Part shown: in pieces, positions 1 to 64,000 of the stretch
Position numbering within the stretch: the stretch's first letter is position 1
Layout of the letters: every line of letters begins with the position of its first letter
NCBI GenBank assembly: GCA_003280965.1
Contig: QCDI01000003.1
Location: forward strand, 1-64,000
Reading direction: 5' to 3'
DNA: 64,000 nucleotides
Source: Prochlorococcus sp. AG-355-B18
Lineage (GTDB): Bacteria > Cyanobacteriota > Cyanobacteriia > PCC-6307 > Cyanobiaceae
The notes under the pieces: generated by a model
What the model was told of the DNA's origin: nothing
What the model saw: only the letters and a program-made list of their open reading frames with translations
Database searches by the model: none
Position numbers and translations under genes: made by a program

Positions 1-1357
1 ATTTCAAGGAACAACATTAAGCCATACTGGATCAATGGAAATTACGACTTTGGGTAGAGGTGGTTCAGATACCTCTGCAGTAGCCTTATCAACAGCTTTA
101 GGAGCTGAAACTTGCGAAATTTACACAGACGTTCCAGGGGTTCTTACTACTGATCCAAGAATTGTTCCTAATGCAAAACTCTTAAATGAAATTAGTTGTG
201 AGGAAATGCTTGAACTTGCAAGCGTAGGTGCTTCAGTTCTGCATCCAAGAGCTGTAGAAATTGCTCGCAATTATGGAATTAAATTGTGCGTCAAATCAAG
301 CCAAAGCGACTCAAGTGGAACTTTCCTAGAAAGCCAAATCCAGCCTCTCCCGCTAAAAAGAGGAAGCTTAGAATTAACAAAAACAGTAAATAGTCTTGAA
401 ATAGTAGAAAACCAAGCAGTATTTAGCCTCTCAAATATTCCTGATAAGCCTGGGATTGCAGCACAAATATTTGAAAAACTATCTGAAGCAGGTATTAATG
501 TAGATTTAATAATACAAGCGACAAATGATGGAAATAACAACGATATTACATTTACTGTAAGTGAATTAGAAGTTAAAAAAACTGCAGAACAATGTGAACT
601 TATAACTAGTCAATTAGGAGGAGAATACAATCTAAAAACAAAGATGACTAAATTGAGTATTCAAGGAGCAGGCATTATGGGTAGACCAAGTGTTTCAGCT
701 GATTTATTTGATACTTTATCTCAAGCTAATATAAATGTCAGGTTAATAGCTACTAGTGAAATTAAAGTCAGCTGTGTAATTGAAATTAATAATATTCCAA
801 AAGCTACTAGATTTGTTGCCGAGAAATTTAAGTTATCCGATACACAAATATTTGTTAATCCAATCAATGAAAAACAAGATCAACCTGAAGTAAGAGGAAT
901 TGCATTAGATAAAAATCAAGTTCAAGTAAGTTTTCGGAAACTCCCTGATCGTCCAGGTGTAGCAGCTTCTATATGCTTAGCCCTAGCTGAAAACAATTTA
1001 CTTTTCGATACTATCGTTCAATCTGAAAGAATTTCCTCTTTAAAAACCAAGGATATTAGTCTTACTATGAATAAGCAAGATAGAGAAAAAGCTAACTTTG
1101 TTTTTGATACCTTAACAAAAAAATTACCTGGTTCATACATTGAAGATGGCCCTGCGATAGCCAAGGTAAGCACTGTTGGAGCAGGAATGGCCTTCAAGGT
1201 TGGAACGGCTGGAAAAATATTTAGAGCACTGGCTGACCAAAATATCAATATTGAAATGATTGCCACTAGTGAAATTAGAACTTCATGTATTGTCTTAGAA
1301 AAAGATTGCGACAAAGCAGTTAATGCAATTCATAATCATTTCGAATTAGAAAAATAA
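1..1357 (+). CDS. lysC: Aspartate kinase, cyanobacterial type with duplicated ACT-domain pairs (5' end lies outside the window)
   Basis: Frame is open from position 2 ([26 protein letters not shown]). Kinase motifs TTLGRGGSD and [14 protein letters not shown] are present, with repeated ACT signatures [16 protein letters not shown] and [20 protein letters not shown]. Confidence 0.96.
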
Positions 1358-1364
1358 GTTCTTT

Positions 1365-3404
1365 TTAATTATTTCTAGCCAATTTTTGTCTTAATTTTTT
1401 GATTCTATCCCTCAAATTTGCTGCTTCTTCAAAATTTAATTCTTTTGCAGCATCTTTCATTTTAATTTCTAACTTGTCTATTAAGTCAGGCAATTCTTCA
1501 AGCAAACATTGATGATCACTGGAATTGAGAATTGCGTCCGTTTTGTTATTAACTATATTTAATAAATCTTTAGATAATCCACCAGAATCTAATTTTCTGG
1601 AAAGTTCTAGAAAAGATAATATTGAGTTTTCTATTTTTTTTCCTGCAGGTTTTGGAGTAATACCGTTGACTTGATTATATTTTTTTTGAATAGTTCTTCT
1701 TCTTTCAGTTTCAAATATTGCTCTTTTCATTGAATCCGTAAAATTATCTGCATAAAGCAAGGCGACTCCCTCAACATGTCTTGCAGCTCTTCCAATTGTT
1801 TGAATCAATGATCTTTCTGCCCGTAGAAACCCTTCTTTATCAGCATCTAAAATAGCCACTAAAGAAACCTCAGGAAGATCAAGTCCTTCTCTTAATAAAT
1901 TAACTCCGACCAGAACATCATATTCGCCCATTCTGAGGTCTTGAATAATTTCAATTCTTTCAATTGAATGAATTTCGGAATGCAAATATCTAACTCTTAC
2001 TTTATTTTCAGATAAAAAATCAGTTAGATCTTCAGCCATTCTCTTTGTAAGTGTAGTTACTAAAACTCTTTGATTCTTTTCAGCTCTAATTCTTATTTCA
2101 GATAATAGGTCTTCTATTTGCCCTTCACTAGGTCTTACCTCAATTACAGGGTCTAATACCCCAGTTGGTCTTATAACTTGCTCAATAAATTCACCATCGC
2201 ATTGATCTAATTCCCATTGACCAGGAGTCGCACTTATAAATAATGTCTGCTTTGATTTTTCCCAGAACTCCTCACATTTTAAAGGTCTATTATCTGCAGC
2301 ACTTGGCAATCTAAAACCATGGTCAATTAAAACTTTTTTTCTAGATTGATCACCATTGTACATCGCATGAAGTTGGGGACATGTTACATGACTCTCATCA
2401 ACTACCAACAACCAATCTTTGGGAAAATAATCTATCAAGCATTCTGGAGGTGAACCTTCATCCCTGCCTGATAAGTGACGCGCATAATTCTCAACCCCAT
2501 TACAATAACCAACCTCTTTCAGCATTTCTAAATCATATTTTGTACGTTGTTCTAGACGTTGAGCCTCTAATAATTTTCCTTCGTAAGTAAATTTATCGAG
2601 TTGAGTTTTTAATTCTTTTCTAATTGCACTTATTGCACTTTCAAGTCTATCTTTTGGAGTAACAAAATGCTTGGCTGGATAAACACTAACTTTTTCTAAA
2701 CTTTCAAGTATTTCGCCAGTAGTAGGATCAACATATCTAATAGCCTCAACTTCATCGCCAAATAATTCAATTCTTATCAATCTATCTTCATAAGCAGGAC
2801 CAATTTCTAAAACATCACCTTTAATTCTAAATCTACCTCTAGTAATTTCAATATCATTTCTAGTATATTGATTTTCAACGAGCGACCTTAGTGAGGAACG
2901 TAGATTTATAGATTTTCCAACTTCAAATTTAACTGCAGCTTTTAAATATTCACTTGGTATACCAAGACCATAAATACAACTTATAGATGCCACTACAATT
3001 ACATCTTTCCTCTCAAATAATGAGCGTGTAGCAGAATGTCGCAGCATGTCAATTTCTTCATTAATTGAAGCTGTTTTCGCAATATAAGTATCACTTACTG
3101 GGACATAAGCTTCGGGTTGATAATAATCGTAGTAAGAAATAAAGTACTCAACAGCATTTTTAGGAAAGAACTCCCTTAATTCATTACATAGTTGTGCAGC
3201 TAATGTTTTATTATGAGCCAATACAAGGGCCGGCCTTCCTGTTTGTTGAATTACATTTGCAATAGTAAATGTTTTACCAGTTCCAGTAGCTCCTAAGAGA
3301 GTCTGAAACTCTTTCCCACTATTAACACCTTTAACTAATTTTTTTATAGCTTCAGGTTGATCTCCATTTGGTTCATAAGGAGCTTGAAGCTTATAGTTAT
3401 TCAT
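1365..3404 (-). CDS. uvrB: Excinuclease ABC subunit B
   Basis: GATGTGKT Walker [11 protein letters not shown] beta-hairpin, DESH, and C-terminal UVR domain ([11 protein letters not shown]). Confidence 0.98.
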
Positions 3405-3433
3405 TAAGCTAATAGCTAAAAAGTATTAATATA

Positions 3434-4210
3434 CTAAGAAATTTTTTCTCCAATTATTGATTTTTTCAAAGATTCTTTCAAGCCCCTAACAACCGCAATC
3501 ATTGATATTAAATCATCTAATTTATTAACTGCAGATCCAACGCCAACTGCTGAAGCTCCACAAGATATTGCTAGTGGGCAAGTTACTTGGCTTAATCCAG
3601 AAGCACTCATAATAGGTATCTCGACAGATTGTTTCTTAAATTCTTGGCTAATAGCATAGGTAGCTGCAAGAGTTGGTACTGACTTTTCAAAAAAACCTTG
3701 AATTCCTGACGAATAAGGACTAGAACTAGTGCCGCCTTCTGTTTGAATAATATCAACACTTTCATCAACTAGGTTTAAAGCAAGATCAACTTGTTTATCA
3801 ATTGGCATAGTATGAGGAACAGTTACTGATAAGGGAACATTTGGTAATAAATCCCTTGTTTCTTTAGTTATGTTTAAGACTTTTTCATCTGAGAAATTAA
3901 TACCTTTTTCATAAAAAGTATCGTAATTTCCTATCTCGATTAATGAGGCTCCTGCTTTTACAGAATCTAGAAAAGAATGTGGCACTACTGAACTCACGCA
4001 TACGTGTAATTCAGAATGCTTGAGTGCTATATCAACTAATTCAGGTTTACAAGCAATATCGACAAGATCTGCACCTCCTAATGCAGCAGCCTCAACAATT
4101 GTTTTCACAGATTGAGCATCGAAATTATTCAATCCTGAAATAACTTTGAGTAAAGAATTACTTCTCAACTCTTCTTCAATTTTTTGTGGCAAAAGATTAA
4201 TCAGACTCAT
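3434..4210 (-). CDS. ycf23: Ycf23/DUF561 family TIM-barrel protein
   Basis: LKVISGLNNFD, IEIGNYD, SVTVPH and IQTEGG motifs typical of cyanobacterial and plastid Ycf23. Confidence 0.85.
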   Translation of the reverse strand: MSLINLLPQKIEEELRSNSLLKVISGLNNFDAQSVKTIVEAAALGGADLVDIACKPELVDIALKHSELHVCVSSVVPHSFLDSVKAGASLIEIGNYDTFYEKGINFSDEKVLNITKETRDLLPNVPLSVTVPHTMPIDKQVDLALNLVDESVDIIQTEGGTSSSPYSSGIQGFFEKSVPTLAATYAISQEFKKQSVEIPIMSASGLSQVTCPLAISCGASAVGVGSAVNKLDDLISMIAVVRGLKESLKKSIIGEKIS

Positions 4211-4295
4211 TTACTTAATGAATTTATTACCCGATTGTGACATTGTTTTAGTAAAACAGTGCATTTTTTAAAAAATATTATCTGAGCAACACAAA

Positions 4296-5306
4296 ATGTC
4301 TGATAAAAATTCAACTCAGAAAAAATGGCTATCATGGCATCATCTCCTTCATAGAGAGTTTCTGAGCAAAAAAACATTAATTCCTAAAGGATCGAATATT
4401 TTAATAAGTGTTTCTGGGGGTCAAGACTCAATGGCCTTATTAACGTTAATTGATGACCTAAAAAAAATTCATAATTGGTCTATTAGTGTTTGGCATGGTG
4501 ATCATCAGTGGCACAAAAAATCCTCACTTTATGCTCTTGAATTAAAAAGTTATTGTGAAGGCAAAAATATTCCGTTCTATTTTGATAAAGCAGATAAAGA
4601 AAATATTCTTACAGAAGAAAAAGCACGAGAATGGAGATATCAAAAATTATGTGAAATAGCCAAAACTACATTAAAAGAGAAACAGCAAAATAAAAATATT
4701 TATTTGTTAACTGGTCACACTAGTACTGATAACGCAGAGACATTTATCCTCAATTTATCTAGAGGGAGCAATTTTGCAGGTCTTAGTAATATTGAGAATA
4801 AAAGATTAATAGAAAATCAAATTTTTTTAATAAGGCCAATATTAATTTTCAGTAGAGAAGACACAAAACAATTTTGTGATGTTATGAACATCCCAGTTTG
4901 GGAAGATCCAACAAATTCAGATATTAAATTAAAAAGAAATTTAGTAAGAAAAAAAATTATTCCTACCTTGGAGGTTATCTATCCTGGTTGTTCTGAAAGG
5001 ATAAATAATTTTTCCCAAAAAATGAGCAATTACAATAATGAACGTAATGATCTTAGTGAACTAGCATACCTATATTGTAAAGACGTAAATGGAATTAAAA
5101 GGAATCTTTTAAATAGTATGTGTATTGAAGCAAGATGTACAATATTAAATAGATTTCTAAAGGAAATATCTAAAAAGCAATATAGCTCTAAAAATCTGGT
5201 AAAAATAGCAAATTCAATTTATGAAAAAAACAAAGGGCAAGTTAGCTTGCAGGAGTTTTTAAAAATTATTTGGGATAAAAAATATATAAATTTTGAAAAA
5301 ACTTAA
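4296..5306 (+). CDS. tilS: tRNA(Ile)-lysidine synthetase, short form
   Basis: PP-loop SGGQDS, EEKAREWRY, TGHTSTDNAET, IRPIL, WEDPTN and RNLVR. Confidence 0.95.
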   Translation: MSDKNSTQKKWLSWHHLLHREFLSKKTLIPKGSNILISVSGGQDSMALLTLIDDLKKIHNWSISVWHGDHQWHKKSSLYALELKSYCEGKNIPFYFDKADKENILTEEKAREWRYQKLCEIAKTTLKEKQQNKNIYLLTGHTSTDNAETFILNLSRGSNFAGLSNIENKRLIENQIFLIRPILIFSREDTKQFCDVMNIPVWEDPTNSDIKLKRNLVRKKIIPTLEVIYPGCSERINNFSQKMSNYNNERNDLSELAYLYCKDVNGIKRNLLNSMCIEARCTILNRFLKEISKKQYSSKNLVKIANSIYEKNKGQVSLQEFLKIIWDKKYINFEKT

Positions 5307-7291
5307 GATGTAACGGTAGATCTTCTTCTTCTTGTTCTGCCTTCAAATGAATCTTCAGTTGCAGAATCAGCTGGTGGATTCTGTGAGACTTTGAGACTAT
5401 TTGGTGTATTTTGCTGATTATTTGAATTATTAGGATTATTATTGTTTGATTTCTTTTGATAATTGTGATTATTTCTATTCCTATTAGTGTGATTATGCTC
5501 TTCAGTAATCTTCGGAATATACGCACGGGTTCCGCTAGGGGCAGGTTGCACTAAACACAAAATAAGTGGTTCAACTTGTAATTCTCTTCTCATTCTTCTA
5601 GATAAACCATTTTCAATTTCTCTCTGAACACCAATCCAATCTACTTCAAAATTATTTGGCCCAGTCTGCCTAGATAATTGTTTCCATCTATTTTCTAAGA
5701 CCCAGCTTATTTCTCGTTCTGTCCACATGGACATTTTTCTTGGTTCTGCAGTAGTGACAACTCCTCGTAAATTAACTCTAGGAGGTGTAACCATTTTTCC
5801 ATCAGTACTTATAGGTGCTAAAACAGTTACAACACCATCACCAGCTAATTGCTGCCTTTCTTTTAATACTCGAGCGTCGACAATTCCATTTCGAGAATTA
5901 TCAAGCAACTCTACTCCAGCTTTTACCGGATCACCTTTTTGAATGGAATTAGGTGTCAACTCAACTACATCTCCATTTTCAATAATTAAAATATTGTCTT
6001 TTGGAACTCCCATAATCTGAGCACTTCTACTGTGACAAACGAGCATTCTATGCTCTCCGTGAACCGGCACAAAAAACTTAGGTTTGGCCAAAGCCAACAT
6101 TAATTTTTGATCTTCTTGAAAACCATGACCAGAAACATGAATATTCTCACCTTTTCCATAAACAACCTTCGCTCCCATTTTCATTAATCTATCTATTGTA
6201 TTGACTACACCAATAGTATTTCCTGGGATTGGGCTAGCGGAAAATATAACAGTATCAGTTGTCTTAAGGCGTACATGTTGATGCTCACCACGAGAAATTC
6301 TACTTAAAGCAGCTAAAGGTTCTCCTTGACTACCAGTCATCAACAATAAAGTTTCTCTATCTGGTAAATCTCTAATTTGTTTAATAGGAACAAACAAATC
6401 ATCTGGACATTTCATGTAACCAATATCCCTTGCTTTAGCAATAACATTTATCATTGATCTACCTAACAAACCGACCTTTCTTCCATGTTTCATAGCCAAC
6501 TCTAAAATCATTGTCACTCTATGGACAGAACTAGCAAAAGTGGTAAGGATAACTCGTTCTTTTGCCTCAGCAATATGTTTTTCTAAAGAGGGATAAATAG
6601 TCTTCTCAGAGGGGCAAAAACCTGGAACTTCGGCATTAGTAGAATCACTGAACATGCATAAAACTCCCTTCTCTCCATAATGCACCATCCTTTCAATATC
6701 AAATTGCTCTCCATCTACTGGCATATGATCAAACTTAAAATCTCCAGTGAAAATAATTGTGCCAACAGGTGTTGTAACTGCTAAAGAAAAACTATCGCAG
6801 ATAGAATGAGTATTTCGAATAAATTCAACAGAAAAATGCTGTCCAACTTTTACAACGTCTCTTGGATTTACTGTCTGTATAGTTGTTCTATCAGATACTC
6901 CTGCTTCCTCCATTTTTCCTCTAAGCATTGACATTGCTAGTCTTGGACCGTAAATAATCGGAATATTAAAATGCTTTAGATGATGAGAAATGCCTCCGAT
7001 ATGATCTTCATGACCGTGAGTGACAATCATTCCTTTTATTCTTCTTTGATTTTCTTTTAAAAAAGTTGTATCTGGCATAACAACATTCACACCATGCATA
7101 CCATCTGAAGGGAAAGCTAGGCCAGCATCAACTAGCATTAGTTCATCTCCGTATTCAAATACACAAGTATTTTTTCCTATTTCATGTAAGCCACCTAATG
7201 GTATTACTCTTAGAGTCGGAGTATTACTATTTTTAGATCCAGATGAATTATTTGAAGATCTATTAATAGTTGAATTTGATCTTGATTGCAT
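5303..7291 (-). CDS. rnj: Ribonuclease J with an Asn-rich disordered C-terminal tail
   Basis: PLGGLHEIGKN, THGHEDHIGG metallo-beta-lactamase motif, TGSQGEP, IHVSGH and PVHGE. Confidence 0.97.
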   Translation of the reverse strand: MQSRSNSTINRSSNNSSGSKNSNTPTLRVIPLGGLHEIGKNTCVFEYGDELMLVDAGLAFPSDGMHGVNVVMPDTTFLKENQRRIKGMIVTHGHEDHIGGISHHLKHFNIPIIYGPRLAMSMLRGKMEEAGVSDRTTIQTVNPRDVVKVGQHFSVEFIRNTHSICDSFSLAVTTPVGTIIFTGDFKFDHMPVDGEQFDIERMVHYGEKGVLCMFSDSTNAEVPGFCPSEKTIYPSLEKHIAEAKERVILTTFASSVHRVTMILELAMKHGRKVGLLGRSMINVIAKARDIGYMKCPDDLFVPIKQIRDLPDRETLLLMTGSQGEPLAALSRISRGEHQHVRLKTTDTVIFSASPIPGNTIGVVNTIDRLMKMGAKVVYGKGENIHVSGHGFQEDQKLMLALAKPKFFVPVHGEHRMLVCHSRSAQIMGVPKDNILIIENGDVVELTPNSIQKGDPVKAGVELLDNSRNGIVDARVLKERQQLAGDGVVTVLAPISTDGKMVTPPRVNLRGVVTTAEPRKMSMWTEREISWVLENRWKQLSRQTGPNNFEVDWIGVQREIENGLSRRMRRELQVEPLILCLVQPAPSGTRAYIPKITEEHNHTNRNRNNHNYQKKSNNNNPNNSNNQQNTPNSLKVSQNPPADSATEDSFEGRTRRRRSTVTS

Positions 7292-7368
7292 AATTTAGAA
7301 ATTTATAAAGTCTTTCTTGTAATCAATCTAATTTTATTTAAATTTAATTATCAAGTTAAAAAGAATCC

Positions 7369-8274
7369 TTAATGTAAGGATTCGAGGATAATTGAAAGCT
7401 GTTTTCTCATGTCCAATGGTAGTGGAGATAAAGGATTTCTAGGACTGCCTACATTCCATCCCGAAAGCTCTAAAGCAGCCTTTATTGGAATTGGATTAGT
7501 AGTCATAAAAAGTGCTTTAAAAAGAGGCTGCAGTTTTTCATGAATAGCAAGCGCTTTGGAAACTTTTCCAATTTGAAAAGATTCAATCATCTCTTTTAAC
7601 TGCAAACCAACCAAATGACTTGCGACACTTACTACTCCTACAGCACCTACAGATAACATTGGGAGTAACAATGAATCGTCGCCACTATATACAGAAAGTT
7701 CCGAGCCACAAACAGCTCTTAGTTCTGTTACTTCCTCTATTCTACCGCTTGCAGCTTTAATACTGAGAATATTTGAAAAATCCATAAGTTTCTTCACAGT
7801 ATCAGGTAATAAATTGCAAGCTGTCCTTCCAGGTATGTTGTAAAGCATCAAGGGCAAATCCTTTGCAGAATTTGCAATGGCACTGAAATGTTTATAAAGA
7901 CCTTCTTGAGGTGGTTTATTGTAATAAGGAACAACAACCAAAGCACCGTCGGCCCCTGAGTTGTAGGCTTTTTTTGTAGCTTCTACAGCCTCGCTTGTAC
8001 AATTACTACCAGTACCAACTACTACTTTACAACTTGAATCCAAGGATCCTTTCACTGCAATAAATAAATCATGTTGTTCTTCCCATGAAAGGGTCGGAGA
8101 TTCTCCTGTAGTACCGCAAAGTACAATTCCATCAGAACCGTTATCAAATAGATAATTTGCAAGTTTTATAGCTAGTTCATAATCTACATCTCCATTTTCA
8201 GTAAATGGAGTAACCATTGCAGTCAATATTCTTCCAAATAATGGATTAGTAAACTTAGTTTTGTCTAAAATCAT
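7369..8274 (-). CDS. dapA: 4-hydroxy-tetrahydrodipicolinate synthase
   Basis: [31 protein letters not shown] and Schiff-base Lys in SIKAASG. Confidence 0.97.
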
Positions 8275-9302
8275 TTTTTTGGAATTAATAACTCAGCTAT
8301 TTGAACAGCATTAAGAGCTGCTCCTTTTCTTATTTGATCTCCACATAGCCATAATTCTAATCCATTGGGCTGACTTATATCAGTTCTTAACCTGCCAACA
8401 GCAACATTATCCCTTCCCATAACATCATTTGGCATAGGAAATCTATTGTTTTGGTAATCCTCAATAATTTCAATTCCAGGAGATTTTTTTAATTCTTTCA
8501 GAGCATCTTTAGGATCAACTACACCAGCAAATTCAATATTGATAGATTCAGAATGTGCCCTGAGTACTGGGACTCGAACACATGTAGCAGAGAGCTTTAA
8601 ATCAGTAATATTTAATATTTTCCTGGTCTCATTAACCATTTTCATCTCTTCTTCGCAGTAATTATTTGCAAGCATAGGTGAATTATGTAAGAACAAATTA
8701 AAAGCCAAGGAGTATGGCAAAACTTCACTTTTTTGAGGATTACCCTGTAGAAATTGTTCAGTTAAGAGTTTTAGTTCCTCCATCGCCAATTGGCCTGCAC
8801 CACTGACAGATTGATATGTTGAGACAATAACTCTTTGAATAGAAGAAAGTTTATTTAACGGTGCCAAAACTAATGTCAATAAAATAGTAGTGCAATTTGG
8901 ATTCGCTATTACCCCATCATGATTGAGTGCATCACTAGCGTTAACTTCAGGAACTACAAGAGGTACGTTCTTTTCTAATCTGAAAGCACTGGAATTATCT
9001 ATCAGCAAAGCATTTTGATCCATAATGGTAGACAACCATTTTTTTGAAATACTTCCACCAGCTGAAGCTAAAACTAGATCAAGATTCAGGAATTCTTCCT
9101 TAGTGGTTTTTTTTGTAAGTAATTTTTCACCTTTCCAAATGATTTTTTTCCCTTCTGACCGCTCTGATGAAAGCAATACCAATTCTGATATCGGGAAATC
9201 TCGTTGTTCAAGAATTTTGAGTAATTCAGATCCTACAGCACCTGAAGATCCTAAAACAGCAATTTTTAATGGCCTATTAGGCAAAAACGGAGATTGTCTC
9301 AC
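8271..9302 (-). CDS. asd: Aspartate-semialdehyde dehydrogenase
   Basis: GSSGAVG Rossmann motif, [15 protein letters not shown] (catalytic Cys), TYQSVSGAG and [16 protein letters not shown]. Confidence 0.97.
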
Positions 9303-9426
9303 ACTTTAAAATGATTTTTATAAATAGATTGACTATTTTTTTTACTTTATCAAAAAATTAACTTTCAAGGAAATCACATAATGTGAAATAATTAAGTTTC
9401 GGCTTATAGTAATAATTACAAAAAAC

Positions 9427-10845
9427 ATGGCTAAAGAAGCATTAATAGTCAAAACAACTCCTCTACCTCAAAGTAGAATTGCATTTGAATTAGAGATACC
9501 ATCCGAGACATGCAAAACGTATGTAAATGAGACAATCAATACTATTAGTCGTTCGGCTAAAATTCCTGGATTTAGACTTGGTAAAATTCCTAAACAAGTC
9601 TTAATCCAAAGAATTGGAATCACACAATTACATGCTTCCGCCTTAGAAAAAATCATTGATAAATCATGGCAAGAAGCATTAAAAATAAAATCTATAGAAC
9701 CATTAAGTGAGCCAGAATTGGTAGATGGATTTGAATCTTTACTTGCAAAATTTAGTCCTGAAAAATCACTTAAGGTTACTCTTCAAACTGATGTTGCCCC
9801 CGAATTAAAACTAAAAAAATCCAAAGGACTTAGTGTTGAAATCTCAAAAACTAAGTTTGATCCTAAGTCAGTAGATGAAGCCTTAGAAAAATCTAGAAAT
9901 CAATTTGCAAATATTATTCCAGTAACCAATAGAGCAGCAAAATTAGGGGATATTGCTGTAGTTAGTTTCAAAGGGACATATAAAGATTCTGGTAAAGAGA
10001 TTGATGGTGGGACAAGTGAATCAATGGATCTTGAGTTAGAAAAGAACAAAATGATTCCTGGTTTCGTTGAGGGAATAGTAAAGATGAAAATTGGTGATAC
10101 TAAAACACTTAACCTTAAATTTCCTGAAGATTATTCTCATGAAGATTCAAGAGGTAAAGAGGCAATCTTTGAAGTAAACCTAAAGGATCTTAAGGAAAAA
10201 GAATTACCTGAACTTAATGACGATTTTGCAAAACAGTCTGGCAACAAAGAATCATTAAAAGAGCTAAAGATAGATATTGAAAAACAACTAAAAGATAATT
10301 TTGAAAAAACTCAAAAAGATATCAAAATTGAGGCTTTATTAGATGCCTTAACAAACGAATTAGTTGCTGAAATTCCAAAATCTATGATCGATATAGAAGT
10401 AAGGAATAATATTGAACAAACCGCACAAAGATTTGCTCAACAAGGTCTTGATGTTAAATCTACTTTCACGCCGGAATTAGTTAAGTCATTAGCCGAGTCC
10501 ACAAGGCCTCAAGCTGAAAAAAATGTTCAAAGAAATTTAGCTCTAAAAGCATTAGCTGAAAAAGAAAACATAAAAGTTGAAAAAGACGAAATTGATCTAA
10601 AAATGAAAGACTATGAAGATGCGATCTCTCAATCTTCAAAACAAATAGATATTAAAAAATTAACAGAAGTAATAAATAACGATTTACTCAAAGAAAAACT
10701 AATAATTTGGCTTGAAGAAAATTCCGAAGTAAAAGAAAAAACTACAAAAACTTCTAAAGCCACCAAAACCTCTAAAGCAACTAAAGCGACAAAAACTTCG
10801 ACAAAAAAAAACAAAAACAGGAAAAACCACAAAAACTCAAAATAA
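9427..10845 (+). CDS. tig: Trigger factor with a Lys/Thr-rich repetitive tail
   Basis: Ribosome-binding IPGFRLGK, FKBP domain (MIPGFVEG, FPEDY), and PELNDDFAK. Lies upstream of clpP-clpX. Confidence 0.97.
   Translation: MAKEALIVKTTPLPQSRIAFELEIPSETCKTYVNETINTISRSAKIPGFRLGKIPKQVLIQRIGITQLHASALEKIIDKSWQEALKIKSIEPLSEPELVDGFESLLAKFSPEKSLKVTLQTDVAPELKLKKSKGLSVEISKTKFDPKSVDEALEKSRNQFANIIPVTNRAAKLGDIAVVSFKGTYKDSGKEIDGGTSESMDLELEKNKMIPGFVEGIVKMKIGDTKTLNLKFPEDYSHEDSRGKEAIFEVNLKDLKEKELPELNDDFAKQSGNKESLKELKIDIEKQLKDNFEKTQKDIKIEALLDALTNELVAEIPKSMIDIEVRNNIEQTAQRFAQQGLDVKSTFTPELVKSLAESTRPQAEKNVQRNLALKALAEKENIKVEKDEIDLKMKDYEDAISQSSKQIDIKKLTEVINNDLLKEKLIIWLEENSEVKEKTTKTSKATKTSKATKATKTSTKKNKNRKNHKNSK
10738..10840 (+). 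repeat. Imperfect 9/18-nt tandem repeat encoding K-T/A-T/S tripeptides at the tig 3' end
   Basis: aaaacttctaaagccacc (10747-10764) and aaaacctctaaagcaact (10765-10782); the peptide reads KTT KTS KAT KTS KAT KAT KTS. Confidence 0.85.
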
Positions 10846-10926
10846 AAAAGAAAAAAAATAATTTATGAAATTTCCTACTAATTAAACAAAAACCCCTTAG
10901 ATTATTTATAAGACGAAAACTATTTT

Positions 10927-11571
10927 GTGAACTCAGAAAAAAAACATTTAATCCAAAGCTCAATAAGTTCTTACGAAAGTATAAATAAAACTTTTGGTGC
11001 TGTACCTACAGTTATAGAACAATCTGGCAGAGGAGAAAGAGCTTTTGATATTTATTCAAGACTACTGAGGGAGAGAATAATCTTTTTAGGTACTGGAATT
11101 AATGATCAAGTATCTGACTCTCTTGTTGCACAATTGTTATTTCTTGAAGCTGAAGATCCCGAAAAAGACATACAAATATATATCAATTCTCCTGGAGGCT
11201 CAGTAACTGCAGGTATGGCCATATACGACACTATGAAACAAATATCCCCTGATGTAGTGACTATATGTTTTGGAGTAGCTGCAAGTATGGGGGCATTTCT
11301 ACTTTCTGGAGGAGCAAAAGGCAAAAGATTAGCTTTACCTAATTCTAGAATTATGATTCATCAGCCTCTTGGCGGTGCACAAGGTCAAGCAGTAGAGATT
11401 GAAATACAAGCTAAAGAAATACTTTTTCTCAAAAAAACATTGAATTCACTTCTAGCAGAACATACTGGACAACCTTTAGAAAAAATTAATGAAGACACGG
11501 AAAGAGACTACTTTTTATCACCCTCTGAAGCAGTCGAATATGGATTAATTGATAAAGTTATCGAAAAGTGA
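10927..11571 (+). CDS. clpP: ATP-dependent Clp protease proteolytic subunit
   Basis: [34 protein letters not shown] (catalytic Ser), IMIHQP and TERDYF. Confidence 0.98.
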
Positions 11572-11673
11572 CAAGGGATACTGATTTTTTAAGAAAATGA
11601 TGACGAATCGAAGTTTATAAGCAATCCTAGTGAATAGGGAATATTTTACACCTTTATTTTTACCTGAAAATCG

Positions 11674-13041
11674 ATGGCTAAATTCGACGCCCATCTTAAA
11701 TGTTCATTTTGCGGAAAATCACAAGACCAAGTAAGAAAGCTTATAGCTGGTCCTGGAGTTTATATCTGTGATGAGTGCATAGATCTTTGTAATGAAATTC
11801 TCGATGAAGAACTACTTGATAATCAAGCGAACACAAACAACTCCCCGCAAGTAAAAAAGAAATTACCAACCGATAACCCAAAAAAATCTGTTCCTTTAGA
11901 ATTAACCTCAATTCCTAAGCCATTAGAAATTAAAAGTTTTCTAGATAATCAAGTTGTTGGACAAGAATCTGCAAAAAAGATATTATCAGTAGCTGTTTAT
12001 AACCACTACAAAAGATTAGCTTGGAAAGTTAAAGAAGAAAGTAAAAATAACAATTCAACAGATTCACAAGCAACGAAATTACAAAAATCTAATATTTTAC
12101 TCATCGGCCCTACTGGAAGTGGAAAAACATTACTAGCGCAAACTTTAGCTGAGTTTCTAGACGTTCCTTTTGCAGTAGCTGATGCAACGACTTTGACAGA
12201 AGCTGGGTATGTTGGAGAAGATGTCGAAAATATACTTTTAAGACTTCTACAGAAATCAGAAATGAATGTAGAACTTGCTCAAAAAGGAATTATTTATATA
12301 GATGAAATAGATAAAATTGCAAGAAAAAGCGAGAATCCTTCAATTACTAGAGATGTTTCTGGTGAAGGAGTACAGCAAGCATTATTAAAAATGCTTGAAG
12401 GAACAATTGCTAATGTACCGCCACAAGGTGGGAGAAAACATCCTTATCATGACTGCATCCAAATTGATACGAGTCAAATTTTATTTATTTGCGGAGGGGC
12501 TTTTATAGGTCTAGAGGATATCGTTCAAAAGCGCTTGGGTAAAAACTCCATAGGATTTACAACTAATTCTGGTGCAAACAAAGTTGATACAAAAAAAATA
12601 GTAGATCCAAGAGACTCTTTAAAAAATTTAGAGTTAGATGACTTAGTTAAGTATGGACTAATTCCGGAATTTATTGGAAGAATACCTGTTTGCGCCGTAT
12701 TAGATCGTCTTACTAAAGAAACCTTAGAATCTATTCTGACTCAACCGAGAGATGCACTAGTAAAGCAATTCAAAACTTTACTAAGTATGGATAATGTAGA
12801 ATTATCATTTGAGCCTGATTCTGTTGAAGCAATAGCGGATGAAGCATATAAAAGAAAAACAGGTGCAAGAGCATTACGATCAATAATTGAAGAACTAATG
12901 CTTGATATTATGTACACTTTGCCTTCTGAAGAGAATGTAAAAGAATTCACAATTACAAAAAAAATGGTAGAAAATTTATTCTCATCTAAAATTGTTAAAC
13001 TACCTTCAGGATCAAAAAGAGTCATTAAAGAGTCTGCTTAA
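11674..13041 (+). CDS. clpX: Clp protease ATPase subunit ClpX
   Basis: CSFCGK...ICDECIDLC zinc finger, [25 protein letters not shown] loop and IGF loop. Confidence 0.98.
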
Positions 13042-13098
13042 AATTAGACTTTAATTGTTGCAATTGAAACCTTAGTAGTTCTAATTAATTAATAATAA

Positions 13099-14862
13099 AT
13101 GCCTAATACACATAAGCCTTTTCATCAAAAATATAGACCAAACAATCTAGATGAATTAGTTGGGCAAAACTTTATATCGATTACTCTAAAACAAGCAATA
13201 TTAACAAAAAAAATTGCTTCTGCATATCTTTTTAATGGACCAAGAGGCACTGGCAAAACATCAAGTGCAAGAATATTCGCAAAATCTTTAAACTGCCAAG
13301 CATTCGAACAACCAACAATAAATCCTTGTGGTAAATGTGATGTATGTAGACAAATTACAGATGGAAACGCTCTAGATATTATCGAGATTGATGCAGCATC
13401 AAATACAGGAGTTGAAAATATAAGAGAAATTATAGAAAGAGCTAGGTTTGCTCCTACTCAAGCCAGATGGAAAGTATACGTTATTGATGAATGTCATATG
13501 CTTTCCACAGCAGCCTCAAATGCTTTACTAAAAACTATTGAAGAACCTCCTTCAAGAGTTGTTTTTATCCTTGCTACGACAAATCCTGAGAGAGTATTAA
13601 ATACAATACAAAGTAGATGTCAAAAGTTTGATTTTAGAAGAATAAGCCCTATTGAAATTTTTCAACATTTATTAGAAATAGCAGAAAAAGAATCCATTCA
13701 GTATGAAGTTCAAGCATTAAAAATGATCGCAAAAAGATCTAATGGAGGAATGAGAGATGCCCAAAGTCTTCTTGAACAACTTAGTCTTCTACCAGAAGGT
13801 ATAACAATTCAAAATATTCAAAACTTACTAGGAGAAGTATCAGAGATTGAAATAACAAATCTTATTAAATCATTAATTCAGAAAAATCCAGAATCATTAA
13901 TAATCACCTGCAACAAATTATATGATGCTGGCAACGAACCTCATCAAATAATTATTGGATTATTAAATACAACAAGAGATCTATTACTGCATACTACAAG
14001 TAATAAATATTCAGATCTTTATAATACTTCTGAAGAATTTCAAGATGAATTAGATAAAATCTCAAAAACAATAGATAAATCAACAATAATTAATTGGCAC
14101 AATAAACTTAGAAATATTGAATATCAAATCAAAACAAGTGATAATCCAAGGCTTTGGTTTGAAATACATTTAACTAGTCTTCTAGATAATCATGAGATAA
14201 ATAGTTTTGAAAAAAAGCAAGTAAATAAAAATATTGCGACTGAAGAAAAGTATAAAAACATAAAAAATAAGGAAAACATTAATAACGAAAATATTTCTAA
14301 TGAAATCCAAAAACCAAGCTTCAAAGAGGATGTAACCAGCAATGAATTGATTTTAAAAAAAGACGAAAAATTAGAAAACTCTTATGGTCTTGGAAAAGAT
14401 AGTATGAGCAATATTTCTGATAAGCACCAAAATGATCTTAGAGAAAATAATTTAAAAGATAAATGGGAATTAATTCTCTCCAAATTAGAGTTGCCATCTA
14501 CAAGGATGTTACTCTCACAACAAGCTGAACTAGAAAGTTTCGATTCTGAAAAAATCACAATTTCCTTATCTCCAAACTGGGAAAACATGATTAAAAGCAG
14601 AAAAGTTATAATTGAAAATACAGTAAAAAAGATATTTGGAGATCAAATAATACTTAATTTTTCTACTAAACAAATAACTAAAAGTAATCCAACAAACCCC
14701 CCAGAATTAACCCAAAATGAAGTAAAAAATTTGAACCCAATAAAAAAAATAGAACCAAAAACTAATTTATCGCCAAAAATATCTAACGAGGAAAATTATG
14801 ATGATAGTTCAAAAAACTTAGCAAATTTTTTTAATGGAGAAATTATAGACCTTGATGAATAA
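13099..14862 (+). CDS. dnaX: DNA polymerase III subunit gamma/tau
   Basis: KYRP, GPRGTGKTS, PCGKCDVC zinc site, EIDAASN, IDECHML, SRC and GGMRDA; low-complexity linker after about residue 370. Confidence 0.96.
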   Translation: MPNTHKPFHQKYRPNNLDELVGQNFISITLKQAILTKKIASAYLFNGPRGTGKTSSARIFAKSLNCQAFEQPTINPCGKCDVCRQITDGNALDIIEIDAASNTGVENIREIIERARFAPTQARWKVYVIDECHMLSTAASNALLKTIEEPPSRVVFILATTNPERVLNTIQSRCQKFDFRRISPIEIFQHLLEIAEKESIQYEVQALKMIAKRSNGGMRDAQSLLEQLSLLPEGITIQNIQNLLGEVSEIEITNLIKSLIQKNPESLIITCNKLYDAGNEPHQIIIGLLNTTRDLLLHTTSNKYSDLYNTSEEFQDELDKISKTIDKSTIINWHNKLRNIEYQIKTSDNPRLWFEIHLTSLLDNHEINSFEKKQVNKNIATEEKYKNIKNKENINNENISNEIQKPSFKEDVTSNELILKKDEKLENSYGLGKDSMSNISDKHQNDLRENNLKDKWELILSKLELPSTRMLLSQQAELESFDSEKITISLSPNWENMIKSRKVIIENTVKKIFGDQIILNFSTKQITKSNPTNPPELTQNEVKNLNPIKKIEPKTNLSPKISNEENYDDSSKNLANFFNGEIIDLDE

Positions 14863-14863
14863 A

Positions 14864-16165
14864 TTAAACTCCAGTATGAATAGTTTTTCGCCAAAGTATC
14901 TTTTTAGGAAAAATAGACATCTTGATTGTTACCCAGGGTATTACTAGAAACCAATGTGATAAATAAAAAACCGATAGAAATACCATCAAAAAATTGCTTT
15001 TTTGCAATACGGGTACTTCGCTTTTGCAAGAAGAACCGTACCAAAAAGCAATGCCAGATAACATAAAAGCAGTGAATGAAATAGGCCAGTAAATTGGTGA
15101 ATGGAAAAAAACAATACTGAAAACTAAATCAAAAATAGAAGTGATTGGCAGTGCATACTGCAAGATGAAGAAGTAAGTTAAATCAAATTTTTGCAAATAA
15201 TCAATTTTATTAGTTACTAATTGATCCCCATAATCGAAGAATCTTTGCAAACCCCCCTCTGCCCATCTTTGCCTTTGCGCTAATAAAGCATTTAAATTCT
15301 CAACTGCTTCCTCCATGACTGGAGGATCCCATAAGATTCCAATTTTAGATTTTGATAGTAATAATCTTAAACTCAAATCAAGATCATCTGTAACCGTATC
15401 TTCATTAAAAGAACCACATGCCAATAATGTATCTTTCTTTATTAATTGGCCATTTCCCCTTAATTCAGACACTCCAGCAACTGATAATCTTCCATATTGA
15501 AAGATTGCGTCCATAGCCATCTCCATTGACTGACATGAAGTTAAAAAATTCTTACTTACATTTGTTACTGATTTTCTTAGTTGAACTGCAGACCAATCAC
15601 CCTCTACTACAAAACTAAATAACCTAATCAAAGAATCTTGTTTTAGTTCAGCATCAGCATCCAAAACCAATAACCATTCACCGTGAGTAAACTTCAAGGC
15701 ATAATTTAAAGCTCCTGACTTGCCTCCTCCTGCATTTGGAGAACGACTTACAACTTGTAGCTTTTCATATTGTCTAGATAATCGATTTAAAATTAAAGGC
15801 GTCTTATCAGAACTACCATCATCGATTATGTAAATATTTAATTTATTTGTTGGATAATCTAAATTAAATAATCTTTCAACTAATCTGGCTATAACATTTT
15901 CTTCATCTCTAGCTGCGACTAAAATATCCAGCATAGGCAGCTCTTTATCGGTAATTCTGCTGCTTACGATATTTGAAACGTTATTCCTTTTTAAATTTCT
16001 AGAAATAACTATTAAACCGTAAAAAACAGTCACAAAAGAAAGAGTCAATATTAAGTAAAATAGATTTTCGATATTGTACGCATGAGGAATAAAAGCTAAT
16101 AAAAAACAAGCACTAAGAAATATAAACGACTTTAATCTTCGATTTTTATAAAAACCCTTACTCAT
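14864..16165 (-). CDS. Membrane GT2 glycosyltransferase, probably monoglucosyldiacylglycerol synthase (MgdA-like)
   Basis: DDGS, GKSGALN, LDAD, TDD and QRQRW (D,D,D,QxxRW) motifs with N- and C-terminal TM helices. The MgdA assignment is inferred from architecture. Confidence 0.8.
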   Translation of the reverse strand: MSKGFYKNRRLKSFIFLSACFLLAFIPHAYNIENLFYLILTLSFVTVFYGLIVISRNLKRNNVSNIVSSRITDKELPMLDILVAARDEENVIARLVERLFNLDYPTNKLNIYIIDDGSSDKTPLILNRLSRQYEKLQVVSRSPNAGGGKSGALNYALKFTHGEWLLVLDADAELKQDSLIRLFSFVVEGDWSAVQLRKSVTNVSKNFLTSCQSMEMAMDAIFQYGRLSVAGVSELRGNGQLIKKDTLLACGSFNEDTVTDDLDLSLRLLLSKSKIGILWDPPVMEEAVENLNALLAQRQRWAEGGLQRFFDYGDQLVTNKIDYLQKFDLTYFFILQYALPITSIFDLVFSIVFFHSPIYWPISFTAFMLSGIAFWYGSSCKSEVPVLQKSNFLMVFLSVFYLSHWFLVIPWVTIKMSIFPKKILWRKTIHTGV

Positions 16166-16192
16166 AAAAGTAAATTTTTAATTACTTAACTT

Positions 16193-17731
16193 TCATTGAG
16201 ACAATTTCTCAATTTTTTTTAGTTTTGCATCTCGATAGTAATGATCCAATATTTTTTCATAAGAGAATCCTAATTTAGCCATTTCAATTGCTCCCGACTG
16301 AGATAAACCTACACCATGACCGAAGCCTCCTCCTCTCAAAAGCCATAAATCATCACTTAATTTATTAATAGTAAACAAATTACTAGGTATAAAATTAAAT
16401 ACCCTTCGTATATCATCTTTAACTAGAATAATAGATTTATTAACTTGATTTGTTTGTATTTCTAATTTTGTCACTCTGCCACTATTACCACGTTCAATAG
16501 AATTTAAACCCAAAACATCATCATTAATATTTATAAGTTTGTTTTTAAGTAACTTTTCTTTAATTTCAAGTCTAGAAATTTTCTTATTCCATCGAAAAAG
16601 AGAATGATTACTCCCATAAAACTGTTCTTTATCAAAATCTAAAAAATTATTTAAATCAGATTCATTTTTAATTGGAAGTTTAAAAATTTTATTTAGTGAT
16701 TTAGAACCGTCTATGACTGAATTGAAATAAGAATAATCTTGAATTTGCCAAGACTCTCCTGCAGTAGCAGATACACCACCATTAGAACCATGGTAAAAAG
16801 CATTTATTGGTTGATTTCCATAAGTGAGAATCAAATTCGAAGTTGCTTCTATAGCTATTTGTACTTTTTTATTTGTAATTTTAAAAGGCTTATAAACTTG
16901 ACATTGAGTGCTTATACATAAGTGATATTTATCCATATTAAATCTATCAGAATTATAAATTCCCCAAGTTCTTGCAATAACTGCTTGTGCCTTCAGTGCC
17001 TCTAAAGGAGAATTCGGTCCAATTTCGTATGGCAAAACGCCAGCCAAATAATCATCAAACTCAATTTTCTGTACTAATGTCCAAGTTCCATATGAATCTT
17101 TTATTAAATAGAATTTTTTGCCAAAATTAACACCATTTATTTTTATTTCTTCTTTAGCATAAATATGTATAGGTCCTTCGAGTTCCATAACACTATATTC
17201 ACTTCTTAGAACAGGAGTAATTTGAAAATTTTTTATTTTTCTTACAAACTTATTCTCAAATTCAAACTCTGGAAGATCATCTTCGAATGGAATCCATACT
17301 TCCCAATTTTTAGGATAAGCAACAGTCGTCTCAAATCCTTTGTCTTTAAGTTTCTCTGCTTGTTTTTTTGCTGATTCATAACTTGCAAAAGGACCAAAAA
17401 CAATTCTTTCAATTGCTTTTGGATTTTTGATGGGTATATCCACCCAGGTAATATTAATCTCTTTTGATTTATGCTTAATACCGTTGGACGATATCAGATT
17501 TATAAAGCCTTTATCTGTGATAAAATTAATTTTCTTTTTCTTAGAAAAACTATCATTTTCCCCACCTAGATATTGCTTTAAACCAATTAAAAATTTTCCT
17601 TTTTTAATTTCAGTATTAAGTTCAATTTGAAGCAATTCTTCTGCTTTTAACTTAAAAGGAAATTTAGTATTAATTATTAAAAGAGAAATGCAGCCTAAAA
17701 ATAAGTTTAAAAAGGCAAATTTAAGTTTCAT
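16193..17731 (-). CDS. SpoIID/LytB-domain peptidoglycan hydrolase with signal peptide
   Basis: YLAGVLPYEI, EALKAQAVIART, CQVY, GGGFGHGVGLSQSGA and ILDHYY. Confidence 0.9.
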   Translation of the reverse strand: MKLKFAFLNLFLGCISLLIINTKFPFKLKAEELLQIELNTEIKKGKFLIGLKQYLGGENDSFSKKKKINFITDKGFINLISSNGIKHKSKEINITWVDIPIKNPKAIERIVFGPFASYESAKKQAEKLKDKGFETTVAYPKNWEVWIPFEDDLPEFEFENKFVRKIKNFQITPVLRSEYSVMELEGPIHIYAKEEIKINGVNFGKKFYLIKDSYGTWTLVQKIEFDDYLAGVLPYEIGPNSPLEALKAQAVIARTWGIYNSDRFNMDKYHLCISTQCQVYKPFKITNKKVQIAIEATSNLILTYGNQPINAFYHGSNGGVSATAGESWQIQDYSYFNSVIDGSKSLNKIFKLPIKNESDLNNFLDFDKEQFYGSNHSLFRWNKKISRLEIKEKLLKNKLININDDVLGLNSIERGNSGRVTKLEIQTNQVNKSIILVKDDIRRVFNFIPSNLFTINKLSDDLWLLRGGGFGHGVGLSQSGAIEMAKLGFSYEKILDHYYRDAKLKKIEKLSQ

Positions 17732-17822
17732 AAATTAGAACTTTCCTTATCAATTAAAAACTTTAATTTGCACCAATGCATATAAAGGTTTAGATTATCC
17801 TAATTAAACACATTTGACTTAA

Positions 17823-18020
17823 ATGTCTAAACTAAAAACTCGTAAATCAGCTGCCAAAAGATTTAAAGCTACTGCGACGGGTAAATTCATGAGAAGAAGA
17901 GCTTTCCATAATCATTTACTTGATCATAAAAGCTCAAAATTAAAAAGACATCTATCAACAAAAGCCGTAGTTGATGAAAGAGATGCTGATAATGTAAAAT
18001 TAATGATTCCATACGCATAA
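17823..18020 (+). CDS. rpmI: 50S ribosomal protein L35
   Basis: [21 protein letters not shown]; lies immediately upstream of rplT. Confidence 0.98.
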
Positions 18021-18048
18021 ATCTTTAACCAATTTTTATTAGATATTC

Positions 18049-18396
18049 ATGGCACGGGTAAAAAGAGGCAACATAGCCAGAAAAAGAAGAAACAAAATCT
18101 TAAATCTTGCAAAAGGTTTTAGAGGCGGCAACAAAAATCTTTTCAGAACCGCAAACCAAAGAGTGATGAAAGCTCTTTGCAATGCTTATAGGGATAGAAG
18201 AAGAAGAAAAAGAGATTTTAGAAGACTTTGGATCTCTAGAATTAACGCATCTGCGAGGATAAATGGAACAAACTATAGCAAGTTAATAAATGGGATGAAA
18301 AATGCAGAAATTATCATCAACAGAAAAATGCTTGCTCAATTAGCATTAAATGATCCTAAGTGTTTTGAAAAAATTGTTTCTTCCGTTAGTAAGTAG
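18049..18396 (+). CDS. rplT: 50S ribosomal protein L20
   Basis: [29 protein letters not shown] and [10 protein letters not shown]. Confidence 0.98.
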
Positions 18397-18431
18397 AAAA
18401 AAGAATATAATCTAATAGAGTAATTTAAATA

Positions 18432-18989
18432 ATGGAAATATCTTCCTTTCAATCTTATTTAATAATTCTTTTTGTTGTATTAATAATAATTTCTATTTTT
18501 GTATTCAGACAATTTCTAAAAACAAGAAGTGAAGAATTAAATTTAGTAAAATTCGAGCAGAAAGGTTTAGATTCTCTAACTCAACCTACAGAATTATATG
18601 AATTTGGGTCTATTCAGATAAAAAAAAGATTATATTCTGAAGCTACTAAAACTTTTTTAAAAGCAATTGAAAATTATGAAAATGAACCTGATGAAGCCAA
18701 AGCGATAATAAATAATGCTTTAGGATTTTCTTATGCTGCTCAAAATGAATTTAAGAAAGCAATTAAACACTATAAATCTGCAATAAAATCACTTCCAGAA
18801 TATCCTATAGCCCTAAATAACCTCGCATCAGCACAACAGCGTTTACTTGAGTACGACTTGGCATATGAAACTTATCAAAAGGTTTTGGTTATAGATCCAA
18901 AAAACAAAACAGCAATTAAAAAAAGTAAGGAGTTAGAAAAAAGAAACAATTATGAACCTTATAAAGGTATCAAAGACAAGGGATTCTAA
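18432..18989 (+). CDS. ycf37: Membrane-anchored TPR protein, Ycf37-like photosystem I assembly factor
   Basis: N-terminal TM helix followed by TPR repeats ([21 protein letters not shown]); rplT-thiG context. Confidence 0.75.
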
Positions 18990-18991
18990 AT

Positions 18992-19786
18992 ATGGAAAAT
19001 TATTCTTCTTTACTAATTGGTGGAAAACAATTTTCCAGTAGATTAATGGTAGGTACTGGCAAATACAAATCTACTCAAGATATGGTGGAAAGTTTGTCAA
19101 ATTCTGAAACGGAAATTATAACCGTCGCTGTTAGAAGAATTAAAAATGTTCAGACCGGAGAAAATTTACTAGAAAAGATCAACTGGGAAAAATACTGGAT
19201 GCTTCCTAATACAGCTGGTTGTGTTAATTCCGATGAGGCAGTCAGAATAGCAATTTTAGGTAGAGAACTTGCAAAATTATCTGGTCAAGAAGAAAATAAT
19301 TTTGTGAAGTTAGAAGTTATTCCTGACAAAAAGTATTTGCTACCAGATCCAATAGAAACTCTTAAAGCAGCCGAAATTTTAATAAAAAAGGGTTTCGCTG
19401 TACTACCTTATATTAATGCAGATCCTATTCTTGCAAAAAGACTAGAAGAAATAGGTTGCGCAACTGTAATGCCGTTGGGCTCTCCCATAGGCTCCGGGCA
19501 AGGTTTGTTAAATTTATCAAATATAAGGATTATTATTGAGAATGCAAAAGTGCCAGTAATAATCGACGCAGGCATTGGGGTGCCTAGTGAAGCTTCTCAA
19601 GCTATGGAAATTGGAGCTGATGGTGTTCTAATCAATAGTGCAATAGCGCAAGCTGCAAATCCTCCTCTGATGGCTCAAGCGATAAATTATAGTGTGAAAG
19701 CTGGCAGGCAAGCTTTTCTGGCAGGAAGAATTAAAAAACAAGACTTTGCAGTAGCAAGTTCGCCGGAAGAAAATATACCTATCTAA
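18992..19786 (+). CDS. thiG: Thiazole synthase
   Basis: [35 protein letters not shown] and IDAGIG. Confidence 0.97.
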
Positions 19787-19954
19787 TTCTCTAAATTGAG
19801 AAAAGTTTAAAAAAAGTAAAAATTTATTATTTGCTTTTATTTATCGTATTAAGAAAAAAGATTTGAAACTATTTACAATGTTTTTTCGCAAAGTGGAAGC
19901 ACGCTGTAGTAATTTAATAAATATATTATGAATCTTTTAATTCTGGAGTTCTGA

Positions 19955-21148
19955 GTGAAAGTTATTGTTCTAGGTGGAGATGGTTTTTGCGGTTGGCCTT
20001 GTGCGGTGAATTTAGCAGAGCAAAATCATGATGTAATTATTGTCGACAATTTAAGTCGTAGAAAAATTGATATTGATCTAGAAGTAGAATCTTTAACTCC
20101 AATTTCTTCAATAACAGAACGACTTTCTGCATGGGAAGAGACTGGAGGCAAGCCTATGAGATTTCTTAACATGGATATCTCTAAGCAATATCAAAAATTA
20201 CTCAACTTGCTCATTGATGAAAAACCAGATTCCGTGATCCATTTTGCAGAACAAAGAGCAGCACCATACTCGATGAAATCGAGTTTTACCAAAAGATATA
20301 CAGTAGATAATAATGTTAATGGCACCCACAACCTACTTGCTGCGATAGTAGAGAGTAATTTAGATATTCATGTTGTTCATTTAGGAACAATGGGAGTCTA
20401 CGGATATGGATCACATAGAGGTGCAACAATTCCAGAAGGTTATCTAAAAGTTGAAGTTCCACAACCTGATGGAAGCCGCTTTGAAGAAGAAATATTACAC
20501 CCTGCAAGCCCAGGTAGTGTCTACCATATGACTAAAACTTTAGATCAATTATTATTTCTTTACTACAACAAAAATGATCTTGTAAGGATCACTGATCTTC
20601 ATCAAGGCATTGTTTGGGGAACAAATACAGAAGCAACTTTAAAAGATCCTAGATTGACAAACCGATTTGACTATGACGGAGATTATGGAACTGTTTTAAA
20701 CAGATTTCTAATGCAAGCTGCAATTGGATATCCATTAAGTGTTCATGGAACAGGAGGGCAAACAAGAGCCTTTATACATATAAAAGACTCTGTAAAATGC
20801 GTACAACTTGCTCTTGAAAATCCTCCAAAATCTGGAGAAAGAGTCAAAATCTTTAATCAAATGACTGAGAGTCATCAAGTTGGAGAACTAGCTAAAAAAG
20901 TTGCTTCTCTAACTGGAGCTGATATCAATTATTTACCAAATCCAAGAAATGAAGCAGTAGAAAATGATCTAATTGTTGATAATAAATGCTTTATAGAATT
21001 AGGTTTAAACCCTACTACTCTTGATAATGGCTTATTAGAAGAAGTTGTTGAAGTTGCTAAAAAATACTCCAATAGATGTGATCTTAATCGCATACCTTGT
21101 GTTTCATCCTGGACAAAAAAACAAGCTGAGGCTATAAAGACTAATTAA
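19955..21148 (+). CDS. sqdB: UDP-sulfoquinovose synthase
   Basis: LGGDGFCGWP, HFAEQRAAPYS, LGTMGVYG, YHMTK, TDLHQGIVWG and RFDYDG. GTG start with GGAG upstream. Confidence 0.95.
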   Translation: MKVIVLGGDGFCGWPCAVNLAEQNHDVIIVDNLSRRKIDIDLEVESLTPISSITERLSAWEETGGKPMRFLNMDISKQYQKLLNLLIDEKPDSVIHFAEQRAAPYSMKSSFTKRYTVDNNVNGTHNLLAAIVESNLDIHVVHLGTMGVYGYGSHRGATIPEGYLKVEVPQPDGSRFEEEILHPASPGSVYHMTKTLDQLLFLYYNKNDLVRITDLHQGIVWGTNTEATLKDPRLTNRFDYDGDYGTVLNRFLMQAAIGYPLSVHGTGGQTRAFIHIKDSVKCVQLALENPPKSGERVKIFNQMTESHQVGELAKKVASLTGADINYLPNPRNEAVENDLIVDNKCFIELGLNPTTLDNGLLEEVVEVAKKYSNRCDLNRIPCVSSWTKKQAEAIKTN

Positions 21149-21174
21149 AATTTTAAAATAGTTACCTTAAGAAA

Positions 21175-22308
21175 GTGAAAATTGCATTGTTTACTGAAAC
21201 TTTTTTACCTAAAGTTGACGGCATAGTCACAAGACTGACTAAAACAATTGAATTTTTAATAAAAAATGGTGATGAAGTTATAATTTTTTGTCCAGAGGGG
21301 TGTCCAGAATCATATATGGGGGCAACTGTAGTGGGAGTTGCTGCAATGCCATTACCCTTATACCCAGAGTTGAAGCTTGGTTTACCAGGTCCTGCAGTCT
21401 CAGATAAGTTAGAAAAATTTAACCCAGATTTGATACATGTTGTTAATCCAGCTGTACTTGGCTTAGGTGGCATATGGTTGGCGAAAACTAATAATATTCC
21501 TTTAATTGCTAGCTACCATACTCATCTTCCGAAATATCTGGAACATTACGGTATGGGTATGCTAGAGCCACTTTTGTGGGAATTACTTAAAGCAGCTCAT
21601 AATCAAGCCTTGTTAAATTTGTGTACTTCCACCGCTATGGTCAATGAATTAAAAGATAAAGGTATTCAAAGGACTGCTCTTTGGCAAAGAGGAGTAGATA
21701 CTTACAGTTTCAGACCAGATTTAAGAAGTGAGAAAATGAGAGATAAATTATTTGGAAAATATAAAGAAGCTAATTATTTATTGATTTATGTAGGAAGATT
21801 ATCAGCAGAAAAACAAATTGAGAGAATTAAACCAGTCTTAGAAAGTATCCCTAATGCTTGTCTAGCACTTGTAGGTGACGGACCGTATAGAAACCAGCTT
21901 GAAAAAATCTTCGAAAATACCAAGACTAATTTCATAGGATATTTATCTGGTGATGAGCTTGCTAGCGCCTATGCCTCTGGAGATATATTTTTATTTCCCT
22001 CTAGTACGGAAACACTTGGGTTAGTTTTACTAGAAGCAATGGCCGCAGGATGTCCAGTTATCGGAGCCAACAAGGGGGGGATTCCAGATATAATTAGCGA
22101 TGGGATTAATGGTTGTTTATATGATCCAGATGAAAAAGATAATGGGATACAAAGTTTGATTGAAGCAACAAAAAAAATTCTAGAGGATGAAGATAAAAGA
22201 GAAATTATGAGAAAGGAGGCACGAAAGGAAGCAGAAAAATGGGATTGGAATCAAGCAACGTTACAACTGCAAAATTATTATTCAGATACGCTCAAAGAAA
22301 TAGATTAA
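21175..22308 (+). CDS. sqdX: Sulfoquinovosyltransferase (GT4)
   Basis: FTETFLPKVDGIV, ASYHTH, YVGRLSAEK and STETLGLVLLEAMAAG; directly downstream of sqdB. Confidence 0.92.
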   Translation: MKIALFTETFLPKVDGIVTRLTKTIEFLIKNGDEVIIFCPEGCPESYMGATVVGVAAMPLPLYPELKLGLPGPAVSDKLEKFNPDLIHVVNPAVLGLGGIWLAKTNNIPLIASYHTHLPKYLEHYGMGMLEPLLWELLKAAHNQALLNLCTSTAMVNELKDKGIQRTALWQRGVDTYSFRPDLRSEKMRDKLFGKYKEANYLLIYVGRLSAEKQIERIKPVLESIPNACLALVGDGPYRNQLEKIFENTKTNFIGYLSGDELASAYASGDIFLFPSSTETLGLVLLEAMAAGCPVIGANKGGIPDIISDGINGCLYDPDEKDNGIQSLIEATKKILEDEDKREIMRKEARKEAEKWDWNQATLQLQNYYSDTLKEID

Positions 22309-22323
22309 ATTTGATCTAAATTA

Positions 22324-22572
22324 TTATGCTACGTGTGGGGGAGTAGGATTACTATATGAACTTAAAGGAAGTATTAGAGTAGCTATATTTTGATTCTTTT
22401 CAGGCCTTTTTTTCTTTGAGAATTTTTTGCCAAAAGGTACTCTTATAACATTAGTCCCCTCAATGGAACAAATATTTGAGTTATCTCCAGAAAGATTATT
22501 TACAAAATTTGGTAAATTGACGTTTTTAACTGGCAGTTGCTTAACATTACCAGATTTAAAATCTTTGGTCAT
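22324..22572 (-). CDS. Hypothetical 82-aa protein
   Basis: ATG-initiated ORF filling the gap between sqdX and gcvP; no recognisable family. Confidence 0.6.
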   Translation of the reverse strand: MTKDFKSGNVKQLPVKNVNLPNFVNNLSGDNSNICSIEGTNVIRVPFGKKFSKKKRPEKNQNIATLILPLSSYSNPTPPHVA

Positions 22573-22701
22573 AGCTTCAAATACCCCAAAAAATTTGATG
22601 CTCGAATATTTTAATAAAAAAATTTAAAAAAATTCTATAAGAAAATATTAAATTTTTATTCACATTGATAATAACTTAGTAAATACAGGGACGCTAGTGC
22701 T

Positions 22702-25611
22702 TTAAGCACATTTTTTTTCTTCTAAAGTCTCATCTTGATTTACATTGCAAGAACAAATTAAATTTCGATCGCCATATGCATTATTGATCCTAGAAACTGA
22801 AGACCAAAACTTAATAGTTGTTGGAGTTTTATAGGGGAAAGAAGCCTTTTCTTTTGAATAAGGATATTGCCAATTATCAGCAATTAACTCTTTCAGCGTA
22901 TGGGGTGCATTACTTATTACATTATTATTTTTTAATTCATGATTATTTTCTATTTCACTGATTTCTTCTCCAATCAATAGCATAGCCTCACAAAATCTAT
23001 CTACTTCTGCCAAACTTTCACTTTCAGTAGGCTCTATCATTATGGTTTCTGGAACAGGCCAACTAATAGTTGGGGCATGAAAACTATAATCAATTAATCG
23101 TTTAGCTAAATCATTGACACTCAATCCAGTTTTGGATTTTAAATCTCTAAAATCTAAAATACATTCATGTGCGACAAAATTATTTTTTCCTTTAAAGAGA
23201 ATCTTGAATTTATGTTTTAAGGAATGCGCAATATAATTTGCAGATAAAATTGCTTGCGAAGTTGCTTTTCTTAACCCACTAAGACCTGCCATTTTTATAT
23301 ACATCCAACTTATTGGAAGAATACTTGCACTCCCATGCTTGGCAGAAGATACGAAATTAAAACTATTAGATAAATTATTATCCATTAAAGAATGAGCAGG
23401 AAGGTATGGGCTTAAAGTTTCTGATGCAGCAACTGGACCTACTCCTGGACCACCACCTCCATGTGGAATGCAGAATGTTTTATGTAAATTCAAATGACAA
23501 ACATCAACGCCATAGTTTCCAGGTTTGCATAATCCAACCTGAGCATTCAAATTTGCTCCATCTAAATATACAAATCCTCCCACAGAATGGATTAAATCAC
23601 ATATCTTTCTGATTTGTAATTCAAAAACTCCATGAGTAGAGGGATAAGTCAACATAAGAGCACCTATTTGGTTATCAAATTTTTTGACCTTGATTGATAA
23701 ATCTTGATAATCAATATTTCCTTCGTCATCACATTCAACAGTTAACACGTCAAAACCTGCCATAACTGCACTTGCAGGATTTGTTCCATGAGCACTTTTT
23801 GGAATTAAACATTTTTTTCTTAACAGTTCACCTTTAGATTCAAAATAAGAATTAATTGCCAATAAACCTGCAAACTCTCCTTGAGAGCCTGCATTTGGTT
23901 GAAAAGAAACTGATTTTAAACCAACAATCTCACTTATCCATTTTTCTAGGTCAGAAATAATTTTTGAATAGCCTTTAGTTTGATCTGGTGGGGAAAAAGG
24001 ATGGATAGAAGATAAATTAGCCCAAGAGACTGGATTTAACTCTGCTGCAGAATTTAACTTCATGGTACAGCTTCCCAATGGGATCATCCCATCTACCAAA
24101 GAAAAATCTTTTTCTGCAAGTCGGAATATATATCTCATTAATTCAGTCTCACTTTGGTAATTTGTGAATATATCTTGCTGCATCCATGCGCTGGATCTCA
24201 AAGCTAAACTTTCAAGATGAAATTCTTTATCAAATTTTATATGCTCTAAATCTTCTTCTTTTTCTATAAGGTTTGCTATGAAAGTCAAAATATCTTTTAT
24301 TTCTTTTTCATTACTAAGCTCATCTAAAGAGATCCCAAAGCCAGTTGAATGTTCAATAGTTGATCCCAACGGCAAAATTCTTAAGTTATAGCCATTTTTT
24401 AAAGCTTCATTATGAATCCTCTGGGAGTACTCAGAATAAACATCAACACTATCAAATCTAATCCCATCAGGAATATCAAAACCTAAAGCAGCTAAACTTG
24501 ATTCTAAATTTATTCTCAACTCAACTAATCTCTTAGCAATTTGCGTTAATCCAGAGGGTCCATGATAAATAGCATAAAAAGAAGAAATTATGGCTAACAA
24601 AGATTGAGCAGTACAAATATTACTAGTGGCCTTTTCCCTTCTAATATGTTGCTCTCTTGTTTGCAATGCTAGTCTTAGAGACTTTTCTCCATTTTTTGAT
24701 AGAGTTTGCCCAACAATTCTTCCGGGTATCAGCCTTTTATATTTTTCGCAACATGCAAAATATGCAGCATGGGGGCCACCAAAACCCATTGGAACTCCAA
24801 ATCTTTGCATACTGCCCACTGCAACATCAACACCAAATTCAGAAATTGGTTTTATTAAAACTTGCGCCAGTGGATCAATACATGCCGTTACAATAATTTC
24901 TGACCTATGTGCTTGGGATATTAAGAATGTGGGATCATATAATTCCCCATTTTTACCAGGTAATTGCAACAACATTCCAAAAACATCATCATGATTAGGA
25001 AGGTTGCTTTGAGTAAAGCGTTTTAAGGATATTCCCAGAGGTTTTGCCCTTGTTTGTAGAACATTAAAAGTATGATCAAAAACATTTGATTCCACTAAGT
25101 ACACTTTTGAAGATCTATTTTTTCTTGCGGAAAAACTCATGGCCATAGCTTCTGCCGCAGCAGTACCCTCATCCAACAAAGATGCATTGGCAACAGGGAA
25201 TCCTGTTAGTTCACAAACAATAGTCTGAAAATTAAATAGAGCTTCTAATCTTCCTTGTGCAATTTCTGCTTGATATGGAGTATAAGACGTGTACCACCTT
25301 GGATTTTCAAGAACATGTCTTTGGATTACTTTAGGCATGTGATTGTCATAATAACCGAGGCCTATAAGTGATCTAATTTTAGTATTTTTATTCGCAATCT
25401 CTTCTAATTCATTTAAAGCCTCAATTTCTGAACAACCTTGGGGCAATATTTCTGAAGATTTATCTTTAATCTGAATATCTTCAGGAATAACTTGATTTAT
25501 AAATTGATCAATATTATTAAAACCAAGCTTGTTCAGCATAATTCTTTCATCATTATCTCCTAACCCAAGATGCCTATTTATAAACAAATCAGACCCAAAT
25601 TTGGATGTCAT
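22702..25611 (-). CDS. gcvP: Glycine dehydrogenase (glycine cleavage P protein)
   Basis: WYTSYTPYQAEIAQGRLE, LQTREQHIRREKATSNICT, SAHGTNPASA and PLP-site HLNLHKTF. Confidence 0.98.
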   Translation of the reverse strand: MTSKFGSDLFINRHLGLGDNDERIMLNKLGFNNIDQFINQVIPEDIQIKDKSSEILPQGCSEIEALNELEEIANKNTKIRSLIGLGYYDNHMPKVIQRHVLENPRWYTSYTPYQAEIAQGRLEALFNFQTIVCELTGFPVANASLLDEGTAAAEAMAMSFSARKNRSSKVYLVESNVFDHTFNVLQTRAKPLGISLKRFTQSNLPNHDDVFGMLLQLPGKNGELYDPTFLISQAHRSEIIVTACIDPLAQVLIKPISEFGVDVAVGSMQRFGVPMGFGGPHAAYFACCEKYKRLIPGRIVGQTLSKNGEKSLRLALQTREQHIRREKATSNICTAQSLLAIISSFYAIYHGPSGLTQIAKRLVELRINLESSLAALGFDIPDGIRFDSVDVYSEYSQRIHNEALKNGYNLRILPLGSTIEHSTGFGISLDELSNEKEIKDILTFIANLIEKEEDLEHIKFDKEFHLESLALRSSAWMQQDIFTNYQSETELMRYIFRLAEKDFSLVDGMIPLGSCTMKLNSAAELNPVSWANLSSIHPFSPPDQTKGYSKIISDLEKWISEIVGLKSVSFQPNAGSQGEFAGLLAINSYFESKGELLRKKCLIPKSAHGTNPASAVMAGFDVLTVECDDEGNIDYQDLSIKVKKFDNQIGALMLTYPSTHGVFELQIRKICDLIHSVGGFVYLDGANLNAQVGLCKPGNYGVDVCHLNLHKTFCIPHGGGGPGVGPVAASETLSPYLPAHSLMDNNLSNSFNFVSSAKHGSASILPISWMYIKMAGLSGLRKATSQAILSANYIAHSLKHKFKILFKGKNNFVAHECILDFRDLKSKTGLSVNDLAKRLIDYSFHAPTISWPVPETIMIEPTESESLAEVDRFCEAMLLIGEEISEIENNHELKNNNVISNAPHTLKELIADNWQYPYSKEKASFPYKTPTTIKFWSSVSRINNAYGDRNLICSCNVNQDETLEEKKCA

Positions 25612-25656
25612 ACTAAAATATTTTTCTTTAAAATAGCTCTTTTTAAAAAGTTTGCC

Positions 25657-26046
25657 TTATTTTGGTACAACCTTTGATTGATATTCCTCAGAAGTCATCA
25701 AATCAGCAATTAATGCTTTTGATTCTGGTTTCAAAATGACTAACCAACCGTCTCCAATCGGATCATTCTGTAAAAGCTCAGGGTTCTCAATAACACTTTC
25801 ATTTACAGATACTATTTCCCCTGAAAAAGGCAGATAGACTTCCTCAACGGCCTTAACTGATTCTATTGTTCCAAAAGTCTCGCCTTTCTCTAAAGTCGCT
25901 CCTTCATCAGCTAATTCAACAAAAACAATATCTCCTAATTGATCTATAGCGAATTCACTAACTCCAATTTTTAATAATCCATTTTCTTCCAAGACATATT
26001 CATGAGTTTCAGCATAGTTGAGGTTGTCTGGAAACTTGTAAGACAT
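25657..26046 (-). CDS. gcvH: Glycine cleavage H protein
   Basis: HEY, LGDIVFVEL, lipoyl-Lys in IESVKA, and DPIGDGWL. Confidence 0.97.
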   Translation of the reverse strand: MSYKFPDNLNYAETHEYVLEENGLLKIGVSEFAIDQLGDIVFVELADEGATLEKGETFGTIESVKAVEEVYLPFSGEIVSVNESVIENPELLQNDPIGDGWLVILKPESKALIADLMTSEEYQSKVVPK

Positions 26047-26048
26047 GA

Positions 26049-27341
26049 TTAAGTAGATAAAGGAAGTAGAGAATCCTTTGAAATTAATTTTTCCTCTAAT
26101 AGTTCAGATAATAATCGAATTAATGCAATTTTGATGTGAGCTATGTGAGAACCACCTTGAACATAAATATTGTAAGGATCTCTGAGAGGGGCATCAGCAG
26201 AAAATTCACTTGTACTACCCTCAATAAAGGTACCTCCTGCCATTAATAATTTTGAATCATATCCATCCATTGATGATGGCACAACATTCAGAAAAGAATC
26301 TACTGGTGAAGAATTTTGAAAAGATTGACAAACTTTTTGTACCAAATCAGGATTATTCAATCTTACAGACTGAATAAGATCAGATCTATAAGTTGCTGGC
26401 TCTGGTAAAACCTTAAATCCCAAATTTTTAAAGACTACTGCAACCATATCAGCACCTTTTAGTGATTCGTGAACAATTTGTGGTGCTAAAAACAAACCCT
26501 GCAAAATTAATCTTCCTAGTCCAAAATTTATTCCTGCAGAAGAACCAATGCCTGGTGAGGTTAATCTAGAACATGCCATCTCAACCAACTCTGCATCACC
26601 TGCAACGTACCCACCAGTAGGAACTATTGTTCCTCCCAAATTTTTAATCAATGATCCAGCAATTATATTTGCCCCTTTAGAAATTGGTTCACTATCTTCA
26701 ACAAGCTCCCCATAACAATTATCAACAAAACATATACAGTTAGGATCAAGAGAATGAATAAGACTACAAATTTTCTCTATCTGATAATTGGTAAGAGACT
26801 TTCTCCAACTATATCCACAACTTTTTTGTATGAATACTAATTTGAATGAATTTTCATTAAAAAAATGAACAATTTTTTCTTCAAAAGAATCAAAATTCTC
26901 GCAGATATTTACTTGCTTATATTCAATATCAAAATCTTTAAGTGATCCTTTTCCTTCTCCCCTTATTCCTATGACTTCTTCTAACGTATCGTATGGTTGT
27001 CCTGTAAGAGATAACATTACATCTCCAGGTCGAAGAATTCCAAATAAGACAGAACTTATTGCATGGGTTCCACTTACAAATTGCATCCTCACAGCAGCCT
27101 TTTCAGCAAGAAAAAATCTTGCAAAAACCGCATCAATTTTTTCTCTAGATATATCATCATGACCACTACCAGAAGATTGATTGAAATGACTAGTAGAAAC
27201 TTTTTCTTCCTTAAAAATTGTCAAAATATTTTCTAATTTCTGGAAAACCTGATTAGACCTTTCTTGAAAAACTTTACTTAAACTGTCTTCAACAGAAAGA
27301 ACTGCGTTTTCAGCCAGTTTTAAGTTATTGTCAAGAGTCAT
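26049..27341 (-). CDS. YnbB / aluminium-resistance family PLP enzyme (methionine gamma-lyase-like)
   Basis: FVSGTHAI, PYDTLEEVIG, FVDNCYGE, AGSLIKNLGG and MAGGTFIEGS. Confidence 0.9.
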   Translation of the reverse strand: MTLDNNLKLAENAVLSVEDSLSKVFQERSNQVFQKLENILTIFKEEKVSTSHFNQSSGSGHDDISREKIDAVFARFFLAEKAAVRMQFVSGTHAISSVLFGILRPGDVMLSLTGQPYDTLEEVIGIRGEGKGSLKDFDIEYKQVNICENFDSFEEKIVHFFNENSFKLVFIQKSCGYSWRKSLTNYQIEKICSLIHSLDPNCICFVDNCYGELVEDSEPISKGANIIAGSLIKNLGGTIVPTGGYVAGDAELVEMACSRLTSPGIGSSAGINFGLGRLILQGLFLAPQIVHESLKGADMVAVVFKNLGFKVLPEPATYRSDLIQSVRLNNPDLVQKVCQSFQNSSPVDSFLNVVPSSMDGYDSKLLMAGGTFIEGSTSEFSADAPLRDPYNIYVQGGSHIAHIKIALIRLLSELLEEKLISKDSLLPLST

Positions 27342-27359
27342 TTATTATGAAAATTAATG

Positions 27360-28058
27360 TTATTTTTCAGAAGATAAATTTCTTAATTCTGCGAGGAAAG
27401 CATTAGGTCCCCTGCCCTGAAAATAAGAAAGTTTTTTTGAAGCCTCATATAAATCAAGAAGTTCTCCATCTAATTCTTCAGCCGTATAATCTCTAATTCC
27501 TGCAATTACCTCAGCAAAACGTTCTCTACGGACAGATTTATTAACAGCATAGGCTTCCATTACCTGCATTTTACATGATCTCCAAGCCTTATTCTGACAA
27601 AAATGGACTGAAAGAGCATCACTCAAAGCAGAAGCTTCTTCATCCTCTATATACCAGTCAAAAGATGAAGGTAGAGGTTTTAATCCTGAAAATATCTCGA
27701 ATAACTCCCCGGCCGATAATGGATTACCAGAATCATTTTTTAGGGGTACTGCAGACTCTTCCAAAGATTTCCATAACTCTGGGTAATCACTTTCAAAACG
27801 ATCCCTTATTTTTTCTATACCTTGATCAAGAATCGTATTAACTTGAGCTAAAGCGAGAAAAACTTCAGGACCCGGCGAAGATAACTTACCATTCCTAAGA
27901 TTAGAAATTTGCGAATTATGAACTTTACCTAAATCAAGAACTTCAGAAAGTAATGGCAATACTCTGTGAGACCATCCATTTCTTTCATGCCAGAGGTGTA
28001 TCAAATGAGCCATAGCCCTTCTACCTCTAGATAATTTATCGCGATATCCGAGACTCAC
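27360..28058 (-). CDS. Hypothetical protein with an N-terminal XRE/Cro-like helix-turn-helix
   Basis: 232-aa ORF with GTG start. WHERNGWSHRVL...HNSQISNLRNGKLSSPGPEVFLALA fits the XRE HTH pattern by eye. Confidence 0.7.
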   Translation of the reverse strand: MSLGYRDKLSRGRRAMAHLIHLWHERNGWSHRVLPLLSEVLDLGKVHNSQISNLRNGKLSSPGPEVFLALAQVNTILDQGIEKIRDRFESDYPELWKSLEESAVPLKNDSGNPLSAGELFEIFSGLKPLPSSFDWYIEDEEASALSDALSVHFCQNKAWRSCKMQVMEAYAVNKSVRRERFAEVIAGIRDYTAEELDGELLDLYEASKKLSYFQGRGPNAFLAELRNLSSEK

Positions 28059-28133
28059 AGATAATTAAACTAATCAATAGTATAGTATGATAATATTACA
28101 TATCGGTAATTTTGAAAATAGTATTTCAATATC

Positions 28134-29072
28134 ATGAATTCAGTAATTTTCCAAGAAACAGCAAAATTAAAAAAACCTGTTCCAGCTGAAAAAGTAATAG
28201 AACTCTCAGACAAATTACTAGAGCCTTCCAGCCATTCAAAAAAATATCCTCCAAGACTACATAAAACTTGGGGAACAATAGTTTTTATGATTGTAATTCA
28301 TATTCTCTCCCTCATAGCTTTACAACCAAAGTTTTGGAGTCTCCCTGCTGTTACTTCATTATTATTTTTTTACTGGGTAACTGCTTGTTTAGGAGTTACT
28401 CTTGGATATCACAGATTGTTATCACACAGATCGTTCATTGTTCCAAGATGGTTAGAAAGATTTTTTGCTACCTGTGGAGCTATAAGTTGCCAACATGGAC
28501 CTATTGATTGGGTGGGTTTACATAGGCATCATCACTCCTTTTCTGATACAGAAGTAGATCATCACAACAGTAAAAAAGGTTTTTGGTGGAGTCACATGGG
28601 TTGGATGTTCAAAGACGTTGAAGCACTAAAAGCTGTTCCAAAGCTAAGTGCAGATTTAATTAAAGATCCATACTACAGATTCCTAAATAAATATTTTCTA
28701 TTTCTACAAATTCCTATTGGACTTTCTCTGTACGCAATAGGACAAAAATTAGGAGTCGGTGGTTGGGCTTTGGTGCTATGGGGAATTCCATTGAGACTTG
28801 TAGTCGTTTATCACATAACGTGGTTAGTAAATTCAGCTACTCATTGTTGGGGTAAGGCACCTTTTGAAAGTGGTGATTCATCCAAAAACAATGCTTGGGT
28901 TGCTGCATTAACATTTGGAGAGGGTTGGCATAATAATCATCATGCATTTCCCAATTCAGCAAAACAAGGATTATTTAGAGGTCAAATCGATATAACTTGG
29001 GAACATATTAAGATTCTTGCTAAATTTGGTCTTGCAAAAAAAGTAAAGTTACCCTCAAGGTCTTATTATTAA
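28134..29072 (+). CDS. desC: Acyl-lipid delta-9 desaturase
   Basis: His boxes [13 protein letters not shown] and GEGWHNNHH, plus WLVNSATH. Confidence 0.93.
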
Positions 29073-29092
29073 ATATATTGTTCAATATTTTC

Positions 29093-29548
29093 ATGGCTAA
29101 AAGAGTACAAGTCGCATTAACTGAATCAATCTCATCACTAGGTAAAGAAGGTGATCTAGTTGAAGTAGCACCTGGATATGCAAGAAATTTTTTATTACCT
29201 TATGGCAAGGCAATGAATGTAACACCAGCAGTTCTTAAACAAATTGAAAGGAAAAAAGAAAAAGAAAAAATTGCTGCAGATAAATTAAAGCAAGAAGCCT
29301 TAGATTTCCAAACTGCATTATCTACAATAGGTAGGTTCACTATCAAAAAACAGGTTGGAGAAGATGGAGTACTTTTTGGAACAGTTACCAATGGAGATGT
29401 TGCCGAAGCAATAGAAGCAGCAACTAAAAAAGAAATTGATAGAAGAAACATCACAGTTCCTGATATTCATAATTTAGGTTCTTTTACAGCAAAAATAAAA
29501 CTTCATCCAGAAGTAAATGCAGAAGTAAATATTGAAGTAACAAGTTAA
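29093..29548 (+). CDS. rplI: 50S ribosomal protein L9
   Basis: [21 protein letters not shown] and LFGTVT. ATG at 29093 is preferred over the upstream TTG. Confidence 0.97.
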
Positions 29549-29606
29549 TCAATTTGTTGCATTATTTTGAAAAGTAGCCAGAGTATATATCTAAGCAATT
29601 AAAGAT

Positions 29607-30989
29607 ATGGTTTCCGTACCTTTTCCAAATAATGGGCAAAATAAAAATTTTAAAAAAGATTTTAATAGTGAAAATGCTGGATTAGTCCCTCCTCAGAACG
29701 TTCAAGCAGAGGAAGCAGTTCTTGGTGGCATACTTCTTGATCCGGACGCGATCGGAAGAATTGCAGACTTAATTAAACCTGAAGCTTTTTATATAAATGC
29801 CCATCAAGAAATTTATAGAACAGCATTAATGTTGCATACCCAGGGTAAACCAACTGATTTAACATCAATGAGTGCTTGGTTAGCAGATAATGGATCACTT
29901 GAAAAAATTGGAGGGAACAGCAAGCTAGTAGAACTAGTTGAAAATGTTTCCTCTACAGCTTCCATAGAACAAGTTGCTAATCTAATTAACGACAAATTCA
30001 TGAGAAGGCAACTTATAAGATCTGGAAATGAGGTGGTTCAACTTGGTTTTGATCAGACTCAAGATACTAATGAAGTTCTAGATAAAGCGGAGCAAAAAAT
30101 ATTTGAAATCAGTCAAGAAAAACCTTCAAAAGGTCTGACTCAAGCAGCTGAAATCCTTACAAGTACTTTTAATGAAATAGAGTCGAGATCATTAGGTACT
30201 TCAGTCGCTGGAATTCCTGTAAATTTCTACGACCTTGATGCGATGACTCAAGGTTTTCAAAGAAGTGATTTAATAATTGTTGCTGGAAGACCTTCAATGG
30301 GAAAAACTTCAATTGTTCTTAACCTGGCTAAAAATGTTGCGCAATCTCAAGATTTACCTGTGTGCGTATTTAGCCTTGAAATGAGTAAAGAACAGTTGAC
30401 ATATAGATTACTTTCTATGGAAGTTGGAATCGAGAGTGGCAGGCTAAGAACAGGAAGATTACAGCAAGATGAATGGCCTTTACTCGGAGAAGGTATCAAT
30501 TCACTAGGTCAATTACCAATATTTATAGATGACAAACCTAACTTAAGTGTTTTAGAGATGAGATCTCTGTGCAGAAGATTAATAGCTGAACAAAAAAAAG
30601 AACTTGGATTAATTGTGATTGATTACCTGCAGTTGATGGAAGGATCAACCCCTGATAATAGAGTGCAAGAACTTTCACGAATAACAAGAGGTCTTAAAAG
30701 CATGGCCAGAGAATTAAAAGTACCAGTAGTGGCTTTATCTCAGCTTAGTAGAGGGGTAGAATCTAGAACAAACAAAAGGCCAATGTTAAGCGATCTAAGA
30801 GAATCAGGATCTATTGAACAAGACGCAGATTTAGTATTAATGATTTATAGAGATGAATACTATAATCCAGAGACTGAAGATAGAGGAATTACAGAAATCA
30901 TTGTCACTAAACATAGAAATGGACCCGTAGGAACTGTTAAATTATTATTTGAACCTCAATTTACGAGATTTAGGAATTTAGCTAATTAA
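29607..30989 (+). CDS. dnaB: Replicative DNA helicase (no intein)
   Basis: PPQNVQAEEAVLG, AGRPSMGKT, FSLEMS, IDYLQLM, LSDLRESGSIEQDAD and KHRNGP. Confidence 0.98.
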   Translation: MVSVPFPNNGQNKNFKKDFNSENAGLVPPQNVQAEEAVLGGILLDPDAIGRIADLIKPEAFYINAHQEIYRTALMLHTQGKPTDLTSMSAWLADNGSLEKIGGNSKLVELVENVSSTASIEQVANLINDKFMRRQLIRSGNEVVQLGFDQTQDTNEVLDKAEQKIFEISQEKPSKGLTQAAEILTSTFNEIESRSLGTSVAGIPVNFYDLDAMTQGFQRSDLIIVAGRPSMGKTSIVLNLAKNVAQSQDLPVCVFSLEMSKEQLTYRLLSMEVGIESGRLRTGRLQQDEWPLLGEGINSLGQLPIFIDDKPNLSVLEMRSLCRRLIAEQKKELGLIVIDYLQLMEGSTPDNRVQELSRITRGLKSMARELKVPVVALSQLSRGVESRTNKRPMLSDLRESGSIEQDADLVLMIYRDEYYNPETEDRGITEIIVTKHRNGPVGTVKLLFEPQFTRFRNLAN

Positions 30990-31001
30990 ATCGCTCCTAA
31001 A

Positions 31002-32969
31002 ATGCAAGATCATCACTCAACAAATGAATCTTTTGATGTCATCGTTATTGGAGGAGGACATGCAGGATGTGAAGCAGCTATAACAACAGCAAAATTAGGA
31101 TTTTCTACAGCCTTATTTACAATCAATTTAGATAGGATTGCCTGGCAACCTTGCAACCCTGCTGTTGGCGGCCCAGCAAAAAGTCAGTTGGTACATGAAG
31201 TTGATGCGTTAGGTGGAATTATTGGTAAATTAGCTGATGAAACGGCAATACAAAAAAGAATATTAAATGCAAGTAGAGGTCCAGCCGTATGGGCATTAAG
31301 AGCTCAGACAGATAAAAGAGAATACTCAAAAAAGATGATTGAAATACTACAAAATACAGATAATTTATCTTTAAAAGAAGCAATGATTACTGAACTAGAT
31401 GTCTCAAAAACTGAAGAAATTGGATTGAACGCAAAAAAAATCTTAAAAAAAAGAATCAAAGGTGTAAGGACTTTCTTTGGTAGTTATTATTCAGCAAGAT
31501 CAGTTATCATCACAGCTGGTACGTTCTTAGAAGGAAGAATATGGATAGGAAATAAATCAATGTCAGCTGGTAGATCGGGCGAACAAGCAGCAAAAGGTCT
31601 TACTCAAAATTTGCACGAAATTGGTATTAAAACAGAACGTTTAAAAACAGGAACTCCAGCAAGAGTTGATAAAAGAAGTATCATTTTTGATGAATTAGAT
31701 ATTCAACCAAGCACTGCAGCAGATAAATATTTTTCGTTTGACCCAGATATAAAAAATAATATGCCTCAAGTTAGTTGTCACATCACAAGAACAACTACCA
31801 AAACACATCAACTAATTCGAGATAATTTACATTTAACTCCTATTTACGGCGGTTTTATTGATAGTAAGGGACCAAGATATTGTCCATCAATTGAAGATAA
31901 AATCGTTAAATTTGCTGATAAAGAATCACATCAAATTTTCTTAGAACCAGAAGGAATTAATACCCCTGAAATATATGTACAAGGATTTTCTACAGGTTTA
32001 CCCGAAAATATTCAATTAGAACTTTTAAGAACCTTGCCTGGATTGAATGAGTGTAAAATGTTACGACCAGCATATGCTGTGGAGTATGACTATATACCTG
32101 CAACACAGCTCCAAACTTCACTCGAAACGAAAGAAATTGAATATTTATTTAGCGCGGGACAAATTAATGGGACTACTGGTTATGAAGAAGCAGCAGCACA
32201 AGGATTAGTTGCAGGAGTCAATGCGACAAGAAAACTAAGCAAAAAAGATCCAATAATCTTCACTAGAGAAAGCAGTTATATAGGAACAATGATCAATGAT
32301 TTAATTACCAAAGACCTCAAAGAACCATACAGAGTTTTAACTAGTAGGAGTGAATATAGGTTAACTCTTAGAGGAGATAATGCGGACAGGAGATTAACAC
32401 CATTAGGTTATCAAATAGGGCTAATTAATGAGAAAAGATGGTCGGCCTATCAAGAAAAAATGAAACTTCTCGAGGAAGAGAAATTTAGATTAAATAAAAC
32501 TCGCTTAAAAAATACCGAGGAAATATCAAAAAAAATAGAATTAGAAACGGGATCAAAGATCAAAGGCTCAACAACTTTGAAGGAACTCTTAAAAAGACCA
32601 AACTTTCATTATTCAGATCTAATTAAATATAATTTGACTGAAAAAAATCTAGACTCTTCAATACAAGAAGGTGTTGAAATAGATATTAAATACGAGGGTT
32701 ACCTTAAAAGGCAAAAAAACAACATTGAGCAAATAAATCGTCAAAGCTGTAAATCTCTGTCTCAAGAAATAAATTATGAAAAGATAGATACATTATCTTT
32801 AGAAGCTAGAGAAAATTTGAATAAGATAAAGCCAAAAAATTTTGGTGATGCCTCAAAAATTCCTGGAGTAAGCAAAGCTGATTTAACTGCATTACTTGTT
32901 TGGCTAAAAATAAGAGAAATAAAAAAAGAAAAGGCAGATATTTTTGTCGAAAAAAAGTTATCATCTTAA
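31002..32969 (+). CDS. mnmG: tRNA U34 carboxymethylaminomethyl modification enzyme (GidA)
   Basis: [35 protein letters not shown] and [17 protein letters not shown]. Confidence 0.98.
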
Positions 32970-33050
32970 AAGCATTCTGTCTGAGCACTGAATAATAAAC
33001 TTTTTAACTCACCAAATATTTTATGGGAAGAAAAAGCCTCTACTTTTTTA

Positions 33051-33593
33051 GTGAAAAATTCACTACCAAAAATATCTGGTCCATGGAAATTAATGTTGCT
33101 TGGGGATGGAAGTCCAACTAGACATTTACAGCTTTTAACTAATCAAGAGACAAAAATTAAGTTAATTTCAATGCGAGTTGATCCTCTATTCATTGAAGAA
33201 GGTCCTAAAGAATTAAATCAATTAAATGGACCTTTAATTAGAAGACAAGTATGGATTAAAAACAATAATAAAAACCTAGCATGGGCTGAAAGTTGGTGGA
33301 ATGCAGAACAAGTTAATGAAAATTTAAAAGCCAAAGAAGAACCAATTTGGAAGAATTTGACGCAAGACAGATCAGAATTGTTTAGAGAAGTCGATCGAAT
33401 TTCACTTGTTAATTCAAATTGGTTAGAGGATCAATTTTGTTTCAAAGGTCCATTCTGGTCAAGAAATTATAGATTTTTTCGAGACAAAAAGCCTCTAACA
33501 ATTATTAGAGAAGTATTCAATCCACATTTAGAAAGTTTATTAGGCTATTCAGGAATTAAAGAATTTACGAAACTATACTCTTCTTCTTCTTGA
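33051..33593 (+). CDS. Chorismate pyruvate-lyase (UbiC/DUF98 family); true start possibly CTG at 32988
   Basis: LLGDGSPTRHL, RRQVW, AWAESWW, PIW, WSRNYRF and PLTIIREVF. Confidence 0.8.
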   Translation: MKNSLPKISGPWKLMLLGDGSPTRHLQLLTNQETKIKLISMRVDPLFIEEGPKELNQLNGPLIRRQVWIKNNNKNLAWAESWWNAEQVNENLKAKEEPIWKNLTQDRSELFREVDRISLVNSNWLEDQFCFKGPFWSRNYRFFRDKKPLTIIREVFNPHLESLLGYSGIKEFTKLYSSSS

Positions 33594-34136
33594 TCTGGGA
33601 AGATTTCTTGATTTTGATTGAACTTGTTGGTTTGATTGAACTCTTGAAGTATTATTCTCTTTTTCTGAAGCTCTTTGCCATCTTTCAACTTTGAAATCCA
33701 TTTCATCTGGCCAATCTTCGTCCTTACTCTCTCTCACATAAGGTAATTTTTTTTGCTCAGTTGTCTGTATATTTTTTGGTCGCCTTAAAGATATTGCTTC
33801 TAAAGGTCTTTTTGAGTGCTGTTTAGCAGATTCATAAAAATTTGATTCTCTAGAAAATGTCTTAATATCGCTGTTATCATCGTAAAAATTCTCATCATCC
33901 CAATCATCATTTTCTTCATCAAAAAATAAATCCACTTTTTCAGATACCCATCTTCCTACTTTTTTCACACTCTTACTTGTTATTCCTTGAAAATCTGAGT
34001 TCCTTCTTTTTCCTGGTCTAGCACCAGATACTCCATCAACAAATTGTCTTCCAGTTTCGAAAATTTTATCAACCTGTTTATCAACAATATTTTTATCAAA
34101 ACTATTTCTAAGATTTCTGATTCTCCTTGAATCCAT
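33573..34136 (-). CDS. Hypothetical, largely disordered charged protein
   Basis: 187-aa ORF with acidic D/E patches and an Arg-rich C-terminus; no catalytic or helicase motifs. Confidence 0.75.
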   Translation of the reverse strand: MDSRRIRNLRNSFDKNIVDKQVDKIFETGRQFVDGVSGARPGKRRNSDFQGITSKSVKKVGRWVSEKVDLFFDEENDDWDDENFYDDNSDIKTFSRESNFYESAKQHSKRPLEAISLRRPKNIQTTEQKKLPYVRESKDEDWPDEMDFKVERWQRASEKENNTSRVQSNQQVQSKSRNLPRSRRRRV

Positions 34137-34219
34137 AAATTATTTTGCTTTTTAAAATATAAATTACATTAAAAAAATAAATAATTCCAAAAATAGAAAC
34201 AAAAACACATCTTATATTT

Positions 34220-34747
34220 TTAATCAAACAAAATTAAACAGTTTTTATTCCATGATCCATTAAAGAAATTTACACAACATTTTTTACAGGCAATATTCTT
34301 TATCCTTTTCCTGTAGAAAAATTTCTCACCACAATTTTGACAAGTTCCTATGTATTTTAATTCTCTCCTTTCAATAGGAAATGAGTGCCTCACAGAAATT
34401 TGAAAATTCTTCTCTTTCTCATTAATTTCATTCATCTTTTCTAAGAAATTTGGACCATGTATCTCATTTTTTTTTAATATCCTATCTACCCATGCATGAA
34501 TCATTTCATGACATAAAGTACTGTTTATTTCACTAGTAGATAATTTACTCAAAATAGGTTTCGATAAGATAATTTCAGAATCTATAAAACCATTAATACG
34601 TTTTCTTTTATAAAAACCAGCAGTAGTTTTTAATCTATTATCACTCCATCTAACATTTACTAAAGGGAGATTATTAACCGTTAAAGAATTTTCAAAATAT
34701 TGGCTATTAAATCTATGAAATAAGGGTAAAAGAGGAATTACAGGCAT
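34220..34747 (-). CDS. SprT-family zinc metalloprotease
   Basis: RLKTTAG, LCHEMIH (HExxH), HGPNF and a C-terminal CQNC...CKKC zinc ribbon. Confidence 0.9.
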   Translation of the reverse strand: MPVIPLLPLFHRFNSQYFENSLTVNNLPLVNVRWSDNRLKTTAGFYKRKRINGFIDSEIILSKPILSKLSTSEINSTLCHEMIHAWVDRILKKNEIHGPNFLEKMNEINEKEKNFQISVRHSFPIERRELKYIGTCQNCGEKFFYRKRIKNIACKKCCVNFFNGSWNKNCLILFD

Positions 34748-34832
34748 TATGGATTAAAATTAGTATTATTTTGACAAAAAAAGCCATCAAAAACGATTTC
34801 TTTTCTTAAAGTAATAAAAAATTCAAACTAAC

Positions 34833-35252
34833 ATGGATGCAACACTAGTTAAAGATATCGGAATTAAAGCATTATTAGTTGGCGGAGCTGTACTAGTTTC
34901 TTTTTGGACTTTTAATGCAGTCAAATTAGTTATAAGCGCCAGAGGAATTAATCCATTAGTAAGAAAGTTTTTTGATCAAATAGCTGCAGGCAGAATTGAT
35001 GCAGCTTATGGTTTGACTACAAAAACTTATAAAACTCACGTTAAACGCCAAGACTTTCTTAAATTTTTAGCTAGTTTAAACCTCAATAAATACAGAAATT
35101 TAAAATCAGGAAGGCCTAGAGTCCAAGAAGATCAAATCATTATAACTTTGAATTTAAAATCAGAAGACAAACAAGATGAGCTCCCATTAGATTTTACTTT
35201 TGCAAAAACTGACAATGATTGGAAAATAGACAGAATAGCTAAAGTGAATTAA
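34833..35252 (+). CDS. Hypothetical membrane-anchored protein with a probable NTF2-like domain
   Basis: N-terminal hydrophobic helix, FFDQIAAGRIDAAYGLTT helix pattern and terminal DWKIDRI strand. Confidence 0.7.
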   Translation: MDATLVKDIGIKALLVGGAVLVSFWTFNAVKLVISARGINPLVRKFFDQIAAGRIDAAYGLTTKTYKTHVKRQDFLKFLASLNLNKYRNLKSGRPRVQEDQIIITLNLKSEDKQDELPLDFTFAKTDNDWKIDRIAKVN

Positions 35253-35261
35253 TAATCTCTT

Positions 35262-36590
35262 GTGAGGCACAAAGAATTGTTTAAAGAAGCAATAATACAT
35301 CAATTAGAATTACACCCAAGTAGATTAGATAAAGAAAAAATCATCTCAGAAGCAATGGAAGAAGGTCTAGATGATTTTTTTGAAGGTATTCGTATGGCAC
35401 TTGATCCATTAGTAACTTTTGGTGTAAAAATTGTCCCTGAGAAAGAGACTGAAAAAAGTCAAAATTTTTTATGGGAAGATTTTAGAAAATTAGCCAATAA
35501 GCTTATTCAAAGAGAACTTACTGGTCACGCTGCTCGCGATGCAATTCATACGGCTATGGAATCTGCAACAAAAGAAGAGTGGAATGGATTTTATAGACGA
35601 GTTTTAATTAAAGATCTTAGATGTGGTGTATCTGAAAAAACAATCAACAAGATAGCAAAGAAATTTCCCAAATATGCTATTCCTATTTTTTCTTGTCCTT
35701 TAGCTCATGACAGTGCAAATCATGAAAAAAAAATGATAGGGAAAAAGCAAATTGAAATCAAATTAGATGGTGTACGCGTCTTAACTATTATTAGACAAAA
35801 TAAAGTAGAAATGTTTTCTCGTAATGGGAAACAATTCCATAATTTTGGTCATATTATCTCAGAGATAGAAAACGCCTTAAAAGAAGACCCAGCACCTTAT
35901 GACTTAGTACTCGATGGTGAAGTGATGAGCGCTAACTTTCAAGATTTAATGAAACAGGTACATAGAAAAGATGGCAAACAAACCAAAGACGCAGTTCTCC
36001 ACCTATTTGACTTATGCCCCCTTGAAAACTTTCAAAAAGGTAGATGGAACACTAGTCAAACAAAAAGAAGTTTATTAGTAAAAGAATGGGTAGCAAAACA
36101 TTCTATACTTCTAAAACATATACAAACACTTGAATGGGAAAATGTAGATCTCGACACTATTGAAGGACAAAAAAGATTTATAGAGCTGAATAAATCTGCT
36201 GTTGAAGGTGGGTATGAAGGAGTAATGATTAAAGATCCTGATGCTATGTATGAATGTAAAAGAACACACAGTTGGTTAAAAGCAAAACCTTTCATTGAAG
36301 TCACTTTAAAAGTTGTATCGGTTGAGGAAGGTACAGGACGCAACAAAGGGAGACTGGGAGCAATCCTGGTAGAAGGAGAAGATGATGGGTATAAATACAG
36401 TCTTAGTTGCGGAAGCGGATTTAGCGATATTCAGCGTGAAGAATATTGGTCAAAACGTAATCATCTCGTTGGTCAACTTGTAGAAATCAGAGCTGATGCA
36501 AAAACTAAGTCAAAGGATGCAGTGGCTTTTAGTCTTAGGTTTCCTAGATTTAAATGCTTTAGAGGATTTAAAGATGGAGAAAAAGTTTAA
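35262..36590 (+). CDS. ATP-dependent DNA ligase with N-terminal DNA-binding, adenylation and OB domains (start GTG 35262 or TTG 35277)
   Basis: Motif I EIKLDGVR, III VLDGEV, IIIa LHLFD, IV YEGVMIK, V WLKAKP and VI SLRFPRF; OB domain with CGSGFSD. Confidence 0.95.
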   Translation: MRHKELFKEAIIHQLELHPSRLDKEKIISEAMEEGLDDFFEGIRMALDPLVTFGVKIVPEKETEKSQNFLWEDFRKLANKLIQRELTGHAARDAIHTAMESATKEEWNGFYRRVLIKDLRCGVSEKTINKIAKKFPKYAIPIFSCPLAHDSANHEKKMIGKKQIEIKLDGVRVLTIIRQNKVEMFSRNGKQFHNFGHIISEIENALKEDPAPYDLVLDGEVMSANFQDLMKQVHRKDGKQTKDAVLHLFDLCPLENFQKGRWNTSQTKRSLLVKEWVAKHSILLKHIQTLEWENVDLDTIEGQKRFIELNKSAVEGGYEGVMIKDPDAMYECKRTHSWLKAKPFIEVTLKVVSVEEGTGRNKGRLGAILVEGEDDGYKYSLSCGSGFSDIQREEYWSKRNHLVGQLVEIRADAKTKSKDAVAFSLRFPRFKCFRGFKDGEKV

Positions 36591-36705
36591 ATTTAAAAAT
36601 AATATTCCACAAAGTAGTCAAAGAAAAATGTGGTTTTTAAATAAAAAAATTAAAAATCTTGGTTATAAAATATAAGAATAATTATCAAGACTTTTTGAGA
36701 GACTT

Positions 36706-36858
36706 ATGACGAATAAAACAGTTTTCAACTTCATAAAAACACCTTGTGGACAGGCAAAATATATCGAATTAGAAGCCAACAAAACTTTACTAGGTAAATT
36801 AAGGCTTTTTTGGTTTATCTTAATTGCATCAATTAGAGATTGGAATATTAAAGAGTAA
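36706..36858 (+). CDS. Small hypothetical protein (50 aa), absent from the ORF track
   Basis: Hand translation: MTNKTVFNFIKTPCGQAKYIELEANKTLLGKLRLFWFILIASIRDWNIKE*. GAGAGA precedes the ATG, and the ORF fills the ligase-DedA gap. Confidence 0.65.
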   Translation: MTNKTVFNFIKTPCGQAKYIELEANKTLLGKLRLFWFILIASIRDWNIKE

Positions 36859-36862
36859 ATTC

Positions 36863-37465
36863 CTAAGATTTTTCAAAATATTCTCTGGAGTATTTAGCTG
36901 AGAAATATACAACTAAAAAAGTTGAAATAATTCCAATACTAGTAATATATAAATTATTTGGTGATTGCACATTTTTTAACTCCTGAATACTTTTTGCCAA
37001 ACTACCTATCGAGCAATAAAGAAAAGTTCCTGGAATTATTCCAAGAAGACCAAGAGCGAAGTCTCTAAATTTAACATTATTCAAACCATAAAAATAATTC
37101 AGAATACTGAAGGGAAATATCGGCGATAGTCTCGCTAAAAAAATTAATTTAAGTCCGCCTTTTTCTACTACTTTTTCCATTAGACTTAATTTTGGATAAC
37201 GACTAAAAAGATTTTTTAGTTTTTTTGCGAAAAAACTTTTTGATACAAAAAAAGCAACTGATGCTCCTATGGAAGCGGAAATAAAAACGATAATTGATCC
37301 TAAATATGAGCCATATAAAAAACCTGATAATAAAGATAACCAAGAGGCTGGAAGTATTAATAATACAATTAAAATATAAATACAAACAAACGAAAAGATC
37401 CCAAAACCAGTATTAAAAAAAAAAGACAAATTATAAATATTTTCAAGAAATATATTCATTTTCAA
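36863..37465 (-). CDS. TVP38/TMEM64 (DedA superfamily, SNARE-associated) membrane protein
   Basis: Multiple TM helices, LPASWLSLLSGFLYG, LARLSPIFPFSILNY and GIIPGT. Start may be the ATG at 37459. Confidence 0.9.
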   Translation of the reverse strand: MKMNIFLENIYNLSFFFNTGFGIFSFVCIYILIVLLILPASWLSLLSGFLYGSYLGSIIVFISASIGASVAFFVSKSFFAKKLKNLFSRYPKLSLMEKVVEKGGLKLIFLARLSPIFPFSILNYFYGLNNVKFRDFALGLLGIIPGTFLYCSIGSLAKSIQELKNVQSPNNLYITSIGIISTFLVVYFSAKYSREYFEKS

Positions 37466-40218
37466 TTCAAAAGTTCGAGTTTTTTAGTAATTCTCTCCTT
37501 TTGCACCGAACCCTCATTTAATTTAAATCTGCATTCATCAACAATATCTTTTGGAGCCTTATCAACGAAATTTTTATTAGATAATCTCTTATTTAAATTT
37601 TCTAATTCAATTGTCACCTTTGTTAAATCCTTGATTAACCTTTCCTTTAATGCATCTATATTTACAAAATCCTGAAAAGGTAAGTAAACCTCTAAATCAC
37701 TAATTATCCCAGAAAAAGATTTAGCAAACTCTTTTTTATCAACAGCATTAGTTTTAAAAATAAATACTTCAGAAGATTTAGTTAAAGTTTGAATATCGTC
37801 AACTAAAGTTTTTAAAAAATCAATCAATTCATCATTGTCTGAAATTAAATATACAGGACCTTTTTCTGATGGCTTAAGACCTAATTCAGCTCTCAAATTT
37901 CTAATCAACCTAATAATTTCAAAGAGTTGCTGAAAAGAATTATCAAGCTTATTATCAACAAATTTATTTTCGTGAATTGGCCATTTTTGAAGAGATAATA
38001 ATGTATTATCTGGTTTTAGTTGCAGCACGTGCCAAAGTTCCTCAGTTATGTGCGGCATAAAAGGATGAATCATTACCAAAATATCATTGAGCACTTTAAT
38101 TAAAACTTTTTCAGATATTTGTCTATTTTTAGTCTCTTTATTATTAAACCTTTGTTTAGCAAATTCTACATACCAGTCACAAAAATCATTCCATGCAAAT
38201 TCATATAAAAGTTTCGCAGATTCTCCCAATTTATATTCTTTCAACAAAGCAGCGACTTTTATATTTACCTGATTCAATTTCGATAAAATCCACTTATCAC
38301 ATAACTCTAAAGAAGTTTCATCATTCTCATTAAGCGAATAATTATTGTTAGAAGTTTTATTAATTAAAACAAATTTAGTTGCATTCCATAATTTATTTGC
38401 AAAATTTCTTGAAGCTTCAACAGTTGAAGATGTATCTTTTTTCCTATCAAAATCAAGCCGGATATCTTGTCCAGCGCCTGCAACTTCTCGAATTAAAGCA
38501 AATCGTAGAGCATCAGAACCATATTTATCAATTAATAGTATTGGATCAATACCATTACCTGAACTTTTACTCATTTTTTTATTATTTTCATCTCGAACTA
38601 GACCATGAATATAAACATCCTTAAAAGGAATATTATTCGTAAAAGTATTACCCATCATTGTCATTCTGGCCACCCAGAAGAAAATAATATCGAAACCAGT
38701 AACAAGAACATTATTTGGATACCATTTTTTAAAATCCGGATCATTTGTATTTGGCCAACCAAGAGTTGAGAAAGGCCATAAACCACTTGAAAACCATGTA
38801 TCCAAAACATCTTTATCACGAACCAATTTAATATTTAATCCAAATTTTTTATTAGCTTCGATTAAGGCATCTTCTTCATTTCTTGCAACAATATATGGAG
38901 TATTTTGTTCTATTGAGTCTTGAGAGTCATCTAAAACATACCATGCTGGTATTTGGTGCCCCCACCACAATTGCCTACTGATACACCAATCATTAATATT
39001 CTCTAACCAATCCTTATAAACTTTCTCCCAACGTGGAGGAATAAACGATGGTCTTTTAGAATCAATTTCATTAAGACATCCTTGTGATATGTCATCCATT
39101 TTCAAAAACCATTGTGTTGACAATAAAGGTTCAATTGGTACCTTACCTCTATCAGAAAAAGGAACAGTATGTTTATAATCCTCTATCTTTGTCAAAAGGC
39201 CTAAGTTATCCAATTCTTTGATAATTTTCTTTCTAGCCTCATATCTATCTAAATTTTGAAAAATACCTGCATTAATATTTAAAGTTCCATCTTTGTTCAT
39301 TACATTAATCTGTTTTAAATTATGCCTTTTTCCTATTGCAAAATCATTTGGATCATGGGCTGGAGTAACCTTCACACAACCAGTACCAAAATCTTTATCA
39401 ACATGTGAATCAGCGATAATAGGTATTTCTCTATCAACGAAAGGGACTTTTACTTTGACACCAATAAATTCTTTATATCTATCATCATCAGGATTAACTG
39501 CCACAGCAGTATCACCCAAAAGAGTTTCTGGTCTTGTTGTTGCAACTTCTAAATACTTATCTAACTGTTCACCACTTTCAGAAAGTATAGGGTATTTAAA
39601 ATGCCATAAATGACCATTTACTTCTTGCATTTCAACTTCAAGATCACTTACGGCAGATTGAGATTCAGGACACCAATTAACCAAATATTCGCCTCTATAA
39701 ATTAAATTCTTTTTGTAGAGAATATTAAAAGCCTCAATAACTGCTTCATTTAATTTTTGATCAAGAGTAAATCTTTCTCTAGTCCAGTCAACTGAATATC
39801 CTATCCTTTTTAATTGAGAAACTATTCTTCCACCACTTTGTTCTTTCCAATTCCATGCTCTTTTAAGAAATTCATCTCTTCCAATATCCTCGCTTGTTTT
39901 GCCTTCACTTTTTAATTGTTTTTCGAGAATAGTTTGAACAGCTATTGAAGCATGATCAGTTCCTGGTAAACACAAAACATTCTTACCTAAAAGTCTTTGA
40001 AAACGTACTACAACATCTATCAAAGCAGTATTAAATGCATGCCCCATATGCAAAGATCCAGTTACATTTGGTGGCGGAATAACAACACAAAAAGGCTCCC
40101 CATCATCCTCAGGGGTAGGACTAAACGCCTTAAGACTTTCCCACTTTTCTTGCCACTTTTTCTCTACTTCAAAAGGTGAATAATTCTCTAAAGATAATTG
40201 ATCATTCATCTCTGTCAT
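37462..40218 (-). CDS. valS: Valine--tRNA ligase
   Basis: PPPNVTGSLHMGH, ATTRPET, WCISRQLWWGH, KMSKS and a C-terminal coiled coil. Confidence 0.98.
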   Translation of the reverse strand: MTEMNDQLSLENYSPFEVEKKWQEKWESLKAFSPTPEDDGEPFCVVIPPPNVTGSLHMGHAFNTALIDVVVRFQRLLGKNVLCLPGTDHASIAVQTILEKQLKSEGKTSEDIGRDEFLKRAWNWKEQSGGRIVSQLKRIGYSVDWTRERFTLDQKLNEAVIEAFNILYKKNLIYRGEYLVNWCPESQSAVSDLEVEMQEVNGHLWHFKYPILSESGEQLDKYLEVATTRPETLLGDTAVAVNPDDDRYKEFIGVKVKVPFVDREIPIIADSHVDKDFGTGCVKVTPAHDPNDFAIGKRHNLKQINVMNKDGTLNINAGIFQNLDRYEARKKIIKELDNLGLLTKIEDYKHTVPFSDRGKVPIEPLLSTQWFLKMDDISQGCLNEIDSKRPSFIPPRWEKVYKDWLENINDWCISRQLWWGHQIPAWYVLDDSQDSIEQNTPYIVARNEEDALIEANKKFGLNIKLVRDKDVLDTWFSSGLWPFSTLGWPNTNDPDFKKWYPNNVLVTGFDIIFFWVARMTMMGNTFTNNIPFKDVYIHGLVRDENNKKMSKSSGNGIDPILLIDKYGSDALRFALIREVAGAGQDIRLDFDRKKDTSSTVEASRNFANKLWNATKFVLINKTSNNNYSLNENDETSLELCDKWILSKLNQVNIKVAALLKEYKLGESAKLLYEFAWNDFCDWYVEFAKQRFNNKETKNRQISEKVLIKVLNDILVMIHPFMPHITEELWHVLQLKPDNTLLSLQKWPIHENKFVDNKLDNSFQQLFEIIRLIRNLRAELGLKPSEKGPVYLISDNDELIDFLKTLVDDIQTLTKSSEVFIFKTNAVDKKEFAKSFSGIISDLEVYLPFQDFVNIDALKERLIKDLTKVTIELENLNKRLSNKNFVDKAPKDIVDECRFKLNEGSVQKERITKKLELLN

Positions 40219-40314
40219 GTGGAAATTTTATTTCAGTAAACTTTTTGTTTATTTTATCTTGAGAGCAGCCAATTAATGAAAATAATATTAGTTTGCAAAA
40301 AAGACTCATTCATT

Positions 40315-40656
40315 CTACAAAAGTTTGAAGCCAGAACCACAGGAACAACGTTTTGCATTTTTTGGTGTTGAAATAAGAAATCCACCACCGCTCAAATCTC
40401 CGTAATAATCTAATTTTAAATCTTTCAGTAAATTAAACTTTTTTACATCCGCGTATAAAGTTACTCCTTCAGTTCTTGAAATAGGGGATCCATTACATGT
40501 ACCTGGCCTTAATTTAATATGCATCCATCCTTCGGAACAATTTTTATCCTCTACCAAATCAATCGACATTTCTCCTGGAGAACCTCCAAAAGAAGCTTGC
40601 CTAGATAGTTCTGAAGCAGCGCTTTGACTGATTGAAAGATTGACGATCTCAGTCAT
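40315..40656 (-). CDS. HesB/IscA-like Fe-S carrier family protein
   Basis: ISQSAA start, LKLDY and PKNAKRCSCGSGF C-terminus. ATG at 40656 is chosen because the longer ORF overlaps the tRNA. Confidence 0.8.
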   Translation of the reverse strand: MTEIVNLSISQSAASELSRQASFGGSPGEMSIDLVEDKNCSEGWMHIKLRPGTCNGSPISRTEGVTLYADVKKFNLLKDLKLDYYGDLSGGGFLISTPKNAKRCSCGSGFKLL

Positions 40657-40671
40657 TAGAAAAATAATAAA

Positions 40672-40743
<72 letters not shown>

Positions 40744-40842
40744 TTATGATAAATCATTCTAATAGATGAAGTTGAAAAATTTATACAAAGTATTTAAATA
40801 TTTCATGATTGAGGCAAAATTTAATTAATAAAAATTTATCCT

Positions 40843-41697
40843 ATGTCCTCAAACAATAGATATAAATTGGAAAACAATTCCGATTTAGAGACTATAAATA
40901 GTTTTAAAATCTTAATATCTAATATCAAAGCATTAAAAGATAAAACTTGGGGCTGCCCATGGCAAAAAATACAGTCTCATATATCGTTGATCCCATTTTT
41001 GTATGAAGAAAGTAATGAATTTATAGATGCGGTATATGAAAAAAATGCAGATAACATATGTGAAGAGTTAGGAGATATTTTATTACAAGTAATGCTTCAT
41101 GCTGAAATCGGTTACGAAGAAAAAGAATTTGCACTAAGTGATGTTATAAAAAATCTAAATAAGAAAATTATTAATAGACATCCATATATTTTTAACAAAA
41201 AAGAAAAAGTATCATTAAAAAAATCACAACAGATTTGGGTAAATATAAAAAATTTAGAAAAAGAAGCGCCTCATATGGAATCTTCAATTAGTAGGAATTT
41301 AAGTTTGAAAATTAAAAATTTACCGCCAACGGTTGGAACAGATAAAATCACAAATAGTGTTAAAGAACATGGTTTCAAGTGGGAAAGTACTGATGAGATT
41401 TTTAAAAAGTTAGAAGAAGAGATTAATGAATTAAAAGAGGCAATTAAATGCAAAAATGATTCAGAAATAAAAAATGAATTTGGAGATATTTACTTTACCC
41501 TTCTTAATCTCTCAAACTTTTTAAAGATTAATCCTGAATCAGCTCTTCAAAAAACTAATATAAAATTTTTAGACAGATTTTCAATCGTCGAAGAGCATGC
41601 AGGAGATAATATTAAAAAACAAACTCCTAGAGACTTTCAACGGCTTTGGCAAATAGCCAAACAAAAACTGGCAGGAAAAATTCCTAAAAGCAAATGA
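40843..41697 (+). CDS. mazG: Nucleoside triphosphate pyrophosphohydrolase with tandem MazG domains
   Basis: GCPWQ, EESNE, EELGDILLQV, KIINRHP, EEEINEL and EFGD. Confidence 0.93.
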   Translation: MSSNNRYKLENNSDLETINSFKILISNIKALKDKTWGCPWQKIQSHISLIPFLYEESNEFIDAVYEKNADNICEELGDILLQVMLHAEIGYEEKEFALSDVIKNLNKKIINRHPYIFNKKEKVSLKKSQQIWVNIKNLEKEAPHMESSISRNLSLKIKNLPPTVGTDKITNSVKEHGFKWESTDEIFKKLEEEINELKEAIKCKNDSEIKNEFGDIYFTLLNLSNFLKINPESALQKTNIKFLDRFSIVEEHAGDNIKKQTPRDFQRLWQIAKQKLAGKIPKSK

Positions 41698-42545
41698 CAA
41701 ATATTACAACATGGATAGATGAATATCATAAAGGCTCAAGATTCGGCCTAAATGGGAAAATTTTAATTAAAAAAACCTCAAAATATCAAGAAATTCTTGT
41801 TATTGAAAATGAATATTATGGTAAAGCTTTAATGTTAGATGGTTGCTGGATGACATCATCAAAAGACGAGAAATATTATCATGAGTGTCTTGTGCATCCT
41901 GCATTAACTAGTATTGATGAAAAATCTAAAGTACTAATTATTGGCGGAGGTGACGGTGGTACTGTAAGAGAATGCGTTAAATATTCTCAAATATCAAAAA
42001 TTGATCTAGTAGAAATTGATGAGGAGGTAATCAAAATATCTAAAAAATTTCTAAAAGAAATTGGAGGCGAAGCATGGAATGATAAAAGATTAGAAATACA
42101 TGTTGATGATGGCGTTAAATGGGTAAAAAAAACAAAAGATAATTTTTACGACGTTATATTTATAGATTGTTCAGATCCCTCGGAATTTTCAAGTTTATTA
42201 TTTTCAGATTCATTTTATAAAGAATGTAAAAGAATACTTTCACCAAGAGGGATATTAGCAACGCAAAGCGAATCTCCTGAATCCTTCAAAAATATTCACA
42301 TAAATATTTTGAAAACCTTAAAAAATATATTTAAAGTTTCTGAAACTATGTATTCCTTCGTGCCTATATATCCAAGCGGGATTTGGAGTTGGACATTTGC
42401 TTCTTCAGAAAATCTAAATTTATCAAAGCAAAGTTATGATGAAGTCCTAAAAATAGAAAAAGGATGTGAAATTTGGAATTTAAATTTTCAAAATGCAGCA
42501 TTTAAAATGATGCCAAATAAAATTGTAAAAGAACTAGATTCATAA
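41694..42545 (+). CDS. speE: Polyamine aminopropyltransferase (spermidine synthase family)
   Basis: SKYQEI, YHECLVHP, VLIIGGGDGGTVRE, VEIDEEV, DCSDP and VPIYPSGIW. Confidence 0.94.
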   Translation: MTNITTWIDEYHKGSRFGLNGKILIKKTSKYQEILVIENEYYGKALMLDGCWMTSSKDEKYYHECLVHPALTSIDEKSKVLIIGGGDGGTVRECVKYSQISKIDLVEIDEEVIKISKKFLKEIGGEAWNDKRLEIHVDDGVKWVKKTKDNFYDVIFIDCSDPSEFSSLLFSDSFYKECKRILSPRGILATQSESPESFKNIHINILKTLKNIFKVSETMYSFVPIYPSGIWSWTFASSENLNLSKQSYDEVLKIEKGCEIWNLNFQNAAFKMMPNKIVKELDS

Positions 42546-42546
42546 G

Positions 42547-43428
42547 ATGACAAAAAATTTATTTGATAACGAAAATGCAATTTATATGGGAGCAAAAAGA
42601 AGTTCTGAAAATTGCTCAATTGGTATATTTGGAGTTAATTATGACGGGACATGTTCGTTTAAACCAGGAGCAAGATTTGGTCCAGAAGCAATAAGACAAG
42701 TCAGTTCTTGTTTAGAAACATATTGTCCAAAAATAAAAAAAGACTTACAGGATATTATGTATGTTGATTTTGGATCAATACTAATTGATAAAAATGACTC
42801 AAAGTCCGTTATTGAATCGGTTAAATCAGCAACAAATTATTTAATTAGTAAACGCCTTAGTCCTATTATGCTTGGAGGCGAACACTCTATTACAAGAGGG
42901 GCTATTGAAGCATTAGTAAAAAAATATCCAGATTTGATATTGGTTCAACTTGATGCTCATGCAGATTTAAGAGAATCATATATAGGAAATGAACATAGTC
43001 ATGCTTGTACTATGAAAAGATGCTTAGAAGTGCTACCTGAAAAAAAAATTTTGCAAGTAGGAATTAGAAGTGGGACTAAAGAAGAATTTGAAATTATGCA
43101 TAAAAACAACCAATTAGTTAACTTTTGTCCAGGCGGAAATACACATGAGTTAAAACAAGCTCTTCTACCATACGCTAAGTCTCCAATCTATTTAACAATA
43201 GATTTAGATTGGTTTGATCCCAGTTTACTAGCAGGGACGGGCACTCCAGAACCGGGAGGATTTTTTTGGAATGATTTTGAAGAGATACTTAAAACTTTAA
43301 AAGAACTTAGAATCGTGGGATCAGATATTGTGGAATTATCTCCAGAAATTGATAGAAGCGGAGTAAGTAGCATAGTTGCAGCCAAAGTACTTAGAAGCTT
43401 AATTTTGTCATTAGAAAATATGCAATAA
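42547..43428 (+). CDS. speB: Agmatinase-family ureohydrolase
   Basis: PGARFGP, LGGEHSIT, DAHADLR, DLDWFDP, GTGTPEPGG and DIVELSP. Confidence 0.93.
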   Translation: MTKNLFDNENAIYMGAKRSSENCSIGIFGVNYDGTCSFKPGARFGPEAIRQVSSCLETYCPKIKKDLQDIMYVDFGSILIDKNDSKSVIESVKSATNYLISKRLSPIMLGGEHSITRGAIEALVKKYPDLILVQLDAHADLRESYIGNEHSHACTMKRCLEVLPEKKILQVGIRSGTKEEFEIMHKNNQLVNFCPGGNTHELKQALLPYAKSPIYLTIDLDWFDPSLLAGTGTPEPGGFFWNDFEEILKTLKELRIVGSDIVELSPEIDRSGVSSIVAAKVLRSLILSLENMQ

Positions 43429-43478
43429 AAAATTTCTAAACTAAAGTGTAGAAATACTAAATAGAAACTAAATATTTC

Positions 43479-44591
43479 ATGGATTTGCTAAAAAGTCCTC
43501 TTTATTCAAAATATGTTGAATCCAATGCAAAATTAGTTGATTTTGCAGGTTGGGAAATGCCCATATCATTTTCAGGATTAATTAAAGAGCATGAATCAGT
43601 TAGATATTCAGCAGGATTATTTGATATTTCTCACATGGGTGTGATTTCCATCAAGGGAATCAATCCAAAGGATTATATTCAAAAACTTTTTCCTACTAAT
43701 TTATACTCCTTTTGTGAAGGTCAGGGGCTTTATACAGTAATGCTCAATGATAAAGGAGGAATAATAGATGACTTAATAATTTATGACCTTGGTATACAAA
43801 AAAATGACATATCAGAATTATTGTTAATAGTTAATGCAAGTAGATATGAAGAAGATTTTCAGTGGATAAAAAATAATTTAAATATGTCCGAAATTTCGAT
43901 AACAAACTTTAAAAAAGACAACGTACTTTTAGCACTACAGGGAAAAAACTCATTCAGTTTATTTGAAGAATGGATTAAATCTTCGATCTCACATATCCCT
44001 AACTTTGGATGCGAATATAAAATTTTTGAACATATTTCGCCTAAGGAAAAAATTTTCTTTTCAAAGACAGGCTATACGGGGGAAAATGGTCTAGAAATAC
44101 TTTTATCTAAAAAAGCAGCAATTAATTTATGGGATTTCTCAATTTCTAAAAATGTTGCACCTTGTGGTTTAGGAGCTAGAGATACTCTTAGACTTGAAGC
44201 AGGCATGCATCTTTATGGGCAAGACATAAATGAAGAAACTTCTCCATATGAAGCAGGGTTAGGATGGCTAGTACATCTAGAAAATAATCACGAATTCATT
44301 GGCAGAAGAGTTCTTGAAGAGCAGTCAAGATTAGGCATTCAAAAAAAGTTAGTTGGTATCTCTATAAAAGGTAAAGCAATAGGAAGAAAAGGGTGCGCAG
44401 TGCTTAAAGGGGATGAGAATATTGGAACTATCACTAGCGGCAGTTGGTCTCCAACTAAACAACAAGCTATTGCTTTTGCATACATCAATACTTCGCATGC
44501 CTTAATAAATAATGAAGTTGAAATCTCAATAAGAGGCAAAAAATTCAACGGGGTTATAACAAAAAGAGCGTTTTATAAAAAGAATTATTAA
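43479..44591 (+). CDS. gcvT: Glycine cleavage T protein (aminomethyltransferase)
   Basis: [43 protein letters not shown] and TSGSWSPT. Confidence 0.97.
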
Positions 44592-44646
44592 CTAAATTTA
44601 CCCTTAAAGAATTATTATAAGTTATTGATAAATAAACCATACTTAG

Positions 44647-46443
44647 ATGAGAAACAAAATTTGTGAAGAACTCAATAATACAGATATTGGTAAATTAGTT
44701 AATTTATGCGGATGGGTCGATAGAAGAAGAGATCATGGTGGTGTAATTTTTATTGATTTAAGAGACCATAGTGGATTCCTACAAATAACAATTAACCCCG
44801 ATGATGGTGCAGATCTATTTAAACAGGCAGAAACTCTAAGAAATGAAACAGTAATAATGGTCAGCGGAATTATTAATGAAAGGCCCAAAGATTCCATAAA
44901 TACAAATTTAAGTACTGGAGAGTTAGAGCTTAAGGTTAAAGATTTGCAAATTCTCAACCAAATTAAAAACAACTTACCTTTTCCAGTATCTATTCATGAT
45001 TATGAAAATACTAAAGAGGAACTCAGATTAAAATATAGATACCTTGATTTAAGAAGGGGAAAATTACTAGAAAATTTAAAAACAAGACATAAGATTATTA
45101 AAGTTGCTAGAGAATTTCTTGATAATGTTGGATTTACAGAAGTAGAGACCCCATTACTTACAAAGTCAACTCCTGAAGGGGCTCGCGATTTTCTTGTTCC
45201 TGCACGTCTTTCAAATGGAGAATTTTTTGCTTTACCTCAATCCCCACAACTCTTTAAACAACTTTTAATGGTTGGGGGCTTAGATAAGTATTATCAAATC
45301 GCAAAATGTTTCCGTGATGAAGACTTAAGGGCAGATAGACAGCCAGAGTTTACTCAATTAGATATTGAGATGAGCTTTATTAGTGAAGAAGAAATAATTT
45401 CTTTTAATGAAAGTCTCATAAAAAAAATATGGAAAGAAGTGTTAAATATTAATTTTAATAATGCTTTTCCAAGAATGACATGGCAGGCAGCAATGGATAA
45501 TTACGGCACTGATAGACCAGATACTAGATATCAAATGTTATTGAAAGATTTAGGAGGAGTATTAGGTAATATTGGATTTAATATTTTCACCAAGGCAATT
45601 AAGTCTGGAGGGTATATAAAATCCATAACAGTCAAAGGAGGCAATTCAAGTATTAGCAACGTAAGAATTAAACCGGGAGGTGACATCTTCAAAGTAGCTC
45701 AAGACGCAGGAGCTGGTGGTTTAGCCTTTATAAGGGTCAAAGGAGATGAGCTTGAGACTATTGGGGCAATTAAAAATAATTTAAGTGAAAAGCATATAGC
45801 TGATATTTTAAAAATCACAGAAGCAAAAGATGGAGACTTAATCCTCTTAGGAGCTGGAGATAAACAAATTGTCAATCAGTCATTAGATAGAGTTAGACAA
45901 TATATCGCAAAAGAATTAAATCTCATAGATAAAAGCAAATGGAATTTCTTATGGGTAACTGACTTCCCTATGTTTGAGAGAAATGAAGATGAAAATAGAT
46001 ATGAAGCTTTACACCATCCGTTTTGTTCTCCAAAAAATATAAAATCTAAAGATTCTGAAAACTTGCAAAAAGAAATTGAGAGCTCTACAGCAAATGCTTA
46101 TGACTTAGTTCTTAATGGATTGGAGTTGGGAGGTGGCTCTTTACGTATTCATGAAGCGAACTTACAAAGAGAGGTTCTGAAAACGGTAGGACTTACTGAT
46201 AAAGAGATTGATGAAAAATTTGGATTTTTAATAGAAGCCTTAGAAATGGGTGCTCCTCCTCATGGTGGAATAGCGTTTGGATTGGATCGTATTACCATGC
46301 TGATCATTGGCGCAGATTCAATCAGAGAAACAATTGCTTTTCCAAAAAATCAACAAGCAAAATGTCTTCTCACAAATGCACCTTCAAATGTCTCTAAATC
46401 ACAATTAAAAGAATTAGATATTGAAATAACAATTGATGAATAA
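44647..46443 (+). CDS. aspS: Aspartate--tRNA ligase, likely non-discriminating Asp/Asn type
   Basis: RRDHGG (His typical of ND-AspRS), [26 protein letters not shown] and [12 protein letters not shown]. Confidence 0.97.
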
Positions 46444-46518
46444 GAATATATATGGATGTTCTAAAAGTTTTTTGTTTAAATAAAATATAAGGAGGCTGTG
46501 CTTAATTAAAAATATTTA

Positions 46519-48129
46519 ATGTCAAAATTTGTTTTTGTCACCGGAGGAGTAGTTTCTAGCATTGGTAAAGGAATTGTAGCTGCAAGCTTAGGAAGATTAT
46601 TAAAGTCTAGAGGATATAGTGTTTCAATATTAAAACTAGATCCATATCTAAATGTTGATCCAGGAACAATGAGCCCTTTCCAACATGGAGAAGTATTTGT
46701 AACCGAAGATGGGGCTGAAACCGATCTAGATTTAGGTCACTATGAAAGATTTACTGATACTGCAATGACTAGGTTAAATAGCGTGACCACGGGATCTATC
46801 TATCAAGCAGTTATTAATAAAGAAAGAAGAGGTAGTTATGACGGTGGAACTGTACAAGTAATACCTCACATAACGGGAGAAATAAGAGAAAGAATTCATA
46901 GAGTAGCCGCCAACAGTAATGCAGATATTATTATTACTGAAATTGGTGGAACAGTTGGTGATATTGAATCTCTACCTTTTTTAGAGGCTATTAGAGAATT
47001 CAAAAATGATGTCAACAGGAACGATGTTGCATACATACACGTAACATTACTCCCTTACATCAAAACCTCTGGCGAAATAAAAACTAAACCAACACAACAT
47101 TCAGTGAAAGAATTAAGATCAATTGGAATTCAGCCAGATTTACTTGTATGCCGAAGTGATAAATCTATCAATGAAGCCCTTAAAAAGAAGCTTAGTGGTT
47201 TTTGCGGTGTCAGTATCAACTCTGTAATTGAAGCTTTAGACGCAGACAGTATTTATTCTGTACCTCTTTCTTTAAAAAAAGAAGGTTTATGCAAAGAAAC
47301 CCTGCAGTATTTAGACCTTGAAGATAAAAAATGTGATTTGAAAAATTGGGAGCAACTAATACACAACCTAAGAAATCCTGGAGCTCCAATCAAAGTTGCT
47401 TTAGTGGGTAAATACATTGAACTTGGAGATGCATATTTATCCGTTGTTGAAGCTTTAAGACATGCATGCATTGAACAAAGAGCTTTATTAGATTTACATT
47501 GGGTAAGTGCTGAAATGATAGAAAAAAATTCAGCAGAAACTTACTTAAATGAAGTTGATGCAATTGTCGTACCCGGGGGATTTGGAAATAGAGGAGTAAA
47601 TGGAAAAATTTCGGCTATAAAATTCGCAAGAGAAAATAAAATTCCCTTTTTAGGTTTGTGCCTTGGCATGCAATGTGCAGTTATAGAATGGGCCAGGAAT
47701 ATAGCTAATCTTCCAGATGCATCTAGTTCAGAACTGGACCCAAACACTTCAAATCCAGTGATACATTTATTACCAGAACAGGAAGATGTAGTTGATTTAG
47801 GTGGGACAATGAGACTTGGAGTTTATCCATGTAGACTGACAAAAAATACAACTGGAAAAAACTTATATGATGAGGATGTTATTTATGAGAGACATCGACA
47901 TAGATACGAATTTAATAATTACTACAAACAAAGTTTTTTAGATTCTGGATATAAAATTAGTGGTACATCACCAGATGGCAGATTAGTTGAGTTAATTGAG
48001 TTAGAAAATCATCCATACTTCTTAGCCTGTCAATATCATCCTGAGTTTTTATCAAGACCTGGCAAACCTCATCCTTTATTTAAAGGATTAATAAAAGCCT
48101 CTCAAGATAAGTTAACTCAATCAAATTAA
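46519..48129 (+). CDS. pyrG: CTP synthase
   Basis: [40 protein letters not shown] and QYHPEF. Confidence 0.98.
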
Positions 48130-48147
48130 TATTCTTTATTTTTTTGA

Positions 48148-48825
48148 ATGAAAATGACAAATTTTTTACCCTTAGTAGAACAATTTCATTCATTACAAGG
48201 TGAAGGTTATCACGCTGGAAAAAGTGCTTTTTTTGTAAGATTAGCCGGATGCAAAGTTGGATGTTCGTGGTGCGATACCAAGAATTCATGGGACGAGAAA
48301 AAACACCCTTCTATATCAATTGAAAAAATAATAGATCGCATAAAAATTGCCAGAAAAAAAGGAGCATCTTTTTGCGTTATTACAGGTGGAGAACCTTTAC
48401 AACATAACTTGGATAATTTTTGCAAAGCTATAAAGAAAATGACAATGGAAGAAGAACAAAAGCCAATGAAGATTCATATTGAGACAAGTGGAGTTAATTC
48501 GATATCAGGAAGCTATGACTGGATTACTTTATCTCCTAAAAGACACTCACCTCCAAAAAATTATTTTTTAAAAAACTGTAATGAGATCAAAATAATCATA
48601 AATGAAATAGAAGATATTGAATTTGCTATTCAAATAAAAAAAGAAACTTTAAAACAATATCAACTCTCTAAAAGCAAAGATGGCTTAAAAAAAGAAGATA
48701 AAATTTTTTATTTACAGCCAGCATGGAACAATGCGAATGGTTTTTCTCTTGCTATTGATTTCGTAAAAAATAACCCCGATTGGAAATTGAGCCTTCAAAC
48801 TCACAAATACTTAAAAATTAATTGA
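48148..48825 (+). CDS. queE: 7-carboxy-7-deazaguanine synthase (radical SAM)
   Basis: EQFHSLQGEG, CKVGCSWCDT (CxxxCxxC), ITGGEP, IETSG, LSPK and SLQTHK. Confidence 0.93.
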   Translation: MKMTNFLPLVEQFHSLQGEGYHAGKSAFFVRLAGCKVGCSWCDTKNSWDEKKHPSISIEKIIDRIKIARKKGASFCVITGGEPLQHNLDNFCKAIKKMTMEEEQKPMKIHIETSGVNSISGSYDWITLSPKRHSPPKNYFLKNCNEIKIIINEIEDIEFAIQIKKETLKQYQLSKSKDGLKKEDKIFYLQPAWNNANGFSLAIDFVKNNPDWKLSLQTHKYLKIN

Positions 48826-48831
48826 AATCAT

Positions 48832-49503
48832 ATGACTCTTAAAAATAAATCGATAGTAGTTTTATTATCTGGAGGTTTAGATTCTTCTACAGTTACTGGT
48901 ATCGCCAAAAAATCCGAAGCTAAAATTTTTGGCCTTTCATTTGACTACGGTCAACGTCATAAAAAAGAATTAAATTCTGCATCAATAATTGCAAAACACT
49001 TTGATATCGACGAATTTAAAATCATTAAGCTTGACTTATCTTTATGGGGAGGCTCGTCATTAACTGATACTCAAAAAAATATTCCAATAGAAGGAGTACA
49101 AACTAATAAAATTCCTAATACTTATGTTCCTGGGAGAAATACTATATTTATTTCCGTTGCACTAAGTTTTGCCGAAGCAATAGATGCTGATTTTATAGGA
49201 TTAGGAGTTAATGCACTAGATTATTCCGGTTATCCAGATTGCAGACCTGACTACATTAAAAAATTTCAAGAATTAGCAGATTTATCCAATAAAAGAGGAA
49301 GAGAAAATAATCCAATAAAACTTTGGACACCACTATTAGATTTAAATAAAGAGGAAATTATTAAATTAGCTTTTGATAATCATGTCCCTTTAGATAAAAC
49401 ATGGAGTTGTTATTCGGGCAATTCAAAACCATGCGGTAAGTGTGATAGCTGCAGAATTAGAAATGCTGCTTATGAAAAATGGCTTAATAATAATAATAAA
49501 TGA
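48832..49503 (+). CDS. queC: 7-cyano-7-deazaguanine synthase
   Basis: SGGLDS, FDYGQRH, YVPGRN, DYSGYPDCR and TWSCY...PCGKCDSC. Confidence 0.96.
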   Translation: MTLKNKSIVVLLSGGLDSSTVTGIAKKSEAKIFGLSFDYGQRHKKELNSASIIAKHFDIDEFKIIKLDLSLWGGSSLTDTQKNIPIEGVQTNKIPNTYVPGRNTIFISVALSFAEAIDADFIGLGVNALDYSGYPDCRPDYIKKFQELADLSNKRGRENNPIKLWTPLLDLNKEEIIKLAFDNHVPLDKTWSCYSGNSKPCGKCDSCRIRNAAYEKWLNNNNK

Positions 49504-50813
49504 AAATAAAAAAAATAATTCTAGAAAAATGGATAGATCCAGCACTGATTACGCATCATCTAACAAAAAAATTTGGAGATAAAGGATTAGCTTGGCTAGA
49601 CAGCGATGGCAAAGAAAATGGGGAATGGTCAATAATAGGAATTCAACCTAAAAAAATAATCCAATCAAGAGATATCAATAACTTAGACAAAACTAATAAT
49701 CCATTTAACAATTTAAGAAATATTGAAAAAGGATTTTGGATCGGATGGTTAAGTTATGAAGCTGGAGTTTACATAGAACCAAAAAACCCATGGAAAAAAT
49801 CTAATATGGCAACTTTATGGATTGCATCATATGATCCAATCATTAAATGTAATCTAATAAAAAAAGAAATAATTATCGAAGGCACAAACTCATCTGAACT
49901 GATGAATTATAAAAACATTATCAACAATATAAAAAATATCGAAGAAGAAAATATTATTAAAACAAAGTTGAATTTTGATTTTTCAAAAATAAATTTGGAC
50001 GAAATGGCTGAAAAATTTCAGAAAAATATTTTAAAATTGAAAAAATTAATTTCCTTAGGAGATATATTTCAAGCAAACCTAACAACTAAATGCGAAATTG
50101 AATCTTCCAAAAACTATAATCCTCTAGATATTTATTTGAAAATAAGAGGGAAATTAAGAGCTCCCTTTGGAGGAATAATAATAAATAATAATTATAAAGA
50201 GGCTGTATTATCTACCTCGCCAGAAAGATTTTTAAAAATAGATAATAAAAATTTTGTAGAATCAAGACCTATCAAAGGAACTAGATCCAGAGATAAAGAT
50301 TTAAATCAAGACGCACTTAATGCTATCGATTTAATAACTAACGAGAAAGATAGAGCAGAAAATATTATGATTGTTGACCTAATAAGAAATGATTTAAGTA
50401 AAGTTTGCGAAACAGGAAGTATTATGGTGCCAGAAATATTAAAACTTGAAAGTTTCTTAAAAGTTCATCATCTAACTTCAGTAATCAGAGGCAAATTAAA
50501 AAAAGACACGAACTGGATTGATTTACTAAAAGCTTGTTGGCCTGGGGGCTCTATAACTGGAGCACCTAAATTAAGATCATGCCAGAGACTTTTTGAATTA
50601 GAAGAATGTGAACGCGGACCATACTGTGGCTCATTTTTGAAGCTTGACTGGAATGGAGAGTTTGACAGCAATATACTAATAAGATCATTTTTAATTAAAG
50701 ACAAAAAAATCAATATATATGCTGGGTGCGGAATAGTTATTGACTCAGACCCGGAGGAGGAAACTGATGAACTAAAGTGGAAACTTTTACCATTAATTGA
50801 TTCACTAAAATGA
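49500..50813 (+). CDS. pabB: Aminodeoxychorismate synthase component I (chorismate-binding family)
   Basis: GDIFQANL, SPERF, PIKGT, EKDRAENIMIVDLIRND and PGGSITGAPK; followed by a class IV aminotransferase. Confidence 0.85.
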   Translation: MKIKKIILEKWIDPALITHHLTKKFGDKGLAWLDSDGKENGEWSIIGIQPKKIIQSRDINNLDKTNNPFNNLRNIEKGFWIGWLSYEAGVYIEPKNPWKKSNMATLWIASYDPIIKCNLIKKEIIIEGTNSSELMNYKNIINNIKNIEEENIIKTKLNFDFSKINLDEMAEKFQKNILKLKKLISLGDIFQANLTTKCEIESSKNYNPLDIYLKIRGKLRAPFGGIIINNNYKEAVLSTSPERFLKIDNKNFVESRPIKGTRSRDKDLNQDALNAIDLITNEKDRAENIMIVDLIRNDLSKVCETGSIMVPEILKLESFLKVHHLTSVIRGKLKKDTNWIDLLKACWPGGSITGAPKLRSCQRLFELEECERGPYCGSFLKLDWNGEFDSNILIRSFLIKDKKINIYAGCGIVIDSDPEEETDELKWKLLPLIDSLK

Positions 50814-51637
50814 TTGAAACATTAGGCTGGTACAAGGATCAATGGTTGGATATTGATAGAATATTTATTGCTGCTAATAATAGAGGATTAAAATTTGCTG
50901 ATGGTATATTTGAAACCATTTTGATAAAAGAAAACAAACCTATTCTTTTTGATGAACATCTGAAAAGATTAGAAAAAAGTAGCAAGATTTTAAATATTAA
51001 CCTCAAAATAAATAAATTAACTTTGAGACAACTTATTCACGATGGAATTAAAAAGTTATCGCTTAAAAATGATCAATTTGCTTCAGTAAGAATAAACTAT
51101 AGTCGAGGAACTAATGAAGGTCGAACACTAAGAATTGATAGCACTTTAGAGACAAAAAATTTGGACAATTTATGGCTTGAGTTTTATAGAATTAAACCAA
51201 ATTTTAATCCGATAAACGTTTGCATTAGTCAAACGGAAAAAATAAATGAATTCAGTCTTATTAGTAAATGCAAAACATTTTCATATAATCAGGCAATACA
51301 AGTTTTGACAGAAGCTAATGAAAAATCATTTGATGATTCTATCCTTTTGAATACCTCAGGTGAACTTTGTTGTGGAAGTACATTTAATCTTCTAATTAAA
51401 AGAAATAATCAATGGATAACTCCTAGAAAAGAGAGCGGCTGTTTAGAGGGGATTATGGTCTCTCAAGCTTTAAAATTGAAAATTGTAAAAGAAGAATTAA
51501 TTCCTCCAGAATTTCAAAATGATGACATAATAGTTGCAATTAATAGCTTATCTTGCAGACAAATTTATCAAGTTAATGATTTAAAGCTTAAACCTAAATT
51601 CGATCCAATTTACTTTTGGGATTTATTATATAGTTGA
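50810..51637 (+). CDS. Aminotransferase class IV, probably 4-amino-4-deoxychorismate lyase (PabC-like)
   Basis: RGLKFADGIFET, HLKRL, KTFSY, CLEGI and INSL; overlaps the pabB stop (ATGA). Confidence 0.85.
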   Translation: MIETLGWYKDQWLDIDRIFIAANNRGLKFADGIFETILIKENKPILFDEHLKRLEKSSKILNINLKINKLTLRQLIHDGIKKLSLKNDQFASVRINYSRGTNEGRTLRIDSTLETKNLDNLWLEFYRIKPNFNPINVCISQTEKINEFSLISKCKTFSYNQAIQVLTEANEKSFDDSILLNTSGELCCGSTFNLLIKRNNQWITPRKESGCLEGIMVSQALKLKIVKEELIPPEFQNDDIIVAINSLSCRQIYQVNDLKLKPKFDPIYFWDLLYS

Positions 51638-52413
51638 ACTTTATTAATATCTGGTAAATAGACATCAGATACTTTAGTTATATTGTTATTAACCTTAAAT
51701 TCAACAATTTTTCCAATAATGATAATTGATGGAGCTAAAAATTCTTTATCTTTGATTTTATCTGGAAGATTATCTAATTTCTCTATCAAACATTTTTGAT
51801 TTTTTAAAGTAGCTTCTTGAATAACAGCGCATTTAGTACTCTTATCTAAACCACCTAGAATTAATTCTTCCACAATAAATTCAATATTTTTTATACCCAT
51901 AAAAATTACTAAGCTATCTGATGATTTAGCTAAATCTCTCCAATTCACTGTCTTTTTTTCCTTATCTACACGCTCATGTCCAGTGACGAAAGTTACGGAA
52001 CTCGCAGCATCTCTATGGGTAAGTGGAATACCAAAATATGTAGGGGCAGCTATACCAGACGTAATCCCTGGCACTATTTCAACTGAAATTCCATTTTTTT
52101 CTAAAATCGATACCTCTTCACCACCTCTAGAAAAAACGAATGGGTCTCCCCCTTTAAGCCTTACAACATTTTTGCCTTCTTTTGCCAATTTCAAAATAAG
52201 AGCATTAGTTTCATTCTGAGGTACAGAACACTTTCCAGCTCTTTTACCTACATGGAAAATTTCTGTATGTTTTCCTGCCTCTTTTGTTATTTCATCCGGG
52301 ATCAAAGCATCATGTACTAATGCATCACAATTTTTTATTAGGCGTAAAGCTTTTAGAGTTAGAAGCTCAGGGTCACCAGGACCTGCTCCAACTAAATAAA
52401 CAATGCCGGGCAC
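51610..52413 (-). CDS. cobA: Uroporphyrinogen-III C-methyltransferase
   Basis: VYLVGAGPGDPELLT, VRLKGGDPFVFSRGGEE, VPGITS and IPLTHR. GTG at 52413 is the likely start. Confidence 0.95.
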   Translation of the reverse strand: MPGIVYLVGAGPGDPELLTLKALRLIKNCDALVHDALIPDEITKEAGKHTEIFHVGKRAGKCSVPQNETNALILKLAKEGKNVVRLKGGDPFVFSRGGEEVSILEKNGISVEIVPGITSGIAAPTYFGIPLTHRDAASSVTFVTGHERVDKEKKTVNWRDLAKSSDSLVIFMGIKNIEFIVEELILGGLDKSTKCAVIQEATLKNQKCLIEKLDNLPDKIKDKEFLAPSIIIIGKIVEFKVNNNITKVSDVYLPDINKVQLYNKSQK

Positions 52414-52449
52414 AATAATCTCCATTAACAAGTATGGTAGTAGAAGTTA

Positions 52450-53742
52450 ATGGTAATGAAGGTAAATATTGTGAAAGAAAGTTTATTAAAACCAAATAAA
52501 AAATTTACTCTCCTTAGTGCCTTTATCACTCTTCTAAATGATCGTTTAAGTGAAAGCATACTACTACCTATATTACCCTCCTTTGTTTTACTTTTTGATT
52601 CTAAAGCAAGTACATATGGTTTATTATCATGCACTTACCAATTAGCTCAATTTACAGCTTCTCCTTTTATAGGACTTATGAGCGATAGATATGGAAGGAG
52701 ACCTATCACTCTTTTTTGTATTACTGGTTCAGTCATAGGAATATCAATATTATCTTTTACGGTTCTATTTAATTGGTCAAATTCAATAGCCTCTATCCCT
52801 TTATTTTTATTATTTTTAGCAAGACTAATTGACGGTTTAAGCGGGGGAACTGCAGCTACTGCAACAACAATTCTTGCAGATATTTCAAGCCCTGAAAAAA
52901 GAGCAAAAACATTTGGACTTATTGGTGTAGCTTTTGGTTTAAGTTTTTTCTTAGGTAATATTTTTGTTGTTATTTTTGCCAAAAATACAAATAATAATTT
53001 TATTATTCCAGTTTTGATAGCCTCAATCATTCCAATAATAAATTTCCTCCTTGTATTTTTTTACTTACCGGAAACCAAGCCTAATAGTGACTCAAATAAA
53101 TCAAAACCTTTTATAAAAAACCCTTTAAAAAACCTATTTACAGTTTTCAAAGAAGAAAAGATTAAAAAATTATCATTAGCTTTTTTTATTTACTTTATTG
53201 CTTTTACTGGATTGACCAATATACTTATATTCTTCCTTCAAGAATCTTTAAACTGGACGACAAAAGCATCAAGTGGAACTCTTGTTGTAGTAGGAATAAT
53301 TGCAATTATCGTTCAGGGAGGACTAATTGGGCCTCTTGTAAAACAATTTGGAGAAATGCGATTAACACTTATCGGATCAGGCTTCATTCTTGTAGCATGT
53401 GCTCTTTTAATAACTGCTCCAAAAGAAAATGCGACAATTAATATTTATTCAGCGGTATCATTTTTAGCCGTTGGGGCAGGATTAATTACGCCTACCTTAA
53501 GAGCACTAATATCAAAGAAATTAGACACTGATAAACAAGGATCAATTTTAAGTAATCTTCAAGGTCTACAGAGTCTTGGGGGGGTTTTAGGAATTGCAAT
53601 GGCAGGAAGGGTTTATGATAGTTTTGGTCCTAAATCTCCTTTTATAGCTGGTTCCGTTATCTTGCTTTTCATGATATACCTTATTGCAGAGGGTAAAAGT
53701 AATAATTCTTTTAATAATGAAAAATCAAAAGTATTGAAATGA
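52450..53742 (+). CDS. MFS transporter (DHA1/TetA-like)
   Basis: Motif A GLMSDRYGRRP, LARLIDGLSGG, about 12 hydrophobic segments. Exact start is uncertain. Confidence 0.92.
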   Translation: MVMKVNIVKESLLKPNKKFTLLSAFITLLNDRLSESILLPILPSFVLLFDSKASTYGLLSCTYQLAQFTASPFIGLMSDRYGRRPITLFCITGSVIGISILSFTVLFNWSNSIASIPLFLLFLARLIDGLSGGTAATATTILADISSPEKRAKTFGLIGVAFGLSFFLGNIFVVIFAKNTNNNFIIPVLIASIIPIINFLLVFFYLPETKPNSDSNKSKPFIKNPLKNLFTVFKEEKIKKLSLAFFIYFIAFTGLTNILIFFLQESLNWTTKASSGTLVVVGIIAIIVQGGLIGPLVKQFGEMRLTLIGSGFILVACALLITAPKENATINIYSAVSFLAVGAGLITPTLRALISKKLDTDKQGSILSNLQGLQSLGGVLGIAMAGRVYDSFGPKSPFIAGSVILLFMIYLIAEGKSNNSFNNEKSKVLK

Positions 53743-55817
53743 AACGCCAGACTGATGTTTTTATTAATAGAGAATTAAGTTGGATTGAATTCAATAAAAG
53801 AGTACTCCTTACTGGTATGGAAAAGGAGTACAAAATTCTAGATAAAGTGAAATTTTGTTCGATTTTTAGTAATAATCTTGATGAGTTTTTTATGGTAAGA
53901 GTAGCTTCATTAAAGGCTCAAGTTGAAGCAGAAATTACTAAAAAAAGTATTGACGGACTTACCCCTAAAGAGCAATTAAAAAAGATCAATAATGAAATAA
54001 AAAAGTTAACTATTCTCCAAGAAAACTTTGTAAATAATGAATTAAAAAATGAATTAAAAGAAAAAGGTGTAATTTTAAAAAAATATAAGGACCTAAGTGA
54101 AAATCAAAGAAATTGGTGTAACAACTTCTTTACAACATCTATTTTTCCTTTATTAACTCCATTAGTTGTTGATCCGGCACATCCATTTCCTTTTATAAGT
54201 AATTTAAGTCTAAATTTAGCAGCTTTAATAAAGGATGAGGAGGATTCTAAAAATCAGTTTGTCAGAGTAAAAATACCAACAAAAAATATACCCCGATTCA
54301 TACAAATTCCCAATGATATCACTCAACTTAGCGATGAAAGTTCTCACTATTTCATAAGTGTTGAAGATTTAATTGGGAATAATATAAATACTTTATTTAA
54401 CGGAATGGAATGTATAAATTATTCTTTTTTTAGAGTGACAAGAGATGCAGATTTAGAATTAAAAGAACTTGAAGCCGATGATCTTCTTTTAGCTGTTGAA
54501 CAAAGTTTGCAAAAAAGAAGATTAGGTGGAGACGTAGTTAGATTAGAAGTGGAGTCCGATATGCCAGAAAATATTTTAAAGTTACTTATTGAAAGTATCT
54601 CAATACAGAAAGAATATATATACTTTTGCAAAAGTTTATTAGGTCTAGACGATTTAAATCAACTTACAAAAATTGATAGAGATGATTTAAAAGAAAATCT
54701 ACTAATTGGGAAAACTCACCCAGAATTAAAACATTTAGATTTGCCTTCAAACAAAAACCTTAATTCTATTTTCAAGATACTTAGAAAAAAAAATATTCTG
54801 CTTCATCATCCCTATGATTTATTTAAAACTTCAGTTGAAGAATTTATAAACAGAGCAGCTGATGATCCACTTGTAATGGCTATAAAAATTACTTTATATC
54901 GAGTTTCCCAAGATTCCCCTATCATTGCAGCTTTAATGAGAGCTGCAGAGAACGGGAAAGAAGTAATGACTCTTGTTGAACTAAAAGCAAGATTTGATGA
55001 AGATAATAATATTCAATGGGCAAAACAACTTGAACAAGCTGGAATTCATGTTGTATATGGAATCATCGGATTTAAAACACATACAAAAATTGCATTGATA
55101 GTAAGAAAAGAGAAAGGACGATTAAGGAATTATTTCCATATTGGAACAGGAAATTATAACTCTAATACTTCAAAGTTTTATACAGATTTAGGATTACTTT
55201 CAACGGATCCTGATATTGCATCTGATTTACTTGAGTTATTTAACTACTTATCTGGTTTTTCTAAACAAAAAAGTTATCAAAAGTTATTAGTTTCTCCCTC
55301 ATCGATGAGAGAGAAATTTATATTTCTTATAAAGAGAGAAATTAAGAATGCAGAGGAAGGCAAAAAAGCCGAAATAATCGCAAAAATGAATTCTTTAGTA
55401 GACCCAGAAATAATTAAATTTCTTTATTTAGCTTCAGACTCAGGTGTAAAAATTAGCCTCATCATAAGAGGTATTTGTTGCCTATATCCCCAAAGAAAAA
55501 ATTTAAGTGAAAATATTAAGGTTATAAGCATTATTGGCCATTTTCTTGAGCACTCAAGAATTTTTTGGTTTTGTAATAACGGGGATAATGAGGTTTTTAT
55601 AGGGAGTGCAGATTGGATGAGAAGAAATCTTGATAGAAGAATAGAAGCTGTTACTCCTATAGAGGATTATGAATTGAAATCTAAAATATACACGCTTTTA
55701 CAAACTTACATTAGAGATAATTACTTTTCTTGGAAAATGAAAGAAGATGGTTCTTATGAAAAATATTCATTAGATTCAGCGGTTAATCGTTCACAAATGG
55801 ACCTCATACAAGAATAA
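53739..55817 (+). CDS. ppk1: Polyphosphate kinase 1
   Basis: NRELSWIEFN, NLDEFFMVRV, LHHPY, VELKARFDE, KTHTK (phospho-His), GTGNYN and LEHSR. Confidence 0.97.
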   Translation: MKRQTDVFINRELSWIEFNKRVLLTGMEKEYKILDKVKFCSIFSNNLDEFFMVRVASLKAQVEAEITKKSIDGLTPKEQLKKINNEIKKLTILQENFVNNELKNELKEKGVILKKYKDLSENQRNWCNNFFTTSIFPLLTPLVVDPAHPFPFISNLSLNLAALIKDEEDSKNQFVRVKIPTKNIPRFIQIPNDITQLSDESSHYFISVEDLIGNNINTLFNGMECINYSFFRVTRDADLELKELEADDLLLAVEQSLQKRRLGGDVVRLEVESDMPENILKLLIESISIQKEYIYFCKSLLGLDDLNQLTKIDRDDLKENLLIGKTHPELKHLDLPSNKNLNSIFKILRKKNILLHHPYDLFKTSVEEFINRAADDPLVMAIKITLYRVSQDSPIIAALMRAAENGKEVMTLVELKARFDEDNNIQWAKQLEQAGIHVVYGIIGFKTHTKIALIVRKEKGRLRNYFHIGTGNYNSNTSKFYTDLGLLSTDPDIASDLLELFNYLSGFSKQKSYQKLLVSPSSMREKFIFLIKREIKNAEEGKKAEIIAKMNSLVDPEIIKFLYLASDSGVKISLIIRGICCLYPQRKNLSENIKVISIIGHFLEHSRIFWFCNNGDNEVFIGSADWMRRNLDRRIEAVTPIEDYELKSKIYTLLQTYIRDNYFSWKMKEDGSYEKYSLDSAVNRSQMDLIQE

Positions 55818-56011
55818 AAAAATATTGATTTTTATAACATTTAAAAAAATACTTAATATTTTAAATTTTTTTTTATTTTTATAAAAGTCACTCATATCAA
55901 AAGATTTCAAGAAATTTAGACAAAAAATGCTTTTTTTGTCTTTAAAGTTTCAAAGTAAAAGTGGTTTTTATTTCAATTTCAGTGCTAGCTTTTTAAAAAA
56001 TCCATTATTTT

Positions 56012-56017
56012 AGGAGG
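56012..56017 (+). promoter_or_regulatory. Shine-Dalgarno of the sigma factor gene
   Basis: AGGAGG lies 8 nt upstream of ATG 56026 (5 nt upstream of GTG 56023). Confidence 0.7.
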
Positions 56018-56022
56018 CCAGG

Positions 56023-57045
56023 GTGATGGGGATCCCTCTGGAATCTGCAAAGAGTTCGTCAAAAGATAATTTTGATGAGCCAAGATTACCAAACACTGCG
56101 AGCAAGCCTCGCAAAACAAAATCCAGTCTAACTTCAAAACAAAGCCAAAAGAAATCTGGAAGACTCGCTTCTGATTCTATTGGTCATTACTTAAGTAGTA
56201 TTGGTAGAGTACCTCTTCTTACTCCAGCAGAAGAGATAGAGTTAGCTCATCATGTTCAACACATGAAAAAATTGCTAAAAATTCCTGAAACTGATAGAAC
56301 GCAACGCAATCTTTATCAAATTAAAATTGGCAAAAGAGCCAGAGACAGAATGATGGCAGCAAATCTTAGACTAGTTGTCTCTGTCGCAAAAAAATACCAA
56401 AATCAAGGGCTTGAATTATTAGACCTTGTCCAAGAAGGCGCTATTGGTTTAGAAAGAGCTGTTGATAAATTTGATCCAGCCATGGGATATAAATTTTCAA
56501 CTTATGCTTATTGGTGGATTAGGCAAGGAATGACGAGAGCAATTGATAACAGTGCTAGAACTATACGTTTACCTATTCACATAAGTGAAAAACTTTCGAA
56601 AATGAGAAGGGTTTCTAGAGAATTATCACACAAATTTGGCAGACAACCCACCAGATTAGAAATGGCTACTGAGATGGGAATTGATCAAAAAGATTTAGAA
56701 GATTTGATTTCTCAAAGTGCTCCATGCGCCTCTCTTGATGCTCATGCAAGAGGCGAAGAAGACAGAAGCACTCTTGGCGAACTTATACCTGATCCAAATT
56801 TTGAAGAGCCTATGGAAGGCATGGATAGAACTATTCAAAAAGAGCATTTAGGTACTTGGCTGTCCCAATTAAATGAAAGAGAACAAAAAATCATGAGGCT
56901 CAGATTTGGCCTTGATGGAGAAGAACCATTAACACTAGCAGAAATAGGTAGACAAATTAATGTTTCACGAGAAAGAGTAAGGCAGCTAGAAGCTAAAGCA
57001 ATATTAAAACTTAGAGTTATGACGAATCATCAAAAAGCAGCTTAG
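56023..57045 (+). CDS. Group 2 sigma-70 RNA polymerase sigma factor
   Basis: YLSSIGRVPLLT, ANLRLVVSVAKKY, GYKFSTYAYWWIRQ, RTIRLPIH and region 4 SRERVRQLE; lacks region 1.1. Confidence 0.95.
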   Translation: MMGIPLESAKSSSKDNFDEPRLPNTASKPRKTKSSLTSKQSQKKSGRLASDSIGHYLSSIGRVPLLTPAEEIELAHHVQHMKKLLKIPETDRTQRNLYQIKIGKRARDRMMAANLRLVVSVAKKYQNQGLELLDLVQEGAIGLERAVDKFDPAMGYKFSTYAYWWIRQGMTRAIDNSARTIRLPIHISEKLSKMRRVSRELSHKFGRQPTRLEMATEMGIDQKDLEDLISQSAPCASLDAHARGEEDRSTLGELIPDPNFEEPMEGMDRTIQKEHLGTWLSQLNEREQKIMRLRFGLDGEEPLTLAEIGRQINVSRERVRQLEAKAILKLRVMTNHQKAA

Positions 57046-57050
57046 TCAAA

Positions 57051-57692
57051 TTGATAAAATTTACGATAGTTTTATTATATTTATTTTCAATTTTTTTAAT
57101 ATCAATAGTTTTTAAAAAATTTAATGAAAATAGCAAAGAAATTGTCAGAAAAATAATACACATTGGAATAGGACCTTTAATACCAATTGCACAATTTTTA
57201 AAAATTGATCAAAATTCAGCTCTTGTCTTTACAGGATTTGTCTCATTAACAGTTCTAATTAATTACACATATAGAATATTCCCAACAATTGAAGATGTTG
57301 AGAGGAAAAGTTATGGAACATTTTTTTATTGTCTAAGTTTATTTATCTTAATTTCTCTTTTTTGGAATAAAGATCCATATTCATTAATAACTGGATTTTT
57401 TATCATGTCATTCGGGGATGGACTAGCTGGTTTATTAGGCAAAAGCTTTAACTCAAAGAATTGGATTTTTTTTAAACAAAAAAAATCATTATTTGGTACT
57501 ATGACTATGTTTTTAACCAGCTTGATAATAGTTTACTCAATAGGATACGCCCAACAAAATAGTTTTAATTTAAATTATTTTACGATAGCTTTTTTTGCGA
57601 CTTTGCTCGAACAATTTAGTGTTTTAGGAATAGATAACTTGATTGTTCCAATATCATCAGCATTATTATTTAATTTTTTCATAACTAACTAG
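57051..57692 (+). CDS. Polyprenol/phytol (dolichol) kinase family membrane protein
   Basis: VRKIIHIG, GDGLAGLLGK, KKSLFGT and GIDNLIVP. Confidence 0.88.
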   Translation: MIKFTIVLLYLFSIFLISIVFKKFNENSKEIVRKIIHIGIGPLIPIAQFLKIDQNSALVFTGFVSLTVLINYTYRIFPTIEDVERKSYGTFFYCLSLFILISLFWNKDPYSLITGFFIMSFGDGLAGLLGKSFNSKNWIFFKQKKSLFGTMTMFLTSLIIVYSIGYAQQNSFNLNYFTIAFFATLLEQFSVLGIDNLIVPISSALLFNFFITN

Positions 57693-58752
57693 TCGAATTG
57701 TATAAAATAGCTAGTAATTTTTTTGTTGTTTCTATATCTATGCATGCATCTGTAATGCTTCTGCCAAACTGGAGATCCTCTTTTTTAAGAAGTTTTTGAT
57801 TACCTTCTTTCAAATGACTTTCAAGCATAACTCCTAAAATATTTTTTTCACCATTACTAATTTGAGAAGCTATATTTTTCAGGACTTCTGACTGTTTTCG
57901 GAAGTCTTTATTAGAATTTCCATGACTACAATCAATCATCACTTTATGAGGAAGATTATATTGCTTCAATTCTGCTGAAATTCTTTTAACATGATCACTT
58001 TCGAAATTTGGGCCTTTTGAACCTCCTCTTAAAACTATATGTCCATCTGGATTTCCCGTAGTATTAACAATAGAAGCCATTCCATTTTCATTTACACCTA
58101 AGAAATGATGCGATTTTGAAGCTGACTGCATTGCATTTATTGCAGTAGCAAAAGAACCATCCGTTCCATTTTTAAAACCTATGGGCATTGATAATCCAGA
58201 TGCCATTTCCCTATGAGTTTGACTTTCAGTAGTACGGGCACCTATGGCTGTCCAACTTATTAAATCTGCAATATATTGAGGAACAATTGGATCTAGTAAT
58301 TCTGTAGCAGAAGGTATCCCACGAGTTGCTAGATATGAAAGCAAACTTCTTGCCTTTCTTAAACCAGTATTAATATCATAAGAATCATCAAGATGAGGAT
58401 CATTTATCAATCCCTTCCAGCCAATAGTTGTTCTTGGTTTCTCAAAATATACTCTCATAATTATTTCTAATTTATCTTTATAAATTTCTCGAAAGTTTTG
58501 AACATATTTTGAATATTCCTTTGCGGCCTCTATATCATGAATTGAACATGGACCAACAATGACTAAAAGCTTCTGATCATTATGATGCAAAATATTTTGT
58601 ATCGATCTTCTAGTTTTAGATACTGTATCAGCAGAGACTCGATCTAAAGGTATATCATTATGTAATCTGCTTGGAGGTATTAATGGACGTGTTTCAACAA
58701 CATGTAAATCTGATGTCTTTTCTAATGCTGAATTATTTGATGATGTCGTCAT
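57685..58752 (-). CDS. DAHP synthase, class I-alpha (AroF/G/H family)
   Basis: VGPCSIHD, RVYFEKPRTTIGWKG, IGARTTESQ, GFKNGT, DCSHGNS and SITDAC. Confidence 0.96.
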   Translation of the reverse strand: MTTSSNNSALEKTSDLHVVETRPLIPPSRLHNDIPLDRVSADTVSKTRRSIQNILHHNDQKLLVIVGPCSIHDIEAAKEYSKYVQNFREIYKDKLEIIMRVYFEKPRTTIGWKGLINDPHLDDSYDINTGLRKARSLLSYLATRGIPSATELLDPIVPQYIADLISWTAIGARTTESQTHREMASGLSMPIGFKNGTDGSFATAINAMQSASKSHHFLGVNENGMASIVNTTGNPDGHIVLRGGSKGPNFESDHVKRISAELKQYNLPHKVMIDCSHGNSNKDFRKQSEVLKNIASQISNGEKNILGVMLESHLKEGNQKLLKKEDLQFGRSITDACIDIETTKKLLAILYNSTS

Positions 58753-58849
58753 TGATTAATTAAGAAGTTTGAATATTTAAAAAAGCATTTATGAATACTC
58801 TCCTTTTCAATATTAAAAATAACAATAGATTAGGCATTAAACCTTACTA

Positions 58850-61423
58850 ATGAAGAATTTGGAAACATTGCTAAAAGATTATGCAGATCACGTAGCTGAA
58901 AGAGCTACCAAAGGTATACCTCCTTTACCTTTAAATGCTGAGCAAACAAATTGTGTTACAAAATTACTTGAACAAGATAGTTATTACGATTCATCTTACT
59001 TACTTGATTTACTAATTAATAGAGTACCACCAGGAGTTGATGAGGCTGCTTATGTAAAAGCAAGCTGGCTTACAGCTATTGTTAATTCCGAAAAATATTG
59101 CAAATCAATTAATCCTGAAAAAGCAATTGAAATACTAGGAACAATGATAGGTGGATATAATGTAAATTCTTTAGTTGAAATACTTAAAGGCGAAAATAAT
59201 TTACTTGCTCAAAAAGCGGCAAAAGTTTTAAAAAATATTATTCTTGTTTACGACTCAGCTAATGAAATATATGAATTATCTCAAAATAATATTTATGCGA
59301 AAGAAGTTGTAAATAGTTGGGCAAAAGCAGAATGGTTCCAAAATAAAAAAATTTTAGAAAAAGAAATTACTTGTTTAGTATTTAAAGTTGATGGGGAAAC
59401 AAATACAGACGACTTATCTCCGGCTGTACATGCCACAACACGTCCAGATATTCCAATGCACGCATTAGCTATGTTGGAATTTAAAAAACCAGATGGAATT
59501 AAGATTCTTGATGATTTAAAAAAACAAAATTTACCAATAGCTTATGTTGGAGATGTTGTTGGGACAGGAAGTTCTAGAAAATCTGCTATTAATTCACTCA
59601 TTTGGCATATAGGCGAAGATATTCCTTTTGTTCCAAACAAAAAAACAGGTGGAATAATAATTGGGGGTAAAATAGCTCCTATTTTCTTTAATACAGCACA
59701 AGATTCAGGAGCTTTACCTATAGAAGCTGACGTATCTCATATGAAAACAGGAGATATTATTAAAATATATCCTTATAAAGGCATCATTAAAAAAATTGAA
59801 AAAGATTCAAATACTGATGAATTAATAAGCAAATTCTACCTAAGTCCATCAACTCTTACTGATGAAATTCAAGCTGGCGGTAGGATTAATCTTATGATTG
59901 GAAGATCTCTTACGGACAAAATTAGAAACAAATTAGATTTTCAACCGAGTGAAATATTTATCAGACCACAAAATCCAACAGGAAGTAATTCTGGCTTTAC
60001 TCAAGCTCAAAAAATAGTAGGAAAAGCATGTGGTCTAGATGGAGTTAGACCTGGAATGACCTGTGAGCCAATTATGACCACTGTTGGTAGTCAAGATACT
60101 ACTGGTCCAATGACTAGAGATGAACTAAAAGAACTAGCTTGTTTAGGATTCACTGCGGATTTAGTGATGCAAAGTTTTTGTCATACAGCTGCATATCCTA
60201 AACCAGTAGATCTCGTTACCCATAAAGAGTTACCTGATTTTATATCTCAAAGAGGTGGGGTAGCTCTTAAACCTGGAGACGGCATAATTCATAGCTGGCT
60301 TAACAGAATGCTTCTCCCTGATACAGTTGGCACAGGTGGAGATAGTCATACAAGATTTCCTCTTGGCATTTCATTTCCTGGAGGCTCTGGCATTGTTGCC
60401 TTTGCCGCTGCAATAGGATCAATGCCATTAAATATGCCGGAATCTGTGCTTGTTAAATTTAAGGGAGAATTATTAAAAGGAATTACTTTAAGAGATTTAG
60501 TAAATGCAATCCCTCTCTTCGCAATTAAAAAGGGGCTCTTAACTGTTGAGAAGGCAAATAAGAAAAATATATTTAACGGGAAAATTATGGAAATTGAAGG
60601 ATTACCAAACCTAAAACTTGAACAAGCTTTTGAGCTAACTGATGCTACAGCAGAACGCTCATGCGCTGGTAGCACAATACTTTTATCCCAAGACACTATT
60701 GAAGAATACTTAAGAAGCAATATATGCCTACTAGAAAAAATGATTGAGAGCAATTATGAAGACTCAAAATCGATTACAAGAAGAATAAATGATATGAAAA
60801 ATTGGTTAAAAAAGCCCTCATTAATTCAACCAGATAAAGACGCTCAGTATGAAGAAATCATTGAAATTGATTTAGCAAAAGTCACACAACCTATAGTTGC
60901 TTGCCCTAACGATCCAGATAACGTAAAGGAGATCAAAGATGTTGCAAACACAAATATAGACGAAGTTTTTATAGGTTCTTGCATGACAAATATTGGTCAT
61001 TACAGAGCAGCCGCGAAAGTTCTTGAAGGAGTACAAAATTTAAAAGCTAAATTATGGATTTGTCCCCCTACAAAAATGGATGAAGATACTCTTAAGGCTG
61101 AAGGATATTACAAAATATTTGAAAATTGTGGAGCAAGATTAGAGTTGCCAGGCTGTTCTTTATGTATGGGAAATCAAGCCAGAGTAGATGAAGGATCTGT
61201 AGTATTTTCAACTAGTACTAGAAATTTTGATAATAGACTTGGCAAAAATGCGCAAGTATTTTTAGGGAGTGCTGAATTAGCAGCAGTTTGCGCACTTCTT
61301 GGGAAAATTCCTGAAGTAGAAGAATATCAGGATATTACTAAAAATAAAATTAATCCATATTCAGATGAACTTTATCGTTATCTTCAATTTGATGAAATGC
61401 GCGATTTCACTTTATCAAAGTGA
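58850..61423 (+). CDS. acnB: Aconitate hydratase B
   Basis: HEAT-like N-terminus (RVPPGVDEAAYVKA), TNTDDLSPA, GTGSSRKSA, SFCHT, FIGSCMTN and PGCSLCMGNQ. Confidence 0.98.
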   Translation: MKNLETLLKDYADHVAERATKGIPPLPLNAEQTNCVTKLLEQDSYYDSSYLLDLLINRVPPGVDEAAYVKASWLTAIVNSEKYCKSINPEKAIEILGTMIGGYNVNSLVEILKGENNLLAQKAAKVLKNIILVYDSANEIYELSQNNIYAKEVVNSWAKAEWFQNKKILEKEITCLVFKVDGETNTDDLSPAVHATTRPDIPMHALAMLEFKKPDGIKILDDLKKQNLPIAYVGDVVGTGSSRKSAINSLIWHIGEDIPFVPNKKTGGIIIGGKIAPIFFNTAQDSGALPIEADVSHMKTGDIIKIYPYKGIIKKIEKDSNTDELISKFYLSPSTLTDEIQAGGRINLMIGRSLTDKIRNKLDFQPSEIFIRPQNPTGSNSGFTQAQKIVGKACGLDGVRPGMTCEPIMTTVGSQDTTGPMTRDELKELACLGFTADLVMQSFCHTAAYPKPVDLVTHKELPDFISQRGGVALKPGDGIIHSWLNRMLLPDTVGTGGDSHTRFPLGISFPGGSGIVAFAAAIGSMPLNMPESVLVKFKGELLKGITLRDLVNAIPLFAIKKGLLTVEKANKKNIFNGKIMEIEGLPNLKLEQAFELTDATAERSCAGSTILLSQDTIEEYLRSNICLLEKMIESNYEDSKSITRRINDMKNWLKKPSLIQPDKDAQYEEIIEIDLAKVTQPIVACPNDPDNVKEIKDVANTNIDEVFIGSCMTNIGHYRAAAKVLEGVQNLKAKLWICPPTKMDEDTLKAEGYYKIFENCGARLELPGCSLCMGNQARVDEGSVVFSTSTRNFDNRLGKNAQVFLGSAELAAVCALLGKIPEVEEYQDITKNKINPYSDELYRYLQFDEMRDFTLSK

Positions 61424-61432
61424 TCATGGATT

Positions 61433-62791
61433 ATGCCAAACCTCATAAAAGAAAATACTCAAAAGACCAGTAATAATTCTTCTCGTAGCATCAAAAAATT
61501 ATTAAGACAAAGATCTCTTGTCGTTGCGTTATCTCTCTTACTAACAGGCTTAGGCGCTTCAATTACAAGTATATCTTTTAAAACTGGAATCTACTTCATT
61601 AACAATTGGAGATTAGCACTATTAGACCAATTCCCATCTATTGCAGTATTACCAATCTTTGGAGCCATTGGAGGAGCAATTGCAGGATATTTGATCAAAA
61701 ATATTGCACCTGCTGCAAAAGGTTCAGGTGTGAGTCAAATCATGGGTTTTTTAAGGCATAAAAAAGTGCCTATGAATATAAAAGTAGGATTAGTAAAGCT
61801 CGTATCAGGAATTATTGCTATTGGGAGTGGTTTCCCTTTGGGTCCAGAAGGTCCATCTGTTCAAATGGGAGGATCTGTTGCTTGGCAAATGGCCAAATGG
61901 CTCAAAGCCCCTACAGCATTCAGGAGAGTAATAGTGGCAGCAGGTGGTGGTGCTGGAATAGCTGCGGTGTTTAGCGCTCCATTAGGAGGATTTGTTTATG
62001 CAATAGAAGAACTATTAAACTCTGCGAGACCAGTGATTTTGTTATTAGTAGTAATTACAACTTTCATTGCAGATTCATCTGCTGATATTATTCAAGCCTT
62101 GGGTTTAGATCCTAAAGCTGGAGGATTTGATTTTAACGTAGGATTTTTGATTCAAAAAGAATATGACCCATCAGTTTTTTTCTTACCTGTAGATTTTATT
62201 TATCTAGTTTTACTAGGAATAATTATTGGGATCTGTGCAGAAATGTACAGTAGATATGTTTTATTAATGCAAAATCTTGGGAAAAAGTGGTATAAAAATA
62301 AATTTGTTTTAAAAATGAGTATCTGTGGACTCATCTTAGGAAGTATCTATTCTTTTTTACCAAGTACCTTTCATAATTTGGATGAATTACAGAAAGTAAT
62401 AGCTGAGCAAAATACAAGCATTGGGATTGCTTTATTAGCAGTTTTAGTATTGTTTATCACGACAGGTTTAGCTGCAGCATCTGGAGCTCCTGGAGGATTG
62501 TTCTACCCAATGCTTACTTTAGGAGGGGCAATAGGACTAATAATGGGGAGCTGGGTAGAAATTGCCACAGGACATGCACCAAGTACATATATTTTTGCAG
62601 GCATGGGCGCCTTCGTAGCAGGATGTTCACGAACTCCAATAACAGCAATGTTTCTAGCTTTTGCCTTAACAAAAAATTTATTAATCATGAAACCCGTCTT
62701 AATCAGCTGCATTGCCAGTTTCTTGATAGCAAGAGCTTTTAATGAGGAATCAATTTATGAAAGACAAATTCAAATAGAACTAGAAGACTAA
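61433..62791 (+). CDS. CLC family Cl-/H+ antiporter
   Basis: GSGVS, GPEGPSVQ (gating Glu), AIEEL, GLFYP and C-terminal SIY. Confidence 0.93.
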   Translation: MPNLIKENTQKTSNNSSRSIKKLLRQRSLVVALSLLLTGLGASITSISFKTGIYFINNWRLALLDQFPSIAVLPIFGAIGGAIAGYLIKNIAPAAKGSGVSQIMGFLRHKKVPMNIKVGLVKLVSGIIAIGSGFPLGPEGPSVQMGGSVAWQMAKWLKAPTAFRRVIVAAGGGAGIAAVFSAPLGGFVYAIEELLNSARPVILLLVVITTFIADSSADIIQALGLDPKAGGFDFNVGFLIQKEYDPSVFFLPVDFIYLVLLGIIIGICAEMYSRYVLLMQNLGKKWYKNKFVLKMSICGLILGSIYSFLPSTFHNLDELQKVIAEQNTSIGIALLAVLVLFITTGLAAASGAPGGLFYPMLTLGGAIGLIMGSWVEIATGHAPSTYIFAGMGAFVAGCSRTPITAMFLAFALTKNLLIMKPVLISCIASFLIARAFNEESIYERQIQIELED

Positions 62792-62799
62792 AAAATTTT

Positions 62800-63654
62800 T
62801 CAATCAAAAACAGCCGTTTTGCTGTTATAAACAAATACTTGATGATTTAGATGTAATCTAACAGCTCTTGCCAGTGCAATTCTCTCGATATCTCTTCCTT
62901 TTCTAATCAAATCATCAACTTCGTCCCTATGACTTACGTCAACTGTACATTGCTCTATTATCGGACCTTCGTCGAGATCTTCAGTAACATAATGGGCAGT
63001 AGCACCAATTAATTTAACACCCCTCTTCCATGCTCGATGATATGGTTGCGCCCCCTTAAATGCAGGTAAGAAAGAATGATGAATATTTATTATTGAAGAA
63101 AACTGTTTTAAAAAAGAATCACTCAAAATTTGCATATATTTCGCTAATACAACAAGATCAATTTCATATTCTTTTAGTAAATTTAAAAATTGATCTTCAA
63201 CATCAGATTTATCAATATTAAAGGTATCAATATGAACAAATTTTGCATTAAAGTCGTTTGCAATATTTTCAAGATCAGAATGATTTGAAATTATTAACGG
63301 CACTTTCATTTTGAGTTCACCATTTCTTACTCTCCAGAGTAAATCAATCAAACAATGATTTTGTTTGCTAACAAAAATAGCAACATTTGGAATCTCATCA
63401 GAATAATTTACATTGAATTTTCCATTTACGTCAGCAGCAATTTTTTTAAATTCGTTAAAAATTTCATCTCTATTGAAAGATGGATTATTACTATTCCATT
63501 CAATGCGACTAAGAAACAATCCCGCATCTTGATCTGTATGATGATCAGAATGCTTTATATTGCCACCGTAATTTGAAATCCAACTTGTAAGTAGACTTAC
63601 GAGGCCAGGACGATCGGGACAAACAATTTTGAATATAATTGAAGGATGTTCCAA
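62800..63654 (-). CDS. purU: Formyltetrahydrofolate deformylase
   Basis: CPDRPGLV ACT domain, VSKQNHCL, LAKYMQIL, INIHHSFLPAFKGA and DLDEGPIIEQ. Confidence 0.97.
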   Translation of the reverse strand: MEHPSIIFKIVCPDRPGLVSLLTSWISNYGGNIKHSDHHTDQDAGLFLSRIEWNSNNPSFNRDEIFNEFKKIAADVNGKFNVNYSDEIPNVAIFVSKQNHCLIDLLWRVRNGELKMKVPLIISNHSDLENIANDFNAKFVHIDTFNIDKSDVEDQFLNLLKEYEIDLVVLAKYMQILSDSFLKQFSSIINIHHSFLPAFKGAQPYHRAWKRGVKLIGATAHYVTEDLDEGPIIEQCTVDVSHRDEVDDLIRKGRDIERIALARAVRLHLNHQVFVYNSKTAVFD

Positions 63655-63702
63655 AAAATCTTTAACTATTTATTCAAGTAAGCAATTATATCTAATATAT
63701 CA

Positions 63703-64000
63703 ATGAAAAGCTTAAAAGAAAATTTTCAAAAAGCACACATAGTGATTATTGGATCAGGAATTATTGGAAAATTTAATGCCTTAGAATTATCAGAATTAGG
63801 CTTTCGGATAACAATAATAGATCCAGATGAAGAAAAAAATAGTAGCAATGCAGCTTTAGGCCTACTTATGGGTAATATGTATCAAAAAAGGAGAGGTAGA
63901 AGTTGGGATCTTAGGAGACAAAGCATTGAATTATGGCCAAAATGGATTGAATTTCTAAAAAAATTTAATTATGAATTAAAAATTAAAAAACCATTAATTC
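63703..64000 (+). CDS. FAD-dependent oxidoreductase (DAO/ThiO-like), 3' end outside the window
   Basis: Hand translation: MKSLKENFQKAHIVIIGSGIIGKFNALELSELGFRITIID...SSNAALGLL. GxGxxG fold; frame is open to the window end. Confidence 0.85.
   Translation, partial: MKSLKENFQKAHIVIIGSGIIGKFNALELSELGFRITIIDPDEEKNSSNAALGLLMGNMYQKRRGRSWDLRRQSIELWPKWIEFLKKFNYELKIKKPLI

Follow-up and report, generated by a model that had tools for sequence, protein, structure and literature searches.

Which ligase closes the nicks of replication in a bacterium whose chromosome carries a phage-like, ATP-dependent ligase gene among housekeeping genes? Bacteria normally replicate using the NAD-dependent ligase LigA. In the stretch of 64,000 nucleotides analysed here (the window), we found an intact open reading frame of 442 aa with a GTG start at 35262..36590 (+ strand), which encodes a complete ATP-dependent DNA ligase in exactly the slot that ligA holds in sister lineages. 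Because this is the ligA position of related cyanobacteria, the enzyme is very probably the replicative and general ligase of the cell.

The translation carries the motifs IKLDGVR (containing the motif I lysine K167, codon 35760-35762), LDGEV, HLFD, EGVMIK, WLKAK and RFPRF. Residues 156-342 (35727..36287, + strand) form the nucleotidyltransferase (adenylation) domain (PF01068 DNA_ligase_A_M, E 4.6e-22), and residues 356-434 (36327..36563, + strand) form an OB-fold domain of the OB_2 type with motif VI, RFPRF (PF14743 DNA_ligase_OB_2, E 1.6e-10). The N-terminal helical DNA-binding domain (residues 1-155; 35262..35726, + strand) had no Pfam match, yet it was aligned over its full length to a solved structure. 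In an alignment of 32 sequences, 14 key residues (K167, D169, G170, R172, D218, E220, F249, D250, E319, G320, K324, K340, K342, F427) were invariant between the ligase and 31 relatives of 40-56% identity. The adenylation-domain motifs and the OB domain with motif VI place the protein among the ATP-dependent DNA ligases of the covalent nucleotidyltransferase superfamily. The N-terminus is hydrophilic, and inspection by eye revealed no signal peptide. Many entries in databases have a length of 437 aa, which leaves an uncertainty of 5 residues in the position of the start codon. An earlier note, made from the letters of the window, had described a complete ATP-type ligase with all motifs, a helical N-terminal DNA-binding domain and no signal peptide, and this description held in every part.

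The protein aligned to PDB 6RAU with an E value of 6e-289 over residues 2-442 at ~95% identity, with ~22 differences in 441 aligned residues as counted from the alignment. This structure belongs to Pmar-Lig, or 'AD-Lig P', of Prochlorococcus marinus (PDB 6RAU/6RAS/6RAR/6RCE), which is likewise 442 aa long and has an identical Pfam make-up; the ~22 substitutions are of strain level and bring no functional distinction. The nick-sealing activity of Pmar-Lig was captured in crystal structures (Williamson & Leiros 2019, PMC6698739), and a later paper describes its DNA-binding domain as seven helices that are structurally very close to those of T4 ligase (PMC7470946). The MIT9302 orthologue seals nicks in an ATP/Mg-dependent manner, and its specific activity is >10 times that of a low-light LigA (Hjerde et al. 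2020 preprint, bioRxiv 10.1101/2020.05.11.089284). Judged by its ~95%-identical, biochemically active orthologue, the enzyme encoded in the window likely seals nicks as well. The genomic position given for AD-Lig P in the preprint, in the place of ligA and flanked on either side by a small conserved hypothetical gene, is the position found here. Full-length near-identity, the ancestral ligA slot and a genome without a complete NAD-dependent ligase assign the protein to the AD-Lig P group.

The core claim is already known. The earlier note mentioned that a replacement of LigA had been proposed for high-light Prochlorococcus, and the 2020 preprint indeed makes the same claim (10.1101/2020.05.11.089284). 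Because the claim is in the preprint and the structure is solved, our finding is a rediscovery. Apparently new against the literature are the genomes with this enzyme as their sole ligase, the sister clade that retains ligA, and the jumbo-phage relatives. In a full-text literature search, with the preprint's supplementary datasets outside its range, no paper turned up that reports the gene as phage-derived or describes a sister clade still carrying ligA.

The gene order around the ligase is rplI, dnaB, mnmG, chorismate lyase, SprT-like, a 139-aa ORF, the ligase, a 50-aa ORF, a VTT/DedA-family gene and valS. Two conserved small ORFs bound the slot: the 139-aa ORF upstream (34833..35252, + strand), separated by 9 nt from the start of the ligase, and the 50-aa ORF downstream (36706..36858, + strand). 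The SprT-like protein (34220..34747, - strand; PF10263, E 2.6e-25), the VTT/DedA-family membrane protein (36863..37465, - strand; PF09335, E 2.7e-23) and valS (37462..40218, - strand; Pfam) are all syntenic. In all loci examined, the 139-aa ORF lies immediately 5' of ligA or of the ATP ligase, at 62-94% identity. Downstream, the 50-aa ORF is the immediate neighbour of ligA in the clade that retains ligA and in low-light-type loci, and of the ATP ligase here and in genome G171. No mobility genes or tRNA genes flank the ligase, which lies between the dnaB-mnmG block and valS, as had been noted before.

The earlier note had proposed an in-situ, non-orthologous replacement of ligA, against which a full-length ligA elsewhere in the genome or a patchy distribution of the gene would have spoken. 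No full-length ligA was detected in the genome, which is 99.35% complete (best TIGR00575 score 52.6 bits vs a cut-off of 444.45), and the ligA OB domain PF03120 had no match in it either. Its sole NAD-ligase sequence is a 249-aa fragment on contig C5 that consists of the Ia and adenylation parts. Synteny, a check that the note had called for, showed full-length ligA in the same slot and on the same strand in 5/5 loci, drawn from five further genera of the family. The slot is also occupied by ligA in all seven ligA-bearing genomes of the same genus that were compared (7/7). Among 301 family genomes that are >=90% complete, 254/261 outside the genus passed the ligA cut-off, and all 40 from the genus contained NAD-ligase fragments only (best E 1e-11 to 1e-22). 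At the ligase locus itself, no relic of ligA sequence was detected (best tblastn E 0.17).

LigA (TIGR00575) and the ATP ligase share the slot, the orientation to both flanking small ORFs and the inferred cellular role. However, they differ in cofactor and architecture: the ATP ligase is built without the Ia, zinc-finger, HhH and BRCT parts, and its gene is ~0.7 kb shorter. PF01653 and the OB, zinc-finger, HhH and BRCT families of LigA are absent among the three Pfam matches of the ligase.

In a sample of 151 genomes of the genus, the ATP ligase was found in 125, ligA in 8, both in none and neither in 18. The ATP ligase is present in 48/51 high-quality genus genomes and in 18/18 genus genomes of the family sample, and the family's 63 other genera yielded no relatives of it. 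This is not a patchy distribution, and with ligA absent, the slot shared and the two genes never co-occurring, the proposed replacement is supported. The three high-quality genomes that miss the ligase (G421, G489, G494) and two that are <90% complete (G485, G393) also miss the 139-aa ORF, and a DNA search with the ligase locus had no meaningful result in G421, G489, G494 and G485. We read the misses in these five genomes as assembly gaps. Stop codons or a broken match in 4 of the 125 drafts (G463, G451, G447, G444; 74-82% complete) may be assembly errors.

The ligA-bearing genomes (8/151) form an uncultured clade within the genus that retains ligA in the slot. In a tree of dnaB, mnmG and valS, which as a species tree consists of three concatenated genes all linked to the ligase locus, the bearers of the ATP ligase (100/99) are sister to this clade (93/90). 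For gcvP, the one unlinked gene compared, identity was 71% in G482 of the ligA-retaining clade, 79% in G171 and 57-58% in low-light-type genomes, and the flanking genes of the ligA-retaining clade have identities midway between the high-light and low-light types. A living sister clade with ligA in the slot offers a natural control for why the swap happened.

The genome contains a second complete ATP ligase of 546 aa on contig C10 (PF04675 + PF01068 + PF04679; TIGR04120, E 2.2e-152). It belongs to the LigB type ('AD-Lig B') of the 'ligase-associated DNA damage response' set, which resembles the studied ligase in being ATP-dependent and in having an N-terminal DNA-binding domain but differs in its N- and C-terminal families (PF04675, PF04679) and is dispensable in the genus. 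The studied ligase itself scored 38 bits vs the TIGR04120 cut-off of 400, and PF04675 and PF04679 are absent from it. Its scores for the LigD/NHEJ models were also below cut-off (TIGR02779, 81.8 bits vs 227.75; TIGR02776, 71.1 vs 373.2), and Ku (PF02735) had no match in the genome, in line with the earlier reading that no Ku or LigD modules are present. LigD and LigE have the nucleotidyltransferase core in common with it, and LigE, a minimal ligase of the periplasm, also has an OB domain of the OB_2 type. LigE, however, is without the 155-residue N-terminal domain that the studied ligase possesses, and the studied ligase has no signal peptide by eye.

These other ligases raise an alternative, namely that the studied gene is an accessory repair ligase, while replication nicks are sealed by the second ATP ligase or by the NAD-ligase fragment with a partner. 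We consider this extremely unlikely. It draws on the completeness of the second ATP ligase and on the NAD-ligase fragment, which is kept in 40/40 high-quality genus genomes with its motif I lysine motif KIDG retained and therefore probably has some function. Passages of the 2019 and 2020 NAR papers, both from the same group, also call Pmar-Lig 'accessory' to a replicative NAD ligase (PMC6698739, PMC7470946). The preprint reports >=2 ATP ligases in all high-light strains (10.1101/2020.05.11.089284), whereas the TIGR04120-type ligase is missing from 6/40 high-quality genus genomes here, two of them closed, and in many other genera it occurs alongside ligA. Four near-complete genomes without it (G335, G345, G257, G018) have the studied gene as their sole PF01068 match, and G335 and G345 are each a single contig and 100% complete. 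That the studied gene is the only complete DNA ligase of these four genomes speaks against a replicative role for the second ATP ligase; since some of the genomes that have the studied ligase only are closed, the argument by elimination no longer has to dismiss the second ATP ligase by position alone. The fragment, for its part, is without the OB, zinc-finger, HhH and BRCT parts that its homologues need for ligation (preprint 10.1101/2020.05.11.089284, citing earlier work), and the studied gene alone occupies the ligA slot.

According to the literature on the orthologue, nicks are closed in the standard three steps. ATP adenylates the motif I lysine, here K167; the AMP is transferred onto the nick's 5' phosphate; the 3' OH then attacks, assisted by a metal ion. 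The duplex is encircled by the DNA-binding, adenylation and OB domains. By elimination and position, the ligase would join Okazaki fragments in vivo. Replication with an NAD-dependent ligase is regarded as an almost universal hallmark of bacteria. Prochlorococcus of the high-light type, among the ocean's most abundant phototrophs, would be a natural exception to this rule.

The description of the gene as phage-like was borne out by a match of residues 11-439 to the profile phrog_114 (E 3.9e-88), a family with a homologue in 1737 cultured-phage records, and by its nearest relatives, which lie on phage contigs. Among the phage ligases of this family (T4 gp30 type), the best cultured relatives are from SPO1-like Bacillus phages at 31-38% identity. 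From IMG/VR, 80 loci were kept that match the ligase nearly over its full length at 55.5-72.2% identity, and the closest (up to 72%) are on contigs of uncultivated marine jumbo phages. In the flanks of these phage ligases lie genes for a head maturation protease, a tail fibre and virion proteins, and the ligase-bearing marine phages carry auxiliary genes in the style of cyanophages, among them heme oxygenase, a bilin reductase, MazG, Hsp20 and 2OG oxygenases. CheckV estimates imply genomes of ~350 kb, from viral records that are fragments of 14-25% completeness (one 44%, one 77%), with one flagged as provirus. The cyanophage marker psbA was absent in 15/15 phage records, an absence that carries little weight as all are fragments. 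The ten closest representative clusters are all labelled 'DNA ligase 1'. Viruses of marine archaea (magroviruses) have been described with a ligase inside their structural module; we rejected this identity for the contigs here, as no MCM was detected in 5/5 records and the estimates point to genomes of ~350 kb rather than 65-100 kb.

Compared with the phage ligases, the gene in the window is chromosomal, lies in a housekeeping context, has host-like composition and has no phage genes nearby. Its GC content is 0.344 and its GC3 0.214, and the neighbours are alike (GC3 0.17-0.215). Outside the ORF, the flanks gave only short matches to phages at chance level. From the neighbour-like GC3, the lack of a ligA relic and the lack of phage homology outside the ORF, we infer that the acquisition is old.

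In the ligase tree, the Prochlorococcus ligases form a single clade (SH-aLRT 100%) nested among viral ligases. When the tree was rooted with an outgroup, two successive viral groups fell outside the group that holds Prochlorococcus (SH-aLRT 100, 97, 99). A clade of all 27 viral rows without Prochlorococcus was rejected (delta lnL 87.07, p-AU 0.0033), and a clade of the 18 innermost viral rows without Prochlorococcus was not (p-AU 0.215); the 18-row group, and one metagenomic row added to the 27-row set, were picked after inspection of the tree.

The replacement could also be real with the transfer reversed, so that phages took the ligase from Prochlorococcus, or both took it from another cellular donor. 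The statistically insecure innermost nesting leaves some room for this, as do the fragmentary viral records, one of them flagged as a provirus, and a phage host that is not established; in addition, the representative library contains relatives of 43-57% identity that are metagenomic proteins of unassigned origin. We nevertheless regard it as very unlikely, given the rejection of viral monophyly, the two outer viral groups, the broadly viral nature of the phrog_114 family and the lack of a relative in the 63 other family genera.

On the reading that phages were the donors, the ancestor of the clade to which this genome and G171 belong would have acquired the gene once, from a marine jumbo phage, after the split from the sister clade that keeps ligA. 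The insertion would have replaced ligA precisely and later taken on the base composition of the host. On balance, we lean towards a swap on one internal branch of the genus with a donor lineage that is still in the ocean. This phage group as the likely source would mean that a free-living bacterium obtained a core enzyme of replication from a virus; if true, the system would provide a before-and-after pair together with the donor for the replacement of such an enzyme by a phage gene.

Marine metatranscriptome contigs from four studies cover the ligase and span the junction with the upstream 139-aa ORF; as contigs of RNA libraries they may include DNA carry-over, spanning the junction is no proof of a single transcript, and depth was not used to rank expression. 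Contigs break recurrently upstream of the ligase. A repeat as the cause was rejected, as no second genomic copy was found, and the site of the breaks has a GC content of 18-21%.

The ATP ligase gene (35262-36590, + strand) is an uninterrupted ORF of 442 codons with a GTG start. Its translation contains all the ligase motifs quoted in the earlier note, as well as an ATP-dependent ligase adenylation domain at residues 156-342 (Pfam PF01068, E 4.6e-22) and a ligase OB domain of the OB_2 type at residues 356-434 (PF14743, E 1.6e-10). Across an alignment with 31 relatives (40-56% identity), the key motif residues do not vary, the motif I lysine K167 among them. The protein matched PDB entries 6RAU, 6RAS, 6RAR and 6RCE ("ATP-dependent DNA ligase") over residues 2-442 at E 6e-289, with about 22 differences counted by eye on the alignment. 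These results confirm the observation of a complete ATP-type ligase. We also compared it with 13 NCBIfam ligase models, none of which reached its cut-off (the top one was the NHEJ ligase domain, 81.8 bits vs 227.75), indicating that the ATP ligase is not of the LigD, LigB or LigC type. Ku was not found in the window's genome, in line with the earlier note, which saw neither Ku nor LigD modules with this gene.

The four PDB entries are structures of the P. marinus ligase Pmar-Lig, described as captured before and after phosphodiester bond formation (PMC6698739). According to a review by the same structure group, seven helices make up its N-terminal DNA-binding domain, which is structurally very similar to that of T4 DNA ligase (PMC7470946). 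Since a near-identical orthologue has been crystallised, the mechanism of the ATP ligase has experimental footing in that orthologue. By analogy with Pmar-Lig, ATP would adenylate the lysine, AMP would then pass onto the 5' phosphate, and the 3' OH would attack with metal assistance, with the three domains encircling the nick during sealing.

The gene is surrounded by housekeeping genes (gcvP, gcvH, rplI, dnaB, mnmG, chorismate lyase, an SprT-like gene, valS and tRNA-Val, and further mazG, speE, speB, gcvT, aspS and pyrG). No integrase, transposase or phage gene was found among them, in agreement with the earlier note. Its composition is host-like (GC 0.344; GC3 0.214, neighbours 0.17-0.215). 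The gene order of the window is conserved in five other genera of the family (G060, G041, G011, G009, G066), running mnmG, chorismate lyase, 187-aa ORF, SprT, 139-aa ORF, ligA, VTT-family gene and valS. In 5/5 of these loci, ligA lies on the same strand in the exact interval occupied by the ATP ligase, which answers the synteny comparison proposed earlier. The swapped segment starts 9 nt past the stop of the upstream 139-aa ORF (34833-35252) and ends 115 nt short of a conserved 50-aa ORF (36706-36858), which lies downstream of the ligase gene of either type. Because both flanking ORFs are conserved, the swapped segment barely exceeds the ligase ORF. Neither a relic of ligA (best E 0.17) nor, outside the ligase ORF, any resemblance to phage contigs was detectable at the locus.

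Marine metatranscriptome contigs, from libraries of four different studies, cover the ATP ligase in 28-30 of 30 bins, and two of them bridge its junction with the 139-aa ORF. This fits co-transcription of the two genes, although contigs from RNA libraries may include DNA carry-over. Further upstream, a very AT-rich stretch (34101-34300, 18-21% GC) separates the SprT-like gene from the 187-aa ORF, and contigs of many drafts from the genus begin at this stretch, about 930-1070 nt upstream of the ligase. As the stretch is not a repeat within this genome, the contig breaks are probably due to its low GC.

In a family sample of 301 genomes, the ATP ligase was present in 18/18 genomes of the window's genus, window included, and had no real match in the remaining 63 genera. 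In a genus sample, it was found in 125/151 genomes, or 48/51 among the high-quality ones. Thus, the distribution is not patchy or island-like, a pattern that the earlier note had held against replacement. Of the 125 matches, four are broken or contain stops, all in 74-82% complete drafts, and these may be errors. The neighbouring 139-aa ORF was also not found in 5/5 tested genomes without the ATP ligase (G421, G489, G494, G485, G393), and the first four yielded no meaningful DNA match to the locus and no complete ligA; we therefore read these five misses as assembly gaps.

For ligA, we used 301 family genomes with completeness of at least 90%. It scored above cut-off in 254 of them, all outside the window's genus (254/261), and 40/40 high-quality genomes of the genus gave fragment-level matches only (best E 1e-11 to 1e-22). 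The window's genome (1.58 Mb, 24 contigs, 99.35% complete) likewise lacks the full-length ligA whose presence would have spoken against replacement: the TIGR00575 score was at most 52.6 bits (cut-off 444.45), and the ligA OB domain PF03120 had no match even at E 1, with the control positive in 12/14 reference genomes. The sole NAD-ligase sequence is a 249-aa ORF outside the window (contig C5, 117576-118325; locus L001, 1315-2064), comprising only domain Ia and the adenylation domain, with motif I KIDG kept and an end near motif V. A fragment-level match in 40/40 high-quality genomes suggests some retained function. The fragment is flanked by a photolyase-like gene (FAD_binding_7) and a short-chain dehydrogenase.

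The genome also encodes a second complete ATP ligase of 546 aa (contig C10, 20549-22189; PF04675, PF01068 and PF04679), which meets TIGR04120 and might itself seal replication nicks, leaving the gene under study accessory. Ligases of the TIGR04120 type occur in 34/40 high-quality genomes of the genus and are missing from six, two of them closed single-contig genomes; in many other genera they are found together with full-length ligA (e.g. 22/22 and 24/27 genomes). In four genomes (G335, G345, G257, G018), the gene under study is the only PF01068 hit and ligA is present as fragments only, so that the ATP ligase is the sole complete DNA ligase detectable there. By elimination, these four genomes, besides the genomic position, argue against the second ATP ligase as the replicative enzyme. 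Overall, the interpretation in the earlier note, a replacement of ligA by the ATP ligase, is supported. Additional ATP-ligase-like sequences were seen in G385 (C11, 47554-48045; 463-aa frame) and G494 (C2, 114170-115893; a weak PF01068 match adjoining a hit to the ligA model at its C-terminal end, the BRCT part). Both may be cases of "AD-Lig W", which a preprint names as a rare third ligase (10.1101/2020.05.11.089284).

The same preprint, with which both the inference of the earlier note and its mention of a previous proposal agree, reported only truncated NAD-ligase genes in high-light P. marinus strains. Its AD-Lig P, the orthologue of the ATP ligase, sits at the genomic position of low-light ligA, is ATP-dependent and has a specific activity >10 times that of a low-light LigA, and the preprint concluded that replication in high-light strains must use an ATP ligase (10.1101/2020.05.11.089284). 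The structure has been known since 2019 and the replacement claim since 2020. The sole-ligase genomes extend beyond the preprint's statement that every high-light strain has two or more ATP ligases. Together with the ligA-retaining sister clade, the tight swap boundaries and the relatives on jumbo phages, they form additions that are modest but can be tested, and full-text literature searches found no published account of any of these.

Within the genus sample, 8/151 genomes carry ligA, seven at full length (763-779 bits) and one truncated at a contig end, and the ATP ligase was not found in any of the eight. Over the 151 genomes, the ATP ligase was counted in 125, ligA in 8 and the two together in none; the remaining 18 have neither. 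In 7/7 ligA-retaining genomes examined, ligA occupies the same slot. In identity to the window's proteins, their flanking proteins rank between those of low-light-type genera and those of G171, which among the ATP-ligase bearers examined diverges most (clade vs G171 and low-light-type genera: dnaB 91-94% vs 97% and 82-83%; mnmG 77-79% vs 86% and 67-69%; valS 68-71% vs 81% and 60-62%). In a species tree of dnaB, mnmG and valS, all linked to the locus (13 rows, 2043 columns), the genus forms one clade (100/100), in which the genomes bearing the ATP ligase (100/99) and those retaining ligA (93/90) are sister groups. The unlinked gcvP, on another contig, agrees with this tree (G482 71%, G171 79%, two low-light-type genomes 57-58% identity). 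The ligA-retaining genomes are 59-91% complete drafts, G482 with 8% contamination. From the sister position and the intermediate identities, the swap is best placed, as a single event, on the branch to the ancestor that the window's clade shares with G171.

Two further features of this clade were observed. The SprT-like gene beside the slot matched over just 33-71 of its 175 residues, or not at all, in 4/7 genomes examined (L126, L127, L128 and L132, from G472, G503, G465 and G482); the other three have it at full length, a pattern suggestive of its decay in part of the clade. The ligA of the clade (L126-L132) is only 50-53% identical to that of a low-light-type genome, compared with 58.5% between two low-light-type genera; on the branch that later saw its replacement, ligA may have been fast-evolving.

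The "phage-like" character of the ATP ligase was borne out. Homologues were found in 1737 cultured-phage records (phrog_114, E 3.9e-88), the best being distant SPO1-like Bacillus phages (31-38% identity). In IMG/VR, 80/80 loci kept carry full-length relatives with 55.5-72.2% identity (median 64.8%); the window and G171 ligases are 79% identical. These contigs are phage, with head maturation protease, tail fibre, virion proteins, QueD, 2OG-Fe(II) oxygenases and dCMP deaminase near the ligase. CheckV completeness of 14-25% for 50-92 kb contigs and 77% for one 275 kb contig indicates phage genomes of about 350 kb. In a ligase tree of 81 rows, with the root placed on distant relatives, a single clade (100) unites the Prochlorococcus ligases and sits within successive viral groups (support 99, 97, 100). 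Constraining all 27 viral rows to one clade without Prochlorococcus was rejected (delta lnL 87.07, p-AU 0.0033), and constraining only the 18 innermost viral rows was not (p-AU 0.215). Thus, the phylogeny called for in the earlier note supports a nesting of the Prochlorococcus ligases within the phage radiation, but not an exact sister group.

Concerning the hosts, psbA was found in none of 15 phage records, all of which are fragments. One viral record, a 69 kb jumbo-phage fragment (G524, loci L133 and L134) whose ligase relative is 71% identical, carries heme oxygenase, ferredoxin-dependent bilin reductase, MazG, Hsp20, ribosomal protein S21 and CsgG/CsgF (curli secretion), and weakly matches an outer-membrane-protein domain of cyanophages. 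In another record, the cultured relatives of a gene close to the ligase are confined to the Prochlorococcus phages P-SSM7, P-SSM2 and P-SSM5 (64-68% identity). These features hint at a cyanobacterial host; similar bilin genes are ascribed also to phages of other marine bacteria. G524 further contains GMP reductase, ClpS and ribonucleotide reductase, along with partial sequences of DNA polymerase III alpha and a clamp loader, and is flagged as a provirus by IMG/VR.
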